DNA from: a bacterium
GTDB taxonomy: Bacteria; Electryoneota; Electryoneia; Electryoneales; Electryoneaceae
Assembly (NCBI GenBank): GCA_963669175.1
Contig: OY769902.1
Span: forward strand, 3,584,001 to 3,648,000
DNA: 64,000 nt
Direction: 5' to 3'
Shown piece after piece: positions 1 through 64,000 of the stretch. The position numbers and the translations under genes were made by a program. The notes under the pieces were generated by a model. The model saw only the letters and a list, made by a program, of their open reading frames with translations, searched no databases and was not told the origin of the DNA. Position 1 is the stretch's first letter. Every line of letters begins with the position of its first letter.

Positions 1-454
1 GCTTGCCATGGTTATCACCGGTGTGGACTCCGTCATTCTCTGGTCGGTGATCATGGTAATCTTATCTGTCATCCCTCTATTGGGTGCAGGCCTGATATTG
101 ATCCCGGCTGGCATCATTCAGTTAATCCAGGGTGATATCTGGCAGGGAATCGTGTTGATTCTGACTCAGCTTATTATCGTTTCCAATATTGATAACCTGT
201 TGCGCCCACGTTTCATCGGCAGGGATGCAAAGATGCACGACTTGCTGATTCTGTTCTCCACCCTCGGCGGAATTACCGCATTTGGTATGATGGGCTTTAT
301 CGTCGGTCCCATCCTGTGTGCCATGTTGTTGACTGCGCTGGAGATTTATGGCATGGAGTTCCGTGACCAACTGGAATATACTCTTACAGGAATAGATGAC
401 AGCAGCGACACCGATACCGAGTCAGATGAACAGACAATGACCGTTTTGAAATGA
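1..454 (+). CDS. AI-2E family transporter, C-terminal part (5' truncated by window edge)
   Basis: Hydrophobic ORF with DNLLRPRFIG and STLGG..FG..GFIVGP motifs typical of AI-2E/PerM permeases. Confidence 0.85.
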   Translation, partial: LAMVITGVDSVILWSVIMVILSVIPLLGAGLILIPAGIIQLIQGDIWQGIVLILTQLIIVSNIDNLLRPRFIGRDAKMHDLLILFSTLGGITAFGMMGFIVGPILCAMLLTALEIYGMEFRDQLEYTLTGIDDSSDTDTESDEQTMTVLK

Positions 455-853
455 AACTCTATTTTCTCCAGAGTTTGTTTTTACCACATTCCCCGAATCC
501 ATGCAATAAATGCTCGTCAAGCATGATCTGATTGATTCTCTTCCTCAAAAAAAGGATTTCTCCATCTTCTACTCCTTATCTCAGACCGCATGATAGTTTA
601 TTGTATTTCAATAGTATACAAATTCTATCTGATATTTTCTCAAAATATATTGCCTTGCGCTATTAGTATTTCATAGTCACTGGTACAATCCTGATGATGA
701 GAATCTGGTTTCTCTGCTCTCCTCCATTTCTGGCAAAATTATTGCAATCGTTGCATGCCAGCCTGATTTTTGCGAGAAGACTGCCGTATCTTCAAGATCA
801 TGCATTTTTGAGATTGATGTCTGTCAGGACGACAGATTAACCAGGGGAGAACC

Positions 854-2743
854 ATGGAAAGAAGAAAGCTGTTCACTGCCTTTCGCTGGGGGATGCTGCC
901 CATTCTGCCAGTGATGTTATTGCTTGTCATTGGATGTGGCAAACAGGGCGCCGGGAAGCCAAAAATTGAGAAGCTGGATGATTTGCCGCGTTATACCTAT
1001 ACCATTGACAAGCCAGTCATGGAAGTGCTTGATGATGAAGCCGCTTTGCAGACCTTGATGGCTGCGGTAAAGAAAGACCTGTTGAATGATCTGAACACCT
1101 ATGATATCGTAGACAAGACCACTCTGAAAAGTTATTACTCCACCTTGGCCCAAATTGCCCTTATCGAAGGTGATGACAAAACGTACATGACTTATTCGGA
1201 CAAAGCGCGAGCGCTCGAAGAAAAAGAACCGGCCAAGTTGATGATGGGCATGTTCGGACGCGCTTTGATCGCCGAACGTAAAGCCACAGAGAATGGTAGC
1301 GAAGTATTCAGGAAGAGCTACCAGGAATCTGTGGATAATCTTTCCTACGAAGTCTGCCAGGACGAGCTGAAGAGCACCAAGGGCCAGCTGGAAATTATCT
1401 CGGCCAACTTGTTGCAGGGTGTTGTTGAAGCCCAGCTCCAGCCTGTATTGGACCAGAGTAATGGTGAGATGAGCAAGGACATCGCTGTCGGTATTCTTGG
1501 CATGTATCATACCATGCACAATGTCATTCCACGTAAAGACATCATGCATGATGTACTGGCTGCTTACCTGGCCAAGGTGCCCGAAGATATCAAGCCCGAC
1601 ATCTGGGCCGAACGTCAGGTCGTGCTGAGCAAGAAGGATAAAGGTAAACCTGTCGTCGTAGCGGTCTGGGACAGCGGTGCAGACTTTGATGTCTTCAAGT
1701 CCAGCATGTGGACCAACGACAAGGAAAAACCGGGTAACGGCAAAGATGATGACGGTAACGGCTTCATTGATGACGTACACGGTATCGGCTTTACCCTCCA
1801 CGCAGACAAGACGGCTGATCCCCTCTACCCCATCGGTGATGTCGCGGATCGTCCCCGTCTCCAGATGCTGATGAAGGGTCTTATTGACATGCAGTCCAAC
1901 ATCGAGAGCGATGAAGCTTCCAAGCTGAAGCAAATCGTCTCCCAGATGCAGCCCGATGAAGTGAAGCCTTTCATGGAAGACATCAGCAAGTATGGCAACT
2001 ACTGCCACGGCACCCATGTTGCCGGCATTGCACTGCGTGATAATCCTTTCGCCGAATTGCTTTACGCGCGGATGACCTTCGGTCATACCATGATTCCGGA
2101 ACTTCCGACCATCGAACAGGCCCGTAAGGACAGTGCGATGTACATTGAAACCGTGAATTATTTCAAAGATCACGGTGTACGTGTTGTCAACATGAGCTGG
2201 GGCGGCAGCCTCGCCGGTGTTGAAGGCGCCCTGGAGATGAACAACGCCGGTGGCACCCCGGAAGAACGCAAAGCCCTGGCACGCAAGATCTATGAGATCA
2301 GCGTTGCCGGTCTGAAGAATGCTATCAAGAGCGCCCCGGAAATCCTGTTCGTAACCTCCGCAGGAAACTCGGATAACGATGTCGTATTCGAAGAAGTTTA
2401 CCCCAGCTCGATGGACTATCCCAACATCATGTCCGTTGGCGCTGTGGACCAGGCAGGTGAAGAAACCGGCTTTACCAGTTTCGGAAAGGTCGATGTCTAC
2501 GCCAATGGTTTCGAGGTGTTGAGTTTTGTTCCCGGTGGCGACGAGATGAAGCTTTCCGGAACCAGCCAGGCCTCGCCGAATGTGACCAACCTGGCAGCCA
2601 AGCTCTGGGCGATGAACCCCGATCTGACCGTAGCACAGGTGCGCAGCCTGATCGTGGATTCAGCGGATGAACGTAAGGCAGGAGAGCGTTCGGTCAAGCT
2701 GATGAATCCAAAGAAGTCGTTTGAGATGCTGAATAAGATGTAA
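854..2743 (+). CDS. S8 (subtilisin-like) serine peptidase, predicted lipoprotein
   Basis: Catalytic triad motifs VAVWDSG, HGTHVAG, GTSQASP; oxyanion SAGN; lipobox LVIGC; DDDGNGFIDDVHG Ca-binding insert. Confidence 0.9.
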   Translation: MERRKLFTAFRWGMLPILPVMLLLVIGCGKQGAGKPKIEKLDDLPRYTYTIDKPVMEVLDDEAALQTLMAAVKKDLLNDLNTYDIVDKTTLKSYYSTLAQIALIEGDDKTYMTYSDKARALEEKEPAKLMMGMFGRALIAERKATENGSEVFRKSYQESVDNLSYEVCQDELKSTKGQLEIISANLLQGVVEAQLQPVLDQSNGEMSKDIAVGILGMYHTMHNVIPRKDIMHDVLAAYLAKVPEDIKPDIWAERQVVLSKKDKGKPVVVAVWDSGADFDVFKSSMWTNDKEKPGNGKDDDGNGFIDDVHGIGFTLHADKTADPLYPIGDVADRPRLQMLMKGLIDMQSNIESDEASKLKQIVSQMQPDEVKPFMEDISKYGNYCHGTHVAGIALRDNPFAELLYARMTFGHTMIPELPTIEQARKDSAMYIETVNYFKDHGVRVVNMSWGGSLAGVEGALEMNNAGGTPEERKALARKIYEISVAGLKNAIKSAPEILFVTSAGNSDNDVVFEEVYPSSMDYPNIMSVGAVDQAGEETGFTSFGKVDVYANGFEVLSFVPGGDEMKLSGTSQASPNVTNLAAKLWAMNPDLTVAQVRSLIVDSADERKAGERSVKLMNPKKSFEMLNKM

Positions 2744-2764
2744 ACCTGCATCTTTCAGATATAG

Positions 2765-2803
2765 AAAACCCCCGGCAGTGTTCAGACACTATCGGGGGTT
2801 TTT
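2765..2803. terminator. Bidirectional intrinsic terminator
   Basis: AAAACCCCCG...CGGGGGTTTTT hairpin between convergent genes. Confidence 0.75.
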
Positions 2804-2820
2804 ATTTACTTGTCCTACCT

Positions 2821-3237
2821 TCAGTTGGGTGATTCCCACCTGAATCCCTCGACCGGTTCCTCGCCACGCAACAACCAGTTTGCGACCTGTACCGGCCAGT
2901 CCGGCATATGAGAGATGGGAAAAAACCGTTCCGAACCACTCACACCTGACTCTTTACAGATTTCCAGCAGTTGATTCTGAAGCATCGGATTGCTGAATAC
3001 AACCGCAAATCGCTCCATACCATACCGTTTGTACACCTTCTGCACATCACACATAAGCGGATACGCATCAAGCCCCAGTTGCTTCAGGGTACGTAAATCA
3101 GCGAGAACATGGAAATGCTTACTTGTTTTTGGTAAGTGCGTTTCACATTCACCCAGCCACAACCTGACATCAGAGGCACAAACGAAACCACTGAGAACCA
3201 CACGGTAACCGTACTCGGTTTCTTCAACCTGAATCAT
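2821..3237 (-). CDS. Hypothetical protein, possibly STAS/SpoIIAA-like fold
   Basis: ORF with GAGG RBS before MIQVEETEYG; alpha/beta pattern with VLADLR motif; fold assignment is tentative. Confidence 0.55.
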   Translation of the reverse strand: MIQVEETEYGYRVVLSGFVCASDVRLWLGECETHLPKTSKHFHVLADLRTLKQLGLDAYPLMCDVQKVYKRYGMERFAVVFSNPMLQNQLLEICKESGVSGSERFFPISHMPDWPVQVANWLLRGEEPVEGFRWESPN

Positions 3238-3581
3238 GTCAACCTCTAAAATCTTGCTAACCACATAGAAGCTACTATTCAATAGGTTCTTTTCCATGTG
3301 ACCAGCATCACATAAAACTGCCCTACTAACTCCCCTAATGAATACACGTTAGCTATTCACTAACGCTCGCAATATAGAAGACGCACCCCATACTGTAAAT
3401 AGCAATATTTTACATACCCTCTTCTTTTGAGCTTTCGCTAAGGGACTGTAATTATAGAAAGAAGATGATATAAAGAGACTCCGGCTCAGAATATTAACGA
3501 AGCAAAAAATCCCCGCAGCACCATGTTGAATTTTACATTCTTGATAGCTCACAAATATTTATGCAACATGTTATAAGTCAA

Positions 3582-3815
3582 GTTGCGTCAGGTCTTGATG
3601 TGATGCTGGTTTCCTGTTCTGAAGCAGTCCGAAGGCTAACGATGATCGTCGTTTTTCCGTTTGGGAGAAGTCCCATACATCACATTGTGACCTGACGTCG
3701 GCTCTGAAACACGTGGCAGGTCACAACGCGATGTCTGTATTGTGTAGAGCAATCTCATCGACCAACACATGCTAACAGTAGAGCATAATCATATCGCGCC
3801 AAGACCTGCCACAAC
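3582..3815. repeat. Four-unit REP-like cassette (family B, copy 1)
   Basis: Units at 3582-3606, 3678-3699, 3713-3734, 3793-3815 (G(T/G)CAGGTC core, alternating orientation); homologous in inverted orientation to 32502-32762. Confidence 0.75.
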
Positions 3816-3881
3816 GCTACCTCAGTGCATAAATTCTTGTGAGGAACCCAATTCTTTCATCACAGTCTACAGGAGGAAAAG

Positions 3882-4850
3882 ATGGATTATACGTATCTCG
3901 GTAGAACCGGCTTGAAGGTTTCACGAATCTGTCTTGGCACCATGAATTTTGGTCACTATACCACGGAATCCGATAGTCATACCATCATGGATCGTTCGTT
4001 AGAACTCGGTGTAAACTTCTTCGACACAGCGAATGTGTATGGTGGCGATAAAGGACGTGGCACGACAGAGGAATACATCGGACGCTGGCTGGCGCATGGC
4101 GGAAAACGTGAGAAAATCGTTCTCGCCACAAAGGTATACGGAACCATGTCGGATGAACTGAATGACGGTAAACTTTCTGCTTATCACATCCGTAAGGCCT
4201 GTGAAGACAGCCTGCGACGCATGAAGACGGATCATATCGATTTGTACCAGATGCATCATGTGGATCGCAATACACCATGGGACGAGATCTGGCAAGCCAT
4301 GGAACAACTGGTGCGTGAAGGGAAAGTTCTGTACGTGGGCAGCAGCAATTTTGCCGGTTGGCATATTGTCCAAGCGAATGAGATTGCCAGGCAACGGAAT
4401 TTCCTGGGGATTGTCAGCGAACAAAGCCTGTACAGCCTGATGAAGCGTGAGGTTGAATCGGATCTGGTGCCGGCATGTGAAGCGTACGGTGTGGGCATTA
4501 TTCCCTGGAGTCCGATTGGCGGCGGCATGCTGGGCGGTGTGCTGAAGAAACTCGCGGACGGACGTCGCACGCAGAAGGAATTTCTGGAACGATTGGAAAA
4601 GGTTCGACCACAAGTTGAACAGTATGAAGCGTTATGCCAGGAGATTGGTGTTGCGCCTGCCGATGTGGCTATAGCATGGCTTTTGAATAATCCTGCGGTT
4701 ACCTCCCCTATTGTCGGTCCCAGGACTTTAGAACAACTGGAGCAGAATGTTCGCGCTGCCGAAGTGAAACTGGATGATGAAACGCTGAAGAAACTGGATG
4801 AGATCTGGCCCGGACCGGGCGGTCCAGCGCCGGAGTGTTATGCCTGGTGA
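3882..4850 (+). CDS. Aldo/keto reductase
   Basis: LGRTGLKVSRICLGTM, FFDTANVY, LATK, DHIDLYQMH, IIPWSP motifs; AGGAGG RBS. Confidence 0.95.
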   Translation: MDYTYLGRTGLKVSRICLGTMNFGHYTTESDSHTIMDRSLELGVNFFDTANVYGGDKGRGTTEEYIGRWLAHGGKREKIVLATKVYGTMSDELNDGKLSAYHIRKACEDSLRRMKTDHIDLYQMHHVDRNTPWDEIWQAMEQLVREGKVLYVGSSNFAGWHIVQANEIARQRNFLGIVSEQSLYSLMKREVESDLVPACEAYGVGIIPWSPIGGGMLGGVLKKLADGRRTQKEFLERLEKVRPQVEQYEALCQEIGVAPADVAIAWLLNNPAVTSPIVGPRTLEQLEQNVRAAEVKLDDETLKKLDEIWPGPGGPAPECYAW

Positions 4851-4877
4851 GAAGCGGGTAAAAAGAGTGTGAAAAGC

Positions 4878-4917
4878 GAAGTGGACTTCGACAATACGGA
4901 TCGAAGTCCACTTCTTT
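4878..4917 (+). terminator. Intrinsic terminator
   Basis: 14-bp stem GAAGTGGACTTCGA/TCGAAGTCCACTTC followed by TTT. Confidence 0.7.
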
Positions 4918-4997
4918 CATCACTGCCATCGACAGTCAACTCTTCCTCTATGATCACAATCATCCTATCCTCCTATTGCTGGTTTATGGTTGTGAAT

Positions 4998-5354
4998 CTA
5001 CTTTGAAAATGCCTGCTGCTCGTCAATACACCCTCGTGACAACGCTTCACGCAGTAACGGTTTGAAGCCTTTACGCTTGAAATACAGCGCTGCATAGTTG
5101 CGTTGAATCTGTACACCACGGAACAGGTAATACTTCAAACGCTGAACACCTTCCCGTGTTTCCACCAGGCTTAACGCGTAGTCGATCAGTTTGCAGGTCA
5201 CAAAATTCGGATCATCCCGTAATATTGCCATGAGATGATCGATGTCCTGCTTCCTGCCGATTTGTGCGTACTCGCGCAAGTCCATCAGGTTCTGTTTCCC
5301 TGCTACTGGCGGGCTGTTCCCCGCATTCTGCACCATCTGCCCAACATGACACAT
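4998..5354 (-). CDS. Hypothetical protein (118 aa, helical)
   Basis: Strong AGGAGA RBS before ATG at 5354; no recognisable family motif. Confidence 0.7.
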   Translation of the reverse strand: MCHVGQMVQNAGNSPPVAGKQNLMDLREYAQIGRKQDIDHLMAILRDDPNFVTCKLIDYALSLVETREGVQRLKYYLFRGVQIQRNYAALYFKRKGFKPLLREALSRGCIDEQQAFSK

Positions 5355-5396
5355 GGTTTTCTCCTTTCTCCTGTTTCCCTGAATCGGGATGAAATG

Positions 5397-5427
5397 AAAA
5401 ACCCTCACCGCCGCGAAGCAGTGAGGG
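5397..5427 (-). terminator. Leader terminator upstream of the hypothetical gene (attenuator-like)
   Basis: CCCTCACTGC-TTCGCG-GCGGTGAGGG-TTTTT on minus strand, about 40 nt before the start codon. Confidence 0.7.
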
Positions 5428-5454
5428 TTGAATTGCCTGAAACTGTGTTACAGG

Positions 5455-5568
5455 TTAATTGATACGCCTCCCCATTTCGAGCAGAGTCCACTTTTGGCAG
5501 CCGCTGACTACGACTGCGCTGGGATCAACGCCGATCAGACGAATTCTATTTTCTTGTGCGATTACCAT
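5455..5568 (-). CDS. Putative leaderless leader peptide (37 aa, MVIAQENRIRLIGVDPS...)
   Basis: ATG lies 7 nt after a TATACT -10 box with no RBS; ORF ends just before the leader terminator. Confidence 0.45.
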   Translation of the reverse strand: MVIAQENRIRLIGVDPSAVVVSGCQKWTLLEMGRRIN

Positions 5569-5575
5569 GGCGCCA

Positions 5576-5605
5576 AGTATAAGACCACGAACTTGGTAAA
5601 CGCAA
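5576..5605 (-). promoter_or_regulatory. Putative sigma70 promoter
   Basis: TTGCGT-N18-TATACT on minus strand. Confidence 0.5.
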
Positions 5606-5733
5606 GAAGCCGAGAGCCAATACTGACAAGCTTTTCCGTCACTTCCCATGACTTTCTGTCTTTATATTCTTTTTCAGCAAAACAATTCAGGCAGATTCTC
5701 GGGTTCTAAAGTTTCAAAACACAGGAGATAAAG

Positions 5734-6096
5734 ATGATTCAATACATGATGGCGCCCACGACCATCCCGGCAGCAGGCGAACCACCAAAACTGATCCAGG
5801 AATTTTTCGGCCGTGTCAATTCAAAGACAGAACAAGTCAGCATTGCACGTATGGTCAGTCCCCAGGGATGGGTAGAGCCGGGTCAGACGCCAGAGTTTGA
5901 TGAGTACACACTGGTGCTGAAAGGATCGTTATCTGTGGAGACGAAAAACGGCACCTTCAAGGTTGGCGCAGGGCAGGCAATGCTGATCGGGAAAGGTGAA
6001 TGGGTGCAGTACAGCTCACCCGATGAAGGTGGCGCGGAATATGTCGCGATCTGTATGCCTGCCTTCTCCCCCGACACGGTTCATCGTGATGAATAG
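5734..6096 (+). CDS. Cupin domain protein
   Basis: GWVEPGQTPEFDEYTLVLKG and GEWVQYSSP cupin motifs; AGGAG RBS. Confidence 0.9.
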   Translation: MIQYMMAPTTIPAAGEPPKLIQEFFGRVNSKTEQVSIARMVSPQGWVEPGQTPEFDEYTLVLKGSLSVETKNGTFKVGAGQAMLIGKGEWVQYSSPDEGGAEYVAICMPAFSPDTVHRDE

Positions 6097-6289
6097 TCCT
6101 GTGGGGCGTTGCACCAGAATCGATGAGATTTACTGGTTATAACGCCCGATATATATACCTCTTGATCTACATCTGACCGGAGACATTTTCCGGTTTTATG
6201 ATTGATCTTCAGCACGTTTGGACGTAGAATGCGCACTGACAGGATGGATACAGATTCGCCTTTACCAAAAGCCGGAGGCTTTGAGAAAG

Positions 6290-7279
6290 ATGGTCGATAC
6301 AGCAGTACGTACAACGATGACTCCACTGGTTTCTCCAGATAATGGGAAAATCGAGTTCGGTTCTAGCAAGAGTATCAGAATACACTGCTTATCCGAAATA
6401 GGCTGGCATGATGATCATACCCTGATGAAAGACATCAACAATGCCGGTGGTCACCAGACAGCCGATCAGTGGTTCATGGAATGGGATGAGGAGAACGCTG
6501 CCGGGAGTTGCACGCTGGTAGAAGTGACTCATCACAACGATGAGAAGACCATGTTCCTCATGGATACCGGCTGGAATGCCCAGTATATCGATGAGATCTT
6601 CCGCCGTGAAGGAATTGATGAACTTCTGGTTGAAGGCAAAATCGAATTCCTGTATATCAGCCACGAACACATGGACCACTTCTGGGGGCTGGAGGCAGTG
6701 CTGCGTTACCGTCCCGATATCCCCATCCTCATCCCGGATACTTTCAGTGAAATCGCTCTTGATTTCATCAGTGGAAAGATCCCCCCTGCCAGTGAAGCGG
6801 AAAACCATATTATCCACCGTGGCCCGTTGCATCGGTTGACGCCGGGAGAAGTATATCAGCTTGCAGAAGGTATCGCATCGGTCGGTTTTGACCTCCCCCT
6901 GAATCTCGGTGTAAAAGGTGAACAGTCACTTTATGTATCCTTGAAGGACAAGGGGATGGTCTGCATCTCGGGTTGCTGTCATCAGAACGTGCTGAACCTG
7001 GCTGGATTTGCACGCGATAACCTCGCTGGCGGTGACAAGATGTACGGTCTCTACGGCGGCCTGCATATCAGTCCCCACGGCGCTTTCACCCCGGACGCCG
7101 AACAGATTATCCAGGGTATGCGTGATTTTGAATTCAGCAAGATCGCCTGCAACCACTGCACAGGGATTCTAGCCGTCGATAAGATGCGTGAGATCGGTCT
7201 GCCCGTCGAAATGGGTACAGGACAACATGGTTCCCTGACGGATCAGTACGTTGGGAATGGTGAAGTTGTTGATTTTTAA
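6290..7279 (+). CDS. MBL-fold metallo-hydrolase (start uncertain)
   Basis: LMDTG, SHEHMDHFWG, GCCH, GGLH, CNHCTG metal-binding motifs. Confidence 0.85.
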   Translation: MVDTAVRTTMTPLVSPDNGKIEFGSSKSIRIHCLSEIGWHDDHTLMKDINNAGGHQTADQWFMEWDEENAAGSCTLVEVTHHNDEKTMFLMDTGWNAQYIDEIFRREGIDELLVEGKIEFLYISHEHMDHFWGLEAVLRYRPDIPILIPDTFSEIALDFISGKIPPASEAENHIIHRGPLHRLTPGEVYQLAEGIASVGFDLPLNLGVKGEQSLYVSLKDKGMVCISGCCHQNVLNLAGFARDNLAGGDKMYGLYGGLHISPHGAFTPDAEQIIQGMRDFEFSKIACNHCTGILAVDKMREIGLPVEMGTGQHGSLTDQYVGNGEVVDF

Positions 7280-7303
7280 GTATTAAGATAGACAAAAGAT
7301 ATC

Positions 7304-7330
7304 AGGCCCGGCGAAATCACCGGGCCTTTT
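7304..7330 (+). terminator. Intrinsic terminator
   Basis: AGGCCCGG/CCGGGCCT stem plus TTT between convergent genes. Confidence 0.65.
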
Positions 7331-7342
7331 GTATACTCATGG

Positions 7343-7696
7343 CTATCGTTTTATCTCCGTAGGGTTCCCTTCCTCATCCAGAGCGACAAAGGTGGTTGAT
7401 GTGTGGAATACGACCTCATCCTCCACCCTGGCTTCGAGGTCGAAGGTGATGCTGGTTCTGCCGACACGTGGATTGGAGGCGAAGAACTCGACGATTTGTC
7501 CCACTTTCACCATCCTGCGGAACATGACCTCTTCGAATTTCAGGGTTACAAGGTGCGGCATACCGGTGTAGATACGAGCGTAAATTGAGGCAGCCTCATC
7601 CATCCAGGCCATCATGTTCCCGCCGAACAGGTTGCCCTCCGTGCCCACGTCACGGGTCATACACATTTTCGATGTAATCGGGATGTACTTCTTCAT
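7343..7696 (-). CDS. Acyl-CoA thioesterase (hotdog fold)
   Basis: GNLFGGNMMAWMDEAA, VGRTS and FVALDEEGNP motifs; GGAG RBS before MKKYIP. Confidence 0.9.
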   Translation of the reverse strand: MKKYIPITSKMCMTRDVGTEGNLFGGNMMAWMDEAASIYARIYTGMPHLVTLKFEEVMFRRMVKVGQIVEFFASNPRVGRTSITFDLEARVEDEVVFHTSTTFVALDEEGNPTEIKR

Positions 7697-7758
7697 GTTA
7701 TCTCCGTTGTTCTTGTGTTCTTGTTGTTTCTCGTTTGACACTCCAGATTCAATTATAC

Positions 7759-7962
7759 TTAGCCTGCTTCAGCAGGCTCCTCTTAGCACCCGGCTTTAGC
7801 CGGGTGTGAGAATTAAACCACGACATGAGCGCGCTTGAGCGTGCTTGCAAGTAATATAGAACACCTCTCAGGCAAGCACCCTGAAGGGCGCTCTACAACC
7901 TTGTTGTCACAGTCCCCCCGGCTGAAGCCGGGGGCTAAGAGGAGCAGGCTAAAGCCTGCTAA
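7759..7962. repeat. About 200-bp symmetric MITE/REP-doublet-like element with nested hairpins
   Basis: Two inverted arms, each with hairpins closed by TT(C/T)A loops (CCCGGCTTTAGCCGGG / CCCCGGCTGAAGCCGGGG). Confidence 0.7.
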
Positions 7963-8457
7963 TGATCACATATACTGTCTCTTGCAAGTATTGTCTCATG
8001 CGAGAAGCTTCTAGACAAAGCTATGAATGCGAATTTTACAAATCCATTTCGCAGATATGCGACATTACTTTCGAGCATTACTATATAGCAGTACTCGGAA
8101 AGAATGTCGCATCATGTCATCCCCTCCCCGAATGTTGTAGTCGGGGATCAATCGGGAATCTCGACGTTTTGCTGTCCAAGCAACAATCTGTATACAACCC
8201 ACTATAGTTGCAATCAAATCAATCAATTATCTCGCAACACAATCCCAATATATCTTAAAAAAACAAGTCATGTCATCAATAAATACTCAAGGACTTCCTT
8301 CAGCTACCATGATAATGTACTGGTTAGATGACAAAATTTCTTTTCTGATTCCCATTCTCCATGTTTCAGGTGAGCCGGGCACTTGACCCGGAAGAGTTCG
8401 CGTTCTACGTTTCCACCAACATTCATACGAACCTGAACCATAACGGGAGAACGAGAT

Positions 8458-9663
8458 ATGAGTACCCCATTTGAAGCGGTAAAAGTCAGTGAAAACGTGT
8501 ACTGGGTTGGAGTTATTGATTGGGAGCTGGCAGATTTTCATGGGTATTCCACCCCACGCGGTTCCACTTACAATGCGTACCTGATCCTGGGTGAGAAGGT
8601 CACCCTGATCGATACAGTCAAGCATAAATACTTCGGCGAGATGATGGCACGCATTCAATCCGTCATTGATCCAAAAGAGATTCACACTATTATTTCCAAC
8701 CATTCCGAGATGGATCACACCGGCGCATTGCAGATGACAATCAATGCCGTGCAACCGGAACGTGTGTTTGCTTCCAAGAAGGGCGTAGATGCGATCAACG
8801 AAATCTTCAACGGCGCCGTAAATGTGGAAGCCGTGACCGAGGGTGAACCACTTGACCTGGGCGGCGGCAAGAACCTGCATTTCATCGAAGCGCCGCTGGT
8901 TCACTGGCCGGACAGCATGTTCACCTACCTGGACAGCGACAAGATCCTGTTCAGCAACGACGGTTTCGGGATGCACCTGGCTTCAGCGGAACGATTTGAT
9001 GATGAGGTCGATCCATGGATTCTGAGACACGAAGCAAAAACCTATTTCGCCAATATTCTCTGGCCGATGGCTGCCAAGGTCGGCGCAACGATGAAAAAAC
9101 TGGATGAATTTGCGCATCCCATTGAGCTGATCGCTCCAGACCACGGCCCCATCTGGCGCAGCAAGATGGATGACATCATGGCCTGGTATCGTGAATGGGT
9201 TGACGGCGTTACGGCGAAGAAAGTACTGGTCTTTTACGACACGATGTGGCAGAGTACGGCCAAAATGGCGACAGCCGTGGCGGAAGGTGTCAAGCAGAGC
9301 GGCGCACAGGTCAAGGTATACCCCATTGCCAAAAGTGACCGTAGTGAGATTGCGACAGAATTGTTGAATGCCGCCGCAGTGATCGTGGGAAGCCCGAACT
9401 TGAACGGTGGTGTGTTCCCTGCTGTAGCGGATATCATGACCTATCTGGAAGGTCTGAAACCGAAGAAGCAGGCGTTGCTTGGCGGCTCGTTCGGTTCATA
9501 TGGCTGGAGTCCGGTAATCGGAAAGAAACTGTCTGCATGGCTGGAAGGAATCGGCGCAGAAGTCATCGAAAAGCCGGTTCAGACCAAGCATGTCCCGGCA
9601 GATGAAGCGCTTGAAGAGTGCCGTATTCTGGGCAAGACTATCGGCGAGAAAGTGATGGGTTGA
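8458..9663 (+). CDS. fprA: Flavodiiron protein (type A flavoprotein)
   Basis: GSTYNAYLI, NHSEMDH, HWPDSM, APDHG diiron motifs plus C-terminal flavodoxin domain (YDTMWQST, FGSYGW). Confidence 0.95.
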   Translation: MSTPFEAVKVSENVYWVGVIDWELADFHGYSTPRGSTYNAYLILGEKVTLIDTVKHKYFGEMMARIQSVIDPKEIHTIISNHSEMDHTGALQMTINAVQPERVFASKKGVDAINEIFNGAVNVEAVTEGEPLDLGGGKNLHFIEAPLVHWPDSMFTYLDSDKILFSNDGFGMHLASAERFDDEVDPWILRHEAKTYFANILWPMAAKVGATMKKLDEFAHPIELIAPDHGPIWRSKMDDIMAWYREWVDGVTAKKVLVFYDTMWQSTAKMATAVAEGVKQSGAQVKVYPIAKSDRSEIATELLNAAAVIVGSPNLNGGVFPAVADIMTYLEGLKPKKQALLGGSFGSYGWSPVIGKKLSAWLEGIGAEVIEKPVQTKHVPADEALEECRILGKTIGEKVMG

Positions 9664-9693
9664 TTCCTGTTTTTGAAATTCACGACAATGTTG

Positions 9694-9726
9694 CTGCCCG
9701 GTTTCGTATGGAGCCGGGCAGTTTTT
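9694..9726 (+). terminator. Intrinsic terminator
   Basis: CTGCCCGG/CCGGGCAG stem plus T-tract. Confidence 0.65.
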
Positions 9727-10561
9727 ATTCCAGTGGTCTCGCCCAGAGTTCCATGGTCGGTGACATTACCAGTCTCCCACGACTGGCATTTTCTGTGAGA
9801 AATGCCGTCTTCTCCACCCCCTTTTTTACCGTGCGGATAACTTTCTCCTTCTTCCCCACACCGTAAGCATCGCCCTTGGTCAGAGCGCCATTGCGGACTT
9901 CAGAATTCATCCCGACTCTTCGGCTGAGAACATGCAGTGTCTTCGGCGTGTAGTTAAACGGGTGATAGACTGTCGGATCGGCCACGCCCAGTGATTTTCC
10001 GAACAGCTTCCATGCTCGTTCCACCATTCGAACAACCTGGTGTTGACGCACCCGCATAAATACCAGGCCGCCTCGTTTGATATATTTATGAAGCTTGACC
10101 AGCTCATCACGTGGGTGTTCGATCATCATAATGACATCCCAATAGGTAATAAAATCGAAGGCGCCAATATCATCGGGTAAATCTGAAACGACTCCCGCAT
10201 ACACATTCAACCCCTGCTTACGGGCGTGCTCAACCTGCCAGTCAACCGGTTCCACACCAACAGCATCCCATCCATGTTCCACTGCTGTCGCCAGGAAATC
10301 ACCGGTCCCGCATCCGACATCCAGCAATCTTCCTTTTCCGCCAAGACGCTTTGCAGCTTCATTCAGGATGGATTCATGCAGCGCACGCTTGCTCGCGGTG
10401 ACTGCCTCCGCAGGGTTATCACCTTTATAAAAACGTGTAGTTTCATCGAGTGTAGCCCGATCATGCTGCCAGACTAATCCGCATGTGGGGCATTCATGAA
10501 ATTCTGTGCGAGGTTTGTGAACCTTCGCGTTGGGATTATCGCAAACTGGACAACGACGCAT
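9725..10561 (-). CDS. Class I SAM-dependent methyltransferase with N-terminal Zn-binding CxxC motifs
   Basis: LLDVGCGTG SAM motif; CPVC and CPTC. Confidence 0.88.
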   Translation of the reverse strand: MRRCPVCDNPNAKVHKPRTEFHECPTCGLVWQHDRATLDETTRFYKGDNPAEAVTASKRALHESILNEAAKRLGGKGRLLDVGCGTGDFLATAVEHGWDAVGVEPVDWQVEHARKQGLNVYAGVVSDLPDDIGAFDFITYWDVIMMIEHPRDELVKLHKYIKRGGLVFMRVRQHQVVRMVERAWKLFGKSLGVADPTVYHPFNYTPKTLHVLSRRVGMNSEVRNGALTKGDAYGVGKKEKVIRTVKKGVEKTAFLTENASRGRLVMSPTMELWARPLE

Positions 10562-10595
10562 GGTGAATTCCCCCTACGATTCCTGACGGATGCCG

Positions 10596-11708
10596 CTATT
10601 TCCGTTGAACAAATCCGTCTTTGTCGACTTCCGGTTTCCACCCCGGCAGTTCTACAAGTTGATCAAGGAGTTTCTGTGCCTTGGCGGTCAATTTTTCGGG
10701 TATATGATACCTTATTCGTACCAGCAAATCACCGGTCTCACCTGAATCATTCTCGAAACCACGTCCCTTTACTTTCAGAACCTTCCCCTGCTTCAAGCCG
10801 GGTTGCAGGGTCAGGCGAACTTTGCCATTCTGGGTAGGAACAAAAACTTCACCGCCCTGGATAAGTTCTTTGATCGTTAACGGGTAATCATAGATCAGGT
10901 TATTGCCGCGTGCGCTGAAATAGGTGTTCTCTTCCACCTTGATCAGAACTTTCAGATCACCGGACGCCCCTCCCCCTGTGCCAGCGTTTCCCTGGGCACG
11001 TAAGGTCAGCGTGGTATCCGGCTTGGTGCCGGCCGGAATATCGATGGTAATTGCAGATTTGTCTTTCGCAACACCTTTTCCACCGCAATGCAGACAGCGT
11101 TCACGTACGACAACGCCTTTGCCTTTGCAATTGCGGCATGTTTCAAATACTGTCTTTCCGCCCTTGCTGGTTGGCACTTCGCCGATGCCAAGACAGATTT
11201 TACATTGTACAGGCTTGGTGCCCGGTTTCAAACCACTACCGGCACAAACGGGACAGATACGGTCCCGTTTGATCATAATTTTTTTCTTCACCCCGGAAGC
11301 CAGTTTTATGGCATCAACGGTCAATTCAACCTGCAAGTCATTGCCACGTCGTGGGGTATCCTTGACGGTCCTCGATGTATGAGTCGGCCCGAATCCCGTC
11401 TTGAACATATTTTTAAACATCTCGGAGAAGCTTGCACTACCCGCCTGTTTTTCACGGTTTCTGCGAGCCGCCTGAGCTTTCTGTTTCGCTTCTTCCTGTT
11501 GATTGATCAGGATTCTTCTGGAAGGATCGGACAGAATGCGATAAGCTTCCGAGATGCGTTTAAATCGTTCTTCTGCGGCAGGATCACCCTGGTTGAGATC
11601 CGGATGGTACTTCTTGGCCAGACGTCGATAAGCCTCCTGTATCTGTTCAGGAGACGCATCCGGTTGAACCCCGAGTTCGCTGTAGTAGCTTCTGTCTTTC
11701 AAGTTCAC
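10596..11708 (-). CDS. dnaJ: DnaJ-family chaperone
   Basis: J-domain with HPD, four CxxCxGxG zinc-finger repeats, C-terminal domain; not adjacent to dnaK, so possibly a paralog. Confidence 0.85.
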   Translation of the reverse strand: MNLKDRSYYSELGVQPDASPEQIQEAYRRLAKKYHPDLNQGDPAAEERFKRISEAYRILSDPSRRILINQQEEAKQKAQAARRNREKQAGSASFSEMFKNMFKTGFGPTHTSRTVKDTPRRGNDLQVELTVDAIKLASGVKKKIMIKRDRICPVCAGSGLKPGTKPVQCKICLGIGEVPTSKGGKTVFETCRNCKGKGVVVRERCLHCGGKGVAKDKSAITIDIPAGTKPDTTLTLRAQGNAGTGGGASGDLKVLIKVEENTYFSARGNNLIYDYPLTIKELIQGGEVFVPTQNGKVRLTLQPGLKQGKVLKVKGRGFENDSGETGDLLVRIRYHIPEKLTAKAQKLLDQLVELPGWKPEVDKDGFVQRK

Positions 11709-11887
11709 AATCCCTGCACCCGCATTAGAACTTACCGCGAAGCAATATACCCTCTCAAAACTGAAGATACTACTGGATCACCTGTTTCCCATACGTGAAA
11801 AACAGGAAACAACAGCGGGAAGGGCAACCTAAAAAGCGGATAACCACTTTCGCAGTTATCCGCTTAATAATGTGCGTTTGCTATGAG

Positions 11888-14800
11888 TTACTTCAGAAGG
11901 ACTACCTTCCGTGTCTGGTTGATCGGTCCAGCCTGGAAATGAATGAAGTAGACACCGCTGGCCATATCGGCAGCGTTGAAATAAATCTCGTGACTTCCCG
12001 CAGTATACTGGCGATTTGAAAGCATGCCAACCTGCTGTCCGACTACATTATAGATCGCAGCCCGGACGTTTGTAGTATGTGGCAGGGTAAACGGAACAAT
12101 CAGTTCAGCGTTGAACGGGTTCGGATAAGGATTCGCCAGTTCCCACGTCAACGGTTGTTCCACCCCATGCTCATCAATCACCTGATCATCAATGGTAAGA
12201 CTGACTTCAACAAGGTTATCTGTATACTCACAGGCGTTATTATCAATTTGCAGGAACACGGTATAGGTAGCATCATCGATCATGTGCGCTCCAGCCAGGG
12301 AAACCTGGATTTCTGCGGTTGAATCCGGCGCCAGTTCACCTGTTGCATCCGCAATAGTAATCCATGGGATATTATCACCCAGGGACCACATCCGCAGGTA
12401 CTGTGTATCCGCATCATCGTAAATGGTTGCATACATCCATACCAAAGGATTCCACCATCCCTCAATCAATCCACCACGTGGGGTAAATCCACTGGTTTCT
12501 TCGGTCAATTCATATACTTCTTCCGCATTGCCATTATCAGGATTCATTTTCACGAAAGTGATCACTGAATCCCCGGTATCCCTGCAGATGAACATCAAGT
12601 TGTAGCCATCCGCGTCATTTGGGTTCCATGCGCCGCCACGAGGGGCAAATGTCCGCGTATGTGTAAAAGCAGTCTCACCATTGCGAGCAATTCCGCGCAC
12701 ATGCGTGGATACATCGCCCATCCAGAACAGGTCACCAACGGGATCATAAATCAGGTACCGGGCAGCTAATACCGGGACTTCCCAGGAATTGACAACCTCG
12801 ACATTCTCGCCGTTTACCTGCATTTGGAAAATGATGCCGGAATCAACACCGTACAGGTATTCTCCATCCCATGTCAGATCCTGGAAACCGATAGCGGAAC
12901 GGTTCGCTTCCGGAACAGGCTGTTCCGTCTCGAACAACAGTGCGCCTTGTGAATCGAACTTGTACAGGAGGTTTGCTTCATTTGCATTATCCGGGTTCGA
13001 TCCGCTGACCCAGAAGCCGCTTCCATCCCAGGTTAAACCGTAAAAATGCTCGGTTTCAGGAATCAATCGTTTACTGAATACGCATTCCCACAGATCATCA
13101 AGATCATCGCCTTCACCGAAAACTGGACCACGTCCATTGACCAGTTCGTCGGGCGGTTGGAATAAAATATGCGCATTATACGAAAGCGTACCATTACCCG
13201 TATTTGTGAAACTGACCGGAATAGTAACCTGGTCATTTTTAGCCAGAACTGTTTCAACCAGATCAGTATCCAGTTCAAGCTCGGGATGTGTCATGCCAAC
13301 ATCAACAAGAATTGGTTCTGCACTAACTTCGATCATCGTTGATGTGGCCTCGTTGTAACAATCGGCCGAAGCTTCAATCCAGTATTGCCCAGGCGGTACG
13401 TTCGTAAACATGTATTCGCCATTAGCATCCGAAAAGGTAAGCATGTTCAGCGGCAGGAGTCGCAGTTCCACATTCTCGATAACCTCATCTTCATCCTCAA
13501 CCTGGTATACTGTACCAGCGACACTGCCATATACTGAAGCAATTGTCGTGATGAAGATCGCGGAATTGGAGCCCATATTATGCATGGTTGTCGGACCGTC
13601 ATAATAGAATGCCAATTCCAGCCCATCGGACTGGGTATGGTTTTCAATGCCTGTCGTCCACCATAAAATATCCGCGCTGGTACCTGATGTGGCCCCAGAG
13701 GTATGATTCATCGACTCATACTGGAACATGATCTGGTTGTCATTGGTCGCAGTCGGATACGAATCCGTGTCGTAGAAAATCACCTCAAATGTACAGGGAT
13801 TGTTTCCCAGGTAGTCACGAACCCGATACCACTCAATGATATAGCGTCCACTGTCTTCATCGTAGTAATGGAATACTCCGCCCCCGTTGGACAGTACACG
13901 TTCATCCCAGTACGGCGCAACAATCGCGTCGGGCCCAAGCGGCGAAGGAATGTTGTAGTTTCGGCTTACCGGCACATCTGCCTGGCCCCCCATAGCAACC
14001 CATCCATTACTGCAAATAGTCATCACGTCGTATGACAAGCCATAGTACTGGATATCAAACGGCAGATCTACAACAACGGCATCGTCCTGGTTGTCGCCAT
14101 AGTCTGACAATGCCAGGTTTGTTCCTGTGTAGTCATTATTCTGCGCAGCGGGATTGATCTCAATCCAATCGAAATCCGGCGCAAGATCATACCCCGTATC
14201 TGAGCTTTCAAAAGCCCAGTAGCCGTAATTATCCGGGCCGGTCGGATCGTTACTCCCGGGATTACCCAGCGCAATCGTAAAATACACGGAATCGGAAAAA
14301 CCTTCGTTCGTTTCAAAGTACAACATCATGGGTGACTCGAAGCCTTCATAGGCGTCCTCAGCAACGCTGACTTCGAAGTTACCGCTGGAATAACTCCCGA
14401 CAGGAATATTCTGGAATGTTGCAGTGGGGTCTGTTACGGTTACCCAACTATTCAAACTGACAAGACTTCCGGTCGCATTTCCGGTATTGTCACTTCCTTC
14501 ATTCCTTATGTAGAGTGCGAAATCCTGTGTATCTCCCGGATCCACAACTCCAGCATCGTGCATCATGAATTTCATATCAGGCGCAGCAAGAGTAAAACGT
14601 CTGACATCTTCAATATCCGCCTGGTCAGCATCGATATCAAACATGACGGCAGAAACCCACTCATTCCGCGCGTCTCCCTCTACCTCGAACAGTAAGTAGC
14701 CTGCCGCAATAACCGAACTGTGTGAACCAAGTGTGGCTATGGTTGCTGTTCCACCCTGGGGTGTCAGGAAAGCATCATCACTATCAGCAGTGATGGAAAG

Positions 14801-16930
14801 ATTGGTAAAGCTGGTATTGGAATAGTTATGCAATTGCACTTGCATGGCAACCGTTTCACCGGCATCCAAGACACCATCACCATCCCCGGAACTGCCATTC
14901 TGTCCGTTATCAAAGATGGTCACATTTTGTACATGCACATTGTTGTTTTGCAGGCCATAATTCACTGTCAGTCTGAATGGTTCGTATCCCTGGGCGGTAA
15001 CCGTCAGGATAGCGTCCCCTTCCTCGTCAATCGGCGTGTCGAGGATGGCGTATCCGCTGGCATCAGTTTCACCACGCGCAATGAAATCAAGGTTTTCGTT
15101 GTTGTCTTCTTTATAGAAGGTAACCCACGCATCTTTTACTGGATGACCGCCATCATCACGAACAGTAACCTCATAGGCTGTCGTACCTTCATTGATGGAA
15201 CTGGCGGCCGTGACATCCAATTCCTGCGGAACACCAATCCAGGTCCAGACAGTTGGATCCCCCATCAGATTATACCATTCAACAAAGTTATCAAGACTGG
15301 CATCATTACCGTCAAAACACTGATGCATGTAATACTGTGAGGCATAGTAATGGTCACCCAACTGGCGATTCTGCATGACAAACATGCTATAGGCAGCGCC
15401 ACCGCTACAAACATTGTTGAATCGTGGTTTTGTGTACCCCGTGGCGGTCCCCATCGCACCGATACCACCACGCGGAATGCTCGCTGTACCGGCACGTATG
15501 TATGCTTCCGTGATCGCATAATGTGAATGCCAGGTACCTGTATAGCAGGTTACATCGATCACAACCGGTGTCTTATAGTCATTCTGGAGATCTTCAATCT
15601 GTTCTGTACTAAGGCCGCAGTTGATGAAACCACGGCAACCATAAAAACTGACACCTTCATTAATTCGCTGAATACTGCGATTGTTAACATTGCCGCTTCC
15701 CCACGGGGAAACCCAGGCTGTGTCAACCTGTGTATATCCCGCTTGCAGCATGATCCTTCTCTGGTATCGGCCAGTATACACGGTCCCGATGCCGGATTCG
15801 TTCGAAGCCACGGCAATCTGGGCACGTGTATACCATTCCGTGTCGTCATCCATATAGGGATCACGTTCGTAACAGATCACTTTGTTTACGTAAGTCGCAA
15901 GCTCAACAACTGTTTCAACGCTGATACGTCCGATGCCGCAATCAATCATAATGTCATCACCAGACAGACAGGCATACATATAGTCGCCATACCCCTCTGA
16001 AGGTGGTACACGCCAGTTATAGTTTGTCGCATCACCTACAATAACGATATAGTCAAACTTCTCTTCGCTATTATCCCAGCGAGTCTGTAGTACCTCTTTA
16101 ATCGTATAGGCGCTTCCCATATAAGCATTGTCATCACTCAATACATCAATTTCCCACCCTTTCTGCATTTTCCATTCAATCCAGTCCTCCATATATTCTT
16201 CAATGGTATCGTTGTTTCGCATAACCAGTTGCACCGAGCCACGATACAGCTCGTACTGGTCAAGTTCGTCTTCGTCCCAGTCAAGCAAAAGCCTGTAAAA
16301 AGGCAGGAAGTTCTTACTCAGTTTGGTCGGCCATTGGGGAATTGTATTCCGGTTATCTGTTCCTTCGTAACGGATATCCACATCAAGATTGTGGTATACC
16401 CGCACTTCGCGCCGGGCAGGATTTACCTGGACTGGATATGTCACCAGGTTACACACACGGAAAGCACGCATGACAGCAGGTTCTGTCGTTTCAGCAAGTT
16501 GTCCCGGGAACCAGGCATCAACTGGTTCGGTCAATTCCAGTAATTCGTCCAGGGCGCCGGCGCCGGCAAAAGCTGCGTATTCCACGTCGGTGAAAGTCTC
16601 ATATTCGGCATTGAGGACTTCAACAACAACCCCCGCATTGGGTGGGATTCGGAATAGGTTCCCTACACGCGGAACAACCGGCATACCAGGCTCTTCAATA
16701 GCGCCAGTATTAAAGAATTCAGCAATTGCCAGTTGATCGGAAACGCCCGCAGAATTCCACATTGGACTTTCGACAGCCAGGCTAAAGCGCATACCGTCAG
16801 CTCGCACCTGTTTTTCAAGCACTTTAACGGGGGACGCCTGTTGCGCTGCTAGGTTTTGACTGGCTATCGTCTGTACGGGGATAATGAACAGCAGGATCAG
16901 AAGAATCGGGACTAATGCATAGGTTCTCAT
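11888..16930 (-). CDS. Large secreted C25 (gingipain-like) peptidase-family protein with Ig-like/propeller domains and T9SS-like C-terminal domain
   Basis: Signal peptide; propeptide; WKMQKGW, YIVIVGD, IGRIS, YERDP, DVTC and NLMGDP motifs; C-terminal YPNPFN...ASGVYF...KVVLLK. Confidence 0.85.
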   Translation of the reverse strand: MRTYALVPILLILLFIIPVQTIASQNLAAQQASPVKVLEKQVRADGMRFSLAVESPMWNSAGVSDQLAIAEFFNTGAIEEPGMPVVPRVGNLFRIPPNAGVVVEVLNAEYETFTDVEYAAFAGAGALDELLELTEPVDAWFPGQLAETTEPAVMRAFRVCNLVTYPVQVNPARREVRVYHNLDVDIRYEGTDNRNTIPQWPTKLSKNFLPFYRLLLDWDEDELDQYELYRGSVQLVMRNNDTIEEYMEDWIEWKMQKGWEIDVLSDDNAYMGSAYTIKEVLQTRWDNSEEKFDYIVIVGDATNYNWRVPPSEGYGDYMYACLSGDDIMIDCGIGRISVETVVELATYVNKVICYERDPYMDDDTEWYTRAQIAVASNESGIGTVYTGRYQRRIMLQAGYTQVDTAWVSPWGSGNVNNRSIQRINEGVSFYGCRGFINCGLSTEQIEDLQNDYKTPVVIDVTCYTGTWHSHYAITEAYIRAGTASIPRGGIGAMGTATGYTKPRFNNVCSGGAAYSMFVMQNRQLGDHYYASQYYMHQCFDGNDASLDNFVEWYNLMGDPTVWTWIGVPQELDVTAASSINEGTTAYEVTVRDDGGHPVKDAWVTFYKEDNNENLDFIARGETDASGYAILDTPIDEEGDAILTVTAQGYEPFRLTVNYGLQNNNVHVQNVTIFDNGQNGSSGDGDGVLDAGETVAMQVQLHNYSNTSFTNLSITADSDDAFLTPQGGTATIATLGSHSSVIAAGYLLFEVEGDARNEWVSAVMFDIDADQADIEDVRRFTLAAPDMKFMMHDAGVVDPGDTQDFALYIRNEGSDNTGNATGSLVSLNSWVTVTDPTATFQNIPVGSYSSGNFEVSVAEDAYEGFESPMMLYFETNEGFSDSVYFTIALGNPGSNDPTGPDNYGYWAFESSDTGYDLAPDFDWIEINPAAQNNDYTGTNLALSDYGDNQDDAVVVDLPFDIQYYGLSYDVMTICSNGWVAMGGQADVPVSRNYNIPSPLGPDAIVAPYWDERVLSNGGGVFHYYDEDSGRYIIEWYRVRDYLGNNPCTFEVIFYDTDSYPTATNDNQIMFQYESMNHTSGATSGTSADILWWTTGIENHTQSDGLELAFYYDGPTTMHNMGSNSAIFITTIASVYGSVAGTVYQVEDEDEVIENVELRLLPLNMLTFSDANGEYMFTNVPPGQYWIEASADCYNEATSTMIEVSAEPILVDVGMTHPELELDTDLVETVLAKNDQVTIPVSFTNTGNGTLSYNAHILFQPPDELVNGRGPVFGEGDDLDDLWECVFSKRLIPETEHFYGLTWDGSGFWVSGSNPDNANEANLLYKFDSQGALLFETEQPVPEANRSAIGFQDLTWDGEYLYGVDSGIIFQMQVNGENVEVVNSWEVPVLAARYLIYDPVGDLFWMGDVSTHVRGIARNGETAFTHTRTFAPRGGAWNPNDADGYNLMFICRDTGDSVITFVKMNPDNGNAEEVYELTEETSGFTPRGGLIEGWWNPLVWMYATIYDDADTQYLRMWSLGDNIPWITIADATGELAPDSTAEIQVSLAGAHMIDDATYTVFLQIDNNACEYTDNLVEVSLTIDDQVIDEHGVEQPLTWELANPYPNPFNAELIVPFTLPHTTNVRAAIYNVVGQQVGMLSNRQYTAGSHEIYFNAADMASGVYFIHFQAGPINQTRKVVLLK

Positions 16931-17190
16931 CTTGTCTCCCTTTAGCAAGCAAACCGTGCTACCGACGTTGGTATCGCAGAGCTTTTAGAACTTGGATATT
17001 GTAGAAGGAAGCGTCAGTCACCTGAGGATTGTCAGGTTTAACTGGCTCAACACCTCAAACTTTATCAAACTATAAAAAAAAAAAACAACATTTCAATCCT
17101 GAAAAGGAAAAAAGTGATTATTTTCATGTTCATGGAGACGGTTCAATACGACTGGGAAAAAGCGCTGACATGAACAGACAAGGTGAGAAG

Positions 17191-18231
17191 ATGCCCCTGA
17201 TACAAGAGATGGCACAAGCATACATTTCTTCACCAATAGAGAAGATTCACCATCTCAAAGGCGATGCATCTGCGAGACAAATATACCGTATTCAATGGGA
17301 CAACGAAACCTGCATAGGCGTCGAAGGCCCGAACGTATTGGAAAACAAGGCATTTCTTGGATTTTCCGCCACCTTCTCCAAGCTGGGATTGCCTGTCCCA
17401 ACAGTATTCTACATTGAACCTGAACAACGCGGTTACCTGCTTGAAGACCTCGGTGATCAAACTCTGTTTCAGCTTTTAGTAGAACAACGTGAAGCTAATC
17501 GAGGGACTTTTCCCGAAGAGACACTCCTCCCATACTATACTCAAGCCGTGGAACACCTTGTAGAGTTCCAATTGAGAAGCGCAGCGCACCTTGACTATTC
17601 CCTTTGCTATCAAACCGACTCCTTCACTCATGTTGCCTGGCAAAAAGACTGGGAGTATTTCCTCGAATATTTTGTTCATGGGCTATTCCCGGAAGTGTTC
17701 CCGGAAGACGCTTTCGCCAGGGAATTTTATAGGCTCAAAATTCTGCTTGAGAAGAATCCGGCAGAGTGGTTCCTTTACAGAGATTTCCAGTCCAGAAATA
17801 TTATGAAGACGGAGAAAGGATTACGTTTTATCGACTACCAATCAGGAAGACGTGGAGCAGTGTCATATGACATCGCCAGCCTGCTTGTTGACGCACGTGC
17901 CGATATTCCTTTCGATACCAGGGAGAAGTTGTTGGCCTGCCATTCTGAGCTGATCGCGGCTGAAACAGCATTATCAAAGCAATTTCTGGAAGAATCATAT
18001 GCCCCCTTCGCACTGATGCGTGTCTTGCAGGCACTCGGCAGTTACGGTAATAATGGTATACGACGTGGCCATACTGAACATATCCATTCCATTCCGTTGG
18101 GAATTCGGAACGCACTTCAACTCCTGGATCGAGATTCTGAATTGTCAACATTTCAGAATCTGCGTACCCTGTTCCTGAAAGCAATCGATGAACACCCCTG
18201 GGAAGTCTATCTTCAAGAAGGAAACAAGTGA
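17191..18231 (+). CDS. amgK: AmgK-like sugar phosphotransferase (APH family)
   Basis: LKGDASARQIYR, LEDLGD, YRDFQSRNIM, IDYQ, YDIASLL motifs; adjacent to MurU-like gene; start uncertain. Confidence 0.8.
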   Translation: MPLIQEMAQAYISSPIEKIHHLKGDASARQIYRIQWDNETCIGVEGPNVLENKAFLGFSATFSKLGLPVPTVFYIEPEQRGYLLEDLGDQTLFQLLVEQREANRGTFPEETLLPYYTQAVEHLVEFQLRSAAHLDYSLCYQTDSFTHVAWQKDWEYFLEYFVHGLFPEVFPEDAFAREFYRLKILLEKNPAEWFLYRDFQSRNIMKTEKGLRFIDYQSGRRGAVSYDIASLLVDARADIPFDTREKLLACHSELIAAETALSKQFLEESYAPFALMRVLQALGSYGNNGIRRGHTEHIHSIPLGIRNALQLLDRDSELSTFQNLRTLFLKAIDEHPWEVYLQEGNK

Positions 18232-19382
18232 TGGCGAACGATTTCCTGATCCGAGTGTACAGCTTCAGTTACCGTCTGTCCGGTCCACCTTATGACGTTA
18301 CCGAAAACGGCGGCGGGTTTGTTTTTGATTGCCGCGGCCTGCCAAATCCGGGCCGTGACCCTCATCTCGCGACGTTGACCGGGCTCGATACTGAAGTTAT
18401 CACGATGCTATCTTCGTATGACTCGGTGGAAGAATTCGTGAATACCGCCATCAGCCTGATCAGCGTCAACGCCGCTTCCTACACAGAACGCCATTTCTCT
18501 GACTTACAGGTATCCTTCGGGTGTACCGGCGGCAGGCACAGAAGTGTGTACTGTGCAGAGCTGGCAGCAAACAAATTACGTTCGCTGGGCTACCAGGTAG
18601 TATTGTGTCATTGGCAGATGGAACAGGAAGCGCCAGAAACTGCAGATAAAAAACGTGCCATGATTCTGGCAGCCGGGCTTGGAACCCGATTAGCCCCGTT
18701 GACAGATTCAACTCCCAAAGCGCTTGTTCAAGCCGGCAACATGCGGATGCTGGACTGGACCATCAAATCCATAGCTAAAGCAGGTTTCAATGGTATCACC
18801 ATCAACACCCACCATTTTCCGGAACAGATGCGTAAGGCGATAAAGGAACACATGTCAGCAACGCCTGCAACAACATTTCATATCAGCAAAGAAGAATCCT
18901 TACTGGGAACCGGTGGTGGCTTGAGGAACGCCGCACGTTTTCTGTTTTGTCCGTCACCTGTATTGGTCCACAATGTTGATATCTGGAGCAACTTCGACTT
19001 ACAGGCGTTATATGACCAGCATACCCCCACCGCCCTGGCAACACTAGCAGTACAGGAACGAACTTCATCACGCTATCTGCTTGTGGATGAGAAGTCGAAC
19101 ATATGCGGACGGTCTATCCATGGTGAAGTGCAGCTATGTTGCGAACCTACAGGGCGACTGACAGGTTTGGGCTATAGCGGGATCATGGTTGCGTCACCGG
19201 AACTACTCGCATTGAAGGCGGATACATTCGGTGAATCAATTATCGATTTCCTGCTTGACCGAATCAGCATGGGTGATCAGGTAAAAGCATGTAACATGCA
19301 AGGTAACTGGTTTGATATCGGCACGGTAGTAAAGCTGGAACGATTGCAGAGATTTCTTTCAACTTCGCGCATCACACAATGA
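18228..19382 (+). CDS. Fusion of RapZ-like C-terminal domain and MurU-like nucleotidyltransferase
   Basis: N-terminal SFSY, FDCRGLPNP, FGCTGGRHRSV; C-terminal AMILAAGLGTRL.PLTD..PKAL and LGTGGG. Confidence 0.85.
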   Translation: MMANDFLIRVYSFSYRLSGPPYDVTENGGGFVFDCRGLPNPGRDPHLATLTGLDTEVITMLSSYDSVEEFVNTAISLISVNAASYTERHFSDLQVSFGCTGGRHRSVYCAELAANKLRSLGYQVVLCHWQMEQEAPETADKKRAMILAAGLGTRLAPLTDSTPKALVQAGNMRMLDWTIKSIAKAGFNGITINTHHFPEQMRKAIKEHMSATPATTFHISKEESLLGTGGGLRNAARFLFCPSPVLVHNVDIWSNFDLQALYDQHTPTALATLAVQERTSSRYLLVDEKSNICGRSIHGEVQLCCEPTGRLTGLGYSGIMVASPELLALKADTFGESIIDFLLDRISMGDQVKACNMQGNWFDIGTVVKLERLQRFLSTSRITQ

Positions 19383-19391
19383 CGAAGAAGC

Positions 19392-20276
19392 TTAATGAGC
19401 CCGTTTTCGCAATAGTCTTTGTACCCGGGCAGACAGTTCATCCGGGCTGTGTGGTTTTACCACATAGTCATCGGCGCCATGTTTGAACGCTTTTACAATA
19501 TCGCCATCTCCCCCCAGGCTGGTCATCATAATAATCGGAACATTCTTGTAAGTATCCATCTTTCGAAGTTCCTGCAAGACCTCGAAACCGTTCTTGCCCG
19601 GCATTTTCACATCCAGTACAACCAGTGCATATTCCTTTTCCTGTGCCGCTTCCAATGCCGAGAGACCATCCATTACCCGGACAACATGCAAGCCGTCTTT
19701 GGCAAGGTTGTGTTCAACCATGGATCCGACCAGTTCATCATCCTCTGCCAGCAGAATTTCCGTTTCGTATTCAGTATGCATCGACCCCAGCGTAACAATC
19801 TTGTCTACCTGAAACTGAAGGATATCCTCCATTTCCTTCAAAGCCACCTGAACAGCTTGCTGGAGAGTAGTTTCATAGGGGACGGATAATACTCCACCTG
19901 TCAGCGATGTCCTGAATGGTTTTTCTCCCTTTGGACGGAAACGCACCCGCTTGAATTCCGTATGGGCTGCATCCAGTAGATTATTCACTTCGAACTGTCG
20001 CAGATGCGAGCTGATAATAACCAGCTTTGGCCCAGCCCAAATACCGATAAATGCCTTATCACCTAGCCTGCGTTTGATTAGTTTCGCTGCGTGCAACAAC
20101 ACTGCATCTGCTATCTTTTTCCTATATTTGTCAACTATCTTCTCAAAGTGGTTTACAAAAAGAACACTTACGCACCGCATCTCATCCATGGTCGCAGCAG
20201 TGCGTACATTCTCCCATTTTTCAACCAGTTCGGAAGTGTTCAACGCAATGACATCCGTTTTAAAATCCTTGTCCAT
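19392..20276 (-). CDS. Response regulator: degenerate GGDEF-like N-terminus plus C-terminal receiver domain
   Basis: LLAEDD, LDVKMP, MMTS, GADDYVVKP receiver motifs; N-terminal region resembles GGDEF but lacks the active-site motif. Confidence 0.8.
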   Translation of the reverse strand: MDKDFKTDVIALNTSELVEKWENVRTAATMDEMRCVSVLFVNHFEKIVDKYRKKIADAVLLHAAKLIKRRLGDKAFIGIWAGPKLVIISSHLRQFEVNNLLDAAHTEFKRVRFRPKGEKPFRTSLTGGVLSVPYETTLQQAVQVALKEMEDILQFQVDKIVTLGSMHTEYETEILLAEDDELVGSMVEHNLAKDGLHVVRVMDGLSALEAAQEKEYALVVLDVKMPGKNGFEVLQELRKMDTYKNVPIIMMTSLGGDGDIVKAFKHGADDYVVKPHSPDELSARVQRLLRKRAH

Positions 20277-20363
20277 CGTTGTGCCTCAGCGTAAGCGACA
20301 GAAATTTGGGTGACTGAAAGTGAAGATACATCTTTTCAGCGAGTAACACATACAGGAAATATA

Positions 20364-21826
20364 CTCGGTTTTGCTCATTTTAGCGGATCAAGCGGCTTTG
20401 TGAATAAGGAATTTAAGGATATTGCTTTTCTTTTTTAAGAATCCGCGTGGCTGCTTGCATTCGGGAAAAATCGCCTGCATCCACAATTCAGCACGCAATG
20501 CCTGATGCACGTCTGAGAAACTGGGTTCCAGTTTTGTGTACCACTCTGTTTGCGCAACAGCTTTCTGCTCTGGCTGCTGACTATACCAAACAACCATCAG
20601 ACTGAACAAGCCAAACAGCAGGGGCACTGTTCTTTGAATCGATTTTTTTGACCAGTTTTCTGTCGTTTCGATACGCAGATGTTTCCGTGACTCTTCAAAC
20701 GTGGTTTCCAACGCCCATCGTCGTACATATGAGCTGACAACCTGGGCCGGGGTTAAGTCTGTTTTGGATGTAGATAAGACAATGTCCTTGTTTTTGCCGT
20801 CGGGATCACGCGCCACCACCCAGCGTATCAGGACAACATCTTCCCCGGAACGGTACCAGCAGCCAACACCGGAAAGCAGCAACAGGTCTTTTGTCTTGTT
20901 CCCATACCAGAGGCAAGACGCTTTTTCCCAGGCAGCATCCGGCTTTTTCGCCTCTTGTCCCGGTGCGGGCAAACGGTCACCGACTTTGCGCGGACGTCCA
21001 CGTTTCCCGTTCGGTGGAGGCGGCGGATCATGCAGCACCGTATCCATACGCGAATGCCCGATGATAGCAAGACGGTTCTCTTTCGCCACGAAACGGTGAA
21101 GTTCGTGGGCATTCAACGTACCGTCGGCAAGAATCAGAAAACGGCGGTCCGGAAACCATCGAAGCAGCAGACGCACCCCGAGAATGATCAGGTGTACAGG
21201 ACTGCGGTACTTCGATTCCGGAACACGCTTTTTGGCGATCTCCGGAAACACGAATACAGGAAGCGCCCAGATCTGCGAACGATAACGGGTGCGCAAACCA
21301 ATCGAAATCACCATCCATTGAAGACCGCGAGCATAAACGACTTTTGTCCCTGCTTTGCCCGAACGGACGGGATCACGGTGAACGGATATCTGGTAAACAT
21401 GCTTTCCCCAACGACGGATCAGGGTATCATCCACGATCAGAAGGATCGGATCACGTTCGGCAATCTGATCAAGTATCAAAGAGCAGAGAATCTTTGCCAG
21501 TTTCAGGGCGGACCAGTTGGCAGACGAAAGAAAATGGTGATAACAAGACCAACTCTTTTCAACCGGTCCGGGAAATACACGTAATAACTGACAGACTGTC
21601 TGACGACCGAAATTCAATACAGCGCCGATAGCCAACAGTACAAAATTCTCATAAACAGGTTTCCGAAACACCGGACGAAAACTTGCAAGTAACTCAAAAA
21701 ATGACGATGTTATGGCAGGCATGGTTATCTCCTTTACAACCCTGAAAGACTTGGACATCTTCTTGGTTGTAAAATGAACCATGCCTTTTACTTTTTGCAA
21801 GACCTGAGTAATTCAACAAAACCGAG
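20364..21826 (-). mobile_element. Complete IS701-like insertion sequence (1463 bp)
   Basis: Terminal IR CTCGGTTTTG at both ends; 7-bp target duplication AAATATA at 20357-20363 and 21827-21833. Confidence 0.85.
20388..21722 (-). CDS. DDE transposase (IS701-like)
   Basis: IVDDT, LADG and Y.RRW.LE..F motifs; AAGGAG RBS. Confidence 0.88.
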   Translation of the reverse strand: MPAITSSFFELLASFRPVFRKPVYENFVLLAIGAVLNFGRQTVCQLLRVFPGPVEKSWSCYHHFLSSANWSALKLAKILCSLILDQIAERDPILLIVDDTLIRRWGKHVYQISVHRDPVRSGKAGTKVVYARGLQWMVISIGLRTRYRSQIWALPVFVFPEIAKKRVPESKYRSPVHLIILGVRLLLRWFPDRRFLILADGTLNAHELHRFVAKENRLAIIGHSRMDTVLHDPPPPPNGKRGRPRKVGDRLPAPGQEAKKPDAAWEKASCLWYGNKTKDLLLLSGVGCWYRSGEDVVLIRWVVARDPDGKNKDIVLSTSKTDLTPAQVVSSYVRRWALETTFEESRKHLRIETTENWSKKSIQRTVPLLFGLFSLMVVWYSQQPEQKAVAQTEWYTKLEPSFSDVHQALRAELWMQAIFPECKQPRGFLKKKSNILKFLIHKAA

Positions 21827-21954
21827 AAATATAGCGATTCCCATTATTAATCCGTCATATGGTTATGTGCTAGCCCGAATATTTCACCAATGCAATTTCA
21901 AATGTGGTATTTGATGGAACGGCCAGTACAAGAACCACGGCAGTGGTTCACTGA

Positions 21955-22187
21955 ATTAGCCCACCGTCCAGCGCCGTCTGTTTGGCGCTCACGGTGGGAA
22001 TAGGATGTACGCTACTTGCCACCCCCGGCAGCGGGTTGCCTAAATAATACCACTGTATACTTTTGATAATTATTAGGTTACTCCTTCCGGAGTAAATGTG
22101 TGGTGCGCATTATCTCCCCGGGTAGCCGCCAAACTGACGGCGGCAACCCTAGGCTAATACAGGTTGCCCCTGCCGGGGCGGTTGCCG
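21955..22187. repeat. Cluster of GC-rich REP-like hairpins
   Basis: CCCACCGT..GCGCC..GGCGC..ACGGTGGG, GCCGCC..GGCGGC and GCCCCTGCCGGGGC hairpins in roughly inverted arrangement. Confidence 0.5.
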
Positions 22188-22388
22188 ATACTCAGCCTCA
22201 TTTTGCCAGCGAAACAGGGAATAGACACGCAAAGGGATACCGGAGCAAACTGTACCCTGAAAAATGCTGTATGAATCAGTTGTATTGTGCTGATATGAAC
22301 TGTGTTAAGATGATTCTCCATGTTTCGTTCATGAAATATTCGGGCTAGATCAGTGAAAGGTCAACCATATAGTCGGAATAAGGGATAT

Positions 22389-22473
22389 GGAAAAAGGGGA
22401 CAGTTTCCTTTTCCAGGAATACTTCAGGAATATTCCGTATAAACGAGAGGAAAAGGATTCCGTCCCCTTTTCC
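22389..22473. repeat. Degenerate partial copy of RAYT-associated repeat (family A)
   Basis: GGAAAAAGGGGACAGTTTCCTTTTCC ... GGAAAAGGATTCCGTCCCCTTTTCC inverted pair resembling units at 33854-34096. Confidence 0.5.
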
Positions 22474-22643
22474 CGGCAATCTCCATTATGACGGAATAAA
22501 ATCGAGAACAGCAATAAAGCTATGAAGATTAAATCTCAGTATTGATTCCCCAAACTATCCTGGCATAAGAAAACAAACCGGAAATTCCACCCATGACTGG
22601 TAGAAATTTCCGGTACGAACCTGTCTTTCATGACAGAGCATTG

Positions 22644-24665
22644 TTAATCGGTTTTCGAATCCTTCAAATAGGTATTCAGGAATTCTTCCATATTGCGATA
22701 GAAGTCCAGACGATTCTCCTGGTGTGCAATACCATGTCCCTCATTTTCATAAAGGAAGTATTCGACAGTAGCTCCCGCCTCACGTGCTTCCTTGACAAAA
22801 GCATTTACCTGGTCAATCGGCACCATGTCGTCTTTTGCACCATGCGCAACCAGCACAGGCGCCTGGATAGCCTCGACATGATACAGCGGTGACCTTGCCT
22901 TCAGGAACTCAATGTCCTTCCTGTCTTCCGCTGTCCAGTCCTTTTCCTTTTTCATCTGCCCCTTGTACGGCCCTGATTCATATCTCGGCAAGCGTCCAAT
23001 ACGAGTATCATACAGGAAACGCGCAGACGCCCAGTAAGCAGGTATGGCATTCAGATACGAAATCAAATCCGGCATCCCTACAACAGAGATTCCGGCTTTC
23101 CAGATATCCGGAGTGAAGGTTAAAGCGCTCATGGCAGCGTAACCACCATAACTGCCACCATAAATCGCAACACGTTCCGGGTCAGCGATTCCCTGTTCAA
23201 CAGCCCAGTTCACCCCATCAACCAGGTCAGTCAACATGGCTCCGCCCCATTCACGGTTGCCTGCGTTGATATAGTCTTTTCCGTACCCGGATGATCCCCT
23301 GAAGTTGATCTGCAGGCAGGCGTAGCCACGATTCGCCAGCCATTGCGCTTCAGGATGATAGCCCCACACATCTCTTTTCCATGGGCCGCCATGAACATTC
23401 ACCACGATCGGACCGGGTTTTTCCCAATTTAACGGTTCTGTGAGGTAACCATGAATCGTCAAACCATCACGCGCCTTAAAACTGATCGGCTTCATGGGTG
23501 CAAGACGGACGTCCGATAACTGGGGGCGATAGTTAAACAGGTGTTTCAATTCCTGATCTTCGCTGCCGTACAGGTAAAAGCTCCCAGGGCCGGTGTCCTG
23601 CTGATACATAACGATCCACCAGCGCCCATCCCACAACCTGTCGGGAACATACAGGTCGCCATCATCCTGTTTCTTCAAAAAATTCATATCTCCAGCAATA
23701 GCAGAATCAAGGATAACCCATTCCAGTCGTGCACGTTGATAGCCAACAGCCTGAACCGTATGATTTTTCCAATCCACCATATACTGGCTGATATCATAAA
23801 CAGGATCAGAGACCAGCACCTTCCGTTCGCCGGTTTCCGGATAATACGTGACCAACGCGCCTGTGTTTCTGTCTTTGCTGTCAATCAGGTACATACCCTT
23901 GTCATCAGGCGTCGCAATGAGAAATCCGCTGTTCAACACATCTTCCGGCCCCCATTCGACAACCACTTCGAAGGGTTTGCCTTCAGATTTCCTCCACCAT
24001 ATCGCTTCACCGCCAGATTCCGTAAGCTGGATAAATCCACGAATATTAAAGGCCCAGTCAGAAATCCACCGGTAAACTCGCTCATCCCCCTTTTCGATCA
24101 GCTTATAAGCGAGGGTACGCGTGTTCACACGATATACATCATGAACAGTTGCGTCATGCAGATTCATGCTGATGAGGATTTCGTCGGGATACTCATGGCT
24201 GGTTTCAATTACATTGACTTTAACCCTGTGATTATACTGACCGTCAGGTGGCGCCAGCTTGTTACTTTCGCCGCTATTAACGTCTACTACATAAACCGAA
24301 AAGATTTTCGTCTCAGGATCTTCCCAATAATAAATGACCTGTTCATCATTCGGCACCCAGTAAAAATACCGGATTCCAGGGGCGGGCACACTGGTAATGG
24401 GCTTATCTACACTTCCATCCAGTGTTTTATACCAGAGGTTCATAGCGCCTTCATGGGGCGCCAGGTAGACATACTGCTCCTCAGTGAAGGCCAATCGTGG
24501 CGCTTCACTATCCGGATCCCCGAAAAGTACTTCAAGCGGGATTTTTTCGACCTGTTTATCTCCGGCACAATTCACAAAAACAAATGCGGAAATAAACATC
24601 ATCCCTGCCAGGAACCAGCCTGTCTGGCGGTTCAAAAAACTGTTGATCAGCTTCGTTGAATGCAA
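22644..24665 (-). CDS. S9 family peptidase (prolyl oligopeptidase/acylaminoacyl-peptidase-like), probable lipoprotein
   Basis: VHGGPW, NFRGSSGYG, GGSYGG nucleophile, HGAKDD and EGHG; N-terminal propeller; FVNC lipobox. Confidence 0.92.
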   Translation of the reverse strand: MHSTKLINSFLNRQTGWFLAGMMFISAFVFVNCAGDKQVEKIPLEVLFGDPDSEAPRLAFTEEQYVYLAPHEGAMNLWYKTLDGSVDKPITSVPAPGIRYFYWVPNDEQVIYYWEDPETKIFSVYVVDVNSGESNKLAPPDGQYNHRVKVNVIETSHEYPDEILISMNLHDATVHDVYRVNTRTLAYKLIEKGDERVYRWISDWAFNIRGFIQLTESGGEAIWWRKSEGKPFEVVVEWGPEDVLNSGFLIATPDDKGMYLIDSKDRNTGALVTYYPETGERKVLVSDPVYDISQYMVDWKNHTVQAVGYQRARLEWVILDSAIAGDMNFLKKQDDGDLYVPDRLWDGRWWIVMYQQDTGPGSFYLYGSEDQELKHLFNYRPQLSDVRLAPMKPISFKARDGLTIHGYLTEPLNWEKPGPIVVNVHGGPWKRDVWGYHPEAQWLANRGYACLQINFRGSSGYGKDYINAGNREWGGAMLTDLVDGVNWAVEQGIADPERVAIYGGSYGGYAAMSALTFTPDIWKAGISVVGMPDLISYLNAIPAYWASARFLYDTRIGRLPRYESGPYKGQMKKEKDWTAEDRKDIEFLKARSPLYHVEAIQAPVLVAHGAKDDMVPIDQVNAFVKEAREAGATVEYFLYENEGHGIAHQENRLDFYRNMEEFLNTYLKDSKTD

Positions 24666-24949
24666 ACGAAGTCCTCTCGGTTTAGGTATAGTTGTCCAGA
24701 AGTTACAATATGCAAAAACGATTCCAAACTGGCAACACAGGAAAAGAGTTCAGAAATCATTGCCACTAAACAGGTTATCCACTCACAGTGTATGTAGAGG
24801 AAGACAAAGATTGCTTTAATACGCTACATGGCAAGATGATAAATGTATAATGGCACAACTCTTATTCCCTTCTTGACGATGAGTATAGACCCTATATGGC
24901 AACACCTTTTTTTCTTAATTTTCATCATCTTACAAAGCAACCAGCAATT

Positions 24950-24965
24950 TGGCATACCCCTTGCA
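24950..24965 (+). promoter_or_regulatory. sigma54 (-24/-12) promoter
   Basis: TGGCATA-CCCC-TTGCA, exact GG-N10-GC spacing, about 40 nt upstream of ATG 25007. Confidence 0.7.
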
Positions 24966-25006
24966 AAATAGCCTTTCAGAAACACATTCACTTGGAGGAA
25001 AGTAAG

Positions 25007-25450
25007 ATGAAGAGCCGGAAAGTAACCTTGATCATTATCGCTGCCCTGGTCATGAGCAGCTTTGCATTTGCACAAGACAACGCTGTCGCAGTCAGTGATA
25101 TAGAAGCAGAGTATTCTGCACCTGTCCTGATTGAACAGGTTGATGCACAGCGTGTCTTCTACGCGCCCGGTCGAGAAGTCGAAGGCTTCGTGACACTGGA
25201 AATGTTGGTTGATGAAGTTGGTGATGTTGAGAAAGTGCGCGTCACCTATCGCACCAGCAAACTTGCCGTCGCAAATGCAGTCGAAGCCGCTGAACTGTGG
25301 CAGTTTGAACCCGCCACCCTTGACAACACGCCTGTGAAGGCCTGGGTTTCGTACAACATCGCGTTCGGTCCCGACCTTGAAAACTTCGCCGACGCGAGTT
25401 ATTCACATAAAATCGAGCCAAACACGGATACATTCGCACTGCTGAAATAG
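25007..25450 (+). CDS. Secreted TonB C-terminal domain protein
   Basis: Signal peptide (AFA); EGFVTLEMLVDEVGDV...AVEAAELWQFEPA TonB_C pattern; GGAGG RBS. Confidence 0.8.
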   Translation: MKSRKVTLIIIAALVMSSFAFAQDNAVAVSDIEAEYSAPVLIEQVDAQRVFYAPGREVEGFVTLEMLVDEVGDVEKVRVTYRTSKLAVANAVEAAELWQFEPATLDNTPVKAWVSYNIAFGPDLENFADASYSHKIEPNTDTFALLK

Positions 25451-25464
25451 GCTCGATATCCAGG

Positions 25465-25498
25465 ATAAAAAAGGGCGCCGCTGGGCGCCCTTTTTTAT
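25465..25498. terminator. Bidirectional intrinsic terminator
   Basis: AAAAAAGGGCGCC-GCTG-GGCGCCCTTTTTT. Confidence 0.85.
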
Positions 25499-25563
25499 AC
25501 CAGTCAAGATAGAATGAAAACGCCCAGACATTTGCCTGGGCGTTTGAAGTGTCGAACTTCGGC

Positions 25564-25764
25564 CTAGTGCTTGCGGACAACATTCTCTGCAGCCGGGCCT
25601 TTTTTGCCCTGCACAATTTCAAATTCGACTTCTTCACCCTCTTCGAGAGTTTTGAAGCCGTCGCCGCTGATTGCGCTGTAATGCACAAATACGTCCGAAC
25701 CTTCATCGGGCTCGATGAAACCGTAGCCCTTACCGCTGTCAAACCACTTTACTTTACCGTGCAT
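25564..25764 (-). CDS. Cold-shock protein
   Basis: [15 protein letters not shown] (RNP1) and DVFVHYSAI (RNP2). Confidence 0.95.
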
Positions 25765-26036
25765 CAACCTGCTCCCCAAAATGTACTGTACGGACTCTTC
25801 CTCTAGCCCGCTCCCGATAAGAAGTTTACGGGTTTTTTAACGAATTAACCAATAGGTCAACCCCCTGGGGCTCCGGGAGAGACGCAACTTTTTCTATTTT
25901 TCCAAAAATTAACACAAGAATATAACGTCAATTGTAGCATTGACAAAGCTTACACGGCCCTACCCGAAATCCTACCTCTTCCAAACGCGATAACAAGGAG
26001 ACACCCGAGACTTGCTATTCCTTTCAAGACAGTTCA

Positions 26037-26064
26037 GTATTACTTTTTCATACCAACGTAATAT
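26037..26064. promoter_or_regulatory. Putative NikR operator
   Basis: GTATTA-N16-TAATAT, matching the GTATGA-N16-TCATAC NikR architecture, upstream of nikR-nikMNQO. Confidence 0.7.
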
Positions 26065-26132
26065 TTTCGATGTTCAGAACAACTCGCGAGATACATTTTG
26101 CACTTCATGCTGCAACCTGGAGAATTCTACTT

Positions 26133-26573
26133 ATGGCAGACCTGCAACGGCTCAGCATTACGATGGAAGACGACCTGTATCAAAGGATGCAGGCGCTTCT
26201 TGAAAACGGCACCATTAAGAATCGTTCCAAGTTTTTCCGTGATCTGGTCAGAAACCGTCTGGTTGAACTGGAGTGGGAAGTTGAGAGTGAAGTAGTCGGT
26301 TCCATTACGATTGTCTATGACCATCATCGTGGCACCATACAAAAGAAGCTAACCAGCATTCAACATGATTTCGGTGATCAGATCCTTGCCAATACACATG
26401 TTCATCTCACTCATTCATTGTGTCTTGAAGTGATCATCGCACGCGGTCAGGGTATCAAGATCCGTGAGCTTGCCAACCGTTTGGGACAGGTGAAGGGTGT
26501 CGTTTATTCAGAAGTATCGGGTGGCTGCCTGCATGCCATCGACCATGAGGAACTGAGACATGCACATTCCTGA
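26133..26573 (+). CDS. nikR: Nickel-responsive regulator NikR
   Basis: RHH N-terminus (RLSITM, NRSKFFRDLVR), YDHH, QH, HVHL...CLEV nickel site. Confidence 0.92.
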   Translation: MADLQRLSITMEDDLYQRMQALLENGTIKNRSKFFRDLVRNRLVELEWEVESEVVGSITIVYDHHRGTIQKKLTSIQHDFGDQILANTHVHLTHSLCLEVIIARGQGIKIRELANRLGQVKGVVYSEVSGGCLHAIDHEELRHAHS

Positions 26574-27207
26574 TGGGTTCATATCTCCGGCAATCAATGC
26601 CACAACAGCAGCGATAAGCCTATCCGGGATAGTTCTGGCATCGTATCACGTAAGGAAGGAACTGGATGAACGAGCCGTACCACTCATAGGTGTTACAGCA
26701 GCATTCATTTTTGCAGCACAGATGTTGAATTTTCCGGTTCTGGCTGGAACCAGTGGACATTTCCTGGGGGCAGCGCTTGCGGTTTTCCTGCTCGGACCTT
26801 CTGCTTCTATCCTGGTAATGTCACTTGTTTTGTTGATCCAGTGCCTTGGATTTGCCGATGGCGGATTGACTGCTCTCGGCACCAATGTTTTCAATATGGG
26901 CCTGATCGCCGGACTTTCTGCCTACGGGATATTTCATGCGCTGAAAAGGCTTCTTCCCCAGTCACGCCTGGGGGAGGTCGCCAGTGTTGGCTTTGCTGCA
27001 TGGTTTTCGGTTGTGTTCGCTTCAGCGGCTGCATCATTGGAATTGGCGCTTTCGGGAACCTCAACCCTGTCTATTGTATTACCGGCCATGGTTGGCGTTC
27101 ATGCGGTTATTGGCGTCGGTGAAGCGATGATTACGGTGGCTGCCTACAGCATGGTGCGGAATGTTCGTCCTGATCTGATCCAATCTCACGCGTTACATCA
27201 GGAGTAG
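26560..27207 (+). CDS. nikM: ECF nickel/cobalt transporter S component
   Basis: MHIPDG N-terminus, GTSGH, ADGG motifs. Confidence 0.92.
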   Translation: MHIPDGFISPAINATTAAISLSGIVLASYHVRKELDERAVPLIGVTAAFIFAAQMLNFPVLAGTSGHFLGAALAVFLLGPSASILVMSLVLLIQCLGFADGGLTALGTNVFNMGLIAGLSAYGIFHALKRLLPQSRLGEVASVGFAAWFSVVFASAAASLELALSGTSTLSIVLPAMVGVHAVIGVGEAMITVAAYSMVRNVRPDLIQSHALHQE

Positions 27208-27211
27208 CCAT

Positions 27212-27517
27212 ATGAAGCGTTCATTTCTATTGGCTGGATTCGTGCTATCTCTTTTGATGGGCGCCCTGGTATCCCCTTTCGCCTCTTCCCATCCGGACGG
27301 CCTGGAAAAGGTTGCTGAAGATAAGGAATTCATCCAACTTGCAGAGGAGACTCCAGCAGCATGGTCGAACTCACCAGCGCCGGATTACCAGGTAACTCTT
27401 TTCAGGAATGATTCTCTGGCAACCTCGTTCGCCGGCTTGTTGGGCACTATCCTTGTTTGCGTAATAGGAGTAGCGTTGGGGAAAATCCTGTTGCAGCGCA
27501 GGGAGTTTAAGCAGTGA
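27212..27517 (+). CDS. nikN: PDGLE-domain accessory membrane protein
   Basis: ASSHPDGLEKVA motif and two TM helices. Confidence 0.88.
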   Translation: MKRSFLLAGFVLSLLMGALVSPFASSHPDGLEKVAEDKEFIQLAEETPAAWSNSPAPDYQVTLFRNDSLATSFAGLLGTILVCVIGVALGKILLQRREFKQ

Positions 27518-28272
27518 GAAGTAGTGAAAGAATGTCGGGCAGTAGTGCCAGTTTCACCTTATTGCCTGCAGGCCATTTTCTTGTTACTGCAAGTGTCATT
27601 TTTATCGTGGCATCTACCCCGGCGCTCTTCTGGCATCATATGCTGGCTTTTGCGATACTGGCATTATGCCTGCTTATGGCAAGCAAAGTTTCTTTTCTGA
27701 AACTGGTATCAAGACTAGTACTGCTTTCTCCATTCCTGACCGCAGTTGCTTTGTCGTCCTTATTTCTGAGCGTTCCCGGAAAATCAGTTGATATCTGGCA
27801 TACAGCGTTGCCGTCCTTTTCCCCCAAGCACCTTCAATTCGCTGCCTGGTTGTTTACTAAGGCTCTGCTCTCAACCTGGCTGCTCCTTTTATTCGGGATG
27901 GCACATTCCCCCGTAAAAATCGGATCAGCAATGCGGCAACTACACGTCCCAGCTTTCTTTGTGGAATTGATTGAGATGACCATCCGGTATATGGGCGTCT
28001 TCGAAAGAGACTTCACAAGATTGCGTATGACTGCACTGGCGCGTGGATTAAAACTCAAACATCTGCTACAGATCGCGCCTTTGGGAAATCTCGCTGGCGC
28101 ACAATTCTTGAGAAGCATGGAGCATGGCGAACGAATTCACCTCGCCATGCAGGCAAGAGGATACAGCTCTCCGGTACAGGTGGAATCGAAACAGGAAGTG
28201 GGAATTCAGCAGTTGATACTACCCGTCTGTTTCATTGTTATAGCATTGGTTATTCGAATATGTCCATTATAA
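27514..28272 (+). CDS. nikQ: ECF transporter T component (CbiQ/NikQ)
   Basis: TIRY, ARG and ERIHLAMQARGY motifs. Confidence 0.88.
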   Translation: MRSSERMSGSSASFTLLPAGHFLVTASVIFIVASTPALFWHHMLAFAILALCLLMASKVSFLKLVSRLVLLSPFLTAVALSSLFLSVPGKSVDIWHTALPSFSPKHLQFAAWLFTKALLSTWLLLLFGMAHSPVKIGSAMRQLHVPAFFVELIEMTIRYMGVFERDFTRLRMTALARGLKLKHLLQIAPLGNLAGAQFLRSMEHGERIHLAMQARGYSSPVQVESKQEVGIQQLILPVCFIVIALVIRICPL

Positions 28273-28982
28273 AATCAGATCCCTTGCTGACAGTCGAAAA
28301 ACTCAGCTACACGTACTCGGATGGGCGAGTTGCCCTGCGAGACATTTCATTTACCTTGGAGAAAGGCGAACGGCTTGGCATCGTTGGCCCGAACGGAGCT
28401 GGGAAATCAACCCTCCTGCTTCATCTGAATGGCTCTATTCTCTGCCCTCCGGACACGTACTCAATCAGAGGAGTTGTGGTGGGAAAGCGAAATCGTAACC
28501 TGGCGCGTGAAACCGTTGGGCTCATGTTTCAGCAACCGGATGACATGCTCTTCAACCTGACGGTTTGTGATGATGTCGCTTTCGGCCCACGTCGCCAGGT
28601 AATTTCCAGGGAAGAATTAAAAGATCGAGTCCAGGGAGCAATTCATGCAGTGGGATTGGAAGGCTTTGAAGAAAGACCTCCCTTTCACTTGAGCCTTGGC
28701 GAGAAAAAGCGAGCCGCGCTTGCAACATTGCTGGCGATGCGACCTGAAGTTCTCGCGTTGGATGAGCCCTTCAACAGTCTTGATCCAGCCGGGAAGCGGG
28801 AGATGATTGCTTTGCTGGCCAAGCTTCCTCAGGCCATGATTGTTGTCTCGCATGATCTGGAAGCCGTGTTACACTTGTGCGGAAGAGTACTCATCCTGAA
28901 CAATGGTAATATTATTGCCGATGGCCCTCCATATTCACTGTTTGCTGATACCACGCTGCTCGAATCCTGCCGTCTTGTTTGA
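28260..28982 (+). CDS. nikO: ECF transporter ATPase (CbiO/NikO)
   Basis: GPNGAGKST, FQQPDD, LSLGEKKR, LDEP, SHD. Confidence 0.92.
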   Translation: MSIIKSDPLLTVEKLSYTYSDGRVALRDISFTLEKGERLGIVGPNGAGKSTLLLHLNGSILCPPDTYSIRGVVVGKRNRNLARETVGLMFQQPDDMLFNLTVCDDVAFGPRRQVISREELKDRVQGAIHAVGLEGFEERPPFHLSLGEKKRAALATLLAMRPEVLALDEPFNSLDPAGKREMIALLAKLPQAMIVVSHDLEAVLHLCGRVLILNNGNIIADGPPYSLFADTTLLESCRLV

Positions 28983-28991
28983 TAATTCATC

Positions 28992-29690
28992 TCAAATATC
29001 TTTGATATAGAAACAGGTATTGCCGTTGTAAATCTTGTCCAGTCTCCAACCATATTTTTCATACACATGTTTTGCGCCATCATTATCATTGTACACCGAT
29101 AGCTGCATCCTGTTATAATTCATCGCTTTGGCATCATCCTCAAAGGCTTTCATCAGTTTCCCCCCCAGGCCATATCCCTGCGCCCAGGGCGCTACGGCAA
29201 TACTCGCCAGTCCGATTTTCCGTAAAACCTTGCCATCCTTCAGTTTCATCTGATGCAAATATGTTTCAACATTTGCTTTTTTCTTCCTGCTTCTCTTTCT
29301 AAGGATATTGACGCCAGTTCGAAATCGTGATTTGACATTGGCAATTACATCTTCCTGAAACCAGACTTTCGGGTGAGTCAAGATTCCCCATATCCCCGCC
29401 AGGATAACACCATAGGTTTTTGCCGGATCATACGCAGCATTGCTTCCAGCAACATACCCGGCAGGTCTGCCATCAATGGTCGCTACTTCTGCGATATTGC
29501 CTTCCACCTTGATGAACCATTTGATAAATACAGCTATATAGTTATCGCCTATGCGTGTGCTCATATATCCATTAAAAGCTTCGCGATGCACCTTGACCAG
29601 CTCCTTTATATCCGCTGGTTGAATCCTCCGGACTTCAACTATTGCATCTGCTTTGTTCTTTTTCTCGTTTAAATCTGTTGAGGACGTCAT
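28992..29690 (-). CDS. GNAT family N-acetyltransferase
   Basis: SIAVAPWAQGYGLGGKLM acetyl-CoA motif; N..A..VYEKYGW. Confidence 0.85.
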   Translation of the reverse strand: MTSSTDLNEKKNKADAIVEVRRIQPADIKELVKVHREAFNGYMSTRIGDNYIAVFIKWFIKVEGNIAEVATIDGRPAGYVAGSNAAYDPAKTYGVILAGIWGILTHPKVWFQEDVIANVKSRFRTGVNILRKRSRKKKANVETYLHQMKLKDGKVLRKIGLASIAVAPWAQGYGLGGKLMKAFEDDAKAMNYNRMQLSVYNDNDGAKHVYEKYGWRLDKIYNGNTCFYIKDI

Positions 29691-29824
29691 CTGCGTCTCC
29701 CTGACAATGAATCAGGTGTTAATGGTTTTTTACAGAATTGCGAATATACGCAAATTTTATTTCACCCGGAAAGACACACTTCCGGATGTAAATCTGACGT
29801 GAATCGTCAAGCGCTGAAAATAAT

Positions 29825-31201
29825 CTACAACACTACTTCCCGTGTTGATGATTCCTGGTAATTCCGGTTTATCCATCTCCAGAGCACAAAATAAACCAGG
29901 ATACCGGCAATCATTCTCCCGCCAGCAAACCCGGAAAACATTCCAGTTAAACCGTACCAAGTGGAGCCAGCCCAACTCAATGGAATGATAAACAGAAACA
30001 TCCGAAACAGGTTGTACACCAATCCCCGTCCGGCATGACGTAAGGCATTCAGCGAGTTTACAGATATACTGAATAAGGTATCAAAGACGAAACCGATTAT
30101 TCCGATATGCAGGAAAAGAACCAGTGGGGCAATTACGGCTTCTTCATCCGCAAATGCTTTTGCCAGAGGCTGCGCCGCGAGCATGATCAGTCCCAGGATA
30201 ACGACACTGACAACCAGGACAAACTTTGCTGACAGGCTGATGCCACGTTTCATCCGGTCATACCGTCCGGCCCCTGCATTCTGCCCCACGAATACTGTTA
30301 ATCCGGTTCCAACAGCCACCGGCAGCATCATGGCAAACATCTCGATACGTGTTCCGGCTCCATAAGCAGCAACCGCCTCATGACCATGGACAGCGATAAT
30401 CTTGGTCAGGATTCCTGCCGTAACCGGTAACATGATCATCGTCAGCGCAGCAGGCCCACCGACCTCAAATATATGCCACCAGCGCGCTATCATCCTCTTC
30501 ATGTTGGGCGGTTTGATTGAAACGAGCTTGTCACGGACCACCAGGATATACAGCGCAGCAAAAACAGTTGTTACTCGTGCGATAACTGTCGCCAGCGCCG
30601 CACCTTTTACTCCCATTTCCGGGAATGGTCCAACACCGAAGATCATCAATGGATCAAGAATAATGTTGATAACCGAAGCAATTCCCATGATCCACGCCGG
30701 CGCTACGGAATCTCCTGTACCGCGTATCGCTGAATTGCCTACCATGGGAATAACAACAGCAGCAGCCCCAAGATACCAGATACGCATATATTCCCGAATA
30801 ATGGGCATGATTTCCGGTTCAGCGCCCAACAACCTGAAAATAGGATCTATTGTCGCCAGTCCAAGAAATGTGAACACAACAACGATCCCCATTGCCAGCA
30901 TAAGACCATCACGTGCAAACAAACGCACTTGTCCCATGTCATCCTTGCCGACAAGCTGAGAAATTGACGCGGTTAAGCCCACGCCAATCCCCATGGTGAT
31001 GCCATTCAACAACATCACAACAGGAAAAGTGAAACTGAGCGCCGCCAGCTCCTCGCTTCCCAACTGTGAAACATACCATGTATCCGCGAGATTGAACGCA
31101 TTCATTGCCAAGATGCCGAAAAACATGGGCATGGCAAGCGTATATATTGCACGTCCGATTGGTCCGTTTACAACAATATCTCGTCTGGCTTTCCCGTTCG
31201 T
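29825..31201 (-). CDS. MATE family efflux transporter (probable start ACG 31201; first ATG 31132)
   Basis: About 12 TM; DTWYVSQLG, RGTGD, NIILDPLMIFG, GQNAGA motifs; GPIGRAIYTLAMPM lies upstream of the first ATG. Confidence 0.88.
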   Translation of the reverse strand, partial: TNGKARRDIVVNGPIGRAIYTLAMPMFFGILAMNAFNLADTWYVSQLGSEELAALSFTFPVVMLLNGITMGIGVGLTASISQLVGKDDMGQVRLFARDGLMLAMGIVVVFTFLGLATIDPIFRLLGAEPEIMPIIREYMRIWYLGAAAVVIPMVGNSAIRGTGDSVAPAWIMGIASVINIILDPLMIFGVGPFPEMGVKGAALATVIARVTTVFAALYILVVRDKLVSIKPPNMKRMIARWWHIFEVGGPAALTMIMLPVTAGILTKIIAVHGHEAVAAYGAGTRIEMFAMMLPVAVGTGLTVFVGQNAGAGRYDRMKRGISLSAKFVLVVSVVILGLIMLAAQPLAKAFADEEAVIAPLVLFLHIGIIGFVFDTLFSISVNSLNALRHAGRGLVYNLFRMFLFIIPLSWAGSTWYGLTGMFSGFAGGRMIAGILVYFVLWRWINRNYQESSTREVVL

Positions 31202-31455
31202 AGTATTTATCTCCTTCTGGTTCCCAGCAAGTTCACAGAATCCTTCACCGAGCGCAACCTGAAATCGTTCCCGGTTCTCGCCTCACAGTCCTCACGCTCT
31301 TACTGCTTGCCATGAGTTTAAAAGGTATGATCACTTCAGGAGGTTGCTGCACTATACCTGGAATATCATACATCCTGTCAATATTTACTGCATTTGCAAC
31401 AATGATAATGCGACCTTGCCAACTCTGAAACATTGCTCACCAGTTTGGTATATTC

Positions 31456-31701
31456 CTATACCATTGCCTTTTCCCGCCGGTTGATATGTATCGCCTCTTC
31501 CTGGCAGGCTTTAATACATTTCAAACAACCCGTGCAGTTTTCAGCATGCTCTATTCGTACATGCTTGTGGAAAGGAATATCAATCTTCCCAAGTACGCCG
31601 TTCTTGCATGCTTCCACACAATTCCAGCAGGCGATACACCGCGGCGGAAAGATCTCGATATGATCCGTATGATGTACCTTTTTCCTGTGAAACAGCTTCA
31701 T
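31456..31701 (-). CDS. 2x[4Fe-4S] ferredoxin-like protein
   Basis: CIACWNCVEAC and CTGCLKCIKAC; ATGA overlap with marR-type gene. Confidence 0.88.
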   Translation of the reverse strand: MKLFHRKKVHHTDHIEIFPPRCIACWNCVEACKNGVLGKIDIPFHKHVRIEHAENCTGCLKCIKACQEEAIHINRREKAMV

Positions 31702-32204
31702 TCGGGCCCTCTGTCTGACATGCCCCAATCTGATTGTCCATCTCGATACAAGTCATCAAGAAAACCTCGTACCGTTTGTAAAACCTTCACCGTAGTCGCT
31801 ATCTCATCCTTGTCCAACCGTTCTGCGAAAAGGTTTTCCAGCTCATGAACACGACTATGTGTTGTTTGGAAAAGTCTGATCCCTTCTTCTGTCAGGGCAA
31901 CGTAGCTTCGCCTGGCGTCTCGCTGATCAGGGACACGTTGAACCAGTCCCTCCTCTTCCAGCGCCTTCACCTGCCGTACTACCGCCGCTGCGTTTATGTT
32001 GAGAATTCGGGCCAGATCCATGATCCCCAGCTCTCGCTCAGAAGCAGCCAGCAGCCTCATCAGTCCGAACCGTGACGACGGCATCCCTACTGTTCGGGAG
32101 AATCCAGCCATCAACGCCCGGTTTGTCCGTACGATCGTCCTGAATAAATGCGGCTCATCACCATGATGATGAACCTGATCCAAAAGTGGTTTCTTCTTTT
32201 CCAT
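31698..32204 (-). CDS. MarR family transcriptional regulator
   Basis: wHTH with LEEEGLVQR...DARRSYVALTEEG. Confidence 0.92.
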   Translation of the reverse strand: MEKKKPLLDQVHHHGDEPHLFRTIVRTNRALMAGFSRTVGMPSSRFGLMRLLAASERELGIMDLARILNINAAAVVRQVKALEEEGLVQRVPDQRDARRSYVALTEEGIRLFQTTHSRVHELENLFAERLDKDEIATTVKVLQTVRGFLDDLYRDGQSDWGMSDRGPE

Positions 32205-32222
32205 GACAGAATATAGATCACG

Positions 32223-32241
32223 TCATTGACTATGTCAATGA
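32223..32241. promoter_or_regulatory. Putative MarR operator
   Basis: Perfect palindrome TCATTGAC-N3-GTCAATGA about 19 nt upstream of the MarR start. Confidence 0.65.
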
Positions 32242-32364
32242 TTTGGTCTATATTTTTTGCTCCATGAGAGGTTATATCCCAAATTTCTTTTTAGGACACA
32301 GCGATTGGTTATGGCTTTGGGAGGTGATATAACTTGAAGGACACGAAAAACAGGAAGCACAACC

Positions 32365-32453
32365 GTGTGGCCCGGCGTGCTCGCACCCGGGCATTGCAAA
32401 GCACGCTGGTGTGAGTATGACAACAGCCCGGGTGCAAGCACACCGGGCCACAC
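32365..32453. repeat. REP-doublet-like inverted repeat
   Basis: 28-bp arms GTGTGGCCCGGCGTGCTCGCACCCGGGC / GCCCGGGTGCAAGCACACCGGGCCACAC (26/28 match). Confidence 0.7.
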
Positions 32454-32501
32454 AAGATAGAAATTATCGGTTCCTCACTAGATTTTATGCATCCGCGAAA
32501 T

Positions 32502-32762
32502 GTTGTGGCAGGTCTTGACGCGACAGTCCATCTTCGATTTTAGGTATGTTTTCCTGAATGCACGATAGTACAGAAACCGCCTCTCAACAAATTTTCGTCG
32601 CGTTGTGACCTGCCACTTGTATCAGAATTCTCGCAGTCGTCAGGTCACAACGTGATGCCTTATGACAAGCTATTATACGAAATAGTAGTTGTGAAGTCGT
32701 ACAGGTGTTTGAAATTGCAGTAAAAAACAAGAAAAGGGCATCGCGTCAAGACCTGACGAAAC
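32502..32762. repeat. Four-unit REP-like cassette (family B, copy 2)
   Basis: Units 32502-32524, 32596-32616, 32636-32658, 32738-32762 are reverse-complement homologues of the units at 3582-3815. Confidence 0.75.
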
Positions 32763-32831
32763 GAGCGCCTCGATTGTTTGCACATATTTTTGTGAGCAGC
32801 AAAATTATTTTCTTTCACTACTCGATTTTCA

Positions 32832-33209
32832 TTATTTCTCCGCTTTTTCAACTGTTTTCCCGGCTCCCTTTGGCCGAACACCCTTCAGATACGAAACAAA
32901 GGCCAATACCGCTCTTTGTTCCTCCTCGCTCAACTCCTCATGCCGCAACGCGGCTTCGAGAAACGTCGGCTTCCCCCCTTCGCCCGATACTCCCGGCACG
33001 ATATAATCGGCCAGTTCCATCAGACGTTCGTACGGGGTATCCAGTACCTCCGCCAGACGTTTCAACACTCGTGGTGATGGACTCTGTACCATACCATTCT
33101 CCAGTTTCTGCAAGTACGCCGTGGAAATCTTCGCCGGTTCCGACACTGCCGCCAGGCTCAATCCACGCGCTGTACGAACCGCTTTTAACTCCTGCCCCAG
33201 CTTTTCCAT
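32832..33209 (-). CDS. XRE/HTH transcriptional regulator
   Basis: LKAVRTARGLSL...ISTAYLQKLENG...PSPRVLKRLAEVL HTH_3 pattern. Confidence 0.9.
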   Translation of the reverse strand: MEKLGQELKAVRTARGLSLAAVSEPAKISTAYLQKLENGMVQSPSPRVLKRLAEVLDTPYERLMELADYIVPGVSGEGGKPTFLEAALRHEELSEEEQRAVLAFVSYLKGVRPKGAGKTVEKAEK

Positions 33210-33223
33210 GCTCCCTCGATATC

Positions 33224-33253
33224 CACTATAGTTACCACTAATTTACTATAGTG
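33224..33253. promoter_or_regulatory. Putative XRE operator
   Basis: CACTATAGT-N12-ACTATAGTG inverted repeat just upstream of the XRE gene. Confidence 0.5.
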
Positions 33254-33408
33254 TACCACCCAAGTCAAGGATCACTACAATGGATTTTTCGTTTACCATG
33301 TTATTTCCTGTTGCTCTTTACCATTCCTGGCGTTAATTTTAAGTATCCTGCATCGACAAACGCATCCCCTGTTTCGTTTTGCCAATACCTGTGCTTTGGG
33401 GAACTTGT

Positions 33409-33849
33409 ATGCGTTCTATGCTGACCTGGCTTCTTTTGCTGTTCGTGCTGGCACTGTGCGGATGCGCTGAGAACAACGCTGTGAATACCAGTGAACCGAT
33501 GACATACCTGGTAACACTGGTCGATCCTCCCTGTTCACCCTTTACTGTGACCTTCACCAGGGACAATCCGCCCGACACCTTACGAATCCGTCTGCAGGTG
33601 TTTTGCGATGGTGAGCCTGCTGTTGGTCTGCCCTGGCGTACCCCGGAGATCGAGACTTCGCTGGATGGCTATGTGTTGACACCGATTATCCAGACTGATG
33701 CGGGAGGCTATGTTGACTTGGTTCTGTCTGACCTGGATTGGGGAAATTCTACAGGTGACCACTACGTGCAAGTGCCACTGTATTTCGAAGCGGAATACTG
33801 GGAAGCTGAGGTGGATACAGTGGAAGTGTACTATGTGCTGGAACAGTAA
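33409..33849 (+). CDS. Hypothetical lipoprotein
   Basis: Hydrophobic signal with LCGC lipobox; beta-rich mature domain. Confidence 0.7.
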   Translation: MRSMLTWLLLLFVLALCGCAENNAVNTSEPMTYLVTLVDPPCSPFTVTFTRDNPPDTLRIRLQVFCDGEPAVGLPWRTPEIETSLDGYVLTPIIQTDAGGYVDLVLSDLDWGNSTGDHYVQVPLYFEAEYWEAEVDTVEVYYVLEQ

Positions 33850-33853
33850 ACCG

Positions 33854-34096
33854 GAAAATCGGGACTGCTACTCTTTTCTGCCAGCGACATTTCCTAAACA
33901 CAAACCAATGTCTGGCTGCACTGATAAAGACTTGACTTCATAGTACAATAAAGCAGAAAAGGTAGCTGTCCCAGGATTTTCCGGTTAGTATCGATCTTCA
34001 CACGGGTGAAAAATCTGGTACAGTTACCTTTTCACCAATTTCTGATTTAAAATCCTGTGCTTATTTAAGATGAAAAGGTAACAGTCCCATTTTTCA
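33854..34096. repeat. RAYT-flanking repeat cassette (family A, left)
   Basis: Four ~27-bp units GAAAA..GGGAC(T/A)G(C/T)TAC..TTTTC in two inverted pairs; direct repeat of 34847-35090. Confidence 0.85.
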
Positions 34097-34157
34097 CCCA
34101 ACTTTTCTTTCATCAACCAATAGCTACCAGAACAATTCTTTCTCAATCCATACATAT

Positions 34158-34820
34158 TCAAGATTTCGGCCGTCCTGGTCCTGATCTCGGGAATTTCTTG
34201 CCAATAACCAATTCCTGGTTGTTTATCCATTCTTCCGACGCGTAGGGTCTTCCACTTTCAGTTGCTCGTTTGAGTGCATCAAGTGTTTCTGTTTCTTGCT
34301 TCATATTGAGGATAGCAGGCCAATCCGCAATTGTTTCCTCATCCGGCCATTTTGCATCTGTCTCCAAAACATCCAATTTCCCGGACAAATGTTTTAAAGC
34401 GCTTGACCAAGGCCATTGATCAGGCGTTTTTACTAATCCGCATCGAACCGGATTATTCTCAACATAATTCGCAGCACGATATAAATGTACGGATTCCATA
34501 GCACAAGAGTAGAATCTTCCTTGCCACAGATGGCCAGAACGCGCGTCAAGTTCGTTTCTATAACGTGTATACATCATATTGGTTCTTGAAACAGTATTTG
34601 TAAGTGAGGTTTCTTCTGTAGGATATGCTATCAGATGAATATGATTCGGCATTATACAATAGCAATAAATTTGTAATTTATACCGGCTCGCATACTTTTT
34701 CAGGAAAGACAAATAAATCTGATAATCTTTAGTTTCGAAGAATATCTTTTGTCTATTGTTCCCTCGCTGAGTAACATGATATGGTACTTCAGGAATAATG
34801 ATTCGTCCAATCCTAGACAT
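34158..34820 (-). CDS. REP-associated tyrosine transposase (RAYT, Y1/HUH)
   Basis: YHVTQRGNNR, MPNHIHL (HUH), LWQGRF, YVENNPVR, WPWSS. Confidence 0.9.
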   Translation of the reverse strand: MSRIGRIIIPEVPYHVTQRGNNRQKIFFETKDYQIYLSFLKKYASRYKLQIYCYCIMPNHIHLIAYPTEETSLTNTVSRTNMMYTRYRNELDARSGHLWQGRFYSCAMESVHLYRAANYVENNPVRCGLVKTPDQWPWSSALKHLSGKLDVLETDAKWPDEETIADWPAILNMKQETETLDALKRATESGRPYASEEWINNQELVIGKKFPRSGPGRPKS

Positions 34821-34846
34821 AATATCCCTCCATTCTTGTTGTACAG

Positions 34847-35090
34847 GAAAATCGGGACTGCTACTCTTTTCTGCCAGAGATATTCACTGAACACATTGTC
34901 AATGTCTGACTGCACTAATGAATACTGGTTTTTATAGCTTAAAAAAGCAGAAAAGGTAGCTGTCCCAGGATTTTCTAGCTGATCTCACGCGAAGACCATG
35001 TGAAAAATCCGGGACAGTTACCTTTTCGACTATTACTGATTTGAAGTCCTGTATGTACTGATGATGAAAAGGTAACAGTCCCATTTTTCA
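34847..35090. repeat. RAYT-flanking repeat cassette (family A, right)
   Basis: Same four units and similar spacers as 33854-34096. Confidence 0.85.
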
Positions 35091-35157
35091 CCATACAGTC
35101 ACATTTTTCACGCAACTGCTTTTCTACCCAACTATCCTTTGCTCATATCAATAAATC

Positions 35158-35748
35158 TTACACCGCTTCTCTACCCTTCTTAAACGCGGCTACGTTCAGA
35201 TCGATCGTTTTCGGCGGTACCATCTTACGGATCATGTCCAGCCAAGCCTCTTCCGGGATATCCAAGCCGTTGGACATGGCGCCGAGCAGGATGGTATTGG
35301 TCAGGCGCGGGTTGCCGAGTTCCAGCGCGATCGCTTCCGCGTCGATGGTCACCAGACGGCCGGCGCAGATGCCTTTCGTCTGTTCCAGGGCGTCTGTCGG
35401 GTATTGTGGGGCTTTACGTCCCCCACCTGACGGCGGTTTGATCTGCTGGGTCGAGGCGATCATCAGGCCGCCTTCTTTGACCTCATGCGCCCAACGCAGG
35501 GCTTCAGCCGCTTCGAAGGCCAGCAGAACATCGGTCTGGCCGGAGGCGATCAACGGGCTGTTGACTTTGGTTCCGAAACGGACGTGGCTGGAAACCACAC
35601 CGCCACGCTGGCTCATGCCGTGAATCTCGGACTTCTTCACATCGTATCCGGCTTCGGTGGCGACGGCACACATGATGTTGGACGCCAGCACGACGCCCTG
35701 ACCACCGACACCCACGATCAGCACATTATACATGGTATCGTTGCTCAT
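35158..35748 (-). CDS. iorB: Indolepyruvate:ferredoxin oxidoreductase beta subunit
   Basis: GVGGQG, SEIHGMSQRGG, EALR; ATGA overlap with iorA. Confidence 0.93.
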   Translation of the reverse strand: MSNDTMYNVLIVGVGGQGVVLASNIMCAVATEAGYDVKKSEIHGMSQRGGVVSSHVRFGTKVNSPLIASGQTDVLLAFEAAEALRWAHEVKEGGLMIASTQQIKPPSGGGRKAPQYPTDALEQTKGICAGRLVTIDAEAIALELGNPRLTNTILLGAMSNGLDIPEEAWLDMIRKMVPPKTIDLNVAAFKKGREAV

Positions 35749-37535
35749 GCTGTCACCTCCTCGTTCATCGGGTGAATCGCATCCACCGGGCAGACCTGCG
35801 AACACAGGGTACAACCGGTACAGGCGGACGGATCAATGGCCGCGATTGCCAGGCCCTTTTTCGTCTTGTTACCACTGTCGATAATGGCAGGGCAACCGAT
35901 CTTCAGGCACTTGCCGCAGCCGTTACAATCTTCGTTGACCACGTAAGCGTTCGGACGGATTTTCTTCGGGAACAATGCGCAGGCACGGCGAGCAATCACA
36001 ACTGCCGGGCCTTCGAAATCAATCGCCGACTTGAGTTGCTCAACGGCCTTTTCATAGTCATAAGTGTCCAGCACTTCGAGCTTTTCAACCCCGATCCCCT
36101 TACAAACCTTGATCAGGTCGGCCGCGGGAACGGTATTGCCCATCAGGTCGATCCCGGTTTGTGGGTTGACCTGACCGCCGGTCATGGCGGTAATGCTGTT
36201 GTCTACGATGACTACGGTCGCGTTGGCGTTGGTTGTCACCAGGTCCAGCAAGCCGGTAATGCCGCTATGCATGAAGGTGCCGTCACCGATAACCGCTACG
36301 GCCGGATTCTTCTGCTCCTCCTGGTTCAACGAAGCGCCTACCGCGTTGCCGATACTCGCGCCCATACAGAAACAGGTATGGACCGTTTCCAGCGGCGGTA
36401 AAGCTGCGAGGGTATAACAGCCGATATCGCCGAATACGTCCGCGTTGACTTTCTTGAGCGCCATGTAAATGCCACGGTGCGGGCAACCGGCACAAAGGAC
36501 CGGCGGACGTGGGATCGAAGGTGTGCCCTGCTTGACAACCGGCGCCTTGTCCAGGATTCCGGCTTCGAACAGGCCCTGCGCTACCTTGTCCAGGTTCAGT
36601 TCGCCTTCACGCGGGAAATACTTCTTGCCTTCCACCTGCAGGCCAATGATCTTCGCCTCATCCTCGAGGAAGGGTTCCAGCTCTTCTACTACCAGCACAC
36701 GTTCGCAGTACTCGGCCAGCTTGTGTGCTTTTTCTGCCGGGAACGGCCAGACAAGGCCAATCTTCAGGAAACTGGCGTCGGGCAACAGTTCCTTTACATA
36801 CTGATAGGCAACACCGCTGGTGATAATACCGATTTTCTTGTCCTTGAGATCAAGGATGTTGCCTTCCCATTCATCGCTGAACTTCGCCATATCCAGCGCG
36901 CGCTGTTCAGCGAATGTGTGACGTGGACGGGCAAAATTCGGCATCATGACGAAACGGCTGATCTCACGTTCAAAGGTCTTTCCCTTGACCGGTTCAGCCC
37001 ATTCACCGAGTTCCACCAACCCTTGCGCGTGTGCGATGCGTGTCGTTTCACGCAACATCACCGGCGTATTGAACTTCTCCGAAATTTCGAAGGCCAGTTT
37101 CGTATAGTCGTGAGCATCCTGGCTGTCGCTGGGATCGAACACCGGCATCTTGGCGAACTTGCCGATAATGCGGTTATCCTGTTCGTTCTGGCTGGAGTGC
37201 ATGTCCGGGTCGTCCGCGCTGACCAGGACAAAGCCGCCGCGCACACCGCTGTAGGTGAAGGTCATCAACGGATCCATGGCCACGTTGACACCGACATGCT
37301 TCATGGTTACCAGCGTACGACTACCGGCAACAGAAGCGCCAATGCCTACTTCAACCGCGACTTTTTCGTTGGGTGACCACTTGGCATAAATCCCCGGGAA
37401 TTTAACGAAAGCATCGAGGATCTCGCTGGATGGGGTGCCCGGATAGCCAACGCCGAAATAGCAGCCGGCTTCACGGGCGCCATGCGCGATCGCATCGTTG
37501 CCGAACATCAGCACCTTGTTCTTGTTGTCACTCAT
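35745..37535 (-). CDS. iorA: Indolepyruvate:ferredoxin oxidoreductase alpha subunit
   Basis: YPGTPSSE, MKHVG, SSQNEQD, CAGCPH, GDIGCY, GDGTF TPP motif, two C-terminal 4Fe-4S motifs. Confidence 0.95.
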   Translation of the reverse strand: MSDNKNKVLMFGNDAIAHGAREAGCYFGVGYPGTPSSEILDAFVKFPGIYAKWSPNEKVAVEVGIGASVAGSRTLVTMKHVGVNVAMDPLMTFTYSGVRGGFVLVSADDPDMHSSQNEQDNRIIGKFAKMPVFDPSDSQDAHDYTKLAFEISEKFNTPVMLRETTRIAHAQGLVELGEWAEPVKGKTFEREISRFVMMPNFARPRHTFAEQRALDMAKFSDEWEGNILDLKDKKIGIITSGVAYQYVKELLPDASFLKIGLVWPFPAEKAHKLAEYCERVLVVEELEPFLEDEAKIIGLQVEGKKYFPREGELNLDKVAQGLFEAGILDKAPVVKQGTPSIPRPPVLCAGCPHRGIYMALKKVNADVFGDIGCYTLAALPPLETVHTCFCMGASIGNAVGASLNQEEQKNPAVAVIGDGTFMHSGITGLLDLVTTNANATVVIVDNSITAMTGGQVNPQTGIDLMGNTVPAADLIKVCKGIGVEKLEVLDTYDYEKAVEQLKSAIDFEGPAVVIARRACALFPKKIRPNAYVVNEDCNGCGKCLKIGCPAIIDSGNKTKKGLAIAAIDPSACTGCTLCSQVCPVDAIHPMNEEVTA

Positions 37536-38599
37536 CCCTTACTCCCGTATTGCTTGGCTTCTTCTTCTCCACGAAGTACCCTCAACGCACCCTGCGCCAT
37601 TGAGAGCATCTCTTCTTCCCCGGGATAGTAGAACATCCGTCCCAGGAAACTGACATATTTCGTAATCTCATCGTACAATCGTTTTGAAAACATCATGCCG
37701 CCGGTCATCAGGATACCGTCCAGCCCACCGTGCAATACTGCAGCCATGGCGCCGATTTCCTTGGCGACCTGGTAGGCCAGAGCTTCCCACACAAGCAACG
37801 CCTGTTCATTGCCATCATCAATCATCTTTTCTACTTCGACCAGGTTGGCCGTGCCGAAATAGCCGACAAATCCACTTTCACGCGCCAGGATCCGCCGTGC
37901 ATCATCGTAGCCCTTTTCCTTACAAAGCTTCAGAACACCCTTCAGCGGAAGCGCGCCAGCACGTTCCGGCCCGAACGGTCCCATACCGAGCTGGGCATCG
38001 TTGACATCGGCAATACGTCCACCATCCAGCGCCGCTACCGATATCCCGCTTCCCATATGGCAGACCACAAACCTGGTGTCCGGAATCGGCTTGTCCAACT
38101 CTTTTGCAGCACGTCGGACAATCGCCTTGATGTTCAACGCATGCGAACGACACAAGCGTTCGATTCCGACAGCGCCGCTGATACGCGGAATCGGACCGAA
38201 TTCATCCGTGGTCACCGGATCAACAATGATGGCGGGAATCCCCAGGGCATCGGCGAAACGCTTGGCAAGCATCGGCCCCAGGTTGCTGGCATGTTCGCCA
38301 TGACGCGCGTTGCTAACATCGTCCAGCAATTCGTCGTCGATAGTATAGACGCCACCGGCGATGGGACGAACCAGGCCGCCACGGCCTATGACAATCTTCC
38401 AGCCATCACGAAATTCGTCGGGAATTGCAGCCTTAATTTGTTCGTAACGGAAATCCAGTTGCGCTGCAACCGTAGGATACTGCTTCAACTGCTGTACGTC
38501 GTGAGTCGTATTCTCTTTCCAGAGTTCCCGTTCTCCATCGAATACTGCAACCTTCGTGGAGGTGGAGCCGGGATTGATTACAAACACGCCCTCTTTCAC
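37532..38599 (-). CDS. buk: Butyrate (branched-chain carboxylate) kinase
   Basis: INPGSTSTK, GRGG, HASNLG, HALN, HMGSGIS, PERAG, YPGEEE. Confidence 0.93.
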   Translation of the reverse strand: MKEGVFVINPGSTSTKVAVFDGERELWKENTTHDVQQLKQYPTVAAQLDFRYEQIKAAIPDEFRDGWKIVIGRGGLVRPIAGGVYTIDDELLDDVSNARHGEHASNLGPMLAKRFADALGIPAIIVDPVTTDEFGPIPRISGAVGIERLCRSHALNIKAIVRRAAKELDKPIPDTRFVVCHMGSGISVAALDGGRIADVNDAQLGMGPFGPERAGALPLKGVLKLCKEKGYDDARRILARESGFVGYFGTANLVEVEKMIDDGNEQALLVWEALAYQVAKEIGAMAAVLHGGLDGILMTGGMMFSKRLYDEITKYVSFLGRMFYYPGEEEMLSMAQGALRVLRGEEEAKQYGSKG

Positions 38600-38982
38600 G
38601 GCAAGCTCCTTCTTTCAGTGCAGAGTTTTTGAGGTTTCACAAGATAGGGTAAGAGTGACAAGAAGGCAAAAGCCTGAAACGGACATCACTTACGCCTAAC
38701 CTATTCTATTTCAACAGGTAAGAAAAAGTTGATGCTCCCAGTTTGTGCATTTTTATCACATGCAAAGATGCTCTCCCAACTCATTTAATAAGGTTAGAGG
38801 CACCAAATAAAAAGTTGAGAAATCGCTGTTCATTTTTAACATTCCATTTGTGCGGTATCAGCGACTATTCTATAGAGACGGAAAATGCTGTTACTGGCAG
38901 CACATTGAACCAGCAACTTGCATAAAGAATCGCTCAAACGTACTTTCTCCGGCAAACCTGATCCCACGGAGGAACTCTGTCG

Positions 38983-40710
38983 ATGGAAACGCGCATTTCC
39001 CACTTGGTACGTATTGCACTCGTCCTGTCCCTGCTGGCAGTCAGTTGTTTTTCCGCTTTTGCAGCAGCGCCTCCACCCGCCTGGAGTAAAAAAGGCATGG
39101 TTTCCAGCGCTGATCCCCTGGCGACAGAAGCCGGCGCAAAGGTGTTGGAAGAAGGTGGTAATGCGATTGATGCAGCTCTTGCCACAGCCTACATGCTGAA
39201 CGTGGTTGAAGGCTACAGCGCGGGTATCGGCGGTGGTGAGTTCTGGGTGATCTACGACGCCAAAACCGGCAAAGTGACGACCATCGACGGACGCGAAGTC
39301 GCACCGGCGGCAGCCACGCGTGACATGTATGTCGATTCCACCGGCGCGGTTATTCCCGGGCTGTCCACGACGGGTATTCTGGCGGGGGGTGTGCCGGGAT
39401 CTGTAGCAGCACGCGAGTACGCCTTTGAGAAGTTCGCTACCATGAGCCGCAAACGTCTGATGAAACCGGCGATCGAAACCGCGGAAGACGGTTTTGTTGT
39501 CACTCCCGGCCAGGCGGCCTATTTCGCTTACCTTGCCCCCAAACTGGGCATGTTTGAGACCACAAAGGCGATCATGTTCAAGAATGACAGTACGACCTGG
39601 GGAGCGGGCGACAAACTGGTACAGAAAGATCTGGCGGAAACCTTTAAGCGAATCGCCAAGAATGGCCGAAGCGAGTTCTACACCGGTGAAACAGCGCAGG
39701 AAATCGCACGCTACATGGCGGCGAACGGCGGCCTGATTACGACCGAAGACCTGGCCAACTTTGAGATCACCATTCGTGAACCTGTGCATGGCACCTATCA
39801 CGAATACGATATCTATTCCATGGCCCCCCCCTCCTCCGGTGGCGTTCACCTGATCCAGATTCTGAACATCCTGGAAGATTGGGATTTGTCCCAGTTCGGA
39901 CGCAATTCCGCGCGTTATTACCACCACCTGGGCGAAGCAATGGAAGCGGCATTTGCGGATCGTGCCGAATATCTCGGTGATCCTGAATTTATTGATATTC
40001 CCGTGGAAGGTCTGATCAGTAAGGATTACGCTGCTTACCTGCGTTCCCAGATACCGGACCTGTGGAGCGATCGTTTTGAAGGCCCGGGTAATCCGGCCAT
40101 GTTTGAGAACTACCATGAGAGCGAACATACCACTCACCTGTCCGTGATCGATCAGTGGGGCAACATGGTCGCACTGACGGCAACGATCAACACGGGCTAC
40201 GGTAGCGGTGTTGTGCTTGGCAATACTGGCATCTTCCTGAACAATGAGATGGATGACTTCGCCGTCGCACCGGGTCAGCCAAACTTCTTCGGCCTTGTCG
40301 GTAAAGAAGCCAACTCGGTAGCGCCGGGTAAACGTCCCCTTTCCAGCATGACTCCGACAATCGTCCTGAAAGACGGAAAGCCCTTCATGGCGGTCGGCGC
40401 GGCAGGCGGACCGAAGATTATCACCGGCACCCTGCAAACCTTCCTGAATGTGGTCGATTTCGAGCTGGATGTACAGGAAGCCGTTTCAGCCCCACGTATT
40501 CACAACCAGTGGATTCCGGACGAGCTCTGGGTAGACTGGGACATCAGCCCGGATTGTGCGGCCGAGTTGTTTCGTATGGGTCATAAGGTCGTCCGCAAGT
40601 GGGTCAGCAGTGGTGTGCATGCGGTGATGATCGACCAGGAAACCGGCATCTACTACGGTGGCGCAGACCCACGCTCGGGCGGCAGCGCACAAGGACCGGG
40701 AGTGAAATAG
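38983..40710 (+). CDS. ggt: Gamma-glutamyltransferase
   Basis: GGNAIDAA, PPSSGG, TTHLSV catalytic Thr, LNNEMDDF, PGKRPLSSMTP, GADPR; signal peptide. Confidence 0.95.
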   Translation: METRISHLVRIALVLSLLAVSCFSAFAAAPPPAWSKKGMVSSADPLATEAGAKVLEEGGNAIDAALATAYMLNVVEGYSAGIGGGEFWVIYDAKTGKVTTIDGREVAPAAATRDMYVDSTGAVIPGLSTTGILAGGVPGSVAAREYAFEKFATMSRKRLMKPAIETAEDGFVVTPGQAAYFAYLAPKLGMFETTKAIMFKNDSTTWGAGDKLVQKDLAETFKRIAKNGRSEFYTGETAQEIARYMAANGGLITTEDLANFEITIREPVHGTYHEYDIYSMAPPSSGGVHLIQILNILEDWDLSQFGRNSARYYHHLGEAMEAAFADRAEYLGDPEFIDIPVEGLISKDYAAYLRSQIPDLWSDRFEGPGNPAMFENYHESEHTTHLSVIDQWGNMVALTATINTGYGSGVVLGNTGIFLNNEMDDFAVAPGQPNFFGLVGKEANSVAPGKRPLSSMTPTIVLKDGKPFMAVGAAGGPKIITGTLQTFLNVVDFELDVQEAVSAPRIHNQWIPDELWVDWDISPDCAAELFRMGHKVVRKWVSSGVHAVMIDQETGIYYGGADPRSGGSAQGPGVK

Positions 40711-40883
40711 AATTAGGAATTAGGAATTAGGAATTGATCTGCTTGTCCAATTCAAATATGGCAAGTAGATTTTCACGAAGAACTACAATGATGGTTTATA
40801 TGGTTTAATAACTTATTTCTCCCCGTTCAGGTATGACCGGGCAAGTTTCTTTGCTTTTTTCACTTTTTTCACTTGAGAGAACA

Positions 40884-41486
40884 ATGATTGACCGTATAGA
40901 AGGCGACATTCTTTCCATCGAACCCACTCACGCTGTAGTCAGCGTGGGTGGTGTCGGTTTTTTTCTCCATATCACGCTGAACACTTATGAAGCGGTTGGT
41001 CGTGCGAAACGATTCTGCTTCATGACCTATCTGCATGTACGTGAAGACGCCCTCATCCTCTTCGGCTTCTCCACAAAAGCGGAACGTGAAGCTTTTCTTC
41101 GACTGATCAGTGTCAGTGGTGTCGGTCCCAAGGTCGGTCAGGCAATCCTCTCCTCTCTATCAGTCAGGACTCTTCAGGACGCTGTCCGTGCTGGTGACTG
41201 GAAACGGTTAACCGCTGCTCCGGGGGTTGGGCGCAAACTGGCCGAACGTATGGTCATTGAACTGAGAAATGTTTTCGGAAAAGCCGATGATTCAGCTCTC
41301 GAGGGGTCAGAGGCAGGTGATAGCGGTTATTCTGGCGGCTCCGGGGCGATTTATGATGCCGTGCAAGGAATGATCGCCCTGGGCTTCAACCCGGCTCAAG
41401 CTGAGAAAGCTGTCGGGAAAGCAGCTAAAAAGGTCGGCGAAGATGGAAATGTAGAAGACTTAATACGTTTGGCTTTGAAATCATAA
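40884..41486 (+). CDS. ruvA: Holliday junction branch migration protein RuvA
   Basis: GVGF, VREDAL.LFGF, VSGVGPK, PGVGRKLAER, LGF. Confidence 0.95.
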   Translation: MIDRIEGDILSIEPTHAVVSVGGVGFFLHITLNTYEAVGRAKRFCFMTYLHVREDALILFGFSTKAEREAFLRLISVSGVGPKVGQAILSSLSVRTLQDAVRAGDWKRLTAAPGVGRKLAERMVIELRNVFGKADDSALEGSEAGDSGYSGGSGAIYDAVQGMIALGFNPAQAEKAVGKAAKKVGEDGNVEDLIRLALKS

Positions 41487-41834
41487 GGGAATACTGGCCA
41501 TCGCTTATTTATCTAATACTTTCCCAATACAGACAGAACATATCTCCAACCATTTCCTCCAACTATCATTTCCTGTTTCTGGTATACTGAGAGCATATGC
41601 CTGGTATCAGTAAAATTCAGAATTACAACCTATCCTGTTAACAATAAAATATATACGATCCTTATAAGCGATACACCCCAACACTTTTTTGTAGATTCCC
41701 AACTCCGATTTGATTGTGAGTATTCCTTAAACAAATTCTAACCTTGCAGACACTCTACCATCTCACTTTCCCGGCTGACAAAGTCCCTGCAAAGGCAGGG
41801 AAAACTATGTTCAAGAAAAAACGTGGAGAGTACC

Positions 41835-43697
41835 ATGAAGTTGAGATGGTTTTCCGTCCTGCTTATTCTAGGCCTGTCCTTTGGACTTTTGATGGCCATT
41901 GGTTGCAGTGACGATGATGACGATGATGATCCTCAAACAAACCATGCCCCGCAGATCACCAGTGTGACCGCCAACCCGGTTGCCGTCTATGGTGGTGAGA
42001 CATCTACCCTTACCGTATCTGCAACAGATCCCGATGATGACGCCCTGGAATATGCCTGGTCCGCTTCGCAGGGTTCCCTGAGCGCCACCAATACCGCTTC
42101 CGTCACCTACACGGCCCCGACGACTGAAGGCACCTACACCATCAGCGTAACCGTGACCGATGAAGCTGACAACACTGCCACCGGTTCCGTCCAGGTCGTT
42201 GTTCAGGCCACAGGCACCCCGATCCCGGAAGCTCCGGAATCCGGTTCCGAATTTGAAGAAGGTGATATCGTTTTTGAATGGGGTAGCGTGGATGGCGCTT
42301 CCGAGTACACCCTGGAAGTTTCCGACGCAAGCGATTTCAGCAGCATCGTAGACACCTATACCGGTAGTGAAACAACCCACACCCTGGCCGTGTCCGATCT
42401 GACAGCCAACACAACCTATTACTGGCATGTCAAGGCCGGTTCCGGTAGCTGGTCCACCCACCTGACCTTCACTATTCCTTCGGACATCATAATCCTGTCC
42501 GGTACTATCGTTGAGGATATCATTCTTGAAAACAACAAGACATATATCCTGCGTGGCAATGTTTTCTTCGGTAACGACCAAAACAACATCAACGTAACGA
42601 TTGAACCCGGCACCTATATCTACGGTGAGAGCTCTACACTGGGTACCTTCATCGTGGCGCGTGGCAGTATGATTGACGCTCGCGGCACAGTAGATGCGCC
42701 GATCGTGATGACCTCCGACAAGAATGCCGGCGACCGTGGTCGTGGTGACTGGGGTGGCCTTATCATCAATGGTCTGGCCACACTGAACACCGGCGAAGAA
42801 GCCTGGGGTGAAGGTTCTACAGGCTGGTATGGTGGCAATGATGATTCTGATAACAGCGGTTACCTGCAGTATGTGCGTGTCGAATGGGCCGGTCAGGAAA
42901 TCAGCCCGGAGAACGAGCTGAACGGTATCGCTTTCCAGGGCGTTGGGAACGGTACAACCGTTGACCATATCCAGGTTCACATGAACTCTGACGACGGCAT
43001 CGAGTTCTTCGGTGGCACCGTCAACCTGAAATATGCCTATACAACAGGCATTGGCGACGACAACTTCGACTGGACCGATGGCTGGCGTGGTAAAGGCCAA
43101 TACTGGGTAGCCCAGCAGTATGATGACGCCGGTGACCAGGGCTTCGAATGCGACAACAGCTCCGAAGACAACCTGGCGACCCCGCGCGCCCTGCCGACGA
43201 TTTACAACGTGACCCTCGCCGGTCAGCAGAGTGCTGATATCGGTATGCTGCTTCGTGAAGGCACCGGCGCGAACATTTACAACGCCATCGTGATGAACTT
43301 CGGTGATGAAGGTGTCCGCCTCGACCACAACGCGACCTATACCGAGAGCTGGGATGATGCGAATGGCGTGCTGAATGGCACCCTGATCGTCGACCACAGC
43401 ATTTTCTACAATTGCGACGGCGGTCTGGCGGCTGACGGCGGCGATGCTGATCCGAGCGTGATTCCGTTCACAGCAGAGCAGTTCATGACCACATTGAACA
43501 CAAACAACCAGGAAGTTGACCCAGCATTGACCGATGCGTTCAACTTCACGTCCCCGAACTACCTGCCGACTGGCAGCAGCCCGGCGCTTTCCGGCGCGGC
43601 GTCCCCGTCCGACAGTTGGTTCGATGATGCCGGTTTCATCGGTGCATTCGGCAGCGACAACTGGCTGAACGGCTGGATCCAGACTGAACGTAACTAG
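41835..43697 (+). CDS. Acidic surface lipoprotein with Ig/PKD-like domains and a beta-helix-like domain
   Basis: Lipobox MAIGC followed by poly-Asp; GDWGGLII, DNSGYLQYVRVE, DDGIEFFGG, DDNFDWTDGW motifs. Confidence 0.8.
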   Translation: MKLRWFSVLLILGLSFGLLMAIGCSDDDDDDDPQTNHAPQITSVTANPVAVYGGETSTLTVSATDPDDDALEYAWSASQGSLSATNTASVTYTAPTTEGTYTISVTVTDEADNTATGSVQVVVQATGTPIPEAPESGSEFEEGDIVFEWGSVDGASEYTLEVSDASDFSSIVDTYTGSETTHTLAVSDLTANTTYYWHVKAGSGSWSTHLTFTIPSDIIILSGTIVEDIILENNKTYILRGNVFFGNDQNNINVTIEPGTYIYGESSTLGTFIVARGSMIDARGTVDAPIVMTSDKNAGDRGRGDWGGLIINGLATLNTGEEAWGEGSTGWYGGNDDSDNSGYLQYVRVEWAGQEISPENELNGIAFQGVGNGTTVDHIQVHMNSDDGIEFFGGTVNLKYAYTTGIGDDNFDWTDGWRGKGQYWVAQQYDDAGDQGFECDNSSEDNLATPRALPTIYNVTLAGQQSADIGMLLREGTGANIYNAIVMNFGDEGVRLDHNATYTESWDDANGVLNGTLIVDHSIFYNCDGGLAADGGDADPSVIPFTAEQFMTTLNTNNQEVDPALTDAFNFTSPNYLPTGSSPALSGAASPSDSWFDDAGFIGAFGSDNWLNGWIQTERN

Positions 43698-44857
43698 TGC
43701 CATTTTAGATCAAGTTAACTCGTTTATCGCGATGGTCTGACTGACCTTTCAGCTTGTGTTTGTTTCGGTATCGCAGATAAGCCTGGATAGCTTGGCCCTG
43801 TTCTTGATGGTCCATGAAGGTTCGTCCTCGTAGCGCGAATTTTTTCAATGCGGCGAAGTGAGCTTCGATGCGGTTCAGCCATGATGCATAGGTCGGCGTG
43901 AAGACCAGCGTGACCCGGTTTCGTTTGGCCCATTGTCTGATTTCTGCTTTTTTATGCGAGCCACGGTTGTCGAGGATGATGTAGAGCCGGACAGTGGACG
44001 GATAACGTTTCCGAATGTTTTTGAAGAACGCCAACACCTCTGGCCACCGCTGGTTTGGACGTTGCCAGCCCCACAATTGATCACTGTGGATGTCATACGC
44101 TGCCAGCAGATAGCGCGTGCCATGGGTACGCGTATAGGTAGCCGGCAGACGGACGGGTTGCTTGTGAGGATGCCAGCTCGCACCCGCGTGGGGCCGGATC
44201 TCCAGCGGCCCGAACTCGTCAAAGCAGATCACGCGCCGGTTTGCCTTCGGCGGCGCGTCATAGAGACGTCGGATGCGTTTTTTTTTCTGTCAAACTCGGG
44301 GTCCGGAGACTGTTTCCATGTCTTACTCTGCTGATAGCTGATCTTATTCTTGTGCAGCAACCAGCGCAGGTGCGGCAGGCTGATCGATTCGATGATGCCT
44401 TCTGCGACCAGATAATCGCGAAGCTTCTCCAGGGACCATTGGCCGAAGGGTAAGCCGAGATGGTCTGGCGGCGTAACAACAACGTCAACGATCTGCTTCT
44501 GGACAGCAGCATCGAACTTGAGCGGCTTCTGGCCTTTGTACTGACTGCCAACACAGGAAAGACCCTGTTCATTGAAAGCATGAACGATCTTGCGGATGTA
44601 ACTGGCATGCCCCATCCGTTGCTGCTGAAGCTGCACAGGGGACAGGCCGGTATCTGTCGCCAACAAAATCATCGCACGGCGACGGGCTACGGGATCAGGA
44701 CTACGATCACGAATCCGTTGAAGGGAATGACCTTCATCGACTGTCAAAGAACGAAGCTTCACTGGGGTAGACATCAGAACCTCCTTGTTAACCTACCCCT
44801 TATACGCACTACTTTCAAAAACGACTCAACACTCAGACTTGATCTAAACTGGCACTA
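43695..44857 (-). mobile_element. Complete IS630-family element
   Basis: IRs TAGTGCCA(T/G)TTTAGATCAAGT (20/21 match); TA duplicated at 43695-43696 and 44856-44857. Confidence 0.9.
43705..44774 (-). CDS. IS630 transposase split over two frames (HTH part 44229-44774; DDE part 43705-44232)
   Basis: WSLEKL HTH; FDE, ILDN...H, PTYASWLNRIE DDE motifs; A9 slippery run near 44278-44286 (minus strand). Confidence 0.88.
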
Positions 44858-44919
44858 GTGGACCATTGAACAGGCTTTCTCGAAGCGTACCACACCTGTT
44901 GATGCGCTTCCTCCTGAAT

Positions 44920-44948
44920 AGGCAGATCCTCCGGGATCTGCCTTTTTT
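44920..44948 (+). terminator. Intrinsic terminator (likely the original lipoprotein terminator)
   Basis: AGGCAGATCC-TCCG-GGATCTGCCT-TTTTT. Confidence 0.75.
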
Positions 44949-45133
44949 GGGTGCCTCGCTGTTTTGTGTGGGGAGAAGTATCTATGGCCAATAAAAGACA
45001 CGTCTGATGAAATAATTAGTGCTACCTGTCACGAATAATTGATCTTCTCGTTGAACCAACAATAGCAGGGAATCCAGAGGAGTAGATCCCGGACAACGCT
45101 CAACGACAGCATTTCCGGGATGACAAAATGGCG

Positions 45134-45379
45134 GTAAAAATGGGACTGCTACCTTTTCATCTTTATGAAATCTGAACTTTGAATCACAAGTTTCCTAAAA
45201 GTGTAGCTGTATCAGATTATTCGCCAGTTTGTTGTTCGAGATTAGCCGAAAATCCTGGGACAGCTACCTTTTCTGCTATTTGTTTACGTTATGACTGCCC
45301 GTATTCATCTGTACAGCCCGTCATTACCCCTGTATTCAGAGAATGTCGCTTGCAGAAAAGTGTAGCAGTCCCGATTTTC
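45134..45379. repeat. Dispersed inverted copy of RAYT-flanking cassette (family A)
   Basis: Same four units in reverse order, same ~245-bp length, diverged spacers. Confidence 0.8.
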
Positions 45380-45547
45380 TTGCGGATTTAGTTGTGCAGT
45401 TTGATCCTTTTGGGATCGTGCAATTCAAAATCCAACGCGCAGAGTGCACATTTATCTTTGTTGGAACAATTCAGATGACAGTGTATCAAATCAGGAAATC
45501 ACTTGGTGAAGCAACAGAGGAAATGTATCAGATCGGGATTCTGACAA

Positions 45548-45579
45548 CCAAAAAGCCGGCCCGAAGGCCGGCTTTTTGG
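45548..45579. terminator. Bidirectional intrinsic terminator
   Basis: CCAAAAAGCCGGCC-CGAA-GGCCGGCTTTTTGG perfect hairpin. Confidence 0.85.
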
Positions 45580-46141
45580 AGGTCGGAAAATCGGCGTCGA
45601 GGGGAAACGCCGAAGGCGAACTTGCGTGGGGATCGCCACACTTCGGGAACCGTATCTTTTTCAATGCAATCCCTAGCAAGCAGTGCATGTAAAACTATGG
45701 AAGGCTTCCTGCTTCCAGAGGCGCTTCAGTGCCGTTCTCACAATCAGGGTGGGAAGCCCGTACAAAGTGAAGTATGCCTTGAAACCGTCTTAAAACCGTG
45801 CTTGTAAACCGTGCCAGCAATCAAATCAAGAAACCGTGCCAGTCGTCAGTGCAGGTAACCGTGCTAGTAGTCAAATCTCGAAATCGTAAGTTCTTCAGTG
45901 CATGTTACCGTGCCAGTAGCAGTGCTGGTAGATCGTGCAAGTAAACCGTACGGGAAACCGTGCATGTAGTCCGTACTAAAAGCATGAGAACGACGTGACT
46001 TGTTCTGGACCCGAAATCAAAGAAATCGTGCTATGTATCACCAACCGGGTCGCTGAAACCGTGCTAAGTTGATCGTGCCCTTTTCCCAGCCAACGCTCCA
46101 AGGAAGCCTTCCAAATATTCAAAGATCAATCGCAAGCTCTG
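45548..46141 (-). ncRNA. Putative ~590-nt sigma54-dependent repeat-rich non-coding RNA (unclassified)
   Basis: Promoter, 13-bp closing stem, about 20 GCAC(GG/GA/TG)-type repeats and terminator; no credible ORF. Confidence 0.6.
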
Positions 46142-46152
46142 CACATGGTTTA

Positions 46153-46168
46153 TGCAACCATCATGCCA
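46153..46168 (-). promoter_or_regulatory. sigma54 (-24/-12) promoter
   Basis: TGGCATG-ATGG-TTGCA on minus strand, exact GG-N10-GC spacing. Confidence 0.72.
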
Positions 46169-46612
46169 AGAAATCATCGACTGGGAGACTGAAAACAGGA
46201 AAGGACAAATTCATTGACAATTAAAGACTTAGATGCCATTCTTTCGTTTATTGACTTTCAGGTCAAGAAAATTAACCATGCATCGTCAGAACAGGCTGTG
46301 CATATTTTGCATCAACTATCAAACTGTTTGCACAACACTGCACAAATAATTTGACAATCAGTGAGTCATTGCACCTGCAATGGTGTTTTCTGAGCTGCGC
46401 GCTTTGCCGCAAGACAAGGCGCATTCCCAAATCATAGCAGGGTATTTTAAAGGAATGGAACGACGTCACGAACGATGCGGTACGCACCCTTCGGGCTTGT
46501 CACGAGGCTGCTGTCTTCCGTGTTTATCTCGTTTAAGTAATCCGTTATATCTGCATCTAATCGTCTTTGCGGCCAACTCGCCCTTACCCCACGATCCATG
46601 TGAATCGGTCCA

Positions 46613-47407
46613 CTAAAACCTGAGTTGCAAAGAAATACCGGGACGGATTCCCATACCTGTTTCGAGCAGAGTAGGCTCAATAACCGTTTGCGTTTCCAGT
46701 TCAGGCGGCGTAAAGAAGGCATCCAGGACATTGACTACCCAGACAGTACCGAGTGCTATACCCACGTAATTCCGCATATGGACGGCGTTTTTATACTCAT
46801 CGTATATCCCGGAAAGGGCGTCTGGATTATGACTGTTGTGGTAATCATCATCCAGACGGTTCACTTCAGACTGTGCTACGCCCAAGCCAACAATCAAGAC
46901 TCCTGTAATACCTATATAGGTCCATCCCCTCGTCTTCTGCCCTTTGTAGAGCTGCCCCAATCCGGGGAAGAACAAGCTACGCCTGGCGCCACCGTTTCGC
47001 AGCGCGCAAGCCATCAGCATTTCGTCTGTAGAATGAAAGCGTTGCTGCCCTAGCGCATTAAAGTCATCACGCGCCTGGTTGAATACTGCAAGGATCTTGG
47101 GCGAGGTTAATGTTGGATCAACCCTCAAGCGTGGATTCAGGCTTAACGCATTAATAAACTGCTCTTTGCCTGCTTCACGGTCCCCCCTGGCAACGGAGAT
47201 ATAGGCCAGGTACCTGTGCAATTCTGCCAGGTCAATCTCTGACAGAGATGAAGACCTGCTTACATGGCGCAGGGCCACAAGCTCAGCTTCATCAAGCATT
47301 CCCTGATCGTAAAGGTTCTTTACTTCATTGAGCGGGTCGATCGATGTTTCCTGTGCAAAAACAGGGACTGCCAACAAAAGGACGATCAACAACCTGTATC
47401 GCATCAT
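46613..47407 (-). CDS. Secreted TPR-like hypothetical protein with C-terminal membrane region
   Basis: Signal peptide (VFA), TPR-like helices, RSLFFPGLGQLYKG motif; overlaps fixX stop. Confidence 0.75.
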   Translation of the reverse strand: MMRYRLLIVLLLAVPVFAQETSIDPLNEVKNLYDQGMLDEAELVALRHVSRSSSLSEIDLAELHRYLAYISVARGDREAGKEQFINALSLNPRLRVDPTLTSPKILAVFNQARDDFNALGQQRFHSTDEMLMACALRNGGARRSLFFPGLGQLYKGQKTRGWTYIGITGVLIVGLGVAQSEVNRLDDDYHNSHNPDALSGIYDEYKNAVHMRNYVGIALGTVWVVNVLDAFFTPPELETQTVIEPTLLETGMGIRPGISLQLRF

Positions 47408-47700
47408 CCGTACCTGTATTTAATCCCTTTCCCGCCCACCGGATAAAACCAGTGAACGTATTCCGGCGACGTTACGTGACAAGTACCACATTCAACACAG
47501 TTTTCATGATTAACGATACATTCCCCGGTATTGGGATCTTCTTCGTATACCTTCGCCGGGCAGACATAAGTAATAGGACGTGGATGCCGTGGGTCAGCCT
47601 TGTATTTCTCCTGGTCAACGCGGATATGGCTGGCTTTATCCCAATTGTACTGGTTCAGACCAAGTTTATCTTCGATGGTTACCGGATTTTCTTTACTCAT
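47404..47700 (-). CDS. fixX: FixX-like ferredoxin
   Basis: SHI, CPAKVY, CVECGTC, YPVGGKGIKYRYG. Confidence 0.88.
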   Translation of the reverse strand: MSKENPVTIEDKLGLNQYNWDKASHIRVDQEKYKADPRHPRPITYVCPAKVYEEDPNTGECIVNHENCVECGTCHVTSPEYVHWFYPVGGKGIKYRYG

Positions 47701-49010
47701 CGCAGCACCCTCCCGGCTTTGAACATATCCACAGCCATACGCCAATAACCGATTTCTTCTTTAACGCGCTTCAGGATTGCATCTTCCACATCCTGTTTGG
47801 GCGTCTCGTCTATGGTGAAGTAGTCCTGGATAACTTCTGAGACAAATGTTGGATACTGTTTCAGGTAATGTGGGAATTTGTTGAAGAAATCGGGCATCTT
47901 TCTGAATTTGAACATATCCTTGAGGATAAAGGAATTCTCCATCTTGTCCCGATAATGCGCTACCGCTTCCATCGTATTCAGTTCATGCCCATGTTCTTTT
48001 GCTTCGATCAGCGTTTCCGCCGCCAGAATACCACTTCCCATGGCAAGGTTGGTGCCTTCATGGTACAGGCTGGCATTGATCAGACCGGCAGTATCGCCAA
48101 CCAGCATCAGGCCGGGCATGGCAAAATGCGGCAGGTGATTGTACCCGTAGTCAGGAATCATGTGCGCCAGGTACTCAACCGATTCAGCGCCTTCCAGCAT
48201 CTTGCGGATGGTTGGATGCTTCTTGAATCCTTCAAGGAAATCATTCAGGGTTTGCTTTGAAGCAATCAGTTCCTTGATGGTAAGGCCCAACCCGATCGAG
48301 ACGGTATCTTCATTAGTATAGACGAATCCCATGCCGAAGCGACCTTTCACGACATCGCCGAAATACTCCATGGCGACGCCTTCCTTGCCCTCAAGCATGA
48401 ACCTGTCTTCGATTTTTTCTTTGGGGAGACTAAAAACTTCCTTCACATTGGCGATCATGTGCGTTTGCGGCAATACCGGCGCCATTAATCCGGCCTGACG
48501 CGCCAGGAATGCGTGTACACCTTCAGCAGAGATGACAATTTTAGCCCTGATCTCGTCACCGCCCGGTTCCGTCTTGACGCCAACAACCCTGTCATCCTCA
48601 ATCAACAGTTCGCTGACCATCATCTCCGGGATAACATTCACGCCAAGCGCTTCCGCCTGGCCCGCGAACCACTGATCAAACCTGCCACGAAGCGCTGTCA
48701 CTGTATGGTTATATGGTTTATCACGCCAGGGCGCGACCTTTACATCCAGCGCAATTTCAGAGTCTTCGGACAACATGCCGAAACGGCGACGGGTTACAGA
48801 CCGTTCCAGGGGAGCTTCTTCCCAGGTATCGGGAAGCAGTTTCAAGAGTTGGTGAGTAAAGAGAATTCCGCCGTACACATTTTTGGAACCAGGGTATTCC
48901 CCACGTTCCAAAACCATAATTTCTTCAAAGCCAGCTTGTGCCAGACGGATAGCGGCTGCAATACCTGCAGGCCCCGCACCAATAATGACAACCTCAAATT
49001 CTTCATCCAT
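47697..49010 (-). CDS. fixC: FixC-like FAD-dependent ETF-quinone oxidoreductase
   Basis: GAGPAG, ERGEYPGSKNVYGG, APLER, FDQW, AHMIP, VGDTAG. Confidence 0.9.
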   Translation of the reverse strand: MDEEFEVVIIGAGPAGIAAAIRLAQAGFEEIMVLERGEYPGSKNVYGGILFTHQLLKLLPDTWEEAPLERSVTRRRFGMLSEDSEIALDVKVAPWRDKPYNHTVTALRGRFDQWFAGQAEALGVNVIPEMMVSELLIEDDRVVGVKTEPGGDEIRAKIVISAEGVHAFLARQAGLMAPVLPQTHMIANVKEVFSLPKEKIEDRFMLEGKEGVAMEYFGDVVKGRFGMGFVYTNEDTVSIGLGLTIKELIASKQTLNDFLEGFKKHPTIRKMLEGAESVEYLAHMIPDYGYNHLPHFAMPGLMLVGDTAGLINASLYHEGTNLAMGSGILAAETLIEAKEHGHELNTMEAVAHYRDKMENSFILKDMFKFRKMPDFFNKFPHYLKQYPTFVSEVIQDYFTIDETPKQDVEDAILKRVKEEIGYWRMAVDMFKAGRVLR

Positions 49011-49240
49011 AAAATCGCCCTCACCGCTGTTTCTATCCGTAAGATCGTTTTTGCGAAACGTACTTCGGGACAGTCCTTTAATTATATACTTTGATCGGGG
49101 ACAGCGTTATATTCTCAGAGTGAACCGTATCGGCAAGCGTGGGAAAACACTAATGTAAGCCACGAGTAATAATCTTTCAAGGAAACTGGAGTCCTGGAAA
49201 TGCTTACGATTCGTGAACATCAACACAGGAAAACTGAAGC

Positions 49241-50458
49241 ATGACTCGAAATACGGGATTGATATATCCACGATTCAAAATAGTTTTCATTCTGTTACTT
49301 GTTCTGATACAACAGGTAAGCGCTGAGGAAAATGTAATTCTCATCATTATTGATGGCGCCAGGTATAGTGAGACTTTTGGAGACGACTCTCGTTCGCTGA
49401 TTCCTCGCATGAATGAGATCGCCACAACAGGAGCCATTGTTGATTCCTTCTACAACGACGGCTTCACCTACACATCCAGGGCAATCCCGGCAATCTGGTG
49501 CGGTGCATGGACTGAAGTCCGTGATACAGTATACAATGGACAATCAACACAGTACACTACCCTCCCCACCGTTTTCGAATACTTCCAGAAACAGGCGAAT
49601 CCAAACCAGGGGCAGAACTATTATGTTCTGAAAGAACTCACGTCGTTATGGTTACCCAGTTTTCATCCTGATTATGGCCCTGCATACTGGCCGGACTTTC
49701 ACAGTGTCGGCGCCACAGATGAAGATGTGTGTACTGAAGCCCTGGAAGTTTTGCAGTACTACAGACCACGCTTTTCCCTGATCTATTTTGCGGATGTCGA
49801 CCACGGTGGTCATTCCGGCAACTGGGAAGAATACACAACACAGATCAGGGAAGCTGATTCACTGGTAGGCGTTATCTGGGATATGGTACAAAACGATCCC
49901 CACTATGCCGGAAATTCAACTCTTTTGGTTACAAACGATCACGGTCGTCATGATGATGAACATGGCGGATTTACCGGTCATGGCTGCGGTTGCGAAGGTT
50001 GCCGGAGAATCATGCTGCTGACAGCGGGCGCATCGGTGAGATCTGGATATGTGTCTCCTGAAAACCGTACACTAAGGGATGTAGCGGTGACAGCCTGCGC
50101 ACGTCTTGGAGTTGATGCTGAGCTTGCAACCGGAACATACATGGACGACTTGTTCTATAGTAGTGATTCTCCTGAATCTTTCCCCATACAACCGGTCACA
50201 CTGGCACTGGATCACCCTTTCCCCAATCCGTTTAATCCTTCCACTACGCTTCGCTTCAGCATTCTGGAGGATGGCTATACCAGTCTTTCAATTTACAATA
50301 TGCAGGGCCAACTTGTTGATAAAGTAACCGCTGGATGGTTTCAGGCAGGGAGCTATGTATTCACCTGGCAGCCTGCTGAACTGGCTACCGGCCAGTACTT
50401 GATCCGCTTGTTGCAGAACGAGCAGACAGTAAACCGAAAAGTCATCCTGCTCAGATAA
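49241..50458 (+). CDS. Alkaline phosphatase/sulfatase-superfamily protein with T9SS-like C-terminal domain
   Basis: IIIDGAR, DHGGH, TNDHG metal ligands; FPNPFNPSTT...KVILLR. Confidence 0.8.
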   Translation: MTRNTGLIYPRFKIVFILLLVLIQQVSAEENVILIIIDGARYSETFGDDSRSLIPRMNEIATTGAIVDSFYNDGFTYTSRAIPAIWCGAWTEVRDTVYNGQSTQYTTLPTVFEYFQKQANPNQGQNYYVLKELTSLWLPSFHPDYGPAYWPDFHSVGATDEDVCTEALEVLQYYRPRFSLIYFADVDHGGHSGNWEEYTTQIREADSLVGVIWDMVQNDPHYAGNSTLLVTNDHGRHDDEHGGFTGHGCGCEGCRRIMLLTAGASVRSGYVSPENRTLRDVAVTACARLGVDAELATGTYMDDLFYSSDSPESFPIQPVTLALDHPFPNPFNPSTTLRFSILEDGYTSLSIYNMQGQLVDKVTAGWFQAGSYVFTWQPAELATGQYLIRLLQNEQTVNRKVILLR

Positions 50459-50641
50459 ATTGATAAAGTTCAAAATGATTGGTATTACTGTTTACTTCGT
50501 CATATAGCTGGAGTATCTTTTTTCATCACTGGTTTCAGATGTATTCAGAGAAAGTGTAAAAGTTACCTGTACGATTTCACGCATCCCGCATCCCGGAATG
50601 CATTAGTGCTTCGATTTGATTGCGATTAGTGGGGCCGGCAC

Positions 50642-53600
50642 ATGCATATTCAGCGCACGTGGTATAGCTGTATCCGTCCGTTTCTCCTGTTGGTATTTCT
50701 ATCTCTTTTTCTGCCAGTCGCGGGTTTGTATTCACAATCCGCTGTAATAAACCCTCCCACAAGTATTTCTCGTGAAAAAGCTGAGTTGTTCTGTGAGTTC
50801 CTCTCCCCTGTTCCGGACGCTGAATATGTTCATCGAGAAAGCAGTATCATCATTCGCCAGGGCGAAAAAATAAACACCGCTTCTATCGACAAATTCCTGA
50901 TTGAGCTTTCAGGCAGCAAGAGCGGCCAGCATGCCGGAGACCTGATCCTGGCAAAGGATCAGAAGACGCTAATCTTCACCCCCTTTTCGCCATTTCAGCC
51001 ATCAGAAACTGTAACCGTCACCATTCTCAACGGGTCAGCAACTTCCTCCGGCGTTTTCGTTCCGGCAATTTCCTACACATTCCGTGTATCTGACAATCAG
51101 GTTGATCATGTATTCAACTCCAGTGAATACGAAGAATCGGAACCTGAGAATTCAGGAAATGGCAGCGCTGGCGAGCTTGATGAGTACACTCTGCCGTTTG
51201 ATGTTCCTGAATTCGGTGTAACTGAAACAAATCATCCCGCGGAAGGATTGATGCTGATTCTCCGCAAAAGCACTACATTCAATTCACATGACTACATGGT
51301 GGGTGTGAACAATCATGGTGAGGCTGAGTTTTATTATAAGGTTGTAAAAGGCGCTGCAAACCTGGATTATCAACCAAGCGGTTTACTGAGCTGGTATGAT
51401 CCATTGCATTTGCGTTACATGCTCATGGATACAACTTTTACACTTGTAGACTCATTCGCTTGTGTGGATGGGTATGATGCTGACATGCATGACTTTCAGC
51501 ATCTTCCCAATGGTCACGCATTCCTGATTGCATATGACCCACAAGAAGTCGATATGAGCCAGGTTGTTCCAGGAGGGCGCGAAGAAGCGCTTGTCATTGG
51601 ATTGATCATTCAGGAACTTGATGAAGATCATAACCTCGTATTTCAATGGCGAAGCTGGGATTTTTTCGAGATTACGGATGCTTCGGACTGGATAAATCTG
51701 CGTGCAGCAACAGTTGATTACGTTCACGGCAATGCGATTTCGATAGATGAAGATGGCGCTATTCTCCTTTCCTCACGGCATATGGACGAGATCACAAAAA
51801 TCGACGGTAGCACAGGTGATCTTTTGTGGCGAATGGGGGGCAACAACAATGACTTTACCTTCCATAATGATATGTATGCGTTTTCCTGCCAACATGATAT
51901 TCGGCGGCTTCCCAACGGGAATCTCACCCTTTTCGACAATGGAAACTATCATGATCCGCCTTTTACCCGTGTAATTGAGTACCAGGTTGATGAGATTTCA
52001 CATGAAGCTTCGATTGTCTGGGAATACGTAAATCCATTGGGCTACACTTCACCTTCCATGGGCTCGATACAACGGTTGGAAAACGGAAACACACTGATTG
52101 GCTGGGGATCGAGAAATGACATGGAATCTATTCCCGAGTGGGTTGAAATAACTCCCAATGGCGCAACTGCTTTCGAAATGTGGTTCGAAGACGATAATAC
52201 TCCATATAGAATCAGGCGACACACCTGGAATGGTGTAGCAGCACGTCCCAGTATTGTAGCGCTTCCTGACGAGAATGGCGATATCGCCCTGTCATTCGGT
52301 TTCTTCGGGCACGAAGATGTCGCCATGTACTATATCTACGAAGGTAACTCGCCACATCCAGACATAATACTTGATTCCACAACATTAACCTCAATGACTA
52401 CACGCGGCGTTGATTTACTTCCCGGCGCGCATAAGTATTATACAGTATCTGCACGTTTGACAAATGGCCTGTATTCTGAAATGTCTTACGTTGAAGAATA
52501 TACTCATCCTTCGTTATTCACCTTGAATCATCCGCGAGATAACGAAACTATCGTGGACGATGTAGTTACACTTCGCTGGTATCGTAACCCGGCATATCCA
52601 GCTCATATTGCTATAAACTACCATCTTGAATACAGTACCGATCCTGACTTTTCAGAATTCTCATATATCATCACTCAGGACACCTCATTTGTGCTTGAAG
52701 AATTGGATGAGTTGCCTGATGACATTACTATTTACTGGCGAGTCTATTTCATTGACATTTTCAATAACGAGATTTGGACAATTCCAGGCAGGAACGGCTG
52801 GTCATTCTCCATTGCAATTCCTGAATCACCCGCTGAATTTCATTTACGCACACCTGAAGATGGCAGTTCACTTGGGACGCTTGAAGCAACCTTCACATGG
52901 ACTCGTTCATCCGATCCTGACCCCGACAGCGACTTGCAGTACCAGCTTGAGCTAGCCCGTGACAGTTCATTCTCGGATACCAACCTGATAGACCTGTATA
53001 CCACGCAAAGCAATTCACATGTTGTTTCCAATTTATCCTGCAATACGGAATACTGGTGGCGTGTTCTGGCAACCGATAACAATACAGACGGCACCTATTC
53101 TTCAGAGACATTCAGGTTCGGAACGGATGTGTCAGAACCGCCTTCAGCATTCATTCTGTCAACACCTCAGGATCACGACACTTTGACACTGAACAGCTCT
53201 GCTGAGATCGAATTCGTATGGTTTCAGTCAATTGATCCCAACCTGGGACAAATACCCACTTATCAATTATTTGTCCTGGCAACCATGGAGGCGCAAGATT
53301 CGTTGCTGACCATTTCAGACATTCCAGATACGATGATAGCAATTCCACTCCTGGATTCCCTGGGCCTGGAAGATCTGAAAACACCAAGGGTAATAACCTG
53401 GTGGGTTCAGGCGATTTCCTGCGGCGACACTGTACGATGCGAATCAGAATTCACTTTCCTTTTGGTCCAGAATACCGATGTCAGCTTTAATGACGATCCG
53501 AGCGTGCCCTCCGAATTTGCACTGAGCCCATTCTATCCCAATCCCTTCAATGCCGCATGTCATGCGCAAATAGCGCTTCCTGTTTCCGAGATGTTGCAGG

Positions 53601-53776
53601 TAAACGTCTATGATATACTCGGCAGGCAAGTGGCGATACTTGCATCAGGACAATACCCTGCTGGTTATCACAAACTTGAATTTCATAACAACCAGCTATC
53701 CAGCGGAATTTACTTCGTGCAAATTCAAGCCGGGACTGCGATCAACGTGGTACGCAAGGTGGTTTTACTGCGATAG
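50642..53776 (+). CDS. Arylsulfate sulfotransferase (ASST)-like protein with Ig/FN3-like domains and T9SS-like C-terminal domain
   Basis: DMHDF, DYVHGNAI, SSRH, QHDIR, FDNG, GNTLIGWG; YPNPFN...SSGIYF...KVVLLR. Confidence 0.85.
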   Translation: MHIQRTWYSCIRPFLLLVFLSLFLPVAGLYSQSAVINPPTSISREKAELFCEFLSPVPDAEYVHRESSIIIRQGEKINTASIDKFLIELSGSKSGQHAGDLILAKDQKTLIFTPFSPFQPSETVTVTILNGSATSSGVFVPAISYTFRVSDNQVDHVFNSSEYEESEPENSGNGSAGELDEYTLPFDVPEFGVTETNHPAEGLMLILRKSTTFNSHDYMVGVNNHGEAEFYYKVVKGAANLDYQPSGLLSWYDPLHLRYMLMDTTFTLVDSFACVDGYDADMHDFQHLPNGHAFLIAYDPQEVDMSQVVPGGREEALVIGLIIQELDEDHNLVFQWRSWDFFEITDASDWINLRAATVDYVHGNAISIDEDGAILLSSRHMDEITKIDGSTGDLLWRMGGNNNDFTFHNDMYAFSCQHDIRRLPNGNLTLFDNGNYHDPPFTRVIEYQVDEISHEASIVWEYVNPLGYTSPSMGSIQRLENGNTLIGWGSRNDMESIPEWVEITPNGATAFEMWFEDDNTPYRIRRHTWNGVAARPSIVALPDENGDIALSFGFFGHEDVAMYYIYEGNSPHPDIILDSTTLTSMTTRGVDLLPGAHKYYTVSARLTNGLYSEMSYVEEYTHPSLFTLNHPRDNETIVDDVVTLRWYRNPAYPAHIAINYHLEYSTDPDFSEFSYIITQDTSFVLEELDELPDDITIYWRVYFIDIFNNEIWTIPGRNGWSFSIAIPESPAEFHLRTPEDGSSLGTLEATFTWTRSSDPDPDSDLQYQLELARDSSFSDTNLIDLYTTQSNSHVVSNLSCNTEYWWRVLATDNNTDGTYSSETFRFGTDVSEPPSAFILSTPQDHDTLTLNSSAEIEFVWFQSIDPNLGQIPTYQLFVLATMEAQDSLLTISDIPDTMIAIPLLDSLGLEDLKTPRVITWWVQAISCGDTVRCESEFTFLLVQNTDVSFNDDPSVPSEFALSPFYPNPFNAACHAQIALPVSEMLQVNVYDILGRQVAILASGQYPAGYHKLEFHNNQLSSGIYFVQIQAGTAINVVRKVVLLR

Positions 53777-53796
53777 GAAGAAAAAGGTGTAAACGC

Positions 53797-53828
53797 AACA
53801 AACCCTCACCGAATGGTGAGGGTTTGTT
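53797..53828. terminator. Terminator between the ASST gene and tRNA-Glu
   Basis: AACAAACCCTCACC-GAAT-GGTGAGGGTTTGTT. Confidence 0.7.
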
Positions 53829-53832
53829 TGTG

Positions 53833-53904
53833 TGACCCCTAGGGGAATCGAACCCCTGTTGCCGGGATGAAAACCCGAGGTCCTAACCACTAGACGAAGG
53901 GGTC
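53833..53904 (-). tRNA. tRNA-Glu (TTC)
   Basis: Cloverleaf GACCCCT...GGTTCGATTCC...AGGGGTC; anticodon loop TT-TTC-AT. Confidence 0.93.
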
Positions 53905-53968
53905 GTCAACAGCGCGTAAGTATAAGGTATCGGGAAGCGGAATTCAACCCATCCTACTCCTGCCTCCA

Positions 53969-54046
53969 TGGGGTCCGAGACGGGACTTGAACCCGTGACC
54001 TCCTGATCCACAGTCAGGCGCTCTAACCAACTGAGCTACACGGACC
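53969..54046 (-). tRNA. tRNA-His (GTG)
   Basis: G-1:C73, anticodon CT-GTG-GA, GGTTCAAGTCC T-arm, encoded CCA. Confidence 0.93.
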
Positions 54047-54280
54047 ATTTTCGCAACGTCCAAGAACGTAACATCGGATATCCGTATACGCAATGCCCGG
54101 ATTACCCTCCGTTTCTAAAACGAAGTCCAATAGTACAATTTTCATTCGTCTGACACAAGACATTTTACCCGGAGCGTCTCTTCGGGATAATACGCTGTCG
54201 TCTGTTATTCCCTTGACCATAGCCGCAAACTTTGGTTAATTCCTTTATCGCTTCTATCAACTTTGCATGGTGACCAGGTT

Positions 54281-56176
54281 ATGCTGCAACAGGCAACCGA
54301 AAAAGAGCAGGTAAATCTGTACCTTCAGTTCCTCGAGAGTTTTCCGGTGGCTGCCATGCTCTGGTCCATGCAGGATAACGTAGAAATCCGATTGATCGGA
54401 GTCAATGAAGCTTTCAACATCTGTTATTCACGATATAATTCTGGAATTGATTTATCCATCTCCGGGATTGAATCAAACTTCCTTCAGAACAACTCCATGC
54501 ATACCCATCTTGAAGCAGCTCTTCTGGCCGATTCAAACAGTGCTGAGAATCATGCTGTCAAGCATGCGCCATTGGTATTGCCTCATTCATTGCAAATCGA
54601 TTTTGTACTGAATCCTTTTCCTCTGGCAATGGGATCGACCAATAAATACCTCCTGGTGACAATGTTGAACCTGGAAACCGAAACAGAATTGCATCCTGGC
54701 AATAATACAGATTCCAGTAGCGCGTCCTCCCCTGCCATCTGCACAGAGACAAACAGCGATTCAACAGGCCATAAAGAAATCATCTCAGATTTATACCAGG
54801 ATTACAGAAACGTAGTCGAGAGTAGCGATGATCCGATACTACTCGTGGACGAAAAAGATTGCGTGCGAATATCCAATGTAGCGTTCAACGGCATGTTCCA
54901 ATTATCATCAACGGATACAAACGGCTTTCGCCTGGACCAGGTCTTCAAAGATGCGGACATGCTGGAACGCTTCAGGAACAGGATAAAAATTTGCCGCCAG
55001 GGCCTGCAACCTCCGGTTCAGTTTGAAAATATTATACGCTATCGTGACAGCGACAGCAGGCATATGCAAATATCCTATTACCCGGTAAAAGATGAAGCTT
55101 CATCTATTCACGGTGTCGTAGTAATTTTCAAGGATACGACCGAGCTGGTACGTGCAGAAATGGCATTTAAAACTTTTAAGGAAGTAATCGATAAAGCAGG
55201 TTATGGCGCACTGATAACAGACTTGCAGGGGAATATCATCTATGTCAATAAATCTTATGCCCAGATGCACGATTACAAATTGAAAGAACTGATCAGCAAG
55301 AATGCCTCCGTGTTTCATACGGATCAGCAATGGGATTATCTCGAACAACTGTTCAAGCTGATGATTGAGACAAGACACACCTTCACTGATGAAATCTGGC
55401 ACAAGCGAAAGAACGGGACAGCTTTTCCTGCGATGATGACCGGTACGATTATTGAAAATGATCGTGGAACACCGCAGTATATCTCTGTCACAGCGATTGA
55501 TATCACCGCAAAACAGGAAGCTGAAGAGCAAATCCGGCACAGCCTGAAAGAGAAAGAGATTCTCCTGAAGGAAATTCACCACCGAGTGAAGAATAATCTG
55601 CAGATCATCTCGAGCCTTCTGAATCTCCAATCTGCTTCCCTGGATGATCCGCAATTGCAGACTCTGCTCTATGACAGCCAGAACCGTGTAAAGTCCATGG
55701 CATTAATCCATGACAGGCTTTACCGGGAAAAGGATTTTTCACGTATTGACTTTACGGAATATGTCCGTGATATCGTGGAGAATCTGTTTCAATCGTATAT
55801 CAGTTCTGATCGTGTCACCCACAGCATCGACTTCCAGAAAACGTGGTTTGACTTCGACATTGCAATTCCTTTGGGCTTGATTATAAATGAGATCGTCTCA
55901 AACAGTCTGAAGCATGCCTTCCCGGATAATCGTGAAGGGCATATAAACCTGGTATTCACAAAAGAGTCTGAGAATATTTACACATTGATCGTAGCGGATA
56001 ACGGCATTGGATTGCCGGAAAAACTGGAAGTTGCCACACTGGAATCACTGGGCATGAAACTCATCCATACACTGGTAGATCAGCTTGAGGGAGAATTGTC
56101 CATGGAAAGCGGAAATGGCAGCAAGTTTACCATTACATTTGAATATGATGAATCACTTTGGCCTGGAGGTGACTGA
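54281..56176 (+). CDS. PAS-domain sensor histidine kinase (HisKA_2 type)
   Basis: Two PAS domains; KEIHHRVKNNLQ H-box; NEIVSNSLKHAF, DNGIG, SLGM. Confidence 0.92.
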   Translation: MLQQATEKEQVNLYLQFLESFPVAAMLWSMQDNVEIRLIGVNEAFNICYSRYNSGIDLSISGIESNFLQNNSMHTHLEAALLADSNSAENHAVKHAPLVLPHSLQIDFVLNPFPLAMGSTNKYLLVTMLNLETETELHPGNNTDSSSASSPAICTETNSDSTGHKEIISDLYQDYRNVVESSDDPILLVDEKDCVRISNVAFNGMFQLSSTDTNGFRLDQVFKDADMLERFRNRIKICRQGLQPPVQFENIIRYRDSDSRHMQISYYPVKDEASSIHGVVVIFKDTTELVRAEMAFKTFKEVIDKAGYGALITDLQGNIIYVNKSYAQMHDYKLKELISKNASVFHTDQQWDYLEQLFKLMIETRHTFTDEIWHKRKNGTAFPAMMTGTIIENDRGTPQYISVTAIDITAKQEAEEQIRHSLKEKEILLKEIHHRVKNNLQIISSLLNLQSASLDDPQLQTLLYDSQNRVKSMALIHDRLYREKDFSRIDFTEYVRDIVENLFQSYISSDRVTHSIDFQKTWFDFDIAIPLGLIINEIVSNSLKHAFPDNREGHINLVFTKESENIYTLIVADNGIGLPEKLEVATLESLGMKLIHTLVDQLEGELSMESGNGSKFTITFEYDESLWPGGD

Positions 56177-57579
56177 TGTCGGTACGCATCATGATATTCG
56201 AAGATGAAGGCATAATTGCGCAGGACTTAAAACTCCGCCTTGAGAAACTGGGCTATGTTGTTCCTGCGATGGCCGTTTCCGGGAAAAATGTTTTAGCGAA
56301 GGTTGGAGCTGCCGATCCGGACCTGATTTTCATGGATATCATGCTGAAAGGACGAACGGATGGCATTGATCTGGCCGGTAAAATAAAAGAGCATTTCGAT
56401 GTCCCCATCGTCTTCCTGACCGCGCTGTCGGATGATCGAACCCTGGAACGAGCCAAAGAAACTGAACCCTACAACTATCTGCTCAAACCCTTTCACGACA
56501 ACGAACTCAGAATCACAATCGAAATGGCGCTGGACAAGCATTCACGTGATACCAGAAAACAGGAACAGCAGAAATGGTATCAGGCGGTGTTGGCCAGCAT
56601 GGGTGAAGCAGTGCTGGTAATCGATAAAAAAGGAATTGTTACTTATTGCAATGAGATAGCGGCGAAATTCTTCAAACAGGAAATCAATGAGCTACAACAT
56701 TCCAATGTCCGTCACCTCATCACTGTTCATAAGGAAAAATCTGACCGGATAATAGATAATCTCGCTTCCATCTTTAATGGCGATGCTTTATCCGTCTCCC
56801 TGCAAGTCGAGTTCACCGGTCCCAGTCCTGACACTCCAGGCATGATTATCGCATCACCTGTACGTATTGATCCTTCGATCATTTCCGGGGCCACTCTGAT
56901 CATTCACAGTGAAGCAAGCAGTGGAAAGACACAGGACACAACTGATGCATCCGCTGGTATCAAGCTGGATGTTCCGCTTGCTATTCATGATCCATTCATC
57001 CTGCAATGCCTGACAAATGCGCCAACGATTCGCCAGCAGGGGACAAACATCGTCAGGACATTTGGCGACTTCAAGATGCGAATTGAGGAGCAGGATATAA
57101 AGCTGACCGAATGGCGTTCAAAAAAAGCGCTCGATGTGCTGGCCTTCCTGATTTTACATTATCCTTCACCGGTTCATAAAGAAATGCTGATAAATTTTCT
57201 TTGGCCGGATATTGATGTAAACACGGGAATCAGCAGGCTGCATCATGTGGTCAGCGAACTTCGAAAGTATCTTTCCCCTGAATCTCAGCGATACAAACGT
57301 CACAGCTATGTCCAATACAGCCACAATGAATACCGTTTCGACCCGCAGGATCAGGTTGTGCTGGACCTTGTAATGTTCGAAGAGCTGGTCAAGGTGGGCA
57401 ACCGGATGTGGAACAGTGACAACCGAAAACGTGCAAAAGAGTTTTACGAAGAAGCGCTACTCTGGAAAACAGGCGACCTGTTCCCCAAATACAGGTATGA
57501 TGAAGAATTCGAAGATAAAAGAGACGCAATGAACCTGCTTGAAGAAACAGCACAGGAGCGGTTGGAAAAAATGAGTTGA
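56176..57579 (+). CDS. Response regulator with REC, PAS-like and SARP-type wHTH/BTAD-like output
   Basis: FEDE, MDIML, FLTA, YLLKPF; RTFGDF...WRSKKA..VLAFL, LWPD, GDLF. Confidence 0.85.
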   Translation: MSVRIMIFEDEGIIAQDLKLRLEKLGYVVPAMAVSGKNVLAKVGAADPDLIFMDIMLKGRTDGIDLAGKIKEHFDVPIVFLTALSDDRTLERAKETEPYNYLLKPFHDNELRITIEMALDKHSRDTRKQEQQKWYQAVLASMGEAVLVIDKKGIVTYCNEIAAKFFKQEINELQHSNVRHLITVHKEKSDRIIDNLASIFNGDALSVSLQVEFTGPSPDTPGMIIASPVRIDPSIISGATLIIHSEASSGKTQDTTDASAGIKLDVPLAIHDPFILQCLTNAPTIRQQGTNIVRTFGDFKMRIEEQDIKLTEWRSKKALDVLAFLILHYPSPVHKEMLINFLWPDIDVNTGISRLHHVVSELRKYLSPESQRYKRHSYVQYSHNEYRFDPQDQVVLDLVMFEELVKVGNRMWNSDNRKRAKEFYEEALLWKTGDLFPKYRYDEEFEDKRDAMNLLEETAQERLEKMS

Positions 57580-57787
57580 GTAATGCTTCTTGACAACCAT
57601 AGGCTGGGTGGCCCGATTTTACCCTGTGATGATGCTGATGTTTTGTTGCACTTTTAATTTTGGATAAATGTATTCTCGCATATCAAAATCGGAGGGGCAA
57701 AGTCGGGATTATGAGAATATCTCCCCACTCAAACATTTGTCCGAAGAACGAGCGCCTCGACAATCCCGACTTGCCTCCAGGGGCGCT

Positions 57788-58624
57788 TTACAAATACAGG
57801 TTCAGATCGATCTCATCAACATGTGCGGAATCCCAGATCGTATCAAGCTCATCTTCTTGAAGACCAAGCTTTTCGAGCGCATACACATGTGTCTTCTCGA
57901 CGACATTTGTACCGCTCTCGCCAACATTGTACATGTGACACATACCGTTTGCGATATGGGTAACGGATGGCATCATACTCTCTACCGGGCCATTCTCGGG
58001 ATCATGATGGTGATGAATCGCTTCTATCAGGGTCTGCGGCAGTTCCCAGTGCTCTGCGATCTTCGTTCCGATTTCACAATGGTCTATTCCCAGCAACTTC
58101 AGTTCTGCATCACGCATGCTGACATCATGTTCTTTGGCATATGTCAGCGCTCTCTCCAGCTCCAAAGGGAAAAACTGATCCAGCACGACCTTCCCGATAT
58201 CATGCAGCAATCCGGCTACAAAAGCATCCTCAGCGCTGATCGATCGTGCCTTTTTGCTTAATGCGCGCGCGACATATGCCGTGGCGACTGAATGCATCCA
58301 GAATTGATCCCTGGACAACATCGGGGTTCTTCCGCCGGGATACTGACGGGTAAGAATCAGCGCCATTGCAATATTGACAACTTCATTAAAGCCGAGTATC
58401 ACAGTTGCATGTTCAATGTTGCCAATGCTTCGGCTGAAACCGAAGTAGGCGCTGTTGACAATACGCAGGATACGAGCGGTAAGGGAAAGGTCTTCCTTGA
58501 TACAGCGAGAAAGGTCTTTTGCTGAAGACTCGGGATCACCGTTTATCTGTAGAATACGCTGAACAATGCTGGGGAAAGGTGCGAGGTTTTCTATTTGCCC
58601 CAGTTCTGCACGGATATCAATCAT
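57788..58624 (-). CDS. HDOD domain protein
   Basis: DLSLTARILRIVNSAYFG, FWMHS, AGLLHDIGK, HWELP, HHHDP. Confidence 0.92.
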   Translation of the reverse strand: MIDIRAELGQIENLAPFPSIVQRILQINGDPESSAKDLSRCIKEDLSLTARILRIVNSAYFGFSRSIGNIEHATVILGFNEVVNIAMALILTRQYPGGRTPMLSRDQFWMHSVATAYVARALSKKARSISAEDAFVAGLLHDIGKVVLDQFFPLELERALTYAKEHDVSMRDAELKLLGIDHCEIGTKIAEHWELPQTLIEAIHHHHDPENGPVESMMPSVTHIANGMCHMYNVGESGTNVVEKTHVYALEKLGLQEDELDTIWDSAHVDEIDLNLYL

Positions 58625-58694
58625 GCCGGCGCTCCCGGTTCAAAATGCAATAGAAAGAATAGTTCGCCTGTTATTGGATTGTATCCTGTAATAA

Positions 58695-58771
58695 TGGTAC
58701 GCCCGTTGGGACTCGAACCCAAAACCCCCGGCTTAGAAGGCCGGTGCTCTATCCGGTTGAGCTACGGGCGC
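58695..58771 (-). tRNA. tRNA-Arg (TCT)
   Basis: GCGCCCG...anticodon CT-TCT-AA...GGTTCGAGTCC...CGGGCGT-ACCA. Confidence 0.93.
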
Positions 58772-58868
58772 ATTACGGTCGAGCTACCGTGCTCCTTCAA
58801 CCGTATCGCTTGGATGCTGTGAACGTCCATGAAGGTCATCGCACAGGCAATCCAAAGAAAAACAACGA

Positions 58869-58944
<76 letters not shown>

Positions 58945-59090
58945 TCTATGAATTAGCATGACAAAGTAGATGTCTGCCCCGATGCCTGTCAAGCCTTGGG
59001 AGACCCCATTCAGGGCTCGTTATGCCAAACTTTTCCTGTGGTTTTTTCTTGGTTGAGTGAGTACCATTCAATACCTTGTCAGGTAGTAAC

Positions 59091-59669
59091 ATGGATGATG
59101 ACGTGCTTGGAAAAATCCTTTCATACCTGGTAGTTCTGGTGCTCGGACTTGTTGCCGGAATCATCATTGGCAGCATGCGCGTCCCACCTCCAACCCATAT
59201 CCCCACACCGCATTCAGACTTTCGCTTACTGGAAAGCGGAAATTCTGATCAGGCAGAAAAGGTCAACGAGAACCAACACGCAGCGTCGGTCGTCTCATCT
59301 TCGAAAGAAACTGCTGATCTGTTTGAGAAGAAGAACTGGCCGCAGGGACGTGTGGCAAACCTGACACCCACATTCGCCAACCTCAGTACTTCCTGGCGTG
59401 ATCGTACCCTGTATTATCATTTTAAAGTTTTCCCTGATACAGTACTGCAACGTCACCTGAAATCAGGCAAGACAAGCTCATCAGGATTCACCATTCGTCT
59501 GCTGGATCGGAACCGTTTTCTACTGCATACTATCTTCATTCCATACTACCGGATGTCCTCTTTTCGTAATGAGAGAATGGACTTGAACGGCCTGGAGGTA
59601 AACGAATCCATTCCCTTGCAAAAAGAGGACTACCGGTTTGCCGCGTTCTGGGAAGTGGAATGGGAGTAG
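59091..59669 (+). CDS. Hypothetical membrane-anchored protein
   Basis: N-terminal TM helix followed by soluble domain; no recognised motif. Confidence 0.65.
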   Translation: MDDDVLGKILSYLVVLVLGLVAGIIIGSMRVPPPTHIPTPHSDFRLLESGNSDQAEKVNENQHAASVVSSSKETADLFEKKNWPQGRVANLTPTFANLSTSWRDRTLYYHFKVFPDTVLQRHLKSGKTSSSGFTIRLLDRNRFLLHTIFIPYYRMSSFRNERMDLNGLEVNESIPLQKEDYRFAAFWEVEWE

Positions 59670-59700
59670 TTGCGGATATCGTTTACCATGAGGAATAGTA

Positions 59701-60936
59701 TCAATCTTCGTTCACATCCGCCCCGGCATGGACAACGACAATCCCTTCATCACTGATGGCAAAACGCTTTTTATCTTCTTCCAGATCAACCCCGATTCTG
59801 GAGTTGGGTGGGATTTGCACCCCGACATCAACAATGGCATTCCGAAGAATAGACCCACGCCCCACTCGCACCCGGTCAAACAGGATACAACCGTATACAT
59901 CAGAGAAAGAACCGACTCGCACTTCGGGCGATACCACAGATTTTTCAACCCGTCCCCCTGAGATAATCACCCCGGGTGACAGCAGAGAATCAACCGCACG
60001 TCCGACACGTCCTTCACGTTCATTGTTGAAAACCGTTTTCGCAGGTGGTAATTCACTGTTAAAACTTCGAATAGGCCAGGAATAATCATACAGGTTAAAG
60101 ACTGGATCCACATCAATCAAATCCATGTTGGCTTTGTAATAAGCGTCTATAGTCCCGATATCACGCCAGTACGGTTCCTTTTTACGGTTCTCGTCTTCAA
60201 AAATGTATGCTGAGATGTTGGCTTTCGCTTGTAACAGGCGTGGTATGATATCCGTCCCGAAATCGAAATGCTCTTCCGGATTAATCACTTCATATGACAA
60301 GATTTCTTTCAGGAAATCACGTTTAAGGATATACAAACCCATATTACAGATGGCACGGTCAGGCTCGGAAGGAAGCGGCGCAGGATTTTCCGGCTTTTCT
60401 TCAAATGAAAGCACATGAAGATTTGTGTCAACTGTCACGACACCGAGATTCTTCGCAATGTCCAATGGCATGTCAACACAGGCGATAGTAAGATCCGCCT
60501 CTCGGTTCATGTGGTATTCCAGCATTTTCCGGTAGTCCATCTTGTACACATGATCCCCGGACAGAATCAGTAGATAAGAATTATCCTCCTTGTCAATCAT
60601 GTCAATATTGCGGTAAATCGAATCTGCCGTCCCACGATACCATTCACGCCCGGAATAATGCTGCGGGGGACGCGCTTCAATAAACTCGCCCAGTTCTGCA
60701 CGGAACAGACGACACCAGCCAAGACGAAGATGACGTTCCAACGAAGAAGAAGCGAACTGGGTAAGCACAAAAACGCGGCGAAGCCCTGAATTCAAACAAT
60801 TGGATAGCGTAAAATCGATAATACGGTAAATGCCTCCGAACCGGATGGCAGGTTTGGCACGGTGTAATGTAAGTGGGGCAAGTCGTTTGCCACGACCTCC
60901 GGCAAGGATCATCGTCGTAACATCTTCCATCGACAC
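59701..60936 (-). CDS. glgC: Glucose-1-phosphate adenylyltransferase
   Basis: LAGGRG.RL.PLT..RAKPA, YRGTAD, LSGDHVYKMDY, FEEKP, YWRDIGT. Confidence 0.95.
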   Translation of the reverse strand: MSMEDVTTMILAGGRGKRLAPLTLHRAKPAIRFGGIYRIIDFTLSNCLNSGLRRVFVLTQFASSSLERHLRLGWCRLFRAELGEFIEARPPQHYSGREWYRGTADSIYRNIDMIDKEDNSYLLILSGDHVYKMDYRKMLEYHMNREADLTIACVDMPLDIAKNLGVVTVDTNLHVLSFEEKPENPAPLPSEPDRAICNMGLYILKRDFLKEILSYEVINPEEHFDFGTDIIPRLLQAKANISAYIFEDENRKKEPYWRDIGTIDAYYKANMDLIDVDPVFNLYDYSWPIRSFNSELPPAKTVFNNEREGRVGRAVDSLLSPGVIISGGRVEKSVVSPEVRVGSFSDVYGCILFDRVRVGRGSILRNAIVDVGVQIPPNSRIGVDLEEDKKRFAISDEGIVVVHAGADVNED

Positions 60937-61102
60937 CTCCCCGGTAACACTGGAATATTATACAATACTATTGGTTTTTTCTCCTTACAAGCAAATTTTT
61001 TCCGATATTTGAAAAGTGGTTCCACATTTTACGTTACCTTTTTCGCTGAACTCCAGAGTACCGGGGATCTAAACCACCACGTTCCGCGTTCACTGGAAGA
61101 CC

Positions 61103-61819
61103 ATGATTGAGATAAAAGAACTGACAAAACACTACCTGCTGGGTGGACAGGAAGTACGAGCCCTTGATGGTATCGACATGACGATCCCAAATGGGGAATT
61201 CCTGCGGATTGTTGGCTCTTCGGGGTCCGGCAAATCGACCCTCCTGAACCTTATCGCCGGACTGGACACCCCCACTTCAGGTTCAATCTCCACCCCGTTC
61301 GGCGAACTGGCAACCATGACAGATAAACAGCGCAGCCGCTGGCGCAGCGAGTATATCGGTATGGTCTTCCAGTCGTTTAACCTGATCAATCACCACAACG
61401 CTTTGTACAATGTCGGACTTGGCCTGCTGTTCAAAGATGCGCCGTCCGATGAAAGACAAAAAGCTGCGATAGCCATGTTGACACGGCTGGGAATGGCTGA
61501 GCGTCTGCATCATAAACCGGCAGACCTGTCCGGTGGTGAACAACAGCGTGTGGCGCTGGCTCGTGCGCTGGTGAAGAAACCGACCCTGCTGCTTGCCGAT
61601 GAACCTACGGGCAACCTGGACCGTGAAAACGCCCTTCAAATCGAATCGCTGCTGGCGGATTTGAACCGGGAAGGTCTGACGGTTGTCGTGGTAACGCATG
61701 ATCCCGAGTTTGCCCTGTCTCATGCACACCGCACGCTACATCTAAGTTTCGGTAAACAGTCCAGTGAAGAGACTCACCGTTCCCTGGACACGCAGGAGAC
61801 AAGCTATGATCCTGCGTGA
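61103..61819 (+). CDS. ABC transporter ATP-binding protein (LolD/MacB-like)
   Basis: [31 protein letters not shown]. Confidence 0.92.
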
Positions 61820-63224
61820 GTTTATCGGAATTTCGCTGGGGAACCTGTGGCGAATGAAACTGCGAACCGCGCTTACAGTCAGCGGCATCATGATCGGGAT
61901 CGGGGCGCTGGTGTCAATGCTTTCCTTCGGTTTTGGTATACAAAGGAATGTCTCCGATCAGTTTCATAAAATGGGGTTGCTGACAACGCTACAGGTACGA
62001 GCTGTCACCGGTGAAAGATCGGAGGCTACCTCCACTCCTCCGGGGCATCCACCAGTGAACCAAGAGGAAGAATCGGATCAATCCCCCCAACGAATCCTTA
62101 ATGCCGCAGCGCTGGATACTTTCAAGGCTATTCCGGGTGTCTCCCTGGCGTACCCGTTGGAAACATTTGACGCTTACCTGCTGTTTGGGAATGATTCAAC
62201 GAAAGTATCCGCCCAAGCGCTCCCTGCTGTGTTTGCCGACCATCAGAGCTTCGGTGACCTGTTGAACGGCCGTTTTTTCACCTCTGACACAGCTCACGCC
62301 ATCGTTCTATCTGAAGAGGTCACGGAGAAGCTGGGCTTAACACCGGATAGCGCACTCGGGCAGGTGATTACACTTCGCACAACCGGACGCAGCTCACTGA
62401 TCAACGCTTTTCTTGATAATCAGCTCGCCCAGTTTGATATTCCTCCACCGGCACGTTTGATAATCCGTACTGCGGCAGAGTCGTTTCTGAATCGCGGCGA
62501 GAAACAAACCGAGATTGAGGTTACCGTTTGTGGGGTCGCTGAACTGAGAAGTGGCTTCGGATATGTGATCAAGGATGTACTGGTGCCCACGGAAACTGTT
62601 GCCGGATTGGACCGTGTCTCCTTCTCCAATCCGCTGGAATTAATGAATATCCTCTCTTCCGATCCGGATCAGGGCTGGAAACAGGCGCTGGTTGTGGTTG
62701 AACATGACAGTAGCTTGAACCGTGTCAGTGAGACAATCGAGGATATGGGCTTTGAGGTGTTCAGCTTTGCCGGTCGATTTGATGAGATCAAACGTAATTT
62801 CGCCATTTTTGACCTGATGATGAGCGCGGTCGGTTTCATCGCTGTGATTGTATCCCTGATGGGAATTGTCAACACCATGGTCATGTCCGTCACCGAGCGA
62901 AAACGTGAAATCGGTATCTTGAAATCGCTGGGCGGTGAAGAAAGCCAGATACGCTTGCTGTTCCTGGTTGAGTCCGGCGTCATCGGTTTAATCGGTTCCG
63001 TGTTCGGCCTGATCCTGGGCTGGGCGGTCAGTGAAGTGGGTTCTCTGATCTTCAAGGAGATCATGCGACGTGAAGGCGGACCGGTGCTGGATATGTTCCT
63101 GATCCCCTGGTGGATGATCCCTGTCGCGCTGGGGTTCGGGATTACCGTGAGTATTCTTGCCGGTCTCTACCCTGCTGCCCGAGCCGCCCATGTCGACCCG
63201 GTGAAAGCGCTCAGGAATGAGTAG
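61806..63224 (+). CDS. ABC transporter permease (MacB/FtsX-like)
   Basis: KLRTALT..GI.IG, ERKREIGILKSLG, GLYPAARAA..DPVKALR. Confidence 0.92.
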   Translation: MILREFIGISLGNLWRMKLRTALTVSGIMIGIGALVSMLSFGFGIQRNVSDQFHKMGLLTTLQVRAVTGERSEATSTPPGHPPVNQEEESDQSPQRILNAAALDTFKAIPGVSLAYPLETFDAYLLFGNDSTKVSAQALPAVFADHQSFGDLLNGRFFTSDTAHAIVLSEEVTEKLGLTPDSALGQVITLRTTGRSSLINAFLDNQLAQFDIPPPARLIIRTAAESFLNRGEKQTEIEVTVCGVAELRSGFGYVIKDVLVPTETVAGLDRVSFSNPLELMNILSSDPDQGWKQALVVVEHDSSLNRVSETIEDMGFEVFSFAGRFDEIKRNFAIFDLMMSAVGFIAVIVSLMGIVNTMVMSVTERKREIGILKSLGGEESQIRLLFLVESGVIGLIGSVFGLILGWAVSEVGSLIFKEIMRREGGPVLDMFLIPWWMIPVALGFGITVSILAGLYPAARAAHVDPVKALRNE

Positions 63225-63354
63225 CCTCACAAGAATTTACAAGATGAACAGGATGGGTAAGGATTATCAGGATAGAAAACACATGATAAGTGAAGGTATT
63301 TAAACCACATAGGCATACTTTTAAGTCATGGATTATATTACTCTTCCTATACTC

Positions 63355-63377
63355 CCGGCCAGGCATGGCCGGTCTAC
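63355..63377 (-). repeat. Single GTAG-type REP
   Basis: GTAG-A-CCGGCCA-TGCC-TGGCCGG on minus strand between convergent genes. Confidence 0.45.
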
Positions 63378-63397
63378 CTTAACTTTTTTCACCTTTT

Positions 63398-64000
63398 TCA
63401 CTTACAACTTTTTTCACTTCCTTTCACTTCTCCTCCAACAACAACACAGGTCACATCCGCAAACAGTATTTCAAGAGAGTTGAGTTGTCGTAAATCAATC
63501 GCCAACACCGTAACATCCGCCAAATTCCCGACTTCCAGCGTGCCCAGGTCATTCTCCTGGAAGGCGGCCCAAGCGGCGTCAACAGTATACCCTCGCAGCG
63601 CTTCTTCGATTGTCATACGGTGTTCCGGGTACCAGCCGTTTTTCGGGAATCCAGCATGGTCCATGCGAGTAACGGCAGCGTAGATCCCTGTTCGCGGGTC
63701 ATGGCTTTCGATAGGATAATCGCTGCCCAGGGGAATACGGCATTCTTGTTCCAGCAGGCTGCGCCAGGCGTAGGCGCCTTTTATCCGTTCTGCGCCAATC
63801 CTGTCCTCTGCCCAGGGCATGTCTGAGGTTGCATGAGTAGGTTGCATGGAAGGAATAATGCCCAGCTCGGCAAATCGTGCGATATCATCCGGGTGGATGA
63901 TCTGCGCATGCTCAATACGCAGGCGATGGTCTTCAACAGGGACATCTTTCAACGCCGCTTCGTAGGCGTCCAGCACCAACCGATTGCCACGATCTCCGAT
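63398..64000 (-). CDS. Amidohydrolase (YtcJ-like), C-terminal part (runs off window)
   Basis: RIEHAQ, SMQPTH, LGSDYPIE, GTLEVGNLAD. Confidence 0.88.
   Translation of the reverse strand: MGDRGNRLVLDAYEAALKDVPVEDHRLRIEHAQIIHPDDIARFAELGIIPSMQPTHATSDMPWAEDRIGAERIKGAYAWRSLLEQECRIPLGSDYPIESHDPRTGIYAAVTRMDHAGFPKNGWYPEHRMTIEEALRGYTVDAAWAAFQENDLGTLEVGNLADVTVLAIDLRQLNSLEILFADVTCVVVGGEVKGSEKSCK

Follow-up and report, generated by a model that had tools for sequence, protein, structure and literature searches.

A conserved non-coding RNA gene of the Electryoneota with regularly spaced GCACGGUU words, a probable sink for an RNA-binding factor

Does the minus strand between positions 46168 and 45548 of the window, i.e. 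the 64,000 nucleotides of contig OY769902.1 analysed here, encode an RNA, and what could such an RNA do in a bacterium of the phylum Electryoneota? An earlier note on this DNA had proposed a non-coding RNA gene with four elements, and all of them were found there on the minus strand: a predicted sigma54 promoter, 18 repeated hexamers, an inverted pair that forms a closing helix of 13 bp, and a terminator. Judged by its sequence and its conservation, the region is indeed a gene for a non-coding RNA, as that note had supposed, and it is conserved. The RNA with its regularly spaced words is most likely a sink for an RNA-binding factor.

The predicted transcript has a length of approximately 595 nt (45548..46143, minus strand), and its limits are based on the comparison with the homologue from the same genus (G001). 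In the alignment of this genome (G000) to G001, similarity starts at position 46144, directly after the promoter, and stops at the terminator. Upstream of the RNA gene the two sequences are unalignable except for the promoter and an enhancer-like palindrome. A credible open reading frame had been denied for this region, and this holds for both strands. The longest minus-strand frames comprise 65, 48, 41, 37, 33 and 30 amino acids, none of them credible, and a frame of 154 amino acids on the plus strand has no Pfam match and is interrupted by 1-nt indels in comparison to G001. The absence of a known family had been expected as well. Searches against Rfam yielded nothing at gathering score in the window or at 16 homologous loci, and the window gave nothing at E ≤ 10 either, except for sub-threshold matches to terminator hairpins of unrelated sRNAs, which were dismissed as chance. 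A description of a corresponding sigma54-dependent repeat-array RNA was not found in the literature, and the RNA has no counterpart among the described RNA families.

Contigs from RNA libraries of two metatranscriptome studies cover positions 45582-46127 with 95-99% identity, and the RNA sequence is present in metatranscriptome assemblies from wastewater and wetland; RNA libraries may contain DNA, and the type of run X3, in which the cover is deepest, is not recorded. The flanking genes have no cover in any of the four runs, and three long contigs end at 46085, 46116 and 46127; this is no evidence on the ends of the RNA or on the silence of the neighbouring genes. Run X10 contained short, poorly fitting pieces only.

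The gene is shared by relatives. Of 79 genomes examined in the phylum, 19 were verified to contain promoter, array and terminator; they belong to four families (f1 10/16, f3 6/16, f5 2/9, f6 1/24). One metagenome contig contains them as well, which gives 20 loci. The figure of 19 is a lower bound, since it was obtained with four exact sequence patterns and a single BLAST search. The conservation in relatives suggested for examination by the earlier note is thus present for promoter, array and terminator. In 7 of the 20 loci, icd is a neighbour of the RNA gene. Directly upstream of the RNA gene, 14 of the 20 loci carry a homologue of the gene for an exported membrane protein of 264 amino acids (46613..47407, minus strand), which shows a weak similarity to DUF5683 (Pfam E = 0.002, below cut-off). 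This protein was also considered as a cytoplasmic RNA binder and dismissed, because a signal peptide and membrane segments can be read from its sequence. A search for it in genome contigs led to eight distant loci, none of which possesses an array, and the two-genome phylum of one of them was without array by the first pattern. A mobile-element context common to the 20 loci was not detected.

The predicted promoter TGGCATG-ATGG-TTGCA (46153..46168, minus strand; GG at -24, GC at -12) has exactly the sequence claimed for it and is conserved in all 20 loci. GG at -24 and GC or GT at -12 occur there with correct spacing in 20 of 20 cases, while the intervening spacer is variable. An RpoN-dependent promoter of the CrcZ type is represented, at the level of sequence, by GG-N10-GC kept in 20/20 loci and by rpoN in the genome, which additionally encodes about 22 sigma54 activator genes; none of these adjoins the RNA gene. 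Further upstream lies a region (46275..46343, minus strand) that is presumably the site of a sigma54 enhancer-binding protein. It comprises the main palindrome ATGCAAAATATGCAC (46312-46298) and weaker TGCA-containing sites at 46343-46328 and 46283-46275. A TGCR-N5-TGCR site was found in 17 of the 20 loci but in only 1 of 77 background windows of 230 nt. Its distance to the promoter is 143 nt in G000, 141-145 nt in six genomes of family f1 and 76-87 nt in f3 and f5. Among the 28 intergenic sigma54-like sites of G000, this element occurs only at the promoter of the RNA gene. It is therefore probable that a dedicated enhancer-binding protein drives the promoter from this conserved upstream site of the GTGCA-N5-TGCAC type. 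Qrr with LuxO and GlmY with GlrR likewise combine a sigma54 promoter with a palindromic enhancer serving essentially sRNA genes only. The LuxO site is TTGCA-N3-TGCAA, whereas the palindrome described here has a spacer of N5, and Qrr and GlmY are short base-pairing or mimic RNAs without the array present here.

The main motif array (45758..46078, minus strand) is built of 12- to 13-nt units, whose consensus is GCACGGUUU-N-C-NN and which alternate with GCACUG units, and UUGAUUUG words lie between some of them. In the 621 nt of the locus, 18 hexamers occur (7 GCACGG, 3 GCACGA, 5 GCACUG and 3 GUACGG), in comparison to approximately 0.5 expected from the genome-wide frequency of 0.17-0.20 per kb and strand for each word. 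The earlier note had listed 18 core positions, each being the plus-strand G that faces the second C of GCAC; 15 of them are exact hexamers, and the other three proved to be partial copies (ACGGUU, ACGAUU and CACG). GCAC is present 15 times, compared to 2.0 ± 1.4 times in 500 shuffles (maximum 7), and GUGC is absent. Ten GCACGR words fall into one 400-nt window here, in contrast to four in the densest other window genome-wide. The array is the sole cluster of its kind in the 5.45-Mb genome, in which no second multi-site cluster was found.

In 16 members of the family, 45% of 153 successive spacings measure 10-14 nt (mode 13), and further peaks occur at 24-25, 36-37 and 49-50 nt. Tandem Repeats Finder gave periods of 11 and 50 for the array. 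A register of 12-13 nt could arise through tandem duplication alone. The 16 RNAs together (8,583 nt) contain GCAC 188 times but GUGC 9 times, and ACGGUU 99 times but AACCGU not at all, so that the words of the array have no pairing partner inside the RNA. Thermodynamic folding did not distinguish the motifs, with an unpaired probability of 0.37 in comparison to 0.38 elsewhere in the RNA. Across the families the word is conserved, whereas the number of GCACGG copies varies from 2 to more than 10 and the spacers vary as well; one short word in many copies, kept while spacers and copy number change, is what is found in RNAs of the titrating class. The length of the RNA ranges from about 280 to 1,550 nt, with giant forms of about 1.2-1.6 kb in one genus.

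A perfect inverted pair had been described as closing a domain of about 390 nt. Indeed, the 5' arm UGGAAGGCUUCCU (46101..46113, minus strand) pairs perfectly with the 3' arm AGGAAGCCUUCCA (45698..45710, minus strand), and this helix of 13 bp encloses 390 nt. G000, G001, G008 and G009 have a helix, with compensatory changes, in homologous position (nt 29-51 of the RNA), and the same arms occur in G003, G006 and G007. Preservation of the closing helix through compensatory changes in six genera is therefore supported; the case consists of the homologous position and of changes judged by eye, as the MAFFT alignment was wrong at the 5' ends of G008 and G009. The total duplex energy did not differ from that of shuffled sequences, and the length of the helix by itself is only weakly unusual, being reached by 20, 6, 0 and 51 of 300 shuffles. 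The predicted global fold has no unusual stability (z = -1.34, a level reached by 7 of 100 shuffles), and compensatory changes, again judged by eye, are restricted to the closing helix and the 3' hairpins.

A different reading would place the function at the level of DNA: the repeats would be occupied by a DNA-binding protein, as iterons or arm-type sites are, and the flanking promoter and terminator would be there by coincidence. This idea draws on a metagenome scan, in which 80 loci were examined out of at least 118 stretches. One of the 80 (L101) is a member of the family. Most of the others consist of TGCACGGTTT in three direct copies next to tRNA genes, on contigs of gut metagenomes; L102 and L120 resemble satellite DNA, and L105 resembles iterons. 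With one member among the 80 listed loci and mostly triple repeats besides, the scan does not address a spread beyond the phylum. Because the triple repeats look like mobile-element DNA sites, the word can act at the DNA level elsewhere. For the locus studied here such a role is most improbable, as promoter, enhancer site and terminator are conserved around the array in 19 genomes, the words show a complete strand asymmetry, RNA libraries contain the stretch, compensatory changes have preserved the closing helix and the loci share no mobile-element context.

Downstream of the helix follows a 3' domain (45580..45697, minus strand), which is the most similar block between G000 and G001. It contains additional words (GCACUG at 45686, ACGGUU at 45653) and two predicted hairpins (45637-45615 and 45613-45591), and at its end the word ACCUCC (45582-45577). 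The intrinsic terminator (45548..45579, minus strand) is predicted as a GC-rich hairpin between an A-run and a U-run. Both hairpins and the terminator, as claimed before, appear in the predicted fold, while a simple terminator scan did not list the segment 45579-45548.

This domain is the starting point for the view that the RNA is a base-pairing regulator. Its 5' and 3' domains would be the functional parts, for instance a C/U-rich hairpin loop and the word ACCUCC, which could mask Shine-Dalgarno sequences, and the array would be a landing pad for a chaperone or a by-product. A precedent is available in NrsZ, a sigma54-dependent sRNA that, according to an excerpt of PMC8395346, works through pairing with its targets. 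The high similarity of the 3' domain within the genus would fit, and 7 of the 16 RNAs contain CCUCC within their final 130 nt, in comparison to 3-4 of 16 for permuted words, which is a weak signal. However, CCUCC is absent from the other 9 of 16 RNAs, and between families it is the array word that is conserved and not the 3' domain. Moreover, the complement AACCGTGC is not enriched near start codons (8 occurrences, 15.6 expected; 2 in 5' intergenic stretches). We therefore regard a base-pairing function as unlikely.

We consider with moderate confidence that the RNA is a multi-site decoy, which competes for a factor recognising GCACGG and belongs to the same kind as CrcZ and RsmZ, with a new motif; its action by titration is inferred. 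According to the excerpt of PMC8395346, CrcZ of Pseudomonas, like CrcY and CrcX, carries several copies of a short single-stranded motif and sequesters Hfq/Crc, by which translational repression is lifted. The RNA described here resembles CrcZ in its sigma54 promoter, its private enhancer site and its multi-copy motif. It differs in that the motif is GCACGGUU and not A-rich (AANAANAA occurs 0 times), that no Hfq gene was found in G000 and no match in Rfam, that about 18 sites stand in a strict 12-13-nt register, and that it belongs to another phylum and has no adjoining activator gene. The same excerpt describes CsrB, RsmY and RsmZ as RNAs with many copies of a short word, whose number varies between species, and with control of secreted products in some hosts (PMC8395346). 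Many copies of a single short word and a variable copy number are also found here. In contrast to CsrB and RsmZ, GGA is not enriched (7 copies versus 8.3 ± 2.5 in shuffles; A.GGA 2 versus 1.8), G000 contains no CsrA gene and the motifs are not predicted to lie in hairpin loops. The promoters of CsrB, RsmY and RsmZ are of the GacA/UvrY-dependent type, whereas the promoter found here is of the sigma54 type. The earlier statement that the motif matches neither the GGA nor the A-rich type thus agrees with the counts.

Regular arrays of short words occur in other RNAs as well. TRAP, a ring oligomer, reads 11 (G/U)AG triplets, which are 2-3 nt apart, in the cis-acting trp leader of Bacillus. It is the best precedent for a strict register, although the TRAP repeats belong to a leader and not to a trans-acting RNA, and [GU]AG is not enriched in the RNA described here (10 versus 17.3 expected). 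Type III antitoxin arrays (ToxI) and CRISPR arrays are transcribed tandem direct repeats of about 36 nt or of the repeat-spacer type, whereas the units here are degenerate and 12-13 nt long, and no toxin or cas gene adjoins them.

A phased array could also serve as a scaffold on which an oligomeric or filament-forming protein is assembled into a ribonucleoprotein with a function of its own, for example in localisation, storage or enzyme regulation. The register of about 12.4 nt, which holds across missing units (peaks at 13, 24-25, 36-37 and 49-50 nt), would be explained by this, and so would the giant versions of about 1.2-1.6 kb and the closing helix, which gathers the array in a single domain. 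On the other hand, the copy number ranges from 2 to more than 10 and no partner is known. The occurrence of the word beside ribosome-binding sites of mRNAs is more simply read as competition, and a scaffold is consequently quite unlikely.

If the RNA is a decoy, the word should occur in mRNAs, and an enrichment in 5' untranslated regions had been proposed as a test. The result was positive for GCACGG in sense orientation and concentrated on genes for cargo of the type IX secretion system (T9SS), a class that makes up about 9% of the genes of G000. In 5' intergenic stretches of G000, sense GCACGGTT occurs 11 times, in comparison to a mean of 2.8 for 1,680 words of the same composition, and antisense twice. 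Within 50 nt upstream of the start codon, GCACGG was present in 13 of 327 T9SS-cargo genes and in 25 of 3,432 others (odds ratio 5.6, p = 9e-6), i.e. in only about 4% of the cargo genes, and these statistics are partly post hoc, because the class was picked after 6 of 11 hits had been seen. The enrichment is limited to the sense orientation. Among 1,225 hexamers upstream of cargo genes GCACGG ranks fourth, and it is the only GC-rich one of the 12 top-ranked words. When a Shine-Dalgarno sequence and a start codon were required, 6 of 7 genes encoded cargo, versus 23 of 257 for 59 permuted words. A wide pattern (GCACGG-N0-35-GAGG-N3-11-RTG) gave 593 matches in five genomes, most of them coding among the 150 listed, and was replaced by a stricter one. 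With the stricter pattern, 5 of 5 genes of G000 were cargo in comparison to 37 of 244. GCACGG is kept upstream of the orthologues of two genes in G001, and as GCACGA in G003, while the sequences farther upstream have diverged. In five other genomes the result was borderline (6/20 versus 1/19 for a control word, p = 0.053), with four hits in G001, partly orthologues, two in G006 and none in G003, G008 and G009. The enrichment agrees with a sponge that acts by competition.

The shared sense word could likewise mean that the array titrates another RNA, namely an sRNA or an RNA tail with CCGUGC that also pairs with GCACGG of mRNAs. Triangles of sponge, sRNA and target, in which sponge and target share the sense word, are known according to an excerpt of PMC4474525, and RNA and mRNA leaders would correspond to them here. 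Among the intergenic AACCGTGC occurrences that were looked at, which were not exhaustive, none showed features of an sRNA. We know of no sponge with about 18 sites for a single sRNA, and a sponge for another RNA is thus very unlikely.

For the preferred decoy, the binder is most likely a protein. CsrA (PF02599) had no match in G000, which is 95.9% complete, while control genomes were matched; Hfq (PF17209) also had no match, and genes for ProQ and RRM_1 proteins were not found in this genome. Of the binders considered earlier, a CsrA variant and an RRM protein were therefore absent from the search of G000, and cold-shock proteins remain, with four genes that nothing ties to the RNA. Ten non-cargo genes bearing the motif (NAD kinase, epimerase, TetR, ExbB, FolB and five proteins without family) gave no RNA-binding domain. 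Paired sites elsewhere in the genome are limited to two intergenic ones, which are likely due to chance.

The following circuit would be in accordance with these observations. The RNA, which according to its sequence is transcribed from the sigma54 promoter (about 46143 to 45548, minus strand), carries GCACGGUU, GCACGA or GCACUG approximately 18 times at a pitch of 12-13 nt, and in the lineage of G000 the long-range helix encloses this array. Once induced, the array would compete for a factor that reads GCACGG, most likely an RNA-binding protein that is probably oligomeric. The same factor would otherwise occupy single GCACGG sites beside ribosome-binding sites, especially in mRNAs of T9SS cargo. 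If it moves off these mRNAs when the array is induced, translation or stability of the cargo mRNAs would change. The logic would be that of CrcZ/Hfq and RsmZ/RsmA, with another motif, another binder and in another phylum. A bolder version is conceivable and is put forward tentatively: a phylum without CsrA, Hfq, ProQ and RRM proteins might run a new global circuit, in which an oligomeric protein reads GCACGGUU at intervals of 12-13 nt, represses T9SS cargo and is released by a sigma54-induced decoy of up to 1.5 kb.

To our knowledge, RNAs that titrate proteins have been described nearly exclusively from Proteobacteria, and their binders are few, in essence CsrA/RsmA and Hfq/Crc. The architecture found here is that of such decoys, with a new word and in a phylum that has received little study; of the usual global regulators that bind RNA, none was found in the search of G000. 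This makes the RNA directly usable as a bait for a new RNA-binding regulator. Having been seen in wastewater and wetland assemblies, it may also mark its inducing condition in the environment. If the link to secretion cargo is true, it would offer a first access to the post-transcriptional regulation of the very large set of T9SS substrates in such bacteria, the hydrolases and surface proteins used for feeding.

The interval 46143-45548 on the minus strand almost certainly holds a genuine gene, predicted to encode a non-coding RNA of about 595 nt. As read from the sequence, a sigma54-type promoter (TGGCATG-ATGG-TTGCA, 46168-46153) is followed on the same strand by a 5' segment with the arm UGGAAGGCUUCCU (46113-46101). 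An array of short words comes next, and after it the 3' arm AGGAAGCCUUCCA (45710-45698), which is the exact complement of UGGAAGGCUUCCU. Then come a 3' domain, which contains two GC-rich hairpins (45637-45591), and a terminator (45579-45548). Promoter, complementary arms, hairpins and terminator had been proposed in the earlier note and were all found on the minus strand, and its statement that the interval contains no credible ORF was upheld. Fifteen of its 18 motif coordinates correspond to the hexamers GCACGG, GCACGA, GCACUG or GUACGG; the other three are only partial copies. These hexamers occur 7, 3, 5 and 3 times, respectively, in the 621 nt of the locus, where about 0.5 would be expected in total from their genome-wide density (0.17-0.20 per kb and strand for each hexamer). 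The RNA contains 15 copies of GCAC (2.0 ± 1.4 in shuffled sequences) and none of the complement GUGC. Ten GCACGR words fall within 400 nt at this locus; elsewhere in the 5.45-Mb genome, a stretch of that length holds four at most. The fold stability of the whole RNA was not above that of shuffled sequence (z = -1.34).

The gene belongs to a conserved family of sigma54-promoted non-coding RNA genes. The copy in G001, a relative of the same genus, is 73% identical, and similarity extends from 46144, directly 3' of the promoter, to the terminator; upstream of the RNA start, the two genomes share nothing but a palindrome and the GG and GC of the promoter. Across 79 genomes of the phylum, four exact multi-unit patterns were searched alongside control patterns. 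They matched 10 genomes (reversed control: no matches), 18 (control: 7 matches, six of them within an unrelated 29-nt tandem repeat), 17 (control: about 30 matches) and 16 (control background likewise present). Inspection of the matches verified a sigma54 promoter with a non-coding array, and the terminator where the locus was long enough, in at least 19 of the 79 genomes. The earlier note had proposed to look in relatives for this combination together with the closing stem. The carriers belong to the families f1 (10/16), f3 (6/16), f5 (2/9) and f6 (1/24), and with these four patterns the gene was verified in no genome of f2, f4, f7, f8 or f9. The count is a lower bound because the patterns are exact; G003, for example, with mostly ACGGUU and GCACUGA, was missed by three of the four. 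The other matches lay within coding sequence and were attributed to chance. A metagenome contig (L101) among the matches listed is an additional member. Rfam matched no family in the window, as the earlier note had expected, and, in 16 homologous loci, only flanking tRNAs. Full-text literature searching turned up neither the motif nor an RNA of this type.

Family RNAs vary in length between about 280 and about 1,550 nt. Those of genus g32 are the longest and contain 5-8 GCAC per 200 nt across 1.2-1.4 kb, with GUGC absent. Two giant versions (L053 in G047, about 1,550 nt; L039 in G038, about 1,160 nt) lie on the sense strand, each with isocitrate dehydrogenase after it; G makes up only 14-15% of their sequence, GUGC is lacking and there is one GCAC per 25-40 nt. 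The G047 version consists of higher-order repeats, each about 120 nt long.

Repeats unrelated to the family were seen elsewhere. The 29-nt repeat that produced six of the control matches of the second pattern consists of seven intergenic tandem units containing TTGGCACG (G000:C1:530445-530650, outside the window), and the related GTCAGGTC is among the commonest words of 5' intergenic stretches (33 times). Many gut metagenome contigs among the matches listed carry a triple direct repeat, GCACGGTTTC-TGCACGG(T/A)TTT-TGCACGG, beside tRNA genes (within loci L090-L169, e.g. L093 1073-1101 and L163 1472-1500), followed by more TGCA-rich words. This repeat resembles the arm-type sites found where an integrated element ends, and it was rejected as unrelated to the RNA family.

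The 169 motif instances in 16 RNAs gave the unit y-C-n-r-GCACGG-UU-u-m-C, which often alternates with GCAC(U/A)(G/A); a second word, UUGAUUUG, recurs between array units in several genera. Of 153 successive spacings, 45% were 10-14 nt (mode 13) and 16% were 22-27 nt, with further peaks at 36-37 and 49-50 nt; these multiples imply a register of about 12.4 nt carried across degenerate units. ACGGUU occurs 99 times in the 8,583 nt of these RNAs and AACCGU never, so the array words have no pairing partners among themselves. The family has a phased, strand-specific GCACGGUU array. According to RNAfold, the motifs are not more exposed than the remaining RNA (0.37 versus 0.38).

In G000, G001, G008 and G009, a closing helix occupies homologous positions: the 5' arm lies at nt 29-51, the 3' arm is 126-188 nt away from the 3' end, and the helix encloses 157-523 nt. 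Its length is weakly unusual (reached by 20, 6, 0 and 51 of 300 shuffles). The helix shows two-sided changes, which were read by eye; MAFFT misaligned the RNA ends. Just outside the GAAGG core, for example, G-C has become U-A and U-A has become A-U. Within the core, G009 has A-U in place of C-G and C-G in place of U-A. In G006 and G007, G-C replaces a U-A pair.

The promoter, TGGCAY-N5-(T)TGC/TGT, is kept in 20 of 20 loci with varying spacers. Upstream of it, the palindrome TGCR-N5-TGCR occurs in 17 of the 20 loci versus 1 of 77 background windows. Six genomes of f1 have it at a distance of 141-145 nt, those of f3 and f5 at 76-87 nt; it is a putative enhancer site private to the RNA gene. The source genome has one rpoN gene and about 22 strong sigma54-activator genes, none near the RNA gene. 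Since the palindrome accompanies only the RNA-gene promoter among 28 intergenic sigma54-like sites, one activator may serve mainly this gene, as CbrB is reported to do for crcZ (PMC8395346). Three further intergenic sigma54-like promoters outside the window (G000:C1 2216764, 4005362 and 1218804), 440-970 nt from the next same-strand called gene, may mark other non-coding RNAs.

In 14 of 20 loci, the immediate upstream neighbour of the RNA gene encodes an exported membrane protein resembling DUF5683, and isocitrate dehydrogenase (icd) lies downstream in seven. In the window, the membrane-protein gene is preceded by genes for a FixX-like ferredoxin and a FixC-like ETF-quinone oxidoreductase (47404-49010, minus). 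Downstream of the RNA gene is an IS630-type transposase split over two overlapping frames, HTH_32 and then DDE_3 (43705-44774, minus), which may have displaced icd, the neighbour seen in other families. At two loci of another phylum (L016, about 3280; L017, about 3965), a promoter-like GGCAC-N5-TTGC with TGCA-rich sites upstream lies downstream of the syntenic membrane-protein homologue and precedes a BNR/Ycf48-like repeat protein gene in place of the RNA.

Contigs from four of 12 public sequencing runs were compared with the window. In a wastewater metatranscriptome (X5), a contig of 358 nt matched 45759-46116 (5 differences), and a wetland metatranscriptome from a different study (X6) yielded contigs on 45582-45740 and 45720-46127. 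Two studies therefore have the stretch in their RNA libraries, although such libraries can contain DNA and the contigs give neither strand, ends nor level of the RNA. A run of unrecorded type (X3), which shares its organism label with the best holders, gave a 398-nt contig on 45688-46085 (depth 118, 0 differences).

Among possible binders, a CsrA variant or an RRM protein had been suggested previously; PF02599 (CsrA) and PF00076 (RRM_1), like PF17209 (Hfq) and PF04352 (ProQ), had no match in the source genome (95.9% complete), whereas control genomes were matched, which speaks against both candidates. Four cold-shock-domain genes are present. No candidate binder emerged: a second motif cluster was not found in this genome, the intergenic occurrences inspected showed no antisense RNA to the motif, and 10 motif-bearing genes other than secretion cargo gave no RNA-binding domain.

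The enrichment in 5' regions that the earlier note had proposed to examine was observed: sense GCACGGTT occurs 11 times in 5' intergenic stretches of the source genome (mean 2.8 for words of the same composition; rank 32 of 1,680), and its antisense twice. Six of the 11 downstream genes carry the C-terminal sorting domain of type IX secretion. Such cargo genes are very numerous there (340 candidates, 150 of them scored); our own HMM detected the domain in 327 of 3,759 crude ORF-based gene calls (8.7%), which cover 87% of the genome, with examples in the window at 11888-16948 (minus), 49241-50458 (plus) and 50642-53776 (plus). GCACGG lies in the 5' intergenic stretch of 19/293 cargo versus 40/2,535 other genes (p = 3e-6; complement 4/293 versus 33/2,535), and within 50 nt before the start codon of 13/327 versus 25/3,432 (odds ratio 5.6, p = 9e-6). 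With a downstream Shine-Dalgarno sequence and start codon, 6/7 genes were cargo versus 23/257 for 59 permuted words, and 5/5 versus 37/244 with a stricter pattern. The link between GCACGG and cargo in this genome is strong, its statistics being partly post hoc as the class was picked after the first 11 genes had been seen. A hexamer screen of the 50 nt before starts ranked GCACGG 4th of 1,225, behind three AT-rich, promoter-like words. TAGTTTA and AGTTTA showed the strongest enrichment upstream of sorting-domain genes (24 versus 28 to 37 genes); possibly they represent a promoter element of this gene class.

Footprinting of two cargo genes showed that G001 keeps the segment from motif to start but not what precedes the motif. 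In a G003 homologue, GCACGA stands at the corresponding position, and the motif is absent upstream of most more distant homologues, possibly paralogues. The strict pattern gave 40 matches and 20 ORFs of at least 150 aa in five genomes (G001, G003, G006, G008 and G009), six with the sorting domain (four in G001, two in G006), compared to 50 matches, 19 ORFs and one sorting domain for a control word (one-sided Fisher p = 0.053). The cargo link in other genomes is thus only suggestive.

CrcZ and RsmZ offer a model for the working mode proposed here, that of a multi-site, protein-titrating RNA. The RNA differs from both families in motif, cognate protein and covariance model, in agreement with the earlier view that its motif matches neither. 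By this analogy, it would act as a multi-site decoy for a factor reading GCACGG, a mechanism towards which we lean slightly, and the same factor would also act where ribosomes bind mRNAs, in particular mRNAs for secretion cargo.
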